From positions 8,143,550 through 8,207,549 of the forward strand of contig OZ199838.1 of the NCBI GenBank assembly GCA_964304625.1: a stretch of 64,000 bases of DNA, given 5' to 3'. The notes under the pieces were generated by a model. It saw only the letters and a list, made by a program, of their open reading frames with translations. It made no database searches and was not told where the DNA came from. Below, in pieces: positions 1 to 64,000 of this stretch. The position numbers and the translations under genes are program-made. This DNA comes from Kudoa neothunni. Taxonomy: Eukaryota > Animalia > Cnidaria. Each line of letters begins with the position of its first letter. Positions within the stretch are counted from its first letter, which is position 1.

Positions 1-654
1 TCTACGAAATGTACAAAGTTATGCGTATTGATAAAACTAGAACATGTGCTTATAACCCTAAATCTGATGGAATGGTGGAGCGATTGAATAGAACCATTAT
101 CGATATGCTTAGTAAAGTATCATCAAATAATTCGAATTGGGACAAGCTGTTTCGCTTATTATGATGACATACAGATAGGCGACACATTGCGTCAAAATTT
201 TCTCCAAATTATCTTATGTTAATGAGGGAAATTAAATCTCCGCTGGGCGTTATTTTGGAGACTGATAAAGTTGCCACTGTTAAAGAAGATTACATTCGTT
301 GTTTGTTAAAAGACATGAGGTTGGCCCATAATGTTGCTGTAGGTAATATGGAAATGGAGCTAGAGAAAACTAAATCTCGATATAACAAGCGCGCTTATGG
401 AATCCCCTACAATATTGGCGATAAAGTATGGGTTGGTATTCCAGTTAGGAAAAATAAATTAGACCCATTTATGAGGGTCCCTATACTGTAAAACAAAAGA
501 TTTCGTATTCTGTCTATAGATTAGACATGAATGGTAGGTAAGATTATTGTAACCAATTTTGATAAGATGAACCCTATGTTGATCGGAGTGAGCTGATTAG
601 GAAAGAGCCCACAGAAGAACCTCCATTTGCCGAAACTATCGAAATGGGGGATAA
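1..654 (+). pseudogene. 3' end of Ty3/Gypsy pol (integrase C-terminus), frameshifted, ending in a polypurine tract
   Basis: Window start translates as ...KTRTCAYNPKSDGMVERLNRTIIDMLSKVSS, nearly identical to the integrase at 54749-56929. ORF 216-491 continues it. PPT GAAATGGGGGATAA at 641-654. Confidence 0.85.
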
Positions 655-842
655 TGTTAGGGCTGGAAGATTGTGTTTGGGTTCCTAGAACAATCCATTA
701 CGTACCGATGAGATAAATACGATCAGTGTGAGGTGCCGCTCCCTATGAAAACCCCTCTGTATAATATTAGCAGCTATATAAGATCCTATTAGCTTACCTT
801 ATTATGATTGTCATATTTTAACGATGGTTTCTTGCCTTAACA
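655..842 (+). repeat. 3' LTR of Gypsy element (188 bp)
   Basis: Follows the PPT. Termini are TGTTAGGGC...GCCTTAACA. The 3' part (AACGATGGTTTCTTGCCTTAACA) matches the end of the LTR at 54604-54767. Confidence 0.75.
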
Positions 843-1999
843 ATCATATTATAGCAAAATTTGTCATTTAAGAGAATAATTTTATTTTATTCCCTCCTCG
901 ATAAACTGAGCCAAAGTTTTTTCTCGTCATTACACATATTACAAGAATTATTTAATATTGGTATTGAGGTTTGTATTGTATATGATCCATTATTAAAAGA
1001 AAACCTGTATAATCAATTAGGTTTCTGAGTGTACTTATTCAAAAAAGTTACATATCATTTCAAAAAATAGCAATTTATTATGAAGACTTTAATTTTGTTG
1101 GTTATACCATTTTTCGATGATTTCGAGCAATTTTCTGGTTTAAGGTATGTGTAGAATTCAAAAATTAAAATAATATTGCAGCAATAATATGATATAATTC
1201 ACCACTAATTTTACTATGAAGTGTTTCTAGGGAATAAACTTTATAATAGCTTGACGGAATAATTAACAATAAAAATTTTATTTTAATCGCTTTTAGAATT
1301 TTAACCTTTACTATTTTAAGAATAAAATTACTTAAGACAAGAAAATTTTGGAAAACAGGCAGGTACTTCATCGTTTAATCCATTAGTATATATTATACTG
1401 TTTCGATGAATTTCGCACAAATATGACAAAAAATGATTGAAAACTATTTATTGCAAACAGTAAACAACAAAATTAATATCTAACAACATCAAGCGTTTGT
1501 CGACAAACCTTGGAGAATATTGCTTACCCGGAGATCACTCGAAATTAGCTCAAAAGTCACGTGTTATGAACACTAGGCACAGTCGAGTGCAGTAAATGAG
1601 TGATTTTGATGTTTGCGAGGTAACGCTATTCAATAATTGTCCTATTATTCTATAATTTATGGTCTATTGATCAATTTGTAACCTTGGATAAATTGTTTAT
1701 TACAATTTCAACAAATATTTGAATAGCGTTTCACAATACATTGCTAACTGTATCATAATGGGTTTATAATTTGGTAAAATATTAAAACTGACTTTAAATA
1801 ATGTATAAAATATTTTACCAATACATATTTTGTTGATAAAAAATTTCCCTCATTTAATATAAGCTAGCTTGGATTATGTGACTCTTTTTGTGTGTATCTA
1901 TTGTATTATGTAATAATAAACACTACTCTAGTGATAAAAATAATAATTAAAGTTATAGTAATCCAATTAAAAATTTTTCTTTATTGATCTTTTTAGAAA

Positions 2000-4222
2000 A
2001 TGAGTGATGTTGATGATACAACCGGTAAGAATAACAGACTTTCCCATCCTAAATTGAATCTAAAGTAACTTCACGAAGTTCTCAGCTTATTTGAGTTATG
2101 TTAGTTACTTTGCTGCAGACGTGGGAAAAATTGATTCACATGTACTGGTTTGAATTACGTGTTAATTTTGATGACTACCGTCATAGAACTCAATAAAACT
2201 TATTGACTTGTTGAATGAGCTACAACTAGGCGACGTGAATGAGTACTTATCTTATATTTTACTCGCTACGCTAATTATCAACCCTTCTAACTTTTTTTTG
2301 TTTTCTAAATATTTTTGGCGCTTTAAATATTACAAAATCTCTACAATAAACGAAATTTGTAATTAGTCAAATTTATCGACAGCTTCTCTTATTGTGTTTT
2401 TACTAAAATAAAAAACGTTCCAATGTGAGTTAAAAATAAACTTAGTTGTCAATCTAAAACTTTTTGTGTGTTTATCACCATTTTTATAACATGGCTGCTT
2501 TATTGTTGATGTTAATACTTAGGTGACATTAGTTTTTGAACCACAATAAGCAACCGATGTTACACACCCCTCGCGCGAGTCCTCGAATTATAATTAAATG
2601 TTATGTTTTTACAACTTAGGAGTAAAATTTAAACTTTTAGTCGCGTAGAAATTATAGTTGGACAATGATGAGGCGCAGTATATTAAGAAAGGTGGTATTT
2701 ATATTCTAATTTTTTATTGTTTCATATTTTTATGCATGTTTTATATGTAGTTTTTGAGATTTAATAAAAATTTGAAAGAAATCGAATATCGCGTTTCAAT
2801 ACAAATTTTTTTAACTTCACTAATTGAATTAATAGCCTCCTTGAAATTCATAGCAGCGGTACCCTCAGATTTATCTTCATGCATTTCCTCGTTACACTTA
2901 ATAAAATCCATCAAATTATCTTTTCTAAATAGAATGACAATATTAATTATACATGTAAAATATCTCATCCTCCCCTCATACACTTCATTTATTTCGTCAT
3001 TATTTAGCTCTGATCGTATAATCTTACCGATTTATTAATTTAATGTGGCTTTGTCTGTTAATTTATCGCATAGTGTGTGGGTTCCCAACTGGTTATGCAC
3101 AATTCATTCACTAAGCTTAATATTTCCCCTCAATTAACCTCCCTTTGAACTAAATTTAAAGTTATTAAAAATTTAGCGTGGTTTTAATGTGGAAATGCAA
3201 TGTAGAGTATACGCATCTACATGATAAAAGGCTCATATATAAAAAAGAGAATAAGGAGACAATTATTTAAAATTATATATACACTAAATATTTTCGTATA
3301 ACCGGAAAAATAATAGTTAATTATGCACTCTGCTTCCTTTAACGCTCACAGATACATTTCTATATAATATTCAATCATATAATTTTGAAAAATAGTATCG
3401 TTCAGAAATGTATTTCTTAGTTAGATATTGAATAAAGTAAGATTCGGTACAAGGCATGTCGTTGTTGTAACGAATTTTAATATACATATTATTTCTATAC
3501 CCAACTATAACGTTCAATAATTTATCACCTGACATTCCCAAATTTACCCTTGGTTGGGAACTTTTGTTCTAGGACTTATTTGATCTTAACGTCATTTTAA
3601 TTATGCTACCCAAACTTTTAATTTTAAATTCTCTGAATCTAAAAGTAATTGAATCACATATTATTATTGGATGGGTTTAAATTTTATATTGCGAATAAAA
3701 CTGGTTTGGAATACTTGGGCCGCTAAGTCGATAGGAGTTTCATACCCTGTTAGGGAACATATTTTGAAACTAACCGTAATTACAATGAAAGGTTGGCTCA
3801 TTTCTGTCGTATAAAATATTTTTAGCATGTATTAATTAAGAAAGTATTTTAACTGATGTTTTTTTTTATTCGAAACGAAGACATATTATTTAACAAATCT
3901 ATAAATTCTCAATACATGGGAAAATAGAATAACCAATTAAATATGATTTATTTAATAATTTTTCATATTTATCTAATTTTTACAAATTCTCGATTTTATA
4001 AGATCTCGATTGTGGGATGGGGTGATAATTGTTCACTTGCAATTATTACCTTTATTTATGTAGGGTCATTGGATGGCGTTATCATTTTGAAAATTTTAGC
4101 CACCCACACACATATCCGGTAGATGCCAAGGAATTGCTTGAATGTTTCGGTAGTGCATTATTTGAAATCACATTTAAATAATCGTTTTTATTCTAGAATG
4201 GATAGTTTACAGGCAATTACAG
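2000..4222 (+). CDS. Candidate small multi-exon host gene of unknown product (3' end not resolved)
   Basis: Exons 2000-2024, 2119-2141, 2187-2242, 4064-4149 and 4197-4222 join through GT-AG introns in consistent phase. Product: MSDVDDTTDVGKIDSHNSIKLIDLLNELQLGDVNEVIGWRYHFENFSHPHTYPVDAKELLECFEWIVYRQLQ. Confidence 0.4.
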
Positions 4223-4691
4223 GTACTTATACATTTAAATGATGCCTTTATCCTTGTTTCACAGCACAAACTAATAATAATAATAATTTTTGTTTTTATC
4301 TGAAATGTTAATTTAACAGATTTTAACTGTATCGGAAGTAACACAACTACAATGTCGCGAAATTTTTTATTTGGAATTAATTTTTTGAATATTTTATTGG
4401 TTATATATATATAATTTAAATTTCTACCCCTAACATAAATATTGAATTTCTATTTAACTTTTCTATCATCAATACACCAAACAAAATGGAATAGAGAAAT
4501 TCTTAAAACAAATGAGTTGTTTCAAAATCATGGAAAAAAGCCACATGTGATCCAAATTATATTAATCTACAAATAATATTTTTCTCTTTCCCCATTATTT
4601 TTTTATAAGATCAATCAATTGCTTCGAAGGTAGAATCCCCGTAATGTTGCTGTGGTATTCTAAAGGTTTTCTCAACTGGATTTATCATTAA

Positions 4692-5389
4692 CTAGTGCAA
4701 AAGCCCTGCTTCGCATGGGCTTCCTTGTCTGGCCACGCAGACTAAAGCCTTGAGTAGGCCAAGGTCATTTGAAGTTCAATGTAAATTCAGAGTATTTAGA
4801 GAAATAGTACAACGATTACCCAATCACTGGTGATTTATTTAACTCATTGGACGCATGAACCTTACTTAATATTTTTAAAAACGAATAAACACTACTGAGC
4901 GTTTGAATTTCCTATTTAGAGCTCCCAAAATATCGATTTTCTCCTTGTTGTTTGCAGTAATCTCTAAATCATACCATATGATTAGGACTAATCTTGTTAA
5001 GCATCAACAAATGAATTTCATATTAATGCAAGGATACATAACCTAATATTACCTTCCTTATTTGAACTATTTCAATTATTAAATTACTTTTTAATAATTT
5101 TAAAGTAAAATAAACATTATGGTACATTTAAAATTAACTTTTTATAATTTTAACGAAATGATCTATATGTTTGCATAAATCCTGAAATCTTACCACTCAT
5201 ATCACGTGACAATGTTTTTAGTCATTTAGCGGGATGCAAACCTTTTATAATTTTTTACGTATTTTATGTTAAAATAAAATTTTATCTTTCCATATGTGTT
5301 CTCAAATGGAGCGATATATCTCTCTATAAAGAATGAAAAATGCGTACACACTGACACACACGGATTACCGGTTTGCTTCATATAGTGGA
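4692..5389 (-). mobile_element. Non-autonomous Helitron (~700 bp)
   Basis: On the minus strand: 5' A|TCCACTATATG...CCGTGTGTGTCAG (shared with 12973-14104), a 3' hairpin GCCCATGCGAAGCAGGGC, then CTAG|T. AT target, no TSD. Confidence 0.65.
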
Positions 5390-5551
5390 TGATCTAAATA
5401 ACAATGTTAATGTTTCTACCTATCGATCATTAGAATTCAAATTATTATTTATGATTTGTTTGACTAATAACTGTTGGATCTCATCAGTTTAACTGTAAAG
5501 TATAATTTTGCAATGCAAGCATATTTTATTATTTTTTTCCGTTATTTGAAA

Positions 5552-6594
5552 CTAGCTGGAACTGCCCAGCGTTGCTTGGGGAAGATTTCGCCTAGAGGCT
5601 TTTTTTAATAGCGTTCAAAAAATATATTGAAATCTCGAATTGACCCACAAAAACAAAATAACTAAAAATTTTTAAGCAACTTACTATAACGATTTAGGTT
5701 ATGTAATTTAAATGATTATAATTTCTGTGAAGGAAATATTAATCCCGGCGTCCATTTAAAAATTTCGTGGCTCGGTAACTGGGTGCACCACTAACTTTTT
5801 AAGAGATAAAAAATAGAAAAAAATAAAAGAGATAGAAGAAAACTTATGAAAATTAATCGATATTGTTGAAATTAGCATTGTTTAACTCGGCATAAACATA
5901 CATGCGCTTTTATCATAAACGACCACAAATTGCGTCGATTTCAACATAAACAATTTAAATAATTTGGTGAAATAAAAGTACAACCACCCGCATTGAATTT
6001 AATCACATAAAGTAAAACTTAGCGGACAATTTAGTGAAACCTATGAATACAGTATTTCCATTATAACGCTTCAATCAACGTAACTTTAACGTTCTCCACG
6101 AATTCGGTATTTATGAAACATATATATATTTTTTATCACATTGAAAACCATTAATAGAACTTATAAAATATACTTATCAAGTCATATACGTTAAAACTCC
6201 GCAAATAAGGAGTGTGTTTAAACAGATACCCAAATAGAAACGCCAACCTTATATATAAAGATAGATAGAAGCAGTTAATGAACATATGATAGAGCATATA
6301 AGGGAGATAGTTAACTTCAACCGACCATCACCAATACATAAGCAAGTGCTAATCCTATAGTTGAACTCATGTAATCCGATAAACAAACTTTAAATCGACA
6401 AAATCACTATTTCATAAATACTTTTTGGAAACTTTCGTAGTCCGACAACAATTAAACGATTTTTTTAAATATCACAAATTTATAAAAATTTTCTATATGG
6501 CTCTCTATAGGAAAAAATTGTCCGCACATGCGTACTTAGGGACATACAAACACAAACAAACATACCGACAGTCCTCTTTTATATATATAAAGGA
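5552..6594 (-). mobile_element. Non-autonomous Helitron, family A copy 1
   Basis: On the minus strand: 5' A|TCCTTTATATATATAAAAG, a 3' hairpin CCCAAGCAACGCTGGG, then CTAG|T. Highly similar to 36519-37696. Confidence 0.85.
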
Positions 6595-6608
6595 TTTTGG
6601 CTGCTTTA

Positions 6609-7735
6609 CAGTATAGTGACGAACTTCGGTACAAAAACAACGTTCGGGGAAAATCTGACACAATATTAAACTGAATATAAAACCATTATATATTTACACA
6701 GAGTGAACAATTCTTTATTTTTATATTTACACCCAAACAAAAAATCGGATATATGTCCGGGCAAGCTTTCCGGATTTTTGTTGGTCGCGTTTCTATATTT
6801 GCGTTTGAAAGCTCCCCAAGTAGCTTCGATTCGATTAGTATGAACACCTTCGTCCGATACAAATCTCCTTTTGTGGATCACTCTTCCATTCACAAACCTT
6901 ACATCTGTCAGTCAATTATACCCGACCCAACCATCTGTCCGTATTGTGGAACCGTCTTCAACATTCTCGGTAATTATTCCCTCCAGAACACTTTGATTTC
7001 TAAGGCGGGAAATTTTTAAGAAGCAGTTTCCATCTTCATCTATACCGCCCATCATCCAATACTGTTGGTTCTTCAATATTCTACCTACATTATATTTTCT
7101 TTTTGAGATAGCGGTTTCATCGATCTGTACAACAACTATTACTCCTCTGATTTTTTCGGACTCTCCATCAAGTTTTGAAGCCATTAAATCGTTTTTAATA
7201 CTCTGCCATTCAAAAATAGTTGCATATGACTCTATTTTGAAATAAAATTGTAGCGTTTCGTAAGCAGCCGTTGGGTTTTGATGACGTAAACCATAAGAAA
7301 ACTTTCCCACTGAGGAAGTTTGGATAATCCGAAAATACTATTTGTTCTTACTGAGCATTGTTTTTGGCATCTTGTACATCTAAATTGGTGGCCATCACCG
7401 GTGTCCTTTCTTATTGATATCTTCATTACCACGCCATACGAACATTTCATGTAGCTTTGTAGGAATCCAAGATTCTGCAAAACTTTAATTGTATATGTAT
7501 TATCTTCTCGAAAGTATGCAAAATCAAAAACTGTTATATCGTCAATGTCCTCTAAAGTGAATAATTTCTTAAAACTTCCCATCCCAAGCAATTATTCGAC
7601 ATTTTACGAACAAAGCCCAAGATCGTTACATATACTGTGAAATAGTCATAAGTAATTATGAATAAAACTTACAGATAATAATTATTTGCAGAAAAAGCTC
7701 AGTTTTACAAAAGTGCCGAAAAGGGAACAGTAACC
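6609..7735 (-). mobile_element. Merlin/ISXO2-like (IS1595-related DDE) DNA transposon, frameshifted transposase 7591-6666
   Basis: Motifs VVQIDETAISKRKYNVGR, IRTDGW and GVHTNRIEATWGAFK are spread over ORFs 7232-7591, 6912-7310 and 6666-6893, with an N-terminal CxxC. Imperfect IR at 6609/7637 and a TIR-like motif at 7713-7735. Confidence 0.85.
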
Positions 7736-7979
7736 TCACCATGTGCATAATTCTAATAAAGTTGGTCACATGCTCTTACAGAAAAAAGTATGAATTTTCA
7801 CTGAGAACAAAAGTGAATTTATTAATTATAAGTATTAATAATTAAATTATTTAGAACGCTCTACGTGCACGTACGTAAGGAAATTATTGCAATAACGGAT
7901 GATAGTTTTCTTGAGTATGACGCATCTTGTCCGTAGAGTGTTCATAGAGGATGTTATGTTCGGTTTTTGGCACATGGAA

Positions 7980-8960
7980 GCCTTCTGAAAATTGCTCAAT
8001 ACAGTTCTATGACCTACTAGAGCATTTTTCGTTGTAAACGATATTAGATTTTTTTACGATGGCTCGCGTATGTGTAAGAGGGTCAATTTTCGAGGAAGCC
8101 CCTACATTTACTAATCTCCATAAATTTACCAAGACCATAGACCGCATGTTGATGACTAGTTACCATCACCATTTTTGACTTTATCTTTATTCTATAGCAG
8201 GCTATTGAATTGTCGGCAAGATCATCTCTACCCGTGTGCTTATTATACATATACATGTTAAGTGGACGTTTAACCTGTCACAAAGACTTTTTAATTTAAC
8301 AATATCTATTAACTTTCGTAATTGGGTGTGGGCAAAAACAATGAGTCATCAATAAAATTAATTCAATATCGTGCCAATGAGGGCATAAAATTTTTGTGGA
8401 ATTATCAAAAAACAATCTAAGGTTTGATACATCCTTCAAGTCATCAATGAAACGTTTCACACCACCTACTCCAAATCTCAGCTGTTGACTTCCATCGCAA
8501 ATAGAAAAGCCATATGCGTAACCATATGAAGACCTTATTATACAATTTTTAAACCCACAGCGTAAAGGTTTCCCCTCCTAAATATTTTACAGGAAGGATG
8601 TCCTTAATATGGTTACATTTGCACATTTGTGATTTTCCCGTTGAAAATTCCATACTTTCCTAAGTTTACATTAATTTTTTAAATTAATGGTTTTTTATTT
8701 AAACAATTTATCGCCCTTGTCTATTCTCGCGTTGTCATTAAGATGGAGGTATCTCTTAATGGATTTGAAATGTTTATAGGTCATCGCTCTATTCACTAGC
8801 ATTACTCAAGAATCTACAGCGTCTTCCCAACACATATATCATATATCGCTAGGCTAACGTACGGTAGCCGGTAAGTGACAGGAAACCATTAAATGTTTTG
8901 AGTTGTTCGGCTGTCGGATTAAAAATGTGGTCGTTTTTCTGTTGAGTGTATAAGTATGAT
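7980..8960 (-). pseudogene. Heavily decayed piggyBac-like transposase
   Basis: Minus-strand fragments NRAMTYKHFKSIKRYLHLNDN (~8800-8735) and GKPLRCGFK...SSYGYAYGF (~8575-8505). Boundaries are approximate. Confidence 0.55.
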
Positions 8961-9430
8961 CTCTTTTAAATCACCATTATGATGTTTTCGTCCAAATCTT
9001 GTTGAAGAACATTATAGGATTCAACTCTTTCCTAAAATTTATGCAGGTTCTTCACATAAATTTTAACCGGTAATAAGTTATGCACAGTCATTGAAAGTTC
9101 GAGACCTAATTTTATTTGGAGAACATTTTTTAGTAAGGAAAAACTTCATCTTTAGAAAATTTACTAATTATGTTCGTACTGCATCTCAATCTCTGCGCAC
9201 ATTTCGGGTACGATTCTTATACCAGTATCCACTATTAAATTTGGCACCAAATTATCCTCCTCATCCATTAAATCCTCAATATTGATTGGAGAAAGAGTGA
9301 TAATGCCTCGAAAGCATGCCATCGTTATTGCAGAATTCATTAACAGCGTCTAATAAATGTTTGTAACGAATTACGTACGTCACGAATTTCAACAATCTGT
9401 TAAAGGATTAATTGAAGATTTCCACGTGGA

Positions 9431-9776
9431 GGAGTTACTGTTCATTTTTCGGCACATGTTTATTTTGTTAATACTTTTCTTAATTCCAAGCGCATATCAA
9501 AGAAAATCAAAATTTTGAGTTTCACCCATAATATTAAATCACAAATTTATAGACGGAGATAAATTCATGCCGTCATAATATTTCACTATTGGTACTAAAT
9601 GAGCGGTTGAGCATAAACAGCACGATATTTTTTAAACCATAAAATGTGATTTCTTATTTTGTAAAGTAAGACTGATTGACTGTACCAAGATATATTTTCA
9701 TTTATAAATGAATCGGTTATTCGACCAAAGAGAAAATCGTATTTTATTCATGTGCCGGAAAGGGAACAGTAACACC
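9431..9776. mobile_element. MITE with ~26-bp imperfect TIRs, GG...CC termini
   Basis: GGAGTTACTGTTCATTTTTCGGCACA / TGTGCCGGAAAGGGAACAGTAACACC. The same TIR motif occurs at 7713-7735. Confidence 0.6.
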
Positions 9777-12373
9777 TAATGGGTAATGGGTTAATATCCT
9801 ACGCCTTCTGCTTCTAAAATCTTATATAGGCCAATATCTAGTCCACAAATTATAAAATTATTTTGATTATAATTTTCATACCTCCCATGTAGAATACATA
9901 CATATACCCTTTGAAATTGTTTTTCTTCGGTTTTATTTTAATATTCTTTTTTCGTCTCTGCCAATATTTTCTAACTAACCTATAGGACATGAACCAAAAC
10001 TGGTTTGTAGGAGATTTCATTGTGGAACTTAAAAACATCGTAAATTGTTTTTTTTTTCATGAATTTATTTCACTTAGCCTGAATTAGCCAAGCTGCCGTT
10101 CTCATATATTTCAGAAAAATTTGTCAGATCCCCATACGATGAATATAACGAATCTTTTGTGAATGTCGTTCTTGGAGCGTTCGATCGAGTTTCTAATGGT
10201 CATGAAGTTCTCTTTGGCGGACTGATCAAAAAAAACAAAGACGACAAAAACCGGGTATATAATATTTATTGTTATTACGAATTTTTTCTACGTTATTCAA
10301 TCTGAATTACGCCAACTATAATAACTATTAATTATATGAATTCAACTTGAGTTATTCAGATGAAATGGTTGAAACATCTTATGAAACACAAAAATCTCAT
10401 TAGAAACACGACTTTCACATCAAAAGAATGTGTCAGTAATCGATTGAAACCATTCTTGGACGATCCTTATAATTTGTGGTATGTATTCTTTGCCGAGAAT
10501 GGGTAGGTATGCTCTATTCGTTAAGCAAGCCATTTAAAAACTTATTACTTCTTTTGTTTTGTACACCATTTAAAAAAATATCATGTAAGTTAATAAATCT
10601 GTTAAAATATAAATACCGAGTTTTATAATAGTCTCATTCTAACTAAACTTAGTTGTCTATTTTTCATGTTAAAAATTCACACGTAAATGCTTCAATTTTC
10701 TGTGAAATCACAGAGAATACATTTGGGCAGAGATTTCAAGCTATATTTGCAAATAAAATTATTTAACTCTTTAATGCTGAGTTTATTCTATAATTTATAT
10801 TTAATCTGATAGTAGAAACATGTTAACGTTAAAAAATTTTCTGTTACTTTGCGTCTAAAATATTTTTCTTTTCATTTTATTCAATAATAGAATAAAATGT
10901 ATAAATAAATGTAGTTTTTACATTTTTAAGACATCTAATATTTTATTTTGTTTGATAAAAGTGTAACAAATAAGAGTATGTATAGGATTTCATTAGTTAG
11001 ATAGAATTAAATTTTTGGATATTTTTCCTTGTGTCAATTGATCTGAATAAATTTAGCTCCTTGCATGTAGTTTAAATTATAGTGAATACTTTCTGTCGTC
11101 TAAAAGCCCAGCGAAGAGACGAAAATAATTACTTATAGTAGATTTTTAACAATAAACCTATACCTAATCTATAAATTGGGATCCATGGAACCAAAAATAA
11201 CGGAATTATTCACGCGCGAACGTCATTTAAGATTAAATATGTACGATTCAGTAGCAACTGCCTTAAAACAACTTCCACCTTTAATCGATACATTAAAAAA
11301 AATATCATGGTTCTGCTATTTATCAATCCGTAATTTAATTTTCTGAGGATTATGAAATGCTTTATGTTGGATTTTCAGTAAATTTTCCTCACATTTTTTA
11401 TCCAATCAAAAATATTCATAGACTTTTATCTTAAAAACAGTTTAGTTCGCGAATGTTTAACTCTAGATATGGATGTATATATGTACATTAAGTTTGGAGT
11501 AATCCATTTCGTTGAATGCCCGACTTATATCGCTATTTATCCCCAGTATGTCTGGAACCCGCCCATAATCATACAACACAATACATCCTTTGGTACATTA
11601 GAACGTCAATATAAGCCTAAGTAGAATTAAAGTATGGTACGACCAATAAAAAATCTGCACGTGGTGTTGACGAGGAATAATCTGACTCAGCTGTCCAATT
11701 TTTTTTATTTTTTCCCATTGTTTTATCATAATACGATAATGCCTCAATATAGAGAGGATTTGGGGGAATGCAATGTATCACGATATAATGAGACTCCTCG
11801 CAATATCGAGATTTCGCATATGCGCTTATAAGTTTAATATTTTGATTTTTGGCGAATAAACTATCTATTTAAGGTTGTTCCCCCGCGTTTTAAATATTTC
11901 GTATAAAAGGTCCATTACAGAATGTAAAAAGAGAGCAAGAATGAAGGCAAAAAAACTATAAAGGCCATTCTAATTGAGTTGATGAGACTTTGTCTCTTTT
12001 TCAAAATCATAGTCTGAGTCTTCAGGGCATATAAACACATTTAAATAACTTATTTCATACATGTCATATCCATTATCATGAACAGTTTCAGCCTCCTCCA
12101 AATCGTGAACGTCATCTAGTCCATCTAAGACAATTAAAACAAATAAGCAATAACAAATATCATAAATAATTTCAAGATTTCTACGGTTAGAACCAGAAAA
12201 TAATTTCTCTTATATATATATATATATATGTTAAACATTTTGAACTGAATAAAATATTGCAGACGAGTCAAGATTTCTCGAAACAAGTTACGATGACAGA
12301 GAGTTATTAACTGTTTCCAAAGAATTTCTTAGGGCCGTGTTTCCCAACGTGGGGCATGTAAATTTTTGAACGT

Positions 12374-12626
12374 TTAATGAATCGCTCTGGTGGGGCTCGG
12401 AAAATCCTGAGTATTGGTGTGACACAGATAATAATGAGATAATTGGGCAATACCACGTACTTTGAAGTCAATATCGCGATTTTCGATATCATTTATTTTC
12501 AAGTGACAATTAATACCATAACAAATATAGAAAGAAATGTCTAATTACATAAAAATTAATAATAATATCTAACGTACCCTTCACCCGAATAGAATCAGAA
12601 TGGCTTGAATCTACATTGTGTCTCAT
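12374..12626 (-). CDS. Possible tiny spliced ORF or gene fragment (~53 aa)
   Basis: Two GTACGT...AG introns (12577-12541 and 12460-12407) join an open frame MRHNVDSSH...DFKDFPSPTRAIH*. No recognisable homology. Confidence 0.2.
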
Positions 12627-12972
12627 TTAGAATCGTATATCCCATTTATTTGATTAACCCTGATATGACATTGATTAATTTTGTATGTGTATTATTTATA
12701 TTTGGTTCACTAACCCTGTATACACAAAAGTCTACCCAATGAGGGCTAAATTACCACATGTTTCATTTAACGCGGTTTTTGACTTAATGAAGAAATAAAA
12801 ATGTTAATTTTTAAAGTCCATCTATGAATTAAATTAGATCTGATCGAGTATATTTTCACTCTAATTCTAATGTGGCATGAAGCTTGATTCAAAATTATAA
12901 GCAGTTCAAGTTAAAAAATCAATACATTTGAAAAAGGTTGGACACGATAGAAAAAAGGTTGGGAAACACTGA

Positions 12973-14104
12973 TCTACTATCTACTATATATATATATAAA
13001 GCTGAAGTGTCCGTGTGTGTCAGCAAGTACGCATGTGCGTCAAAAATTTTCCTTATAGAGAGGCATTTATGAAATTTTTTGAAAATCCTAATGTTTCAAA
13101 AATCTTTCAATCATTTTCACACGATCGAATGTTCCAAGAAGGTTTTAGAAAAGGTGATTTTGTCGATTCAAAGTTTGTTTATGGGATTACTTGAGTTTAA
13201 TAATAAGATTAACATCTGCTTATGACCTGCTGATGGTCGGTTGAAGTTAATTTTCCCCTTTATATGAATTATCAAATTTAAATTAAGCGGTATCGTCTGA
13301 CTTTGAATATAAACTTAGTGTGTAAATTTAGGTGTTCGTACAGATACACTCTATGTCGGGAGTTTTAACGTATTTGACTTGATAAACACACTTTGAAGGT
13401 TATATTAATGGTTTTCGATGTGATAAAAAATCTATATATGTTTCATTAATAGCGAATTAGTTGTGTATGCGATCATCAGATAGATTGAAACTTTAGAATG
13501 AACGTCTTGTGTCTGTAGATTAAGTTGAAATCGTTCGCTATGTTGAACTTTCAGTGATTAAATTCAATGCAGATAGTTGTATTTTTACTTCATCCGATTA
13601 TTCAAATCATTTTTCTTGATATTGACGCGATTTGTATGTGTTTTTGAGAAAGAGCGCACTAAAGTTTATGCCGGGCCAAGGGATATTAATTTGAGTAATA
13701 AAAATCAATTATCGAATATTTTCTTCTATCTCTCTATCTTTTTTTACCTCCCCCAAAAAGCATAGCAAAAACGTTCTGATCCGGGCCAAAAATAACGTTT
13801 TAGATAACACTTTAGGGGAACTTACATAATTCGGGAATGTGAAAAAATACGGCACTGAACATAAATTATTTGGCGTTGATGCCGAGCCACGAAATTTATA
13901 AATGAACGCCAGGCTTGATACTTTCCATCATAGAAATGATCATAATTTAAATTTCGCCAATCCAAATCGTTGAAAGTATGTCACAAATTTTTAGTTATTT
14001 TGCATCTATGGGTTAATTTGAATCTTCAGTATATTTTTTGAATATTATCAAGAAACGTATGTATGCGAAATCTCCTCCAAGCAACGCTAGGTAATTCTCG
14101 CTAG
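12973..14104 (+). mobile_element. Non-autonomous Helitron, diverged relative of family A
   Basis: 5' A|TCTACTA...TATATATAAAG and 3' CCAAGCAACGCTAGG...CTAG|T. Internal blocks are the reverse complement of 5552-6594 and 36519-37696. Confidence 0.8.
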
Positions 14105-14922
14105 TAATTGAATAATTTTCTGTAATGTGCGCAAAACCGGAAGTGACCAATTTTACACACTTTCTTTTCCTGGTCCCGAGGGGATTACGTAAAACCGGTC
14201 ATTGACTGTGCTATGAGTGCTAACTTAGTTGACGGCAGAATGGAAATTGATACAAACATTCGACCAATATTATAACTTTGCGCCATATGTAATTTTATTT
14301 TAATTTAATATTTTATGTTGTAACTTTGATTTTTATTCGATGAAATGATCAAATAATTGTACGGGCTATTAACAAGCGTGAACTCATCAAATAATATATA
14401 CTTGTGCCATATAATCATGTCGCCAACATGCTCCGATTAAGTTAATTTTAATCAAACGTAACATGAAGTTTCAATCTTCGAATATTTATGAACTTTTTGT
14501 ACCTTAATATATAATAGCCTAGCAAATAACTAATAACTCTAGACACTATTTTTCTAATGAAATTTACAATAGCTGTTACTCACAAATCTTGATCACATTG
14601 TTATTGAACATCGTAGTCCAGAGAAAAACTAAAATTTGATTATTTTCAACGTCTGACCTTTGAATATGTTTTGATGTTAGTAAATTGTAATCTAAAAAAT
14701 TGAGCGAATTTAGTTCATTTCACTGTCTATTTTCTTAATTATACGATGAATTTCAGATTTAAAATCAATTGAAATTATGATATTGAATTTTCTTTTAATT
14801 TGGAAGACATAGTCTACCCACCCTCACCGTGCTCACTTCCCTAGTCTGTGCACGCTCGTTGTTAACATTCGCTTATCACATAAAGGGTATGTCCTCCTTT
14901 TTTGGAAGCCATTTTAGACCTC

Positions 14923-17900
14923 ATGGGCTCTGATATTCCCAAGGAAGATGTTGGCATCGCTACTCTATTCATCCAACAGGAAATATGCGAGAATCCTTTA
15001 CCCATTTTGATCTCGTTAATCAGTTTAAAGGTAAGCCACACACACCCTAGCTTTGTTGATTGTTTTGATTATTTCGCTATCATAATCATCATAATAGGTT
15101 GGTAATCTTGATTCAAACCAGCTCTCACTAATCCGCGACACTATTTGGTCTCTCTTACAGAATTCTTCCGCATACGTTAAATGCTTTAAAGAGATACTTT
15201 CCAACAAACCCCCGAACTTTGTATGTTGTTTAATCTTTTCATAATAGCTGATAGATAGCTATGCTAATAAGCGGCAATTTTTACGAGTATTAACAACAGG
15301 CACGCTGTTAACAAATAATGAGTGCAACTTTTTGAATTGTTGATTTGCTTGGGCACCACACCTTAGAGCTACATTAATTCATTTCTCAGGCCCATCTAAT
15401 TATTTAATACCTAGACTGATTACGCCAATATAAAACCATTGATTTTGGATGTTATCGACGAGGAATATATGGACCTAATCAGTCGGCAAGACGATAAAGA
15501 GGAGAGCTACTCTAGGCTTATTTTCTTTTTAACCGAAACCAATATTGTAGACGATTTTCTCAAAAATACTTCCAACTGTCAGTTGATGTTTAAAATCCTG
15601 TCTGACGAATCCAATAGAAAACTGATTAATATAAAGAGTTTTGTTGAGTTTCGAGTAAAAAACAACCCAGAAACATTTATTCCAGCTATATTGGAATTTG
15701 TTAAAAATAAATTGATCAGCCAATTATATGCCCACAGTGATTTATGGTTGTTGCTTCGTAAAGACCCCACCCAACAACACCTCGATAATTTAAACAAACA
15801 CTTCATCGAACACGTCAATAAAAATTCAATAGATTGGGCGAAAAACATTCTTGCCACCCTATTAAAGGCAGGTTCGAAAACCCTATCCGCCCATAAACAG
15901 GTGACAACGAACCTTTTTGATATCATTAATTGCGTACGCATGCCATATATCTTACTTGAATTGACTTCGTTCATTAGTATTCCGACTGGAAAGACGACAA
16001 AATTGTGTTTCCTACTGAAGTTTTAGAACCAAAAATGGAACAAGTACCAGCAGAAGCTGAAGAGAACATTGTCGAAAATTTTGTGGAGCCTATCGTATGT
16101 GATGAGTATTATATGTTTCTTGAGAGCAACATATTCGCTCATGAGTCCGACGAGGTGAATGAAGCAGTTGGAAGGACCGTTGAGAAACTTTCACAACTAC
16201 TTCAAAGCGATTCTAACGAGGAAAAAGTGAGTTTATTCGTTGTTGCCATTATGAAAACATATTACCATTTTGCTTTGGGCTGCTTATTTTAATGTTTTAT
16301 AATATAGGAATTTGCAAATTCGACCATCTCTCGCTGTATGAATAGGGAAATGGTTGATAGAATTATGTACGATCAATTATACGCTGTGGGAAAGCTTTTA
16401 TTGGCTTTTGAGAAAATCAAGTAATTTTCTTAACAACCATCCCTACTTATATTACTCCACATGCTATCATTTCCTGTAAATATTTACCGATTTGAATTCT
16501 TATTAGATGGATAACCTTGGAAAAGTTGTTGGAGTTTTGTTACGATCTCTTCTCCAAACCAGGCCAAATATCATACGCTATTGTTGATGTTATACTATAT
16601 GAGGTGAAGGGACGATTACACGAGCACAAAGATTTATGCTCCAAGTTCACGAGTTGTATCTACTTCGCTGAATTGACCCCCTTGTTGACCGTCTATTTGG
16701 AATTCGCGGCTATTGGTGAGTCAACACATCTCGACATCACTGCATTTGATCCTGTACCAATTTTATATAACAGCCCTGAATGTGTTAAAATTATTGCTCA
16801 AAAAGCCCTCAATTACGGTCCTTCCATCAGTGAACTTAATCAGTTTTGCAATGTTGATATTGGACGGGTGATTGTTCATGTGAATGATTGCAATATGAAA
16901 ACCCAGTTGTTGATTGCTGATCGTATGCGAGTTGAAGAACTACCAAACGACGTCAAGAATGATGTCAGATTCATTCTGAATAGCTCAACTATGATAAACA
17001 TACAACAGAAATCTCAAGAAATAGCAAATCGTGTGCAGTTCCATCATTACACTGCCCTCAGCAATTTTCTAGTGTCTGCAATCTCGTCGGGATCAGTTAA
17101 CGTTGATGTTGTGTCGAGTATTTGGTTGCGACTTGAGCTGTCAATTTTCTACCCCACCTTTATTTCGGACTTTTGTCACTTGGTCAAAAAATCCTTTTTC
17201 CTTTGTTGCGAAAGACCGGAAAGTACCCAAACATTTTTTATTCTTGGGAATGTACTCGGTGAAATAACGCTTAATCGTAATGTGCCCATTGCTGACAGCA
17301 ACATCGACCTTAAGTATCTGCTCATAGAAGCTTATTTCAAAAGAACCACCTTGCATCATGCTTTGGTATTTGTTAGTCGAACTCTCATTCGTGCCAAACA
17401 AAGCCAGTTTTTCCGCACCTTTAACTATTATGTTCTTCAGTTGTTATCGCTCATGAAAGAGATCTACATTAGGCTCTCAGTTGTCGGACAAACTCAAATT
17501 CCTCTAGAAATTGAACAAACCTTCAACGAACTAAGCCTTGATATCAAAGCAGTACGTCCTTCCTCCTATCTCAGTCATCCTGCCTACATTACAATTTTGC
17601 CACTTGTGTTCCAATGGAGCGATATGGAAGCTCTTCAATTGTTGCATGATTATATACATCTTACTGGGTTCAACCATGTGGTCACTCCCAGCGTGTACCA
17701 GTGTATCAAGTATCGTGATATCGAGCATGTTGACGTGTCACGAATGTTGGCTTTTTTTAATATCTCTTTCAATTCGGCCGCCCCTAGAGCACTATCTGCC
17801 AAGGTTGCTATCCATTTTGCCATTGAAAGAACCTACAACGAATACGCTAGATCGGTTAGTGAGAGAGTAAGTAGAGGCTGTCTTTCTCTTTGTGAAACAA

Positions 17901-20139
17901 TCATCCTTAAAGACTTTCCTCAAGACAAATATGACGATATGATGCGTAGGTCGGTGATAGATATGGCCAGAAGTATTGCTACTTCCTACTCATACACAAC
18001 CCTTCACGGAAATCTCTATCCCAACCTTTATAAATCCTTCAGGCAGAACATCCACGAGATTCTCGCCTCTACTTCACACCAAAATGCCAATTCTTCTGTT
18101 TATGATGTGGCTGAGTGCTCAGATAGTTTGGCTGCCGATAACATCGATCTTCTGATCAATTTAATTCAAAAGTTTTGTGGAGAAAAACTATTGGCTGAGT
18201 TGGTTAGGAGAATTTCAGTTATTCTGGAATCTCGATGCAATTGTGCGCCGGTGGAGAAATCTATGCGACTTGCTGCCTACGGTGATACTCAGAAACATTT
18301 ACCTGCGAAATTAAAAGTCAATTTTTCGTCACTGTCAATAGAACACAAGGCTTGCTACACCAAATTTGTCAACTACCAACCTGGATTCATGCCAGATATT
18401 TGCACGATGGATCATTTGTTAGAGTCTGTTGTTGTCGTGAGTAACGACAAAAGAGACCAATTAGAACTTATATCCATCAACTTGGAACAACTCATTGAAG
18501 CCCTCAAATCTAGTATCAACCCTCCTACTGATGAACACTTGGTGGTCGAACTCTCAACGCTCAAAGAGATGATTAAGTATCTTCTCGAATCTCGATTGGG
18601 TCGTGTCATTGTTGCTATTATTAAACACTTGATCATGACCAATTTCTACCTGTTTGGTATCTGTCTCAACTCTCAAGTGGCGATTCCTCTTCGTGTGATT
18701 GTTTATTTCCGTGAGATACTCGACGTCTTCAGATATTGGGAGGGAATTGGTCCGTATCGTCTCGCAAAATTTGTCACTAGAGTTGTTATGGAAGTGCCAC
18801 AGACGTTGCAGTTCTCCAATGAAACTGTTTTTCACCTGGTGCGAAACTATTTGATTATTGTTCCTGATTACGACATATTCCTTGCCAAATGCATCGATAA
18901 CGCTAAAAATGGCAGTGCATTAAAGTTTGCAATGCTTTTCTGCAAAACCTTTCTTATCACTGAAAAGCAGTACAACATAACCAACGACCACCTCAAATTA
19001 ACTCTCTCCACACTGCAATATTTAACTACTGTCAAAAACGATACCACGGTACTCAACTTGGAGGAACACCTCAAGCCGCCATTCAATTTCCCCACAAAAA
19101 CCATGGATCCTTCAATTATTTTACCAGGGATCGATTTTCAGAGTTTTTCTAGCCAACTCGAAAATATTAAAACTGTGATTGAACGGGATTCGTACATGGA
19201 TAACCTTTTTGTCACTTGGTTGACTCACTATTATGACGATCCTATTAGACTGTTAGATCCAAATTATATTTCTGCAGTCAGGAGGGCATTCGAACATGCC
19301 GGCTTCAAACCGAACACCGAGTACTGGAAAGAGTTCACCAAATGCACTCTCAAATATGGTTTCAAAGAGTGTCTCAAAGAGGAAGCAGATAACAAATTTG
19401 TTTGTAAGGTTTGCGACTCTATGGCAGGCTTTTGTAGTCTACTGGTGAAATCATTGTATGAATTTACTAATATTGGAAATGTTGCCGCCATAACTCATCT
19501 TTTTGTCGAAATTGGCAACTGTTTAATGTTTATAATTGATTGTTGTTCTGACGTAACGAAGATCAGCATTGTTCGACGATTCCTTTCCAATTTCTGTGTT
19601 GAATTGAGGAGACCATTTTTGAATGAGGAAGGAGAGTTCACCAAGGAAAGACTTAAAGAAGTGAAGAATTCACCTTTGCATCCAATCAGCATCAACAATT
19701 CGGAACCAAATTCTACCACTGACAATCAAGCTACTAAAAATCTCCAACAAAAAGATACTAAAACCACGGTTGATGATAATTGTGTAAAGATTAAATCATC
19801 TTCGATGCATGGGCTACTTCAGTTAATGTACTCGTTCGCAAGTCTTCTTCATGGTATTCGACCAACCAGATTTCCAAAGTTTGCTGCGCACTGGCAAAAA
19901 GTTGTAATTAGTTCCAATGTTATACCCACACTCATTACTGGTGGTATCGACAAATCTGTAATGACTTTTTTGTGTAGTGCATAGTTTACAGTTCCATTTA
20001 GGGCTGGTTGATTTGCAACAACATCATAGTTGATGCTCTCTTGTTTCTTGGTGCTATTATTCGACAAGGTGTTTTAGCTCCGCATAGAGTCCGATATTTT
20101 GAGGTATGTCTATTCAAACATTCTTCATATTCTATATTT

Positions 20140-20170
<31 letters not shown>

Positions 20171-21125
20171 GGAATCTCTGGGTCTCTTTCACAGTTTGAA
20201 AGAAGATTTCCCTCAGGTGATATCGCAATATGCGTTGATGTATGTAGAATTGTTACCTATCAATGCCATTCAAATGCGCAACGCTTTCCTTTGTGCTTCT
20301 CCAGTCAGGGCCAATTTAATGCCTAATCCATTTAAACACAGGCTGCTGGTACAAATACACTCCCACCTAACGAAAACGTCTATTTATTTGATTTTAGGAA
20401 ATTACGGAGTATGAATTGCATAAGCCTGAAGTTGTTTACGACGCATTGATTTGTTTCGAAACTAAGCCTTTCCGTGATGAATTACTGAAATACTTTATCT
20501 CTGGTGCAGATGATAAAGTTTTGGACAGATTGTTTGATCTACTCACCAAAAGCACTCATAACAATGGCAAGGACTTTTACCTTAATACGGTGGCGCTTAA
20601 TAGCGTTATCTTTTTATGTGCTTATTTTGGTTCACGAAACGACAGCAACGAAGCATTGACACGTGAAAATTTACCAACTGTTGAATCTGTCCAAGAAGGA
20701 ATTCCATTTTATCTTATTATGTACTTGCTTTCGGCTTTCGATCCGAGAGGCCAATATTCGGTTATTTGTGCCATGGCAAATCACCTTCGATATCCAAATG
20801 CCCATACCCACTTTTTCAAGTGCGTTTTTATTGCTATTGCTGCATGTTTGTCCGACGATAAAGATGATGATGATTCCGATAACATTGTGCTACAGCTCAT
20901 TATCCGAACCCTCACTGAAAGACTACTTCCAAAACCGCCCCATCCTTGGGGAATCATTTCCACACTTGCAGAACTTCTTATCGATCCAAACATCGATTTA
21001 ATTTCGAAAAGCTTTGTAACAGAAAACAAGGATATTTTTGCGTATTTCCCCTTTTCTCTAACATCATAATGTTCATTCTGTTATTTAGACTTTTGAATGG
21101 TATCCGCGAAAAAGCTCTTGAGTGA
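14923..21125 (+). CDS. CNOT1: CCR4-NOT transcription complex subunit 1 (multi-exon)
   Basis: CAF1-binding MIF4G region (VKNDVRFILN, LGNVLGEITLNRNVPI, DLKYLLIEAY). Not1 C-terminal motifs ANHLRYPNAHTHFF and ERLLPKPPHPWGII. Short GT-AG introns. The last exon ends ...IREKALE* at 21125. The start codon is uncertain. Confidence 0.92.
20143..20170. repeat. (TA)n microsatellite in a CNOT1 intron
   Basis: Uninterrupted TA run just before the acceptor AG. Confidence 0.9.
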
Positions 21126-21870
21126 TTACTAGCTTTTGTATAGATCGGTCAGATATGGCTGCTACAGTCACTGGAGTTAGTCTTTGATTGAATTTTTTCT
21201 GTAAATTATTCATCGTTTTTCTGTGAAAATATCCTGTATTGTCTCTCTGAGCGCACATAATATCCTTGTTCTGGAACTTGCTGCACGTTTTCTCACTTAA
21301 TTGCCCAACAATAGTGAGCAAACGTTTTGTTTTTATCGTCCGTTGTGTTTTATAATGAGTGGCGGGGAGATAGACTTATTAAGAATGAAGGATCTCACTT
21401 TAAAATATACATATGGAAATTAGATTATAAGGAAATCAATCGTATATAAAACAACTATTTTTTTATTAAACTTGTCCATATTTTTTATGATTATTTTTGA
21501 GTTTTATGATAGTTCTGTACGCTAGCCTCACACCTCACACATTAATTAATATGAGAGCTCTACAATATTGAAAATTATAATTTTTTCCGTGTGATTTACA
21601 TTTAATAACGATACGTATGAAACATGTTTAACTGGTACCTAGGAAGTCACATCTATTACGTATAAATGTTTCTGTACTCATCGTAGTTTTTTTTTTCATT
21701 TTATTGCTGTCTAATTTAAACCTCTTTTATCTTTTATGGAGGAAATAACCTGAAAAAAGTTGAGTTAATAGGCCAATGATTTTTTAATAGGTTTACTTTA
21801 AAAATTGTTTTAAGCGCTTTTTAGTGTTTATAATCTTAGGTGAATGATTTTAAAGAAAAATTTATCTTAA

Positions 21871-23774
21871 CCTCCCGAATGTTTTTGGGGTCTAATAGAA
21901 CCCAAGCCATATTAAAGATTCGTTTTTGACTCCTTCCAATCATCTAAATTTTCTAAAACTGGGTCTATTCTTATACAATTTCTTACACTGTATGCCTGCC
22001 AAATAAGTTCGAACCATCATTAATGAACGAAAAATAAAATAAAAATTATACATTTGGTGCTTTTGGGGTCTAATAGACCCCACAATTTTATTTTATCATT
22101 TTATGTATAAAATTATAATAAAATGGAACTGAGAATATTAGCAAAATCTATGGACGAAATGAAGAGAAAAATGAGATATACTTTCCTGCGAGTTTATACG
22201 ATTATACACGAACCGCGCTTATTGCGGAAATTTGTCTTCGTGAAGGCCTTTAACGAAATATATTCCGCCAATTATAATTTCGACGTCAGTAAAATCATCG
22301 ATTCCTCCGATTTTATTGATTCTGCCACTGATTTAGCTGAATATGATGACAATAACCTTATCTGGGCTGCAGAAGCTCTAAAAACCTCCTAAATACTAAA
22401 AGAAATCTTTTTAAGTAAGGCCTCTGGCCTTAAGAATGTTGCACCTCAGAGAATCTTTCATAGAACGGATTTTTGACATATTTTTGTATGGCAATTTTTT
22501 CAGAAATGTTGCGTGTAATGTCAATATGTTTGACATCCATTATTATAATCTTATAATCATTGCTGCAAAGAGCTTTCAGCTATTGAAAATGGTTCTTACC
22601 ATGGTTAGAATACTTAGAGCTAATAAATGGAATGTTTCGTGTATAATGAAAAGAAAATTCTGCCCTCTTAAATGACTAAAATAATAAAGATTTGTCAATT
22701 TAAGCCAATTCAACAGCTTATACAAATATACTGAATAATGGAGAAAATAAGCCAAGTAGCATCAATTATTATAACAAAATTAGATGAGCAATTATTATGA
22801 TTGATCATACTTTCACTTCCACCAACTTACAAAAATATTACATACGCAGGCTAGGAGTTATTTTATATAATATCGACATAAATCTCTTAAACGCGTTTTG
22901 TTTATACAAAGTCATATTCAATGATGGAAAAATCAAAAGAGCCTAATTTTTAGAGAATCTCGCAAGCACGTTCCGTTCCTTCAGCAGTTCCTTGGCGCTA
23001 AATTTGTAACTAAATTAAGAGCAGGAAATCCAAATAACACCAGTATTGTTCCAAAAAATTCCGTAAACAATGTGCTGTAAGCCCAAGAATCAATTATCGT
23101 AAGACAATGCATATGTGTTGTATGTAAGAAACATTGCTGCGAAGAACATTCCGAACGTGTTTGTTTTAACAGTTCATTGGGCACAAATAAATGTCTGGAT
23201 TACCTTATAATTTTCATATTTTTGCTGAATGAGATCTCTATTCTGACGTGCATAATAAATTGTTAATTAGAGACAGAGCATCGATTTTATTGTAGATCTC
23301 ATATATATAACGATACTACCATTCTCTCAAACTCACAGATAATAATAGGGATGGTCACAGAAAGCAATGTTTAACTTATACACTGATACATGCGTTTAAG
23401 TTGAACGTTGGAGACCTTTTTAGTCCATTTTGTTGATAACTATTTTGCTGTGCCTTAAAGTTTTAATCTAATCAATTATATATGAGATAATTTATAGCGC
23501 ATTATTTAAAATATTTTTGATAGTTCTTCTTAGATAATATTTCGTAAAAATTAGTTTAATAAGAATATATTCCTTAACACTATTCGCATGGTATCGGAAA
23601 ACTTCGCCAGTCATGTTTTGTGCCAATATTGTGCGATTTTGTGGATAGAATTTTTTTATTTTAGCGTATTATAGTTCTAAAAATTATTTAAATTCATAAT
23701 ATTAAATAATAAAGTGGGGTCTAATAAACCCCCGAATCATTAAGTGTACAGTCGATTTTGAAGCGCCTGAAAGG
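21871..23774 (+). mobile_element. Old, internally deleted piggyBac element
   Basis: TTAA at 21867-70 and 23775-78, CC...GG termini, subterminal GGGGTCTAATAGACCCC palindromes, and a residual Cys-rich C-terminus (CVVCKKHCCEEH) near 23110-23165. Confidence 0.7.
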
Positions 23775-23788
23775 TTAAATTATTTGAA

Positions 23789-26476
23789 CCCTCGAATACC
23801 TGGCAAAAAAAGTTACGCGAATGCCTGAAGAGGACCGCTGTGGTCCTATGCAATTTAATCGTAGCATAATTATATTTGAAATTATATGACTATAAAGATA
23901 AATAAAACAATAGAACAGCTTGGTTTTAATTTAAAAGAAGAGAAAAAAATCTAAAACATTAAAATCAAATTTTGTTAGGCGCGCGCATTAAAAAAATAAG
24001 ATTTGCAAATATAAACTTACATAAAATCGATATCGTATAAAAGAAACAAAATAACATTAGTTCATATAATGTTTGTATTTAAGATAAATTTATGACTTTC
24101 AAAATTTTTATTTTATGATTGTAATTAGCGGTTTAATTTAGATGGTGTTTTGATTTATTGGCAAAAAACCATTATAATAAAGATATAATCAATAAATTAT
24201 TTGTTTATAACTACAAATGATAATTTGACATAAAAAATACAAAATAATTTAATATTTTACAACATTAAACTGAATTACGTGCCCAATCTATCTATACCAT
24301 CTCATTATAATAACATTAATTCTAATCGTTTTGTCTAAAATCTAAATAGGTAAATTACACAAATATGATATATTTTGTAGATATAATCAAATTTAATAAA
24401 AAAATTTAAGCGCATATAAAAATATGGCGAAATAAAGTAGATAAATAATACAATATATTTTATGTTTTGTTACATAAATCGCATTCTATATTTTCAATTC
24501 GGTGATTTTTGCAGACAAATTTGTTGAATTTGAGCAAATTCTCCTGCTTTTCTTCTTGTTTATTAAGCAAACATGGCATGTATCTCTTCCAGAAGGAGAT
24601 TCCCTCCTTTTTATTGGGATGGTTTCAAAATTGATATCATCGTTTCCTAGCAATTCTTCCGTTAACATTTTTAAAAACTCTCTTCGGGATTGTTTTTTAT
24701 GGGCATTTTTGAATTTCGGATTTCGATAAACATACAAGAGATATGCATTGTAGGCGGATATATCGATGATATTAAAGAAAATCGCCATCGGCCAACGACG
24801 AGTGGTTCTTTTGGTGGAATAGCAGCGGACAATTTGGTCAAGCGTATCAACCCCTCCTTTGGTTTGGTTGTAATAATTTACGATCTCTGGTTTTTTCGAC
24901 TCAGGATCAATATCACAATCTCGATGCGTGGAGCTTAAAAGTACCACAGATTTATTTTTCTTGGGATTGTATTTTACCAATTAAATTTATCCTGAAATAA
25001 AAATCTCACATCGTTTGGTATTCCCTTTGATGATTGAAATTCAGGGATGAGAAATTTTTTATTTTTACGGACAGTCCCTACAATTGTTGTTTTATGAGAC
25101 ATTAAATATCTCGCAACTGATAATGTAGTAAAAAAATTATCCGTGGTAACATTACGACCTTTTTTTAAATAAGGTGTAACTAAATCCTTTACCACATTTT
25201 CACCTTGGTTGGTTTCAACAACACCGTTCTCTATGCCAATATATATCTTTGCATTGCATAGATATGCGTTTGTTGCATCACACAACGCCCATATTTTTAT
25301 CCCATACTTTCCAGGCTTAGAAGGAATCAACATATTGAAGGGACAACGACCTCTGAATGTGACAAGCTGTTCATCCACAGTCAATTGGGAAGATGGGTTG
25401 TAACTTTCTTTACACGTCTTTATAAACTCATAAAATATATATTTGATGGGGGCAAGTTTATCCTCTCTATCCCTGGTTCTTCTCTTGTCGAATCTGAGAC
25501 AAGTTGCAAAATCTTCAAAGCGATTTCTTGTAATTTTTGAAATTAGTGATTGAAGGCCATATTTTTCAGTCCAAAATTCTCGGATGTTTTCATCTTTGCC
25601 TTTCATTACGCCAATTAATAAAATAGCTCCCAAAAAAACTTTCAACTCGACCATATTTATCTTTTTGATATTTGTTTTTTCTTGTTCAATAAATTTTTTG
25701 GTACAATATTGGATCTTTCCAACATTTTATTGGTCAAAAAATTATTAATAGTCCTCATGGGAGTTTGGCCATTCCGGAAAGCTTTATTTGTAAATGCCGC
25801 TTTTACATTATAAATATCTTCCATTGTAGCCCCTCTTTCGTCCCTAGTTGGAGTTTTATACCATTATTCTCCATCTTTGGAGACAACAAAAGGGACATGG
25901 GTCATATCTTCAATGCTCGCGTCACTATCGTAAGCATCATCATCGTCGTCATTGTTGACTGGCTCATTAATTATTTCATCCAAGTCCTCCGAACCACTTT
26001 CAATGTATAGTGTATCGTCAGCACTTTCACAATCGTCCTCAAAAAAAATATGTTCTCCGTCAGAATTCATTTTTTAAGCAAATGTCTTGTTGAGCGCGCA
26101 AGCTTGTCATAAATAAATTCAATTTATATTTTCGATTAAACATATAATTAGCCATAAATAGTTTTAGAATATTTTAAATTGCTTATCAAATATAATATTA
26201 AATTTGGAATGATGTAATTATAGTACAAAATATTAATTTCGTTAACAATTACACGTGGACCGGAATGGCCCATCTCAGGTGTTTACGTAACTTTTTTTGT
26301 TTACTTATTTTTACAAACATTCTCAAAACTCACAGCTCTATTATTTTAAAATATAATAAAGCATAATTACAGCATAAAATAGGAATACGTAAAAAAGTTT
26401 AAAAAAATGTATGCAAAAAGATATTAAAAATTTTATCTCTCGTGGACCAGCGTGGTCCAACCCAGGTATTCGAGGG
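23789..26476 (-). mobile_element. Full-length piggyBac transposon, transposase pseudogene 26070-24486
   Basis: Perfect 15-bp TIR CCCTCGAATACCTGG. Flanks are TGAA (left) and TTAA (right). DDD motifs TVDEQL, TTDNFF and GGVDTLDQ are present. One in-frame stop and two frameshifts. Confidence 0.93.
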
Positions 26477-27621
26477 TTAATATAAAGCAATATGGTGAAT
26501 TACCTACAATAGCCGTTAGCTTCCCTAAGCAAGTCATACTCGGTTATAGGATTGGTCTATACGGGAAGAACGAATTTATTATATGAATAAGAACACAACA
26601 AATAAACTTAAATACAGTAAAGCAGCTGATTTTGCACAATTTCTTCTGGACCGTGACAAAGTGTGGAAAATCGATTGCAACCAATTTTATTCGATTTCCC
26701 GCGCGTACACATAATTAATATCCCATTTTGGGGATGTTTTTTACATTTTAGTCATTTTTATCGATAAAATACAAATGAATAAAAATTCTATAACAAGAAA
26801 AATAGGTGACTCTTAATGTCCATTTTTGAAAAAATCTGTTATATTGGATTGTGTCATATTCTGGCCCACTATAACATATACACGTCAATTTCCAAGTCTA
26901 ACTATAATATAAAACGATATAAACTTTTTTAAATTAACGAGGAAATTTTATCCTTTTTTAGGAAGGTCATTTAAGGTGACTATATTTGGTATGTCAAAAT
27001 GTTTCACAGTAGCCGTCTTGAAATTTTTTATAATTTAATTTTATTCTTCTTATGTTCTCATTTTTTTAACTTTTCTTGAGGTCATTATTTCTAATTTTTC
27101 CGGGAATAATGATACATTGATCAACAGATGGCACGAAAAAAATGTGCAAAATTTGCAAAATCTGTGTGTCACGTGATTTGTGTGTAAATTTTGCATCATT
27201 TATTGCCAATTATTTAGACTAAAATTATCAATAGGTTGAATATATATATATATATATTGATTTTATAAACGTTAGGAACATTTACGATTATAATCAAGCA
27301 ACTTTACAAAAACGTGCTAGATCGGTTCCCTTTTTGTATAAATTTATTGTAAACATATTCAATTTTTCATTAATAATAGATGGCCAGAATAAATTTCATT
27401 CCTGGTGATTATTCACAATTATAAACTTTTTTAGGAAATTTATATCAGTTATTTACAAATTTTCCAATTAATAATCACACTTTAAATACAGTTTAGAAGA
27501 CAATTTATCGAATAACGCTCAATAATTGCCTCTAATAATATCATTTTAGCTGAACAAATTCATAATATTAAAAATAATTATATTTCTTTAATTAATATAA
27601 AGTGTAAATGCGAAAATACTA

Positions 27622-29710
27622 CAGTCGAACTTGGATATTGCGTAATTTCACAAGTTTATTGAAATAAACGTATATTTTAGATTTTTAATTAAACATTGCG
27701 TATATACTATTTAAATAGATGTTGACAAAGCAAGTTAAGATAAAAATTTGTTACTAACGAAGTAAAAATTTAAGATATTGCGCTAAAACTAAAATCTCTC
27801 TACTGCGTAATATTTTATTTAGTTTAATTCCCCCTTAATCTTCTTTTCGAATTCTGCGAAAGAAAAATGACAAGGAACCAGCGAACGGTGGCTGGAAAAA
27901 ATTGAAATTATCGAATACTATAATTCAATTAAATCTCTTAAAGGGGCGAAAGCAATGACTGTTAAACATTTCAAGCTATCTAATAATATAAAATTATCTA
28001 ACCCCATTAAAGTATATTTGCAGGGCACTCTATATTTGATAGGATTTTAGCTGCTCAAAATGATATTATTAATTCTACCGTTTCAGCTTCAGGAAAAAGA
28101 ATGAAAGAAGGCAAGTACAGGGAGTTGGACAATTTACTCTATGCGTGGATCACTAAAATGCGAAATCAGAAGATTGTCCCTGCATACTTAATTGTTGAAA
28201 AGGCCAAAAGTATCGCTAAATCTATAGGGCTTGATGAATTTGCCGGTAGTGATGGTTGGTTCGTGGGATTTAAAAATAGATACTGTATTCATTATAAAAA
28301 ATTGCAAGATGAAGCCAGCAGTGTGAATAATTAAACTGTACTGGATTTTTTGGTTAAATTTCCAGAAATCTCACTAGGATACAAAAAATACAACATAATA
28401 AATGTGAATGAAACGTCTTTTTTTATGAACAGTTACTCTTACACGCGTATACTCTAAATGACGAACCCGACGTAAAGGAATGAAACAATCCAAGAAAAGG
28501 GTTACCGTTCTTGTGTCTGCGTCCTTAATAGGGGAAAAATTCCCATTTATTGTAATAGGGGAGTACCAAAAACCCAGGTGTTTTAATAAATCAGAGCCAC
28601 TTCCTTTGGAATATTATGCACAACAAAAATGCTTGGATGTCTTCTGAAATTTTTTACAGTGTCCTTAAATCCTATGATCAAAAATTCCAAGAAGAAAAAA
28701 AGGAAAGTTCTAATATTATTGGATCGGTGTCCTGTGCAACCACAAAACCTTCATGAATTTGAAAATGTTAAACTGGTACTTTTACCTAAAAACTCCACGT
28801 GTATTACAACCAATGGACCTTGGTGCCATAAGCAGTTTAAAATGTCAATATCGTAAAATTTTGACAAACTATCAATTATCTGAAGACAACAATTCAAATT
28901 TAATTAGTTATACCGTTTTGGACTGTATAAAAACTTTAAAGTAGGCATGGGAAAACGTATCTCCGACTACTATTCAAAATTGTTTCAGAAAATCTAGACT
29001 TGTTGAGCATTGTAATTCCATCCTTTATAACCCTGAATTAAAAATTATTAGATGGTGAAATCTTACCTCAAGATTTTCCTGATAATGTTGGTGAAAATTT
29101 TGTCACGCTTTTACATTTTTCATCAACCTTATTTTTTATTTAAAAAATTTGACGAAATCAACAACACTGAAGGGGAGGAAAAGTGCACGAGGAAACAATA
29201 GATTTACCTGAAACGCACGAAACTGATAAATCTAAAGGGAATGTCGATCTGGATTTTGTAAAAGATGAAACGCTTGTGTCAACTTAGGAACTTAAACAAG
29301 CGATCAATTTAATCAGAAACGCTCTTATGCAAGAAAACCCAAAAGCATTATTTTCAACGCACCCAGTTATGGATTTCATATTTGAAATAATTAAAAAGAG
29401 GCATAAACAGACGGAAATTACTAGTTATTTTAAACCAAAATAAATTTTTGTTCCTTTAGATAATGGGCTTGCGTCAATACCCTATATTGCAGTGCTTCCC
29501 AACTAAAACTGGACTCGCACCCCCATTTTTTGACAAATCGAAATTCGCACCCCTTTGCATACGATAAGATGTAACTGACTTAAAATTTATCAAAAATTAT
29601 TTTCAATTTTGATTGGATCTCGCACCACCTGAGACCAAAGTTCACACCCCCAGTTGGGAACCCCTGCTATATTGCGTAATTTTTTTGGAATGGAGAAAGT
29701 TTCAATATTC
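27622..29710 (+). mobile_element. Tigger/pogo (CENP-B HTH + DDE_1) transposon, decayed
   Basis: Left end TA|CAGTCGAACTTGGATATTGCG. Peptides LDNLLYAWITKMR...FAGSDGWFVGFKNRY, KVLILLDRCP and LQPMDLGAISSLKCQYRK. The right end is not clearly seen. Confidence 0.85.
29490..29666. mobile_element. hAT-type MITE (177 bp) nested in the Tigger 3' region
   Basis: TIR CAGTGCTTCCCAACT/AGTTGGGAACCCCTG. Perfect 8-bp TSD CTATATTG (29482-89, 29667-74). Repeated CGCACCCC subterminal motifs. Confidence 0.88.
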
Positions 29711-30160
29711 TACATGCCTGAGCAACAACCGTTAATAATGATTTATTGTGAAATATTTGTTAATAACATAAAATTTAAAAATAGGATAAACATTTTAATG
29801 TACCATTTGTATTCATATTTATATTCCTAATTGAGAAATATAGAAACAAGTATTTAAAATGGAGAATATGATGTTTACTACATCTCATATATGGGATTAG
29901 GAAAAATTTTTGACTCATTCCAGATGAGAAGAGTATATAATATTTTTTGGGTCATTCTCAACCAAAAAAGCCGCGAAAATCCATAAAAATGGGAGCCACA
30001 CGCTCCATAATAGCCGGATTAATATATCCTTGACTGTTTTTAATAAGATTATTCAGAGAAAAATATTCTCAATCAAAAGCGAAGCTTGTAAGTTCAGACT
30101 AGTTAGATAATAAAAAATTATTATAAAATATTTCCAGGACTATGGATACTATGGCGTTAA

Positions 30161-32670
30161 CCTTCCGAGCAGTTTTGGGTCCATTGGACCCCAGCACGAA
30201 TGTCGGGGGGGTTTTGCGGATCATCCATTGTCTAAAATGTCGACTTTACTATTATTCCTCAAAGATTTAATGTATTTTTAAATATTTTTTATTAATTTGA
30301 GATTTCTGTCTTATCGAGATTTTATATCAATTTTATAAACCTAGCATTTTATGGGTCCAACAGACCCCACATTTTTTTCATATATTATATTATAAAATTA
30401 TGAAAGAAAAATTTCAAGTTTATAAAAGTTTCTATCGTTGCAATCTATTAGAAAATTCGAGTTTGTTGGTTTTCGTAGGTGTGCGATTTCGCCCGATTGC
30501 ATCTTTGTTGTGAAATAGAAGAGATCGACCACGAATTTCCTACTACCGATGAATCTGATTTCAGCGAAATTAGAGATGATTATTTAGATGAATATTCATC
30601 TTCATCTACTACTGATTCTTCTGATGATTTAGATCACAACAATTTATACGTGGATAAAAATGTGGTGTGGACATCCGCTATCCCAACCACTACAAAATCT
30701 AGAAAAGAAAATATGATGACGAAAAAGCCGGGCATAACTGCATATGCAAACTCACGGATTTGTAATATTGATGATTGTTTTACTTATTCTTCAATGATGA
30801 ATTTGATGAAACCGTCACTGTCAACACAAACAAATATGGAGCTTTTCATTATGGTAAAAAATGGAAGATGCTAAATATTATTGAATTTAAAGCGTACCTT
30901 GGTATATTAATTTACATGTCAATATTCAAATCCAAAATGGAATCCCTCAAACAGTTATAAAGTATTGATAAAGGGCGTGAGATTTTCCGAAAGATTATGC
31001 TATTGGCAAGGTTTACACAGATTAGCAGAAGTCTCATTTTTGATGACTATGAGACTAGAGAAATTGGCAAGGTCAACAACAAATTCTGCTACATAAGGGA
31101 TGTATTTGAAAAATGGAAAAATATTTTACCCATATGTTTAATTCCGCATGATGATCTAACTGTTGATGCACAACTAGTTGCGTTTCGTGGTAGATGTTCA
31201 TTTAAACAATATACACCTTCCAAATCAGCTGTGTATGGCAAAAGTTTTTTCTTCTGACTGATCCAATCACCAACTTTACCCACAATATATCTGTCTGTCT
31301 CGGTGGAAATAAAAATACCCAACGAGTAACAAATGTGGGAGAAAATGTCGTTTTGGATCTTTGTTCTTATTTTAAAGGAACCGGTTGAAACATCGTATGT
31401 GATAACTTTTTCTCATCGGTTTCATTGGGGAAAAAACTTCTTGATCTAAATTTAACATTGTTAGGAACACTCAGACATAATAAAGAGACAACCTGCCTAT
31501 ATTAAAGCCACGAAAATCAAGAGAGGTTTTTTCGTCTACTTTTGTATTCAATGGCAAAAATATGCTATTATCATATGTACCAAAAAAGAATAAGGCAGTT
31601 ATTTTACTAGCTACTTCTTCCAACGACACAAATATTACAGATAATAAAACAACAAAACCTGAAGTTATTGTGGACTACAATAAAACCAAAGGAGTCGTGG
31701 ATACGATCGATCGAATATTGTCAATGACGAGCGTAAAAAGATATACCAAAAGATGGCCAATAGTGATTTTTTACGACATGATTGATATAAGCCTGGTAAA
31801 TTCCTATTACTTATACAAAGTCATTTTCAAGAACCCCAGTATCTCAAGAAATCAGTATTTGGAACAGTTGGCGGATTCATTAATCAAACCTTTTGTCGGC
31901 GGCGATGAATCTATTCCATTCGATGAAAATACTCTCTCTTTACGAAAAAAAGATGTAACATTTGTGCTAGGTTATCTGATAAAAAACAAAAATACGCTGT
32001 TATAAGTGCTCGAAACATTGCTGCAATAGCCATTCAAAAATTATTTGTTGTAACTGTGTAGATCAACCTAAAAATTAATCTATATATCTGTTTTGTTTAT
32101 TACTTTGTTCTTACTGATACATTCTTCAATCATAAATGTAAATTTGCGATAGATCATAGTGCGACATGTATATCTAAATTGCCAATGTTGAGAAAATTAG
32201 GTGTCGTTGTGATTATTATATCTGATGTGATAGACATAGAAAGTTTGAAACATGTTGTAAATATATTTATAACTTTAAGAGCGTTTTATGTTTGAAATAG
32301 TACGATAATAATGAAATAAATTCTAATAATAATAATACCAGATTCATACAAACTGTACCAGCTATCTTTTAAGTATAGCTTTATTAGATTTTTTCCAATT
32401 ATAATTTGTACATAATATTTTTCATTATACGATGCGATTTAATCAACCTAAAATAGAGAATTAACAAAAATAAAGCGAATTTATTCTTCGGTGATTTCCG
32501 GATTACGTCGGAAACGCAATATTTGGGATTTTTTTCTACGATCGAATTTTTTAGAAAACTTAGAAACTTCCTTTTATAATTTTTAAAATGAAATAAACGA
32601 ATACAAACCTGGGGTGCATTGGATCCCAAAAAACGCTTGGAGTATAGTCAGTTTTGGCATGCTCGGAAGG
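30161..32670 (+). mobile_element. piggyBac transposon with degenerate transposase (~30479-32075)
   Basis: TTAA TSDs, 11-bp TIR CCTTCCGAGCA. Motifs LTVDAQLVAFRGRCSFKQY and DYNKTKGVVDTID. Many stops and frameshifts. Confidence 0.92.
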
Positions 32671-33899
32671 TTAATGTACTGGAACTGTTTATATTGTGTA
32701 AATTATATTTTTTCTACAAATATTGTTCTAATATAATTTTGGTCTTTTTAAAATTTTATTTAATTACTTAACTAGATAAATAACTCAAGAAGGATTATGA
32801 GATGCGGCGCACCCACGTGCGTTGTCATTTTTATAAATGTCCGGACTATTTACAGGTCATAGGGTTTTAGACGATGAAACGGTCAAATTGGTAATTAATT
32901 TTAGGCTTTTTTGGGGCGTGGAATTGGTGAGTATTTTTATTGATATAGTAATGCTTACCGCAACTACATATCGTTTATGCAGAATTATGCGTTACATTTC
33001 TTTTGTAATTATGATAGCTTAAATCTAAAATTAATAGAATATTTTATAAACTATTATTTATAGCATTTCCGATTTTTTATGTAAGATTTAAAATTATCAT
33101 ATTTTAAATTTTCACAACCAATATTTCCAGCATGGCTATATAATATGCAGTTTAACAATATTGATTTTTTATCCATTTTCTCTGTTTATAAATGAGTCTT
33201 CATCGTATCATTTTGTTCTCAGCTAAGGTAATTAACTAAGGAAAACTATTAACTGGAGGTGCATTACCCTCCGTTAGTGTATAAATACTAAATCTTTGTT
33301 ATAGGATTATATATTTTTTAAAAATTGGACGCTAGACAGCTCATTTAATTGTAAATTTTTCGTGATGAGTTTTGTTTATAGTGCCTAAGTGATAATCTCT
33401 TCCATTATTTGCTAATACTATAAATTATGTGGGTGTTAACCCTACCGTGTACTTATTATTGCATCTTAATTAAATAAATTTCCTTTCCACTAGTTTGAAA
33501 AAGCGTTTCCTAATTTATACCTTTAAATTTTATATTAATGACCTTTTATTGCAAATCGAATAATAATGATACATTTAGTTTATATCCGAAACTGCACAGT
33601 TACTTCAAGTATATTTCTATTGCACCTATTTAGCTCGGTTCATGTTAAATAGCTAGTTGTAGATTATCAAAACCAAGGACGGGTGGATATGGCTTTCAAG
33701 TGATATTAGGTTGATTATGCACCAAAATTGTAATGTTTCACGTAGAGTTTCGAAAATGGCCCATAGAAATTTATGGGTTCTTTCAACTATTCTAGATATA
33801 ACTGAGAATTGCCCCAAAAAATGAAAGCCCCTTTTTTTGAATTTCATAATCACTTATTTCTACGCATGCGCGTTTCACCTCGTTTGTTTAAGTTCCGCG

Positions 33900-35458
33900 A
33901 TGGGTCTGGTGTTAGGTTGTTTTTCAGCGTCACTAGCCTCACTAGGATGTTGCTTTACACAAGCTGCGTGCCGAATGTGTTGCAGTTCATGTCCAACAGC
34001 AAAATATTCAACTGCCACTAGAGTCGGCTACACTCTATTGATGTTTATTGGTGTTTTATTTTCTTACCTGACCAAAGCTGAATTTGTTAAAAAATGGCTG
34101 GTTAAAATACCGTCACTTTGCCAAAATGTAGTTTGCAGTCGGTTCCCTAGACATTGAATTTATTAATATTAATAGATGGAACAAAGCGAGTGTTTGGTAA
34201 TAATATCCGAAGAATGTATTATGAGAATATGGATGACATATGCCATATTTTTTATGTTTATGTCTATATTCACTATTGACGTACGAACAAGTCATGACAT
34301 ACGAGCCATGTTTCACACTGGTTTCTGGATTTTTAAGCTGATAATTTTGATTGGAGTTACCGTTGGATTATCGTTTGTGAAAATAGCATCCCAGTTCAGC
34401 TACAGTGAGTTGATATATTAGGTAATGATTTGATAGGTTTCTATAGCTGCGGTAATACTTGGATTCATCGGCACAATAATTTTCCTTCTTATCCAACTGG
34501 TGATGATTATCGATTTTGTGTACATTTGGAATAGCTCGTGGACTGCAAAAGCTGAAGATACCTCCAGTAATGTTTGGTATGGAGGTCTTTTTACCTTTAC
34601 TACACTGATGTACACAAGCACGTTCGCTTTTATTATTGTGATGTATGTGTTGTTGGCAAAGTCTGCCGTGAGTTCATGTGCTTTACCAAAATTTTTAACA
34701 TCTTTTCAATTGATATGTTGTGTCATTATATCAATTGTTGCGATACTGCCTCAAATTCAAGACAATATTCCGTCGTCTGGTGTGTGTTTGTTTGTGTGTA
34801 GATTTTTGTATTTGATTTTAGGTCTTTTGCAGGCATCTGCTATCTCCTTGTATACTACTTATCAGATATTTTCAGCTTTGCTTAATAATCATAGTAAATG
34901 TTGACTGAATTAATTGTTAATTGTTGGTATATTATTGTTGATTAAGGTGGTTGTAACCACTTCAGCAGCATGAATTCCACCCTTTCCGTGGTTTTTTCGA
35001 TTTTATCTGCGTTGTTCACATTGTTTATGGTTACCTTCTCATCTTTACAGAACGATGATCAAACAAAAACCCAAATGCTAGGTATCCAAAATTCACCCAG
35101 TAGTGATATTGGTATCAGCAATACGGCAGACAAAAGGGATGGAACCTACGGTAGTGGCAGAGCTGCTCAAGAAGTGTATGACGACGAAGAAGATGGTGTT
35201 GCCTACAGCTATTCGTTGTTCCATTCTATGCTAACAATGTGTTCACTCTATATGATGATGGTGCTCACGAATTGGTACATGTAAGCGTAGTTGTTACAAT
35301 TCACTTTCCTAAAACTATCTAGCCCTAAAAATTATGTTTCCGGGAATGACGTCGCATTGTGGACACGTGTTGTTACTGGTTGGTGCTGTCATATTTTATA
35401 TATCTGGACGTTGGTCGCACCAATGATTCTTACAGATAGGGACTTCGGATATGATTAA
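33900..35458 (+). CDS. SERINC: Serine incorporator (SERINC/TDE/TMS1 family) membrane protein, 6 exons
   Basis: Cys-rich N-terminus MGLVLG...CC...STATRVGY, plus HTGFWIFK, GLLQAS, YSYSLFH, YMMMVLTNW and the C-terminus YIWTLVAPMILTDRDF. Introns at 34128-175, 34405-446, 34780-821, 34893-946 and 35281-322. Confidence 0.93.
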
Positions 35459-36518
35459 GTTCCCTATAAACTAAATAAAGTTTTATTCTCTGTGGATATA
35501 TCTATTATAATTGTATTCTGTTAAGTGCGTTAATGCGCGCTTCATTTATAGAATTTTTTCAAAAGTTTTTACATGTTAAAATCTTTGGCGATTGTAGAGA
35601 CTATATTCTTTTAAATTTGTGGATAATTACACGCCAGTTTTTTTCCATCGTAAGAAAATTAACTAATTTAAATAGCTAAGTTTGATTGATTTATCAATTG
35701 AGAAATCTAACAAAAACTCTTTGTGGTAACGTAAATTTAGTCTTACAATTTTCGTCCCATTAAATATACAGAGTAATCGTAAGTCGATGCAATTTTTTGT
35801 TGTAGTGGGTGAGACGTGGTTCGTAATGATGTGTAGCTCGTAAGTTCCAAAAATGTTACAAAATTAACGTACAGTAAGATTATTATAAGTAATTTATTTC
35901 TCAACCGATTTAAAAACGTTCATTTGACCATTAATAATATAAAGGAAATATTTTAAAATCAATTAATTCCGCCCGCCAATCTTTGCCTCCGCAAAACTTG
36001 GGCAGCGCGTGCGCACCAGAGTTTCTTTTTATTTAGTCTTTTTGTAGGTTTAAATTATAGTTATGTAATAACTACGTATATTAATCAATTATATTATAGA
36101 TATTCTTATTTTTAATGTATAATTGGTGTATTAAAATAAATCAGTTGACACGTATGCATACCTTTTCTTTTCTCAATGTTATGCGTTGCTATTTGCTTTT
36201 GTGTTTTCAATATAAAATAAAATTCATAATCCTATTGTATAATTTATATTTAAATCCGTTATCATGTTAATGCTTAAAAACTGATGGAAAGTATGTAGAT
36301 ATTATCACTTATTTTTGGTGGCATATAAACACTGATTGCCAAAACCATTGCTTATAAGCCGGCATCATTTAGTTCTTTTTTATAATATTTAAATCCAACT
36401 TACCATAGTAGAAAAATAACAATTAAAAATTAATCTTATAAAGTTTTTATTTTTATCCTGAGTCTTAAGATTTAATAATAGTATACGAAAGATGTTAAGG
36501 GATAAAAATTATATACAA

Positions 36519-37696
36519 CTTGCTCGAACTGCCCAGCGTTGCTTGGGGAAGATTTCGCCTAGAGGCATTTTTTAATAGCATTCAAAAAATATATTGAAAT
36601 CTCGAATTAACCAATAGAAACGAAATAACTAAAAAATTTTAAGCAACTTACTATAACGATTTGGATTATGCAATTTAAATTATGATAATTTCTGTGAATG
36701 AAAGTATCAATCCCTGGTCCATTCAAAAATTTCGTGGCTCGGCACCAACGCTAAACAGTTTAAGGTCAGCATTGTATTTTGTTCATTCCGAATTATTTAA
36801 ATCCCGTTAAAATGTTATCTAAAACGTTATTTTTTGGCCCGGAGGATTTTTAAATGTCGAATTCTAGCCTGGATCGGTAACTGGGTGCACCACTAACTTT
36901 TTAAGAGATAAAAAAAATAGAAAAAATAAAAGAGATGGAAGAAAACTTATGAAAATTAATCGATATTGCTAAAATTAGCATCGTTTAGCTCGGCATAAAC
37001 ATACATGCGCTTTTATCGTAAACAGCCACAAATTGCGTCGATTTCAACATAAACAATTTAAATAATTTGGTGAAATAAAAGTACAACCATCCGCATTGAA
37101 TTTAATCACATAAAGTAAAACTTAGCGGACAATTTAATGAAACCTATGAACGCAGTATCTCCATTATAACGCTTCAATCAACGTAACTTTAACGTTCTCC
37201 ACGAATTCGTTATTTATGAAACATATAGATTTTTTATCACATTGAAAACCATTAATAGAACTTATAAAATATACTTATCGAGTCATATACGTTAAAACTC
37301 CGCAAATAAGGAGTGTGTTTAAATAGACACCCAAATAGAAACGCCAACCTTATATATAAAGATAGATGGAAGCAATTAATGAACATATGATGGAGCATAT
37401 AAGGGAGATAGTTAACTTCAACCGACCATAACCATGAAATAAGCAAGTGCTAATCCTATAGCTGAACTCATTTAATCCCAAAACAAACTTTAAATCGACA
37501 AAATCACTATTTCATAAATACTTTTTGGAAACTTTCGTAGTCCGACAACAATTAAACGATTTTTTTAAATATCACAAATTTATAAAAATTTTATATATGG
37601 CTCTCTATAAGGAAAAAAATTATCCGCGCATGCGTACTTAGGGGCATACACACACAAACAAACATATCGACAGTCCTCTTTTATATATATAAAGGA
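36519..37696 (-). mobile_element. Non-autonomous Helitron, family A copy 2
   Basis: Near-identical to 5552-6594 but retains an extra ~136-bp internal segment. The 3' CTAG is mutated to CAAG. Confidence 0.85.
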
Positions 37697-37740
37697 TTTT
37701 ATAAGTGATAGTAACTGTCACAGAGATGACAGGGTTCATA

Positions 37741-39195
37741 AATTTGACGATAGAGAACAAAAAATTCGCAAAGGGAAAATCTGTCCGCACGTGCGCAAAG
37801 AGACAATTTTTAAAATGAAATATAATTTAATTTTAGAAGGAAAACTATTCGAATTTCCAAGAATATGTTTTAGCGATAAGATTTAGAAAATCCATTCCTT
37901 TAAATGAATTGTAATTTTCACATATTGATTTGATACCAGCTATCTTTTTATCATACATTGAGCGTGCAGTTTTCCCTGTGTTTGATAGTTGGAATTCGAT
38001 ATCGTTTTCAATATTGCTTTGACAAACTTTTAGCTTATCACAAAAAGAAGGCAACTCTGGATGACACTGTTCAAAGCGGTTTTTGAAAATTCTGTCATAT
38101 GCATTCCAGCACTCAATTGGATATTTGGAGCCATTCAAGAAATTTTTTTCAAAGTATTTAAAAAATTCTGACAAATTTAGTTCGTTGAAAGTAGATGATT
38201 TTTTAAGGATTTTTTTGTATTTAATATGGATAAAATCTGCAGGGACAAGAGCCAACGAAGAAACAGTTTTCATAAATAATTTGAATTCCTGATTATGAAG
38301 AAATTCTTCGGAGAGACCAAGCTGTTGAATCTTCCTCCAAAGGCATTGTCCTAGATGAAATAAACAAAAATAAACTTGACATTTTGTTGCTTTTAAAAAA
38401 GCAACAAACGCTGCAATTTCAAAATCGATGACCACGTAATCTGGAAGTTTCTGTTCGCATTTTTCATAAAGGGTACTAAAGGCACGCATGTAATCGTTTT
38501 CCTTTTTACTTTTCATTAGAATAAATGCTAATGAAAAGGTTTTAGAGTTAATTTCTCCATGAATTGCGTAGAGTTGCAAAAATTCATTTGGGCAAACTTT
38601 AAACGTTCCATCGGAAATCAAGCATCTTGAATTTTTCAAGTGAACCAAATTTCGTTCAGTTGCAAAAATGACGATTCTATCGCTTTCATTCACTCCAGAG
38701 TCATATAAACAAAAGGGCTCATTTCGAAATGTACAAAAGTTCAGTTCTTGAAGGTTTTTGGTTTTGTCCACAACTATGGAATTTCTCTTTCTGATGTTCC
38801 GAATATTTTTAAAAGTATGGCTTTTATTAAGTACTGGAAGATCACACAATTTTAAGGTACTTGTTGCGTAGTATACGAGGTATTCTTAGCAATATCTTGA
38901 ATCTTGGACGACAAAAATCTTTTTGACATGTCATTTTCAGACAATGTATGGTTATGATCATCAGTTGATAAAATAATTTCCACTGGATCCGAAAGATTCG
39001 TTCTGATTTTCGCAGGGCAAGTTCTCTTTTGGCATCTCCAAGAAGTAAACATTTTTCCAACATGGTGTTTAGTATAAAAATAGTTTTTATAAAAAATCAA
39101 ATCCGTATTGGAGCATGTTTTAATAATTTGGCAATTTGGACTAACCATTATAAAGCAGATTAACTCGCGCGGACAGATTTTCTCCATGTCAAATT
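37741..39195 (-). mobile_element. MULE (Mutator-like) transposon: FLYWCH zinc finger + DDE transposase, one frameshift at ~38850
   Basis: FYT...WRCQKRTCPA...HNH, then DGTFKVCP...QLY, IDFE and CLFHLGQCLWRKIQQLGL. Inverted repeat GAAAATCTGTCCGC near 37773 and 39182. Confidence 0.87.
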
Positions 39196-39271
39196 ATTCC
39201 ATTAAAAATTTCCTATCTCATTTCATTTGTCTGATTTAAGACATTACTTAAATATCGTAATTAAATAAATA

Positions 39272-41067
39272 CAGTAGGTAATCGATTTTCGGTAATTTCA
39301 GACTATCTTCCCTTAAACATTATTCTAATATTTTAAACTATATATTTTATTTTGTTTGTCGGCTTAAACAATAGTTTACATAATTTTAAAAATTGAACAT
39401 TAGAAAGTGGGGTTTTCCTATTATTAACGCTTAACCGATTTTCCGTAACTTTTCAGCTATAGGCGGATTTAATGGTGCCTTTTTTTACATTTATATTTGG
39501 AAAGTTTAAAAATGGGGAAATAATAAAACTAAAATATAAATTTAATGTTTTTTTTTAAGTACACTAAACAGGAGTGCGAAAAAACTACTTTTCGTAAATT
39601 TAAGCTTCCTTCTATTTCTACTCTAGATATCATCTTAATTAGGAAGAAAGATATAATTTATGTTATAAACTGGCTTGGCTTCTTCAGAGAGAAAAAATTT
39701 TAAACAATGTTCAAATCACGACATCAATACTATAGTATATGAATGGGTGATTTACTTGAGATAAACGAAAATTGAACTATCTGCTCATGATATACACGAA
39801 AGAAACCAATTGGCAAAAGAATTGAACCTAAGCGTAGTAATGATTCATGATTGATTTCTTGGTTTTAAATCGCGATGGAATTTAAAAATATCACTGCCCA
39901 TGGCGATGCTGCTTATGTTGACTAAAGTTTTGTAGAAAATTGGTAACAACGATGACTGTACCTATAACCTTGACGAAACTGCACTATTGTACTAACATTA
40001 TTGAGGTCCATTATCTTTAAAGCTATATTTTGTCGAGAGAAAAAAATTCCAACGGGAAAAAAATCTAAAAAATAATTACTGTTTTACGGCATGTATCTAT
40101 GCCTGGAGGTTGCATTGGTTCTCTTGTGATTGGAGATCACAAAAACCACATTGTTTTAAGAATGCCAAAACATTTATAGTAAAATACAAATCAAACAGGA
40201 AAGAATGGATGACTAGGGAAACATTTAACAAATATCTTTCTAATTTTAACAATGTATCCAAAACGAAGTACAAGAAAGTTTACTATTTCTTAATAATGCC
40301 AATTGACACGCCGAAATTCATTTGTCCAATATCGTTCTTATACTCCTTACAAAAGACTCAACTAGCGTTTTGCAACTATTAGACATTAGACTATGGAATC
40401 ATTTGCTCATTCAAATAAAATTACAAAAATACTTAAATAGAAAGCCATATCGCTGCAATTAGCAATGATATAAATACATCCTCCCAAGGTATGCTTCAAA
40501 CATTGTTCCTAATTATAAATAATGGGACGGTGTTTCAAAGGATATTGTATTTAACCGATTCAGAAAATATGAGTTTCCTACAGCCGATAAATACGAGCAT
40601 TCATCAAATATTAATTTTAGAAATAAATAATTCACAGCTAGAAATTCCGAGATTATTCAAGAGGAAGTCATTATGCCTACATCAAAACACTTTGACAAGC
40701 TCACTCCTTTGATTGTTGAATCTGTTAACTTTGAAACCGAAGATGAACGACTGGTAGACTTTATATCATCAAAAGATTCGTTTAAATGTTTAAACATGCA
40801 GAAAAATATATAGAGAAGAATTGATTATCTGGACGAAATGATGAGGTAGAATCATAAAATTACGGTATACACAAAAAAATATGGTTAAAAATAACATAAA
40901 ACAGCATACTGTTTCAATAAAAGTAGATAATTGTATAAATGGGATTAATTTCTTTAAAATAGGTCTATTGTGCGCGCGCAGAAAGTTACAGAAAATACGT
41001 CACTGACGCATTTTCAGTACCTTACCCATGGTCCCGAGGGGATTAGGGGAAAATCTATTACCTACTG
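39272..41067 (+). mobile_element. Tigger/pogo transposon, decayed
   Basis: TA TSDs and TIR CAGTAGGTAATCGATTTT/AAAATCTATTACCTACTG. Fragments NLDETAL and IG..QKPHCFKN...YKSNRKEWMT. A second Tigger-like C-terminus (...ITITKYFSQK*) follows at 41070-41167. Confidence 0.8.
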
Positions 41068-41511
41068 TAGTTATAAACGTCAAACGGATATTGAACAAGA
41101 AGTACACAACATAATTGTCAGAAAACTTAAAAATATTACAATAACTAAGTATTTTTCCCAAAAATAATTTATTATAGTGGACTTACAGCATTTTTTCTTG
41201 TATAGTATCGCGCGCGCAATCTCAGAAATTACGAACCACACGTCACTCAATTAATAGTTGACATAGATGCCTGTACAATATGGCATAGTGATGTTAGGTC
41301 GAGATCGCATACCATGAGGTTTCCCGTTCGAAGCCTAGTCCGGGCGTTCCTGTACTTCTAGTCCGAAAGTAAATAGGAAAGCTGTAGTAATCGCAAGGAT
41401 CTACGATTTATCGTGACCTTGCTTGCAACTAGGATGGGAGCCTGGCAGAAGGGTAGATTCGGACGCTCGTAAACGCCAGGGTACAGGAACGAAATACAAC
41501 CCAGTAGGGGG

Positions 41512-41640
41512 TGTAACACGGATTAACATTGTTAATCCATGTTATCAGAATAACATACATAGGCTGCCGTAAGGCGGCCTTAGCGTTCGGATAGTTTAGT
41601 TATTGTCCTTTTGTTGAACGTGGACTTTCTTGGCGTTACA
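41512..41640 (+). repeat. 5' LTR
   Basis: Base-for-base identical to 45712-45840. Confidence 0.97.
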
Positions 41641-41702
41641 TTTGGTGACAGGGGAACAAACGAACAAATAAAAACTGAATAACGTACATAATTGGTTCAA
41701 TA

Positions 41703-42455
41703 ATGGATAACAACATCACTGTGAGCAAAATAACGGCTCAGAATTTCGAACGAGCTTGGGCTAGAGTTCTGGCAGTAGTTAGCCACCAGAAATGGGACGA
41801 CAGTCGAATAATCACTTTTATTCCCACAGTCCTCGATGATTTTATGTTCGACGCATATCAAACTTTGGAGGAACGACAAAAGAAATCTCCCCAAACGCTG
41901 AAGGAAGCCTTGGCTAAAACCGCTGGCGTACTTCAAACGGAAAGCTCAACCACCGCACAAAGATTTCTGGAACGCCATCAAGGCGCGGATGAAAATGTTT
42001 CAACGTACGCCATCGAACTAAAAAAACTTTTCTTGACTGCGTTCCCAGAGGACGATATTTCCAGCCCAGTGTTGCTACAGAAATTTGTATGTGGCCTGAG
42101 GGCTGACATCAAAAGCTTCTTAACAAAAATTGGAATTCCGCAAACTTTGGAGGAGGCAATTGGCGATGCAATGCGGATCGAGTTGACCGATGAGCGGACG
42201 GAACTATCCCTTAATGCGTTGGCATCCAAAGGAGATAACACCCACTCCAAACTACACGATGAAATTCAATCATTAACCAAAATGGTCAATGAACTCGGAA
42301 TGGAACTGAAACATCTAAAAGGCTGGAACAACCGAGACAAACCAAGGAACGGAAATTGCTTTACGTGCGGGAAACGTGGCCACTGGAAACAAGAGTGTCC
42401 TTTAAACGTGAAAAGGTTGCGAGGGCAGGCAAGAAACTCGCAACCTCATTACTAA
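41703..42455 (+). CDS. gag: Gag with CCHC zinc knuckle
   Basis: Q...ENVSTYAIELKKL major-homology-like region, FVCGL, and CFTCGKRGHWKQEC. Confidence 0.93.
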   Translation: MDNNITVSKITAQNFERAWARVLAVVSHQKWDDSRIITFIPTVLDDFMFDAYQTLEERQKKSPQTLKEALAKTAGVLQTESSTTAQRFLERHQGADENVSTYAIELKKLFLTAFPEDDISSPVLLQKFVCGLRADIKSFLTKIGIPQTLEEAIGDAMRIELTDERTELSLNALASKGDNTHSKLHDEIQSLTKMVNELGMELKHLKGWNNRDKPRNGNCFTCGKRGHWKQECPLNVKRLRGQARNSQPHY

Positions 42456-42461
42456 CTTGCC
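42401..42461 (+). promoter_or_regulatory. -1 programmed ribosomal frameshift signal (U UUA AAC + H-type pseudoknot)
   Basis: Heptamer 42401-07 is in the gag frame, followed by a 6-nt spacer. Stem 1 is AGGTTGCGAG/CTCGCAACCT and stem 2 is GGCAAG/CTTGCC. pol is in the -1 frame. Confidence 0.88.
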
Positions 42462-45400
42462 AAAATAAACTATTACCCTACATAGAGTGTTGTTTGAATG
42501 GTTATTTTTTGCTGGACACAGGCGCAAATGTTTCATTAATTCATAACAAGTGGATCAAAACCGCCAAGCCTAACTATGATAATGTTGAGTGCACGAATGG
42601 AACAAATTTACTTATCTCTGGTGTGGTATCCCAAACTTTTAAAATTGATAATAAAAATTTCAACCATACATTCTTATGCTCCAAAGACCTTAAATACGAT
42701 GGTATTCTTGGATATGATTTCGTGAGCAAGGTACGTGCTACAATTGACACCAATACATCTACATTTAATATTGATGGATGGAGCGCACCCCTCATCTTGG
42801 CTAATAAAGGCTATGGCGCTAATTACAACAATGGCATTTTGTTAGAGGAAACTCAATTAGTTAAATTCTTGGAGGGATATTCTGAGGTCTTTGCCGACGA
42901 TGATTATTCGCTTGGATCAACCTCAGTAATTTCTCATAGAATTAATACGAACTCTGATCCTATACGTCAACCTCCTAGAAGAATTCCCACTGCACTCCGC
43001 CAGGTTGTAAAAGAAAATATTGATAAAATGTTAAAAATGGGGATAATATCCCACAGTGATAGCCCCTGGTCTTCACCGATTGTCATGGTGAAGAAAAAGG
43101 ATGGATCGCATAGATTCTGCGTCGACTATCGGAAACTAAATGCAAATGTTGAAATAGACCCATACCCCCTCCCAAGAATTGACGACACCCTGCAAAGCTT
43201 GGCCGGTTCTTCGGTATTTTCGACGCTAGACCTTAAATCGGGCTATTGGCAGATAGAGATGTCACCCCACGATAGGAAGAAAACGGCCTTTATAACACCG
43301 TTTGGATTATACGAATTTAATGTTATGCCGTTTGGTCTAAATAACGCCCCTGCAACATTCCAAAGAGCAATGGCAACTATACTCAGGAACTGTGTGGGAA
43401 GAAATTGCTTAATATATTTGGACGATATTATTGTATTCTCGAACTCTAGAAATCAACATCTAAAGGATCTTATAGGGATACTCAATAAACTTAAGGCTAA
43501 TGGCCTAAAACGTCATAGAAAAAAAATGCAAATTCTTCCAAACGAATGTTAAATTTCTTGGTCATGTGATATCCTCTGAAGGAATCAAAGTAGACGATAG
43601 TAAAATCAAAGCAATCTTGCAATATCCTTTACCCACAAACGAGAAGGAACTCCGCCGCTTCCTTGGCTTGGCAAATTATTACAGGACATTCATCAAAAAC
43701 TTCGCACAGATATCCGAACCCTTGTATAAATTAACAAGCAAGAACACAAAGTTTATTTGGAATAGCGATTGTCAAAAATCTTTCAAGACTGTTCTACAGA
43801 AACTATCATCAGCCCCAATATTGGCATATCCTGACTACTCCAAACCGTTTTGCCTAACCACAGACGCTTCGAACGTAGCAGTTGGTGCCATATTGAGTCA
43901 AGACATTCCCGGTACAGGTGGCGTTATTGCATACTTCAGTCGGACATTAACCAAAGCAGACAGAAACTACTCCACCTTTGACAAGGAAGCATTGGCAATC
44001 GTATCAGCGATAAAAGAATTTCGACACCACCTGTATGGGCGAAGCTTCAACATTTACACAGATCACAATCCTCTGTGCTACTTGAACAGTTTGAAGGACT
44101 CTCACGGCAGGATAGCAAGGTGGTTAACGTTCTTGCAAGACTTCGATTTCAAGATCCACTACAAACGAGGAAGCATAAATACAAATGCTGACGCAATGTC
44201 CAGAATAGAAACAACAATCAATTCTTTGGAAATCAACACTACAGTACTGGAAGAACTTAAAAAAAACACTTATAGTGATGCCTACCTTGAAGGCTACAGA
44301 AAGCGGATTTTGAAGAATGGTGGCATGTATAAAACCAAAAGAGGAAGTTTTTCAATTCTGGAGAATGGCCTAATATGTCGAGAATACGCCCTTAATGGAG
44401 AGAAATATCATCAGATTTGTATCCCAGAAAAATTACGTAACCTTTGCCTCAGTGAAATGCATGATCAAATGTTCCACCATGGTTGTTTCAAAACTTTCGA
44501 TAATGTTAGAACAAGATATTATTGGCCAGGATATTACATCCAAACAAATAAATATGTCTCCGAGTGCACAATTTGTCAAAAACACCGAAACTCGTCGGCC
44601 GCAAAACCGCCATTGGAACATTTCAAGCCTTCCCGTCCCTTCGATATTATACAATGCGACGTGGTTGGACCACTTGAAACTACTGTGAGAGGTAACAAGT
44701 ACATCCTAGTTATAACTGATATATTTTCCAAATGGGTCGAAGCGTTCCCTCTGCCAGCAGTGACGTCCCGAGATTTTGTTGATATTTTAGTGAACCATAT
44801 CGTAAGCAGATTTGGGATCCCCCGACAAATCCACACCGACCAAGGTACCAACTTCACCTCGAAAATAGTAGATGAATTCTGTCAGAATATGAATATAGCC
44901 AAAACAAGAACGACAAGTTACCACCCGGAAGGAAATGGAGTCGTAGAAAGATTCAACAGGACTCTAAAAGAGATGCTAAAAAAATGTTGCAACGCGGAGG
45001 AAAATTGGGATTTATACTTACCATTTTTACTGCTAGTATACCGAAATACCACCCATGAGACGATCCGTTGTAGCCCCTCTGAAATCCTTTTTGGACGACG
45101 ACTACCTATGCCGTGTGACCATTTTGAAGAACTACACAATTCCAAACACTCCAACATGTCGCAATATATAAGTAACGCCCGGAAACAAATCAAAAAATTT
45201 TGGTCGTCTTCTAAAAAAAATATGGAAAAGTCATTCAAAAAAATGGAAAGATACCACAAACATGGGAATTATGATCCAATCACACCAGGAAACTTTGCGT
45301 GGCTGAATAATCCAATCAAACACTCCTCTAAATTTAGTCATAATTGGTCAGGCCCCTATAAAATCATTTCGTGCCGAAGACAAGTATATACGATCGAGGA

Positions 45401-45716
45401 TATAAATAAAAAAAGATTCACAGTGAATAGAAGCAGACTCCGAGAATTTAGAAATCCATCTGCAGACGTATCGTATCAACCATGCAAACCTACCATCAGC
45501 CAACCCACAATTGTGCAGGGTATTAATGACGACTCCGGAGATGTTTTCATCAGACTTGACGAGAATACGTGGAATAATGATACCAGCGGCAGTCATGGAA
45601 CTAACCAGCAAATAACGCCCGTGCCTACCCAAAGTCATGAACGCCCGACCAGATCAAAGAAACCTCCAAGCTGGTTGTCTGATTTCCGCCATAATCTTAT
45701 GGGGGGAGGTGTGTAA
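42401..45716 (+). CDS. pol: Pol (protease, RT, RNase H, integrase), interrupted by one extra A in an A8 run at 43519-26
   Basis: LLDTGA protease, YLDD RT, TDAS RNase H, HHCC + DDE integrase and a GPY motif. Removing one A restores RKKCKFFQTNVKFLGHVI. Confidence 0.93.
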
Positions 45717-45840
45717 CACGGATTAACATTGTTAATCCATGTTATCAGAATAACATACATAGGCTGCCGTAAGGCGGCCTTAGCGTTCGGATAGTTTAGT
45801 TATTGTCCTTTTGTTGAACGTGGACTTTCTTGGCGTTACA
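45712..45840 (+). repeat. 3' LTR
   Basis: Identical to the 5' LTR. The pol stop codon lies within its first bases. Confidence 0.97.
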
Positions 45841-47546
45841 GGGGGTTTTCGTAGAGCCGACGCCCGCTATCAGATGACTTTCCCAGACTAATTCTGGGTT
45901 AGTCCAAGGTATGGTTGGGATGGTGGTTGCTCCGAAACGAGGATGTTTAATGGGTTAAAATCTCACACTACCGCATAAATGTAAGTCGCCTTAATATGAC
46001 GCTGCGGAGCTAAATGTGGAAATTGAGAAGGCCTAACCAGCTCGAACTTCACAACCTAACAACAAGTTGCGCCAGGGGTTTGACCTTGCAAATTACACAT
46101 GCTGGTGGCTGAAGATGGGAAATCGTTCCCGATTTTCCTTCTCTCTTATTTTGCATGAAGCCTCCGATGCCCAAAGGAAAATCTCTGCGTAAAGATAACC
46201 AGAGATTTCCTAAAGTCTTTTAGGGAACAACTGGTACACAGAACCTACCCACGACAAAACGCTTTTCCCGCGGAAGGCGGTGGCACAGAAGGTCGAAACG
46301 GAGGCTTCTACATCTTCGGAATTTGGCAACCCTCACCCTATTTAACATTAGTTAATAATCATTAGTATTTTAACCTTTTTCGCTTTGTTGCTTTGATTGT
46401 CTTTTCTCTTCGCCCTTTAGCATTCTTATCATACATAACAATATCAAAAGGATTAATCTAAATAATATGGGCTGGATATGTAATAAAAAAATATATATTA
46501 CATAATTTATTAATCCCCTCGGGACCATACGGGGTCATTCGTGACCCCATTTTTGGTAAATGTTTGTTTTTACCTGCTTAAACTTTTCATTTGAATTTTT
46601 TGGTTCACGTGATCTTAGATTAACAATACTGTTCAGAAATACGAAATTTCAGATAAAGTATAGTATTCTACGGTTCAACAATTTTGTTTAATTTTACGTA
46701 TAACCAATAATGTTATTTAAAACTATTTTATATGGTTGTATCAAGTGTATTTAGTTTATTTAATAAGAAAAATGATCATTCCAATATATATTGTCACGAC
46801 CAAACTGAGGAATATTGTGATTTGTAACTATTCTTGTTATCTGATATGATTCCAAAGATGGAATGGGATTCAAGAGACTAATCCCATTATTATTGTCCTC
46901 CAGGTTATTGCGCTTTGAAACCCGAACAGGTTGCCTGATGTGCTTTTAAAATACTTACCTTTTCCATGAATTAAATTTAAATCGTAGTAAATTAAAAGGT
47001 GGCCACATTTTACTAAAAATTAATAGATTAAAACTTAGTCACATTATTTCCGTGTCATGATACCGCCAAATTTCAATGATTCCCTATTCCACAAAACTAA
47101 CAAGTAGACATTTATGTTAATCGTTTTATTTTTTTAATTGTCAATGAAATAAAGCTAGGCCATTTCCTTATAACCATTGAAACAATTAAAATCAAGATGA
47201 AAGAAATAAGCTTTGAATCATATTTATATTCTGATTAAAAATAGTTTCACTCATAATTCAAATAAATCCATCCTTACTTATTTAGACTTAACATTATTCT
47301 TTATTTCTCAAGATGTGTTGTAAACATATCTTAGTGTAAATCAATAATGGATTATCGAATTTCACCAGGGTTACCTCCGGTTAGTGCCATGGTGGAGCAG
47401 CCTAATATTAATATTAAAGTGACGTAGAAGTTTCAATTTTGTTACATTCAATTAAAAACGAAACCGAAATAGTTATATCTATTACATCCACCATTTGAAG
47501 CCTGGTTAAACTACAGTCTACGTGTACCCAGTTCGGAAGATATCAT

Positions 47547-48460
47547 ATGTTCTCGGGAAATATTCGCGTCATGTCAAGTTTAAAAGAATGTTCACATTGG
47601 AAAATAAAAGATACCATAACAATACTTGGTTATGGTTATTTTCGAGATGATATAAATTATACAATTGAAACTATGATCAATACTGGACTTTTGAGGATCT
47701 ATCTTAAACGTTCTTGTGGCTCGATAATGAAAATGGTGACAAAGAAGGACATTGGTGATGGTCATCAGTTTTGTCGCAAAATTAGCCGAAAGAGATACTC
47801 AATTAGAAAATACAATATTTTCGAATTATCAAAACTTCCATTGTGGGAATGTTTTGTCTTTCTCTTCTATACTGTCCAAAGTTCCAGTGCCACATACGAA
47901 GAAATACAACATCATGTCGATATCGCATCCTTTTCTACCATAGCAGAATGGAAGAGTTTAATTCGAGATTTGATAGATTCGAAATGGGATGATGAGTGCA
48001 CAAAAACTGGAGGCGAGAACATTGTAGTTCAAATCGATGAGACTGTTGTTTCCAAAGAAAATACAACGTGGGGAGAACTTTAAATAACCAATAGCTCTGG
48101 TTAATTTGGAGTATAGGCGAAAATAGTGAGTGTTTTTAAAAATATCCCGCTACAGGGATCAGAATGTTCTTGAGAACATAATAGTTGATAACGTAGAAGA
48201 AGGATCCACAATATGGACTCACGGTTGGGCTGGATACAATAGGTTAGAAAGTTTAGACTTCTCTCATGGAAGAGTTACTCGTAAATGACAGTTTGTTTCA
48301 AGTGGAAAAGTCCATACTAACGGGATTGAATCTATTTGGGCGCTTTTAAACGTAAATACAAAAACCCAGAAACCTTGCCTGAGTATATACCAGACTAGCC
48401 ATTTCGAAGGAAGTATTACGAACGAGAATTAGGATACTTTGTAGATATTTATTGATATTA
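47547..48460 (+). pseudogene. Merlin/ISXO2-like transposase pseudogene
   Basis: Homologous to 7591-6666 (YFRDDINYTI, KDIGDGHQF, VVQIDET, NVEEGSTIWTHGW, VHTNGIESIW), with stops and frameshifts. Confidence 0.82.
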
Positions 48461-48882
48461 TATACAAATCAAATTTATTGCCGAGTGTGCTCATCGATTA
48501 CCGACTGTGGTATAAAATAAACTAAATAATTTAAAAACGCACTCCCTGCTCAGTTTTATACAACACATGCAGTGCAAATATGAAATTTTTTTTTAATAAC
48601 TCTTATGGGCCCCACGTATATTCAAAATCAAGTGATTGTTATTGAGTATATATTACAATAAGAAGTATTACTAGAAATTAAACTAAAATTTAACCAAAAT
48701 CATACGTAATTTTAACTAATATAGGCATGTGCACACCACGGTATCGGAATCGATGAGACTAAAAATTTACGTACGCGTAATATTTAGAAAAAAGCGATAT
48801 CGATGAAAACCTAGTCAATATATGGGATGTACAGTGATAGAAACGGCGATGAAAAAATTAAAAGAAAAAGGTGTTGCTATGT

Positions 48883-49374
48883 TTACATTGGAACGTTTCT
48901 TAAATCCGTAGTCCCATAAAACTGAACACAACGAATTCGAGAATCCATTCCATCGTGGTGATTGCAATCTATAACAAGTCTCACATGCATCGCAACGACT
49001 GGTTTATCTTCAGTGTTACAGCTAAAACATATCCAACCAGTGTATTTTGGTATTCTGAAGTTGCTTATATTGACCAAATCATTCAGATCATTCCCGACAA
49101 GAAGAGTTGTGCTACTCGGAGCATAACTATCATCTTTCGTATAATCTACATATATGTACAATGACTGCAACAGGACTGCATAGGGAAATCTAGCGTCGAT
49201 TATATGAGGAAGAGTCCCATCAGATTGCCAATAACTATCACTGCATAATGATCTCATATTAGCTAAATCCGAATCTTTTCTTGTACTCGATGCTTCATAC
49301 AGAGCTATGGAACCAATCTCTTCGTATAAATTTGAACGTTCACTATCTTCGAAAGGAGGGGGAAGCTCTGACAT
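48883..49374 (-). CDS. ANAPC10: Anaphase-promoting complex subunit 10 (DOC1), single coding exon
   Basis: SYWQSDGTLPH, YVDYTKDDSYAPS and NHHDGMDSRIR match APC10 signature motifs. Confidence 0.9.
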   Translation of the reverse strand: MSELPPPFEDSERSNLYEEIGSIALYEASSTRKDSDLANMRSLCSDSYWQSDGTLPHIIDARFPYAVLLQSLYIYVDYTKDDSYAPSSTTLLVGNDLNDLVNISNFRIPKYTGWICFSCNTEDKPVVAMHVRLVIDCNHHDGMDSRIRCVQFYGTTDLRNVPM

Positions 49375-49717
49375 CTAATTCGGCGTAAGTCGTCTTCAAC
49401 TTTATCCGAGTTTTTACGCTACATTTTTTTCATTTTTGGTTAATATTGATAAGATATTGATAAACAATGATTAAAATTAATTCATCGTTAAGGGGATTCT
49501 TCTTATTTTAAATTAATAAAAAAAGGAGTAAATTGGAAATACTATACTTGTAGTTGGGGGAATTTTTTGTTTAATTCGAAATATTTACGGTTATTTGTTT
49601 CTTTTATACTCGATGTTATTTTTCAAATGTAGTAAACTATCGAAATACAGTGCAACCTCTGAATTCGACCAAAAATATTGAGTTAGAAGCACTTTTGAGT
49701 TCGAACACATAGATAGG

Positions 49718-50593
49718 GGTTAAAGTTCAGTTCCTCGCTCTTCGGCGTCCGCCGGTTATCCACCATCGGTACTAATCGGGGTTCCGGCTGCTTACATTTT
49801 CCGGAGTATGCTTCTTGCAATCTTCAATTACGAAAATTTAGATAACCTAAATTTTGGAGACTTATGTTACTTCAAGGATCATCCTGAAGATTCAGTTATT
49901 TTTTTGATTTGATTTGATTTATTTTATTGTAAAAATCTATATAGTTATATCTTTTTCCATTCGTAATTGAATAAATATCTTTAGTGAAATACGGCATTGT
50001 TGAGTTTATTTTAATTAGTGGTAAGTGTTAACCTATTATTTTTTAGAATGATTATATGTATTTATCAAATAATTAAATTTTTTGTATAAAATAACAAAAT
50101 CTTCCAAAAATTAAGTTAAAAGAGATTATTTTACATTAACATAGTCTCATTAGGACATAATTAAAAAAGAAATGGTATGATATGTGATTTTTATCCATCT
50201 AAAAACTATTAAACTACATTAAGATGCAAATATCACGAGTCGACATATTATTTTAGCTTATAAATTTTTTAAAAAAGAACATGTAAAATATAAAAAATAT
50301 TTACTATTTATCTTTAAAATGTAATTTTATTTTAGATTTTATACCGTTATCTATCATTTGTTTTAAAAAATAACAAATATAATCTATAATTAATCATTAA
50401 TATCTATAATACCATATGATATTGTTATGCACATAAATTGACACCTTATTTTATAATTGATAGATTTTGTTTAATTACGTCTAGCCAAAGTAAACAAGAT
50501 TTTATTGGGTTTATATGTTATGAAGCGTGACCTAATTAGTACCGATGGCGGGTAACCGACGGACGCCGAAGGGGGAGGAACTGAACTTTAACC
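49718..50593. mobile_element. MITE with ~60-bp GC-rich TIRs, probably Merlin-type
   Basis: TIR GGTTAAAGTTCAGTTCCTC...CGGCGTCCG...CCATCGGTACTAAT. Perfect 8-bp TSD TAGATAGG (49710-17, 50594-601). Confidence 0.88.
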
Positions 50594-50771
50594 TAGATAG
50601 GTTATTCAGAACAAATTCAGTTGGAGCGAAAAACAGAGAAGAAAAGAAATTCTAGAAGGAGATTTGCCCAATCAAATTTAGCGAACGTCACCGAAAGAAA
50701 AACTTTTATGTATCGTACGACGACCAAATAATCTTTATCCTATGTAACATGTGGATTATAAGTATTGTAAT

Positions 50772-52831
50772 CAGGGTTGTCAGAAGATTAGCGAAAAAAT
50801 GAGATTAAGGAGAAAAAACGTAGTTATTTCAAATGTTTTTTAATCTATCTAAAATTAAATTGTTTCATTACAGTTATCTTCATAAAGGTTTGTCTCTATG
50901 AACGCTGTTATTAAATTTTCAGGCGGGTTCTATTTTATACAATCTGTATTATAAAATAAACTCTTCGAATAAATCAAGCTGTTTAATGTTTCGGTCTTCA
51001 ATAATGATCTATTTTTCGTTTTGATTATGTTCAATTGGGAAAATATTCTTCCGACACAAGCGGAAGAATGAGGTAATGAGAGCAAGCTTATCATTAGTTT
51101 TGAAATTAATGGATATTTAGGAACATCGCCAATTCTTTTTTCTGATACGCCGTACAAAAATTTTTCGGGATCTTCGAACGAAACGAGATTTGAGTCTTCG
51201 AGAGTTAATTGTCTCCATTCAATATCCACATTGGTGTAGGCTTCACCCGATATAAGAATGGGGAATCTTACTGTAAGGCGTATGATAAACTTGGGCTTAC
51301 TTTCATTTACGTTACTTGGATCCATTGCCTCAAACAATTCAAGTTCTTTAAATGAATTATTGTATAGAGTGATTAAATATTTCATTTGTTAAAGAAATAT
51401 TAAAATTAAATGTATTTATTTTATATTGGAGATATTCTTGTGAATTTATAATGGAAAAATTCATTGTACATATGCAAGTCATTTTGGATCCGCGACAAAC
51501 GCTATCTAATGGAAGATAATTTGAAGGGTTATTAATATTCCAAATATCTATATTTTTAATGATTTCTCTTTTTATAAATAAGCTGAGAATAACTTTTACT
51601 GTAACACTAATTGAATTTTGTAGCTTGTGCATTCGAAAGGTTTCTGATTAGAATTCAAGATTAAGTTTGTTCACTACTGGAAGTATAAAGTTTAAGAATT
51701 CAAACCAATATTTTGATATTGCATTAGCGAAAAACATTTAAAGTGCATTCCATCGATCGAGTATTCTGGCGACGACTTGTTCAAGTGACAACCATCTTGT
51801 GCTACAAGGGCGTAATATCTTTCTAGGACAAATATCCATTATCTTCTTAAATTCCTTGTATTCACTCAAATGTTTTGAGCTATTCGAAACGTATGTGTAA
51901 ATACTTCTAGCTAAATCTTCCAACTCGTTTGGAAGCTGATGACAAGCTTTAGAAGCACATACAAAATTTACCGAGTGACAAACGCAACCTTGCACGTAAA
52001 GCGAAGGAATTCTTTGTTTCAGTGAACTCTGGACACCACTTTTGTTAACCATCATAACATTTGCATTGTCACTAGCAAATCCGATAAAATTATGAATGGA
52101 GATATTAGTTTTAAAAAAATTTATCAATGATTCAAAAATTCTTTTCCCAGTACAATTCATTATCTCCAACATGACCAAATATTTGTCCATTGTCTTTTTA
52201 ACATCGTCATCATAATATCGAGCTACTAAAACTAGTTGTTTAGTTGGGGATATATCATATCTGTGGTTTCATCTATTATTAATGAAAATTTGGTTGTTTG
52301 TAATTTTTATATTTAGTTTTTTAAGTAATATTTCCTAATAACACAACGAAAAATACACTTGTCCTTCGTTCGAGCATATTTAATATCTTTGCAAATAGAA
52401 AAATTTTCACAAACATTGGCAACTAAACCAGGCAGATGATCCAAGAATGACAACGGCAAATTGTGTTCCGTAAGAAAGGCACATAATTTCAATTCTGCTT
52501 TAGCTATTTTTCTAGCATATACAACAAAACTGTTAAATTCTATATAACCATCTATTTTCATATTATTTGTAGATTGTCTCATATTTCTTAAATGCTTTTC
52601 AGTTTCCACATGTCTTTCGATTCGTGAAATATTCCCCGAAACTTCATTTTTACACATTTTACAGAACACTTTCTCCTTGATATCCTTACTCATATCAATC
52701 CACTGGATAAATCTTCTATTTTCCAACCATTCTCTTCTTACCTTGCGTTTATAACCTTTATATATTTTCTTTTTTAGTGTGTTACTTATATCGCTTTCGC
52801 AGTCGCTATCGTTTTGATTAAAGGCCATCAA
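50772..52831 (-). mobile_element. hAT transposon, degenerate transposase
   Basis: Zn finger FCKMC...H...H, FASDNANVM, CVCHS, STRWLS and the dimerisation motif LPHSSACVGRIFSQLN. Terminus-like CAGGGTTG at 50772. Confidence 0.85.
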
Positions 52832-52989
52832 GAATTACTCACCTAAAAAATATTAAATTATGTATAATACAATAAAAGTTACAGAAATTAATTCAACTTG
52901 TTGAATGCAAAAACTATGTAGTAACTTACTAAAACACACATTATTAAGAATGATGTTGTAGGTTGTAATAAGTATTTGTGAATAAAATT

Positions 52990-53395
52990 TTATTCTTATC
53001 GTGGCATTTGGTCTGGCTTCGCATATTAACTGCATCAACCTGGTGGCATAGAGTTTGACATCCTCCTCAGGTAGTTTTGACGCTTCCACGAATTCCGTCC
53101 GAATCCTTTCAGGACGTCTCAAAGATTTTTTATATTCATTTAGACATAATTTGAGAGCGTTGAAGGCTCCCAGCTCCATCTTGGACACTTCTGTCGGTAT
53201 TACTTGGCTATGAATGCTTTTTGGTATACATAAAAGCAAATAGGCATATGCTTGTTCAGCCGATAAATTTTCAAGAAGAATCATAGCTTCCACTTCCTCT
53301 AGTTGAGGTTCAATGGGTTCGTTTAGTTTTATTTTTCTACCAATATAATATTTTTTCAACCCTGCCATCAATGTAAGACAGCAAAAGAAGACACA
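52990..53395 (-). pseudogene. Gypsy gag fragment with LTR-end remnant
   Basis: YAYLLLCIP and ARPNAT are shared with the gag at 57745. The upstream GTGTCTTCTTTTGCTGTCTTACA resembles the sequence upstream of that gag. Confidence 0.65.
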
Positions 53396-54603
53396 ATTTG
53401 TTAATCCTTACAAAAATAACATCGAATTCAACAGCAAGACATATTTTGCATATCTTCGTATAATATTATATCTATACGCTGAAATAACAATATATAAACG
53501 TAAAAAGGGGTCATGGTAAAGGAGATGGCTACTTGATTATAACCGCTAAATTTCACTTATTTTCATCGATTCTTGCACAATAACTTTTTTTACAATTCTA
53601 AACGTTTAATAGGGTTATTCAATTCCCAAAAAATTTAATTATAAATTTTAAGAAATCTTTCGGATTTACCCCCCCCCCCCAGTTATGTTATTTAAGTCGG
53701 TATTTTATTAGGATTTAAATTGTTACTTCCTATTTGTATTATGTATACTTCATAGTTATACACTCTTCATTTTCCATAATGAATCAAATATTTTTCCCCG
53801 TGATCAGGTGGAATAATTCGCGTCAATATTAGAAAATATCAAAGGTAATAATGTAGGATGTGGCACCTCAAAAACACACTTCTAAGCGTTGTTTTTTTGT
53901 CGATTCTTTGATGATTTTTTACAGTAAAATAAATGAATACCGAGAGGAAGAATTCAGCTAATTATGGTAACATCTAATTTGGGTGCAAATCCCAAATACA
54001 ACACCGTCGGCACGCGTGAAATCTTCGTTAAGTTTCTAATAACCAATGAAAACATACTTTAATGTTCACACATTAACTTCTACATTTATTACACGCCTAA
54101 ATAACATTTTTGGGATGGGTCGTTCCATAATTATACGACTCAGACGTTTGATTAAACCTTGCACATCTTATTATAAATTATGTTCTCAATCATAATTGGT
54201 ATTCCGAATAAGGACCTTTTAAAGAAACCTTACAATAAATTATCGCTTTTTGTAGTTTATATATTTTTTCGGTTAAAATAGTTGAATTATAAAAAAAGTT
54301 ATAATCATTTTATCATACAAATTTTGTCGTGAAATTTTTATAGCGATAATATAACGAACCTTTTATCTTCATTGTATTCAATATTTGTCCAAAAAAATCT
54401 TTTAACAATTAATTTTTAAAGAATTACTCTTAACGAAAATTAATTATACAAAACAAAAGAAGCAACATAAATAGAAATTTAGAAATATCATATTAAGTAT
54501 ATAAAACACTCTTTACTTCTTTTTTTAGATATCTATGATCTTTTAAGTTGATGTGCAATCTTTTTTCATATTTATAAAACTAACGATTATATGTTAAGCC
54601 TCT

Positions 54604-57600
54604 TGTTAGGGCAAGGAACCATCGTTCAATATAACAATAATAATATAGAGGCTAATATAAGGGTGTTTATATAGTTAGCGCCAACTGTATATTAATACAC
54701 ATAGGTACCGACCAAGATAATGTGTCATTATATCTTTGACGTCAAAGACTAACTGTCAGCCCCAACACTATTCCCCCTTTCAACAGTTTCACCACAAGAG
54801 CTTTCAAACAACGTTCCGTTTTCCAACACATTGCTGCGATCCACATAAGGCTTCAGTTTATCGAAGTTAGTTACCAAAACTTTACCGTTCAAATCCAGTC
54901 TATAGACAGAGTCTGAAATTAGCTGCTTGACCGTGTATGGTCCATCATAATACGGATCTAATTTATGCTTTCTAATTGGAATATACACCCACACTTTATC
55001 GCCGACGTTGTAAGGAGATCCATAAACACGCTTGTTATATCTTGATTTTGTTTTGTCCAAGTCTAATTCCATATTCTCTTTTGCTACTCTCCGAGCTAAT
55101 TGCATATCTTTCACCAAACAACGGACATAATCTTCTTCACAGAATAAAATTTGATCAGTATTTAGAGTAACATCTAGGGGTGATTTTATTTCTCTTCCTA
55201 ACATAAGAAAATTTGGCGAAAATTTTGATGCTGAATGTATTGCTCCTCTGTATGCCATCATTACAAAAGGAACTTGATCGTCCCAACTTTGACTTTCGGA
55301 AGACACCTTGCTCAGCATATCAATGATTGTTCGATTTAACCGCTCCACCATCCCATCCGATTTTGGATTATAAGCACAAGTTCTAGTCTTCTTAATTCCC
55401 ATAATTTTGCACATTTCCATGAACAGCATAGACTCAAAATTAGTGCCTTGATCACTGTGTATTGAAGACGGTATCCCGAAACGACTAAACACATGTTTGA
55501 TCAGTTTTTTCACAATTGTTTGTGCTCCTTGGTCCTTGATGGGAAACGCCTCAGCCCATTTGGTGAAGTAATCCTGTATCACGCATATGAAGCGATTTCC
55601 ACGGACTGTAGTTTTTAAAGGACCAACTATATCAATCGCGACTCTTTCCATTGGAAAAGAGTAAATTTCTGTATCAAGCTTTGCGATAAACTTTTTCGTA
55701 GATCGATTACGCTTAGAACACTCTTCACAAGATTCGCACCACTTACGAACATCTCTTCTCTGTAACGGCCAAAAGAATTTGGATCTAACTTTTTCAGACA
55801 TCTTATTATGCCCAAGATGACCAGCCGTAATATCGTCGTGGGAAGATTGAAGTATGACCTTTTTAAGACCATCTGGAACGACCAATCTTAAGGTTTCCGT
55901 TTTCGTGTGCTCATCCACATAAGCTCTGAAGAGAACTCCATTAACAAGTTTCAGACTATCACGCAGCATCCACAATATTTTTGCTTCATTACATTCTTCT
56001 TTTGGAACTTTATTTGGAAGAGAATTTAATTCAATCCAACTAATGACTTTTCTTATTACAGAATCGTTCCTTTGCTCAGATTTTATTGTATTATTATCAA
56101 GACCACATATTTTTGTCGTAACATTCACTTCTGTTTCGGTAGGAACTCGTGATAAGGAATCAGCATTTGTGTGGATTTTTCCCGGCCGATGGACAATATC
56201 TAGATCGAACTCTGCTAACTGCTCTAACCAACGGGCTACTTGTCCTTCGGGGTTCTTGAAGGAGAGCAGCCACTTTAGTGCATTATGATCAGTCCGGACC
56301 AAGAATTTTTTACCTAATAAATAGGCTTTAAAATATTTCACAAAGTGAACCAGAGCCAATAATTCCTTTCTGGTGGTACTATAATTTTTCTCTCGATTAG
56401 ATAAACTTCGGCTACCAAAAGAAATGACTTTCTCTTCTCCATCTATCAGTTGTGACAAAATACCTCCAACAGATACATTGCTCGCGTCAGTATCAAGAAT
56501 GAAAGGAGCGTTCCAATCAGGAAAACTTAACAATACCGGCTTTACAATGGCTTTTTTCAATTCTTCAAAACTTGCGGTACACTCCTGAGACCAATTCCAT
56601 TCCGATTCCAATTTTAGGAGGTTGTACAATGGAGTTGATATTTTCGAAAAATTTTGAACAAACTTTCTGTAGTAATTAGCCAATCCTAAAAACTGTTGCA
56701 ATTCCTTTACATTCTTTGATATAGGCCAATTTTCTATCACATTAGTTTTATCAGGGTCAGGCGTGATTCCTTTTGAACTAATTATATGCCCCAGAAATTT
56801 GACTTCATTGTATAAGGTTGATTTATCATAATTTATTCTGAGCTTGTAGTTTTCTAATGTTCTCATTATATTGAAAACATCTTTTTTATGATTTTCCAAA
56901 TCATTACCATATACAATCACATCATCCAACTAAACCAAACAACAGGTTCCAATAAACTTTTGTAAAGCTGTATTCATTAGCCTCTGGAAGGTTGCCGGAG
57001 CGTTACAAAGTCCAAATGGCATTTTTTTAAAATGGTAAATTCCATCCACACCATAGAATGCCGTCTTTTCTCTATCTTTAATAGATATTTCAACATTATG
57101 GTAGCCATCTTTCAAATCCAGCACAGAGAAATACTTAACGTTCCCCAGCATATCCAAAATATCATCTATTCGAGGTAAAGGAAAGGAATCTTTCGTAGTG
57201 ATAGAATTTAATTTTCTATAGTCCACACATAGACGAAAGCTTCCATTTTTCTTAGGCACAACAACAGCATTAAATGCCCACTCAGATGAAGACTTTTCGA
57301 TCACACCATTCTCAATCATATCGTTTATGAGATTATTCATTATTTCTCTCGCGATTAGGATGGCATTGTTTACCACATCGATATACGATTGGGCTTTCTC
57401 GGCAAGGGATGTAAGGTTACCAAATGCTTCGGTATTTATTATCGGCTGATAAATGGTCGGTATTAACTCAACAATTTTGGGTTTAATGAAAAACACAATG
57501 TCTTCGGCCGTTGCATTCGGTCGAGCAGCTTTTAGGAATGTAAGAGCACGACTAACAAAGTCTTTTACTTTTTCGCCGGGCATTATTTTCCCATTCACGT

Positions 57601-57895
57601 AATATTTAGTTATGTTCATTTTGAGCGACTCGGTGGCACCAAATTGCAATTTGTCTTGCTCAGTTGATTTTAATAAAGTTCGAAGATGAGTAGGAATGGA
57701 CAGCAGGAGGTATGCATAGTAATGGTCCGTGGTGAAGTTTTTCATTAGTGCTCGTGCTTCAATCTCTTCCAGTTGCTCTTATGTGGGCAATTCAAAATTT
57801 AATTCCACTATTTTCATGACTTTTGACCTCTGACCCCAAATATAACTAGACGCAAGAAAGACACGTTTAAAATAACGACGTCACCCCCGACTACA
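54604..57895 (-). mobile_element. Defective Ty3/Gypsy element (gag fused to RT, protease deleted, stop codon in YLDD)
   Basis: ORFs 57745-56930 and 56929-54749 are in one frame, separated by TAG at the Y of YLDD. RNase H (LDTDAS) and integrase are intact. PPT at 54781-54768 and 3' LTR at 54767-54604. Confidence 0.9.
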
Positions 57896-58793
57896 ATATG
57901 GAGATAATCTTTACAGTAACATAGGAATTTTAATTATTAAATGATGTTAAAGTATTTATTAAATGGAGATGCAAATTAGCGACACATTAGTTAAGAAATA
58001 ATTATCTCTCGATTTTTAGAAGTGTATTTTTAGTTTATAAAATTTTGAATACAATTTTTTTGTTTAAATGGAAGCCTTATAAATTTGTAGGAGAATCCTG
58101 AAAATTCTACAGCGAACAAATTCTTGTGCTTTGAGTAAAACAAAAAATATTTCTTTTAGGGTATGGCAAATACCCCACCCCGGCAGGAAGGGTTAAATGT
58201 TATCAATTAAAATGAATTATCTTGAAATATTGAACGTTCTTTAGTTTTAATACAAAGATGACTCCATATGAAATGTCACTGAAATAATTAAATTCAGTAA
58301 GAAGCGCTAGAAAGTAATTCTTTCAATTTAAAAAGATTAAATTATATGGTTTAAATTTTGTTTTTGTTGACGATAATATTCATGAAAGTGAATTTTATAT
58401 CGCATATTTGTTGTATAAGGGCCAATGGTAAAATTTCTAATTCATCGTAATGGAAATTACCAACAACAAGATTACAATATTATTTGAAGTAATCAGACAA
58501 ATTCAAATGCATACTTTTTTTATTTTTATTATTTCTCTCTACATTGAATAAAAATAATTAAAATGATAGGTTAATTAGTTATAGAAAAACGCGTAGATAG
58601 ACTAATTGGATAATTTTCTCCAGATTTTTCTGAAATGTATGGTATATATCCATGGTTTCAAAGCTAAATATTTTGATTTTTGAGTCTAAATTTAATGTGC
58701 GACTCCGGAAGTATAAAAATTTTTCTCCCCCATTAATAATTGGCTCTTCAGGTCGTATCGATTGCCGACCCCTGAAATAGACCCTATCTTTAA

Positions 58794-60565
58794 CCCTCCG
58801 CGGCACGCGCAAAAAACTTAACGCGAACGCACGCATGGGGTCCATTGGACCTCACGAAGTAAAACTCGACGTAAATTGCCACATATAATATTTTAATTTA
58901 TTTTTTTAAAACAGTTGTCGCATATAACGTTAGGGTGTTCCTTGCAAACTTGATTTTTGCAACTGTGGCACGCTGTTTAGGGATTTTATCGTTTTGGCGA
59001 TGAGATTGTTGGATTCTTGTGAGAAATTGATTTTTGGTGGTTCTGTAAAGTTTTAATTAAAATAAATTATGTTTAATACCTTTTCTACAGATTTGCTCTT
59101 CCATAAGCTGCATGGATAACGATTTCAAAAAATCTTTCCTTCTTATTTGTTTGTTCAATTTTATATAGTAAATAACAAAAGCGTTGATTGATACGACGTC
59201 TAACAAAGTGTGAAATATTACTGCCGGCTATCTTCCAGTTGTTCGATAGGTGGAATAATTGGCACACATTTGGTCAACTGTATCAACACCACCTTTAGTA
59301 GAGTTATAAAATGAAATAATTTCTGGAATTTTTTTAGGATTTTCTAAGTCGATAATTGGTCTGTGATGAAATGTGCTCAACAAAATGACCGATTTATTCT
59401 TTTTAGGGACATACGAAAGTAGCGTTAACTCTTTAGCATACGCAGATTTCGATGATTACAGCTCTTTTGTTTTTGATGCTAAAAATTCACCAGGAATTTA
59501 TTTTTTTTAAAGCTCCGCAAGCGGTTATTCCATTTTTTAACAATTCTTGAAAAAGGGGAACAGAAGAAAACCAGTTATCTATAGTTATGTTTCTCCCAGA
59601 ACCTAAAATTGGTTGTACTAGACGCATAACTACACTTTGAGCAGAATTATCCACGTTACTCTGAGCATCCAAATAAACTTCTAGGTTTAAAGTATAAAAT
59701 GTCTTTGAATCTGCCATATTGAATATTTTAAGCCCATATTTTTCTGGCTTTTTGGGCAGGCATTATTTAAAAATACACCTCCCTCTAAATAATTCTAGCA
59801 TTTCATCAATGACTAAATATTCTGAGGGGGAATAATATTTTAAGAATTTTGTTTTGACGTCATTGAAAACATCTTTAATTTTTTCAAATTTATGATGGGC
59901 AAAGTCTGGCAAATTTTCCGCATAATGTAGACATCTTTTCAATGATTTGAATCTATTAGAACTGAAAACCTTTTTGCATAATGGAATGCCGAAGTCATCA
60001 TCGGCCCAGAGTTCATTCATGTCGGTTAAATTTGCCTTTTTTATTGCAAGAAAATAGTGCAAGCCAATGGATGCTTTTAAATCACATAGATCAAATTCCG
60101 TGCGATCACGTTCTCGTTTGAAATTTGACTTAATGTTTTTTTTCTTTTAAGATATCGTACTTCCTCTTTTTAGAAAGTACTCCAACTGGATTAGCTGACT
60201 ATTCAAAGTTCTTTCCATAAAATTTATCTTTATACCCATCATAAGTTTCCAAAGTTGAGTGATTTTCAGATATATATAGGTTTCTTCTATAACCTCAAAT
60301 GATTCAGAACTCGAATTATCTCTTTTTTCTAATACCAAATCATCACTACATGAGTCGTCGCTATGGGACTCTTGATCGGATAGATAAGAATCGTTGCTAT
60401 CACCGTCAAGAAATTTTCTTAAATCCATCTAGGTTAATAGAAAAATTAAATAAACAAAAATATGCGAATAGAACTGACCGTTTAGAATTAAGTTAGTTAA
60501 AACCAGAATTATCGGAGTCGAAAATTCACGTGGGGTCCATTGGACCCCATGCGTGCCATGGAGGG
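58794..60565 (-). mobile_element. piggyBac transposon, degenerate
   Basis: TTAA TSDs, TIR CCCTCC..GGCACGC, motifs LVIDEMLELFRGRC, NITIDNWFSS and YNSTKGGVD, and GGGGTCCATTGGACC subterminal palindromes. Confidence 0.9.
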
Positions 60566-60926
60566 TTAATTACAAGTTACAGATCTGCGCACGCGCGTAT
60601 AGGTACCACCGCGGGGCTGCCGATGGAGTTTAAAAAACCCAAGGTCGAGAAAACATTACTTTTAAGTATAACAAAAATAGAATTGTATCTATTAAAGTTT
60701 TTAACCTTCTTCCGATTCGATAATTACGTCTCCAGACATTAAATTTAAATTTATCGTCGTATGATTGCGATGTTTGGCACGAACACTCACTCGTACTTAA
60801 TGTCTCGTGTAGATCAATACACTCACAATTAATTACTTCATAATTCAAAATATATTTTTAACCAACGTTTAAATTTTCTAATAATGTGCTGTCGTTCAAT
60901 ACCGCAAATGTTTAAACCCTGCATGA

Positions 60927-61111
60927 CAGTGGTTCTCACACCCTTAGAGGTGTGAACTCTTGGCTTGGGGATGCGAGATTCGACCTAGTAGAAAGTAATT
61001 TTTGAGAAACCTTGAGTCGGCTACACCTTTTCGTATATTAGCACTAGAGGTTGCGAATTTCGTTTTGTCATCAAATGGGGGTGCGAGTCCAATTTTAGTC
61101 GGGAGGCGTTG
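60927..61111. mobile_element. hAT-type MITE, older inverted relative of 29490-29666
   Basis: CAGTGGTTC start, GGGGGTGCGAGTCC block shared with the other copy, and 8-bp TSD CTGCATGA/CTGCGTGA. Confidence 0.72.
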
Positions 61112-61502
61112 CTGCGTGATATAATCTGAATAGGACACGTCATTAGTAATATAAATATTAATATCGTACATACAAAAATTGTGTTATTCCTTAATGTTTA
61201 CAGGTTTTCAATAAAAACCGAATATTTTATATTAAATGAAAAAACCGTTGAGAACTCCTTTAATTGATGAATAACAAGTTTAAATTCAGCTAGTCCGCCA
61301 ATTTTTGAGAAACATGAATTACAATTTCATTTGGAGTTCAATGAACCCCATTTTACTCCGATTAAGATGGTTAAATAAGCTTGATTACTGTTTTTATGTT
61401 TGTCCACTCCTATAATGGGAAAAGTTTTTGGAAAAAAACAAACATGGATAAAAAACACATTTGAGAAAAAATAAATCAAATGCAAAAATGTTGGAATTCA
61501 AA

Positions 61503-62973
61503 CTAACGCTTGACGCTAAAAATTCGGCATAATAACAATGAAAACAATAAAACATACAATTTGTAAGATTTTCTTGCTTTGTGTTTACCAAATTTTTTCC
61601 TTTCTGTGACTCGGACATCTCTGTACAGGAGGCCAGCTAAATTTCATTCAAATAACGAGCACATCTCTCATTAGGTAATACATACCTTGTAAAAGGATTC
61701 CATGATAATCCGGAGACATGGAGGCAAGAGCTCTTGAAATTGCTAACCTCATTGCACCTGCCTGAGAAGCAGGACCGCTGTTAATAACATTCGCAGCAAC
61801 ATCGAATTCTCCTCGTTTTCCAATTGCATCAAATGCCATATACACTTGTAATCTATTGAAATATTTATTTTAATATTTTATCATAGAATTTATAATTTAA
61901 GGATAATAGCAGTATTAGAAATATTTTGAAATTGCATATAATACGTGTGCATAGATATACTTGTCGAGATCATACTCAAAATAATCATCAAAGGTTACAC
62001 CATTCACTGTAATGACACCAGTGCCTTCTTTTAGAACAATGTCGGCAATCGCTGTCTTTCTGTAGCCAATACTTCTTATGCTGCCATCCTCCCCCTTCTA
62101 TCAAGAAGGCTTATTACAACTTAGCCTCAGTTATTACTTGAAAAGTTTGAGAAGTAACATCAGTGGATTCTAACACCACCATAAATTTCGATATAAAGTC
62201 CATAAATCGAAAAGATTTTTCATTTTTATATAATTTTTCGATGAGGTTAATAAAAAAAACATATTGATGTTTGTGTATTTCTTTGTCGCCTGTGATTTTT
62301 CGAAGTTCTTCCTTAGTAACCCACCTCACATCCAAAGATTTGGGCTCAACGTTCACATCATCAGCACAGGTGGGATTGTTTGCATCAGTTGAATGTACCA
62401 TTGACGATTGTTCGTCTTGATCTCTAAATTCGCCAATAAAAGACGTTCAAACACCACACAGAAATACACAAGGTCATCAATATCAAGACCTTGATATAAC
62501 TGAGGAAATGTTTTATGGAGATCTTCAATACATGTAGACAACTCACCCACCGCATAAAGTCTTCTAAGGATTTCCTAATCGTTCAGTTAGCAAGAATTAA
62601 ACCAACGCCACACAAATACATAGAGAATATCATTGTATCTAGGCGCGTTTGTGAAATAGCCATGACTTTTAACATTTCCATTCTTATCGAACATTTCTTT
62701 CCAATCACTAATAACACAACCTGGGGGCGACAGAGAAGGTCTAGCATCTTTGAATAATAACGCAGACGGTAACAAGTATTTAATATGCTCATCTATTTCC
62801 TTTGGTGTCATATTCTTTTTATCCAGCATTTTTTCAAGCCACAATTTCGAAATTCGGTACCAGTCTTCACTTTGCAAATCTTCACTTTCTTTTATAGTTA
62901 GTAAGTTCCTTCTTGATTTAAACCCCAATATGCTCCTTTGATTTAATAATGATGCACATTTACGTACAAACAT
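61503..62973 (-). CDS. MRPS9: Mitochondrial ribosomal protein S9 (uS9m), multi-exon
   Basis: Presequence-like N-terminus, YLLPSALLFKDARP, GYRKTAIA, G..SQAGAMRLAISRAL, and spliced C-terminus GLLYRDVRVTERKKFGKHKARKSYKFVKR*. Confidence 0.9.
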
Positions 62974-63125
62974 AGTTAATTTGTATAACCTACTCCAAGC
63001 GCTAAGCTATGATAGCTGATCTACTAACCGATGCGCAGACGCATGAGATGCAAAATAAAACGCATGGGGGTGCAGTTGTTAAAATACAAACAGTTTCATA
63101 AATTACTAAAAATGTTATAAAAAGT

Positions 63126-64000
63126 TTATTTTCTCCAGTACTAAAAAAATTTAAAAATGAAATGGAGTTATTTGTTACTTGAGCCCATTTATGAATTTGC
63201 TCTACAACGGTTGCAAAAACTGCTTTGACACTTTCATCTATGAGCCCCATCAAATAAATCGCAGCTTGTTCATCGTCAAGGTCGAGGCGGAATTTTTCTT
63301 CGATCTATTTTTAAATAAGACGGTCATAAAAGTTTGGGGCATGTATAGAACAACAACTTTTTGAATTGCTTTATCCGGCTCGAGAGCAATGTCAACAATA
63401 TCCGCATCCAGCATCAAGGCAAATAAGTTGAGAATGCTATTAGCATTTCTATAAATTGTATAAAGTATTTAATCGATAACAGAAAACAACCAACCTTCTT
63501 AACAAAATAAATACAGTGAAACAAAGGTTTTTAAATTGTTGGAAATGCTCACTGATTTCTCCACCCATTGCTTCAATCTAACAAACACCTCAGTCAACAA
63601 AAATAAATATCGAATGCTTATGGTTACCATTTCACGAGAGAGTTTCATAGGAGGAGGGAACGGCTTAGGATCTCTTCCAAGTATATACCCAAAATCAATG
63701 TGAAACAGTGTTCCTAATGAGTTTAAATTATTTATTAAATGTAAATATAATTTTCATTGCCGAATAAGGTAATGGCAAAGATTATGAGAGCTAAAAATTA
63801 GTCAATCAAAGACTAACCTGTCCTTGTCAGCAACAGATTATCCAAATGGCGATCTCCAATACCAAGAATATACGTGATCACACTGTAACCGGCTACATAA
63901 AACATATATTTATATATATTGTTCTAAAAAAAGCTACCGCAACTTTTGATGTAGTTGTCCATTACATCTGTTCGAATTCCATAAACATCTCTATTTGATG
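63126..64000 (-). CDS. PIK3C3: Class III PI3-kinase Vps34, 3' exons (5' part outside the window)
   Basis: [40 protein letters not shown] and the C-terminus EQIHKWAQ|YWRK* (15-nt last coding exon 63140-63126). Confidence 0.95.

Follow-up and report, generated by a model that had tools for sequence, protein, structure and literature searches.

The window analysed here is a stretch of 64,000 nucleotides of Kudoa neothunni DNA (contig OZ199838.1, assembly GCA_964304625.1), and the part of interest is, with high confidence, an intergenic, repeat-rich stretch in which mobile elements have piled up by successive insertion. An APC10 exon adjoins the region. An island of 42-48% GC, set between flanks of 25-33% GC, is interrupted by an LTR retrotransposon and contains no open reading frame of at least 60 amino acids, so that an initial annotation was right to describe an ORF-less island of about half GC. 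The same annotation rejoined the two sides of the insertion into a single, highly structured unit of about 720 nt, and proposed that it might be a novel large non-coding RNA or ribozyme, a non-autonomous retroelement RNA or a structured LINE UTR. The elements upstream of and around the insertion, together with the repeats that bound the region, are given below in window positions.

41068 to 41249: interspersed repeat of about 182 bp, unrelated to the island, with at least 107 first-look candidates; it ends 19 nt short of the SINE start
41269 to 41511, + strand: 5' part of a SINE copy (consensus positions 1-243), 92% identical to the 489-nt consensus
41269 to 41275, + strand: acceptor-like arm of the SINE head
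41281 to 41291, + strand: A box, TGGCATAGTGA, position mapped
41326 to 41335, + strand: B box, GTTCGAAGCC, position mapped
41339 to 41345, + strand: 3' acceptor-like arm of the SINE head, TCCGGGC
41345 to 41355 with 41481 to 41491, + strand: 11-bp stem, from motif coordinates
41507 to 41511 (left) and 45841 to 45845 (right): 5-bp target-site duplication GGGGG, product of the Gypsy insertion
41512 to 45840, + strand: Ty3/Gypsy-type LTR retrotransposon, from repeat, ORF and Pfam analysis
41512 to 41640 and 45712 to 45840, + strand: its identical 129-bp LTRs, TGTAACAC...GTTACA
45846 to 46092, + strand: 3' part of the SINE copy (consensus positions 244-488), ending in ...GGGGTTTGACCTTGCAAA
46503 to 46700: start only of another interspersed repeat, with 37 matches, which continues past 46700

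The insertion shows the features by which a Ty3/Gypsy element is recognized, namely paired LTRs, a duplication in the 4-6-bp range and the order gag-PR-RT-RNaseH-INT. Pfam models identify gag (with a zinc knuckle), PR, RT, RNaseH and INT, and pol is split between two frames near 43552-43566. The element is young. It entered the body of a SINE of about 490 nt that had earlier retroposed into this site, duplicating GGGGG as it did so. Excision at this 5-bp duplication, joining 41511 to 45846, was correctly performed in the initial annotation: uninterrupted genomic copies cross the joint, where the SINE consensus reads ...CAGTAGGGGGTTTCC...

Once rejoined, the island is, with high confidence, not one unit; it consists of two unrelated pieces of mobile DNA that abut, a SINE copy split by the Gypsy element and a shortened copy of an older LTR-like repeat. 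The first piece comprises 41269-41511 and 45846-46092 (490 nt). Homology to the high-copy repeat ends at 46092, and 46082-46440 belongs to another family. The proposal of a single novel structured RNA or ribozyme gene of about 720 nt is largely refuted by this break in copy number, since its two halves differ in abundance and adjoin in this window only, and its left half belongs to a family that bears the marks of retroposition (target-site duplications and an A tail). The whole case is ordinary biology, involving known kinds of element.

The SINE family has a 489-nt consensus, to which 40 full-length, uninterrupted copies show 85-93% identity, with a mean family divergence of roughly 10%. First-look candidates numbered 185 for the 5' piece and 351 for the 3' piece. 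When patterns from the head, body and tail were counted across the 40-Mb genome with up to 3 mismatches, 138, 126 and 269 occurrences were found, respectively, and reversed-pattern controls gave none. The tail thus outnumbers the head and body about two to one, which indicates that other elements have this tail too. The body, about 410 nt long and richer in G+C, ends in GGTTTGACCTTGTAAAC and a short A run; the 22-nt tail also occurs as the variant GGTTTTACC, and other copies finish in C(A)7-9. Copies elsewhere are flanked by target-site duplications of 9-16 bp, one directly at the 5' end and the other after the C(A)n tail. The flanks match better than the 95th percentile of a mismatched-flank control in 28 of 42 copies, and better than the 99th percentile in 19.

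Copies with duplications of this kind point to target-primed reverse transcription by a LINE-encoded enzyme, and it is by this route that the SINE copies were presumably made. With hundreds of such copies, LINE-type retroposition has operated in Kudoa. No LINE partner and no tail-only match occur within the approximately 270 kb searched. It could also be that the body and tail, being common to at least one other abundant element, form a functional RNA module, such as a structure recognized by a LINE RT or even a catalytic fold, but this is unlikely.

The head of the SINE, its first 77 nt, is a degenerate tRNA-like module with a 5-nt insert past the acceptor arm. TGGCATAGTGG occurs at position 13 and GTTCGAAGCC at position 58, and this spacing of 45 equals the distance from T8 to G53 in tRNA. 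GCCTGGA pairs with TCCGGGC, and the 3' acceptor-like strand starts exactly at tRNA position 66. Judged from these motifs, the head would be an internal Pol III promoter. The consensus lacks the T4 terminator (TTTT). ARAGORN finds no tRNA in the window or at 18 loci, the Rfam tRNA model has no match at E<=10 in the 111-nt head region, and, numbered as a tRNA, the head shows poor pairing in its D, anticodon and T stems; a tRNA derivation is therefore argued from motifs and geometry only. GCA falls at positions 34-36 in this numbering, weakly hinting at Cys as the parent among the genome's tRNA genes, of which at least 38 are confident.

All of the motifs and helix arms listed in the initial annotation are present exactly where it placed them, so that complementary segments do exist at every position on which the single-RNA proposal was built. 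Some are real features of a SINE RNA fold, some belong to a palindrome in the LTR-like repeat, and the rest are 6-8-mers that pair by chance. The real features of the SINE fold are the head and a stem of 11-13 bp that closes positions 78-223; among the listed helices within the SINE, only the 11-bp stem at 41345/41481 exceeds chance, by a rough, uncomputed estimate of the 6-8-bp complementary pairs expected in 490 nt.

The description "highly structured" is true in a weak sense. The SINE consensus folds better than dinucleotide shuffles (z -2.95; none of 100 shuffles reached its stability), and its head alone reaches z -5.45. For the downstream repeat, referred to below as domain 2, the z scores are -2.9 (+ strand), a stability that none of 200 shuffles equalled, and -2.6 (- strand). 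The window copy of the SINE itself is no better than its shuffles (z -1.1 for the + strand, -1.9 for the - strand), and an intact copy gives z -0.8. Comparison with shuffles thus yields a modest gain only, although the consensus and domain 2, at about 3 SD, could be taken to favour a single structured RNA.

Covariation provides no such indication. Among 40 SINE copies, pair counting by script found 29 double changes against 34.8 expected, and predicted helix columns diverge by 9.8% compared with 7.5% for unpaired columns, so the helices do not evolve more slowly. Wobble pairs had been held to favour the + strand, but this argument fails: among variants seen in several copies, C>T is about as common as G>A, and the partner base never changes. 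In Rfam 15, no family, ribozymes included, matches the window region at E<=1; even at E<=10, nothing overlaps the SINE in any of 18 other copies, and two domain 2 copies are likewise free of matches. The lack of a known family would suit a novel RNA. Taken with the unrelated halves of different copy number and the lack of covariation, a novel large non-coding RNA or ribozyme spanning the rejoined sequence is nonetheless extremely improbable. The alternative of a non-autonomous retroelement RNA fares better, as it holds for the two thirds of the island that are a SINE copy.

That remaining third has the following features.

46082 to 46092, + strand: 11-nt junction microhomology, GACCTTGCAAA, found both at the 3' end of the SINE, where the consensus has GACCTTGTAAA, and in the adjoining repeat at its positions 13-23
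46082 to 46440, + strand: domain 2 (the second domain of the initial annotation), which belongs to a distinct repeat family, non-coding, 318-363 bp long and with TG...CA ends, and here misses the first 12 nt
46176 to 46223, + strand: 48-nt palindromic segment, missing in two of the other domain 2 copies
46337 to 46346, + strand: TATA-like box, CCTATTTAAC, within domain 2 and kept among copies

Full copies of domain 2 start with TGTTGTGT and end with ACACAACA, the 3' end reading ACACAAC(A/G) across the complete copies, and the two ends form an 8-nt terminal inverted repeat. There are five close copies and at least 36 profile matches, found on both strands, many of which keep the 3' end and start at variable positions. 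Three copies have 5-bp flanks that agree in 4 of their 5 bases, with boundaries that are uncertain by 1-2 nt. No frame is open across the copies, and the copies have no downstream genes in common. Domain 2 is an older, dispersed repeat, shortened at its 5' end in this copy, and with moderate confidence it is read as a solo LTR.

A direct pair of domain 2 copies at element-like spacing does not occur among the 36 profile matches, a search of limited sensitivity. The absence of paired copies hinting at a full-length LTR element would also suit a non-autonomous cut-and-paste element, either a Ginger-type or another MITE with TGT...ACA termini, and the termini fit TGTNR...YNACA, with flank matches of 4-5 bp. 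Such an element may be present, but this is a distinctly less probable reading: the terminal inverted repeat is just 8 nt, the internal TATA-like box and conserved segment resemble the U3/R layout of an LTR, and the preservation of 3' ends with variable starts in many of the profile matches also counts against it.

A second alternative, and a very unlikely one, is that domain 2 and its four close relatives are small structured RNA genes, for example a fast-evolving myxozoan snRNA-like or Pol III RNA beyond the reach of Rfam models. Beyond its stability relative to shuffles, a hairpin, GGGAAAATCG/CGATTTTCC, is found in all four copies compared, where some G-C pairs have become G-U on the + strand, and two compensatory pairs occur among the four sequences. 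Copies either have the whole 48-nt hairpin or lack it entirely, and the TATA-like box is conserved. However, the TG...CA ends, the inverted repeat and the duplication-like 5-bp flanks are marks of a mobile element, as are diverged and often truncated matches on both strands. Three of four copies have mismatches in the long closing helix, the optional hairpin is degraded in one copy (L062), homology continues about 100 nt beyond the TATA-like box into a T-rich region, and no Rfam family matches. Likenesses of domain 2 to motifs of SRP RNA, RNase P and MRP were considered and dropped, there being no model match.

The SINE copy in the window, fused to domain 2, has neither the C(A)7-9 tail nor a target-site duplication (its duplication score of 4.5 is below the control mean of 5.1). 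These missing parts, together with the 11-nt microhomology at the junction, suggest that the fusion most likely arose either by a microhomology-mediated deletion that joined the SINE tail to the repeat or by reverse transcription primed inside the SINE tail.

The genome of this species was reported as 40.2 Mb in three chromosomes plus a mitochondrial genome, with 30.4% GC, in a paper that makes no mention of SINEs (PMC12239612), and a 2026 preprint describes SINEs and LINEs as nearly absent from Myxozoa. The family defined here, by its consensus length, head geometry, tail, target-site duplications, copy number and divergence, is a SINE family in a myxozoan genome, and it seems to be new to the record of these parasites. 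Repeats are the sole annotation for 45% of the genome, and unclassified, lineage-specific SINEs probably hide in that portion. Were the SINE body a functional RNA module, a recently active LINE/SINE system in Myxozoa would be implied, in contrast to the near-absence described in the preprint. A false lead is also removed, as there is no 720-nt ribozyme here.

Among known systems, the structured RNAs and self-cleaving ribozymes of Rfam 15 resemble this region in predicted stems only, and none of them matches it. Domain 2 is closer to the solo LTRs of Ty3/Gypsy-like elements in its size (318-363 bp), TG...CA ends, short terminal inverted repeat, TATA-like box and duplication-like 5-bp flanks, and in being dispersed and non-coding. 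It differs in that no full-length element with domain 2 as its LTR was found among the 36 profile matches, and in that its flanks agree at 4 of 5 positions; it also bears no relation to the 129-bp LTR that the window's Gypsy element carries. The Kudoa SINE differs from the tRNA-related SINEs of the SINE2 class, which LINE enzymes mobilize, in being long, at 489 nt, and in having a head that is unseen by tRNA detectors and carries a 5-nt insert past the acceptor arm. In other respects it is like them: it is short and non-coding, it occurs in hundreds of dispersed copies, it has A and B box motifs at tRNA spacing within a head-body-tail layout, and it has an A-rich 3' end, variable duplications of 9-16 bp and a 3' end that is commoner than its head.

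The island formed by joining 41287-41511 to 45846-46340, which the initial annotation described as one highly structured RNA-like element of about 720 nt, is composite and ordinary: it consists of a SINE copy, which makes up its left two thirds and into which a Gypsy element has inserted, joined at its 3' end to an LTR-like repeat. The underlying observation was accurate; it is the single entity that does not hold. All of the helix arms are present where they were placed, no ORF outside the inserted element reaches 60 aa, and the G+C content is 42-48%, compared with 25-33% in the surroundings. The relevant features are as follows.

41068-41249 and 46503 onward: outer-flank repeats
41269-41511 and 45846-46092: the two parts of the SINE copy
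41507-41511 and 45841-45845: GGGGG, the 5-bp duplication flanking the LTR retrotransposon
41512-41640 and 45712-45840: identical 129-bp LTRs of this retrotransposon
46082-46092: overlap GACCTTGCAAA, shared by the SINE end (10 of 11 positions identical) and by positions 13-23 of the LTR-like repeat
46082-46440: LTR-like repeat

The ORFs of the inserted element follow the Ty3/Gypsy domain order (gag zinc knuckle, aspartic protease, RT, RNase H and integrase). Since its two LTRs are identical, the insertion is young, and this identity points to a very recent arrival of the element (41512-45840). Its pol is split over two frames, with the break near 43552-43566, at the RT/RNase H boundary.

The same genome was searched separately with the sequence from either side of the Gypsy insertion, giving 185 (5' side) and 351 (3' side) initial candidates. 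At the other loci examined the two sides are uninterrupted, and the rejoining of 41511 to 45846 is therefore correct. Across loci, homology always starts at 41269 and always stops at 46092; the unit is thus 41269-41511 plus 45846-46092, or 490 nt, and excludes 46093-46340. Identity between a 489-nt consensus and 40 full-length copies is 85-93% (92% for the window copy). The copies begin with GCCTGGACAATATGGCATAGTGG, end with GGTTTGACCTTGTAAAC followed by 7-9 A's, and have direct target repeats on both sides. When scored against a control of mismatched flank pairs, these repeats, which are 9-16 bp long and exactly abut the element ends, exceed the 95th percentile in 28 of 42 copies and the 99th in 19 of 42. 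Pattern counts in the genome, allowing up to 3 mismatches, are 138 for the SINE head, 126 for the body and 269 for the 22-nt tail; from the excess of tails over heads and bodies, the 3' tail is probably common to one or more further abundant elements. Reversed patterns, used as a control in the same search, gave 0 matches. A one-change tail variant, GGGGTTTTACCTTGTAAAC, occurs exactly at dozens of sites (for example 516832 and 3691783 on contig C1, and 1200282 on contig C3), most of them absent among the SINE body matches listed.

The SINE head contains an A box, TGGCATAGTGG, at consensus position 13, which fully fits the A-box consensus (TRGCNNAGTGG), and a B box, GTTCGAAGCC, at position 58. 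Their spacing of 45 nt is that of tRNA positions 8 and 53. TCCGGGC starts exactly at the equivalent of tRNA position 66 and pairs with GCCTGGA (positions 1-7), with 5 additional nt after this 5' acceptor-like arm. Taken by itself, the head has a far more stable fold than its shuffles (z -5.45). Because neither ARAGORN nor the Rfam tRNA model matches the head, and its inner stems are poorly paired, it can be called tRNA-like only in geometry and promoter motifs, which falls short of demonstrating tRNA derivation. The SINE consensus contains no TTTT run, which would be compatible with Pol III read-through. Searching the 40-Mb genome with the tRNA model yields 2556 initial candidates, and among the 63 scored only 38 are significant; the number of candidates may be raised by tRNA-like SINE heads.

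Folding energies were compared with those of dinucleotide shuffles. The consensus (-180.6 kcal/mol; shuffles, -161.6 +/- 6.4) has a z-score of -2.95 for the + strand and -1.79 for the - strand, and consensus segment 78-265, closed by the 11-bp stem noted initially, gives -2.5. The proposed high degree of structure holds only in modest form for the consensus, and single copies resemble shuffles (-1.1 for the window and -0.8 for L033, an intact copy elsewhere). Among the 40 copies, pair-keeping double changes number 29, compared with 34.8 expected under independence, and divergence is 9.8% in paired and 7.5% in unpaired columns. Nearly all of the 52 variants common to at least 6 copies are C>T or G>A changes whose partner base stays as it was, which removes the argument that wobble pairs favor the + strand. 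This pattern looks like that of neutrally decaying retroposed copies; such decay is uninformative about the master RNA, on which only the modest consensus z-score bears. No Rfam family, self-cleaving ribozymes included, matches the window or 18 further SINE copies.

The supposed second domain of this RNA is instead a separate repeat (46082-46440), with only four other close matches in the genome (69-82% identity), none of which adjoins a SINE. A profile made from four copies finds at least 36 matches, which are spread over both strands and in many cases partial. Two equal-scoring matches on the same strand of contig C2 (171416-171687 and 203750-204021), 32 kb apart, suggest a segmental duplication. 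Complete copies are 318-363 bp long, starting with TGTTGTGT and ending with ACACAAC(A/G), ends that form a TG...CA terminal inverted repeat; three copies lie between 5-bp flanks with 4 of 5 positions identical. About 30 nt beyond a TATA-like box comes a conserved T-rich segment, an arrangement that fits the U3/R layout of an LTR, and a solo LTR from an old family is the somewhat favored reading. An element of the Ginger-like or another terminal-inverted-repeat type is second, as a rather unlikely assignment, and membership in an RNA gene family is very unlikely. The fold exceeds chance moderately (z -2.9 and -2.6), one hairpin, GGGAAAATCG-loop-CGATTTTCC, is conserved, and just two of four copies contain a 48-nt palindromic segment. 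The hairpin loop is GAAA in the copy at L063 (1526-1546) and TTTC or TTCC in the others (46117-46138 in the window copy); the loop is reverse-complemented, a hairpin-inversion footprint. Loop inversion and the optional segment are DNA-level palindrome behavior as much as RNA behavior. Among the copies there is no conserved reading frame, and no neighboring genes are in common.

Where the SINE meets the probable solo LTR, the window SINE copy has neither an A tail nor a target-site duplication, and the first 12 nt of the LTR-like repeat are absent. The junction could have arisen by deletion between two microhomologous sites, or by reverse transcription primed within the SINE tail at this target; both routes fit.

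Near the island are MULE/FLYWCH fragments, hAT fragments and an APC10 gene. Two copies of the LTR-like repeat have FLYWCH zinc-finger and MULE transposase ORFs nearby (window 37848-39193, - strand; L063 3-1136, + strand), in opposite orientations relative to it; with MULEs so common in this genome, the proximity is probably coincidental. The whole nest is enclosed by the arms of a perfect 18-nt inverted repeat, ATGGTCCCGAGGGGATTA/TAATCCCCTCGGGACCAT (41028-41045 and 46511-46528), with no further similarity between its two sides. The interspersed repeat from near 46503 (37 matches) begins with the right arm, which may be a transposon terminus. An exon of APC10 (anaphase-promoting complex subunit 10; 48886-49374, - strand) has a strong Pfam match and no relatives at E<=1e-20 in a large protein collection, which agrees with the rapid protein evolution reported for myxozoans.

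The published Kudoa neothunni assembly comprises 40.2 Mb, made up of three chromosomes and a circular mitochondrial genome, with 30.4% GC and 45.6% repeats, and SINEs go unmentioned in that paper (PMC12239612). A 2026 preprint describes SINEs and LINEs as nearly absent from Myxozoa; the genome paper on another myxozoan lists 2.3 Mb of SINE.
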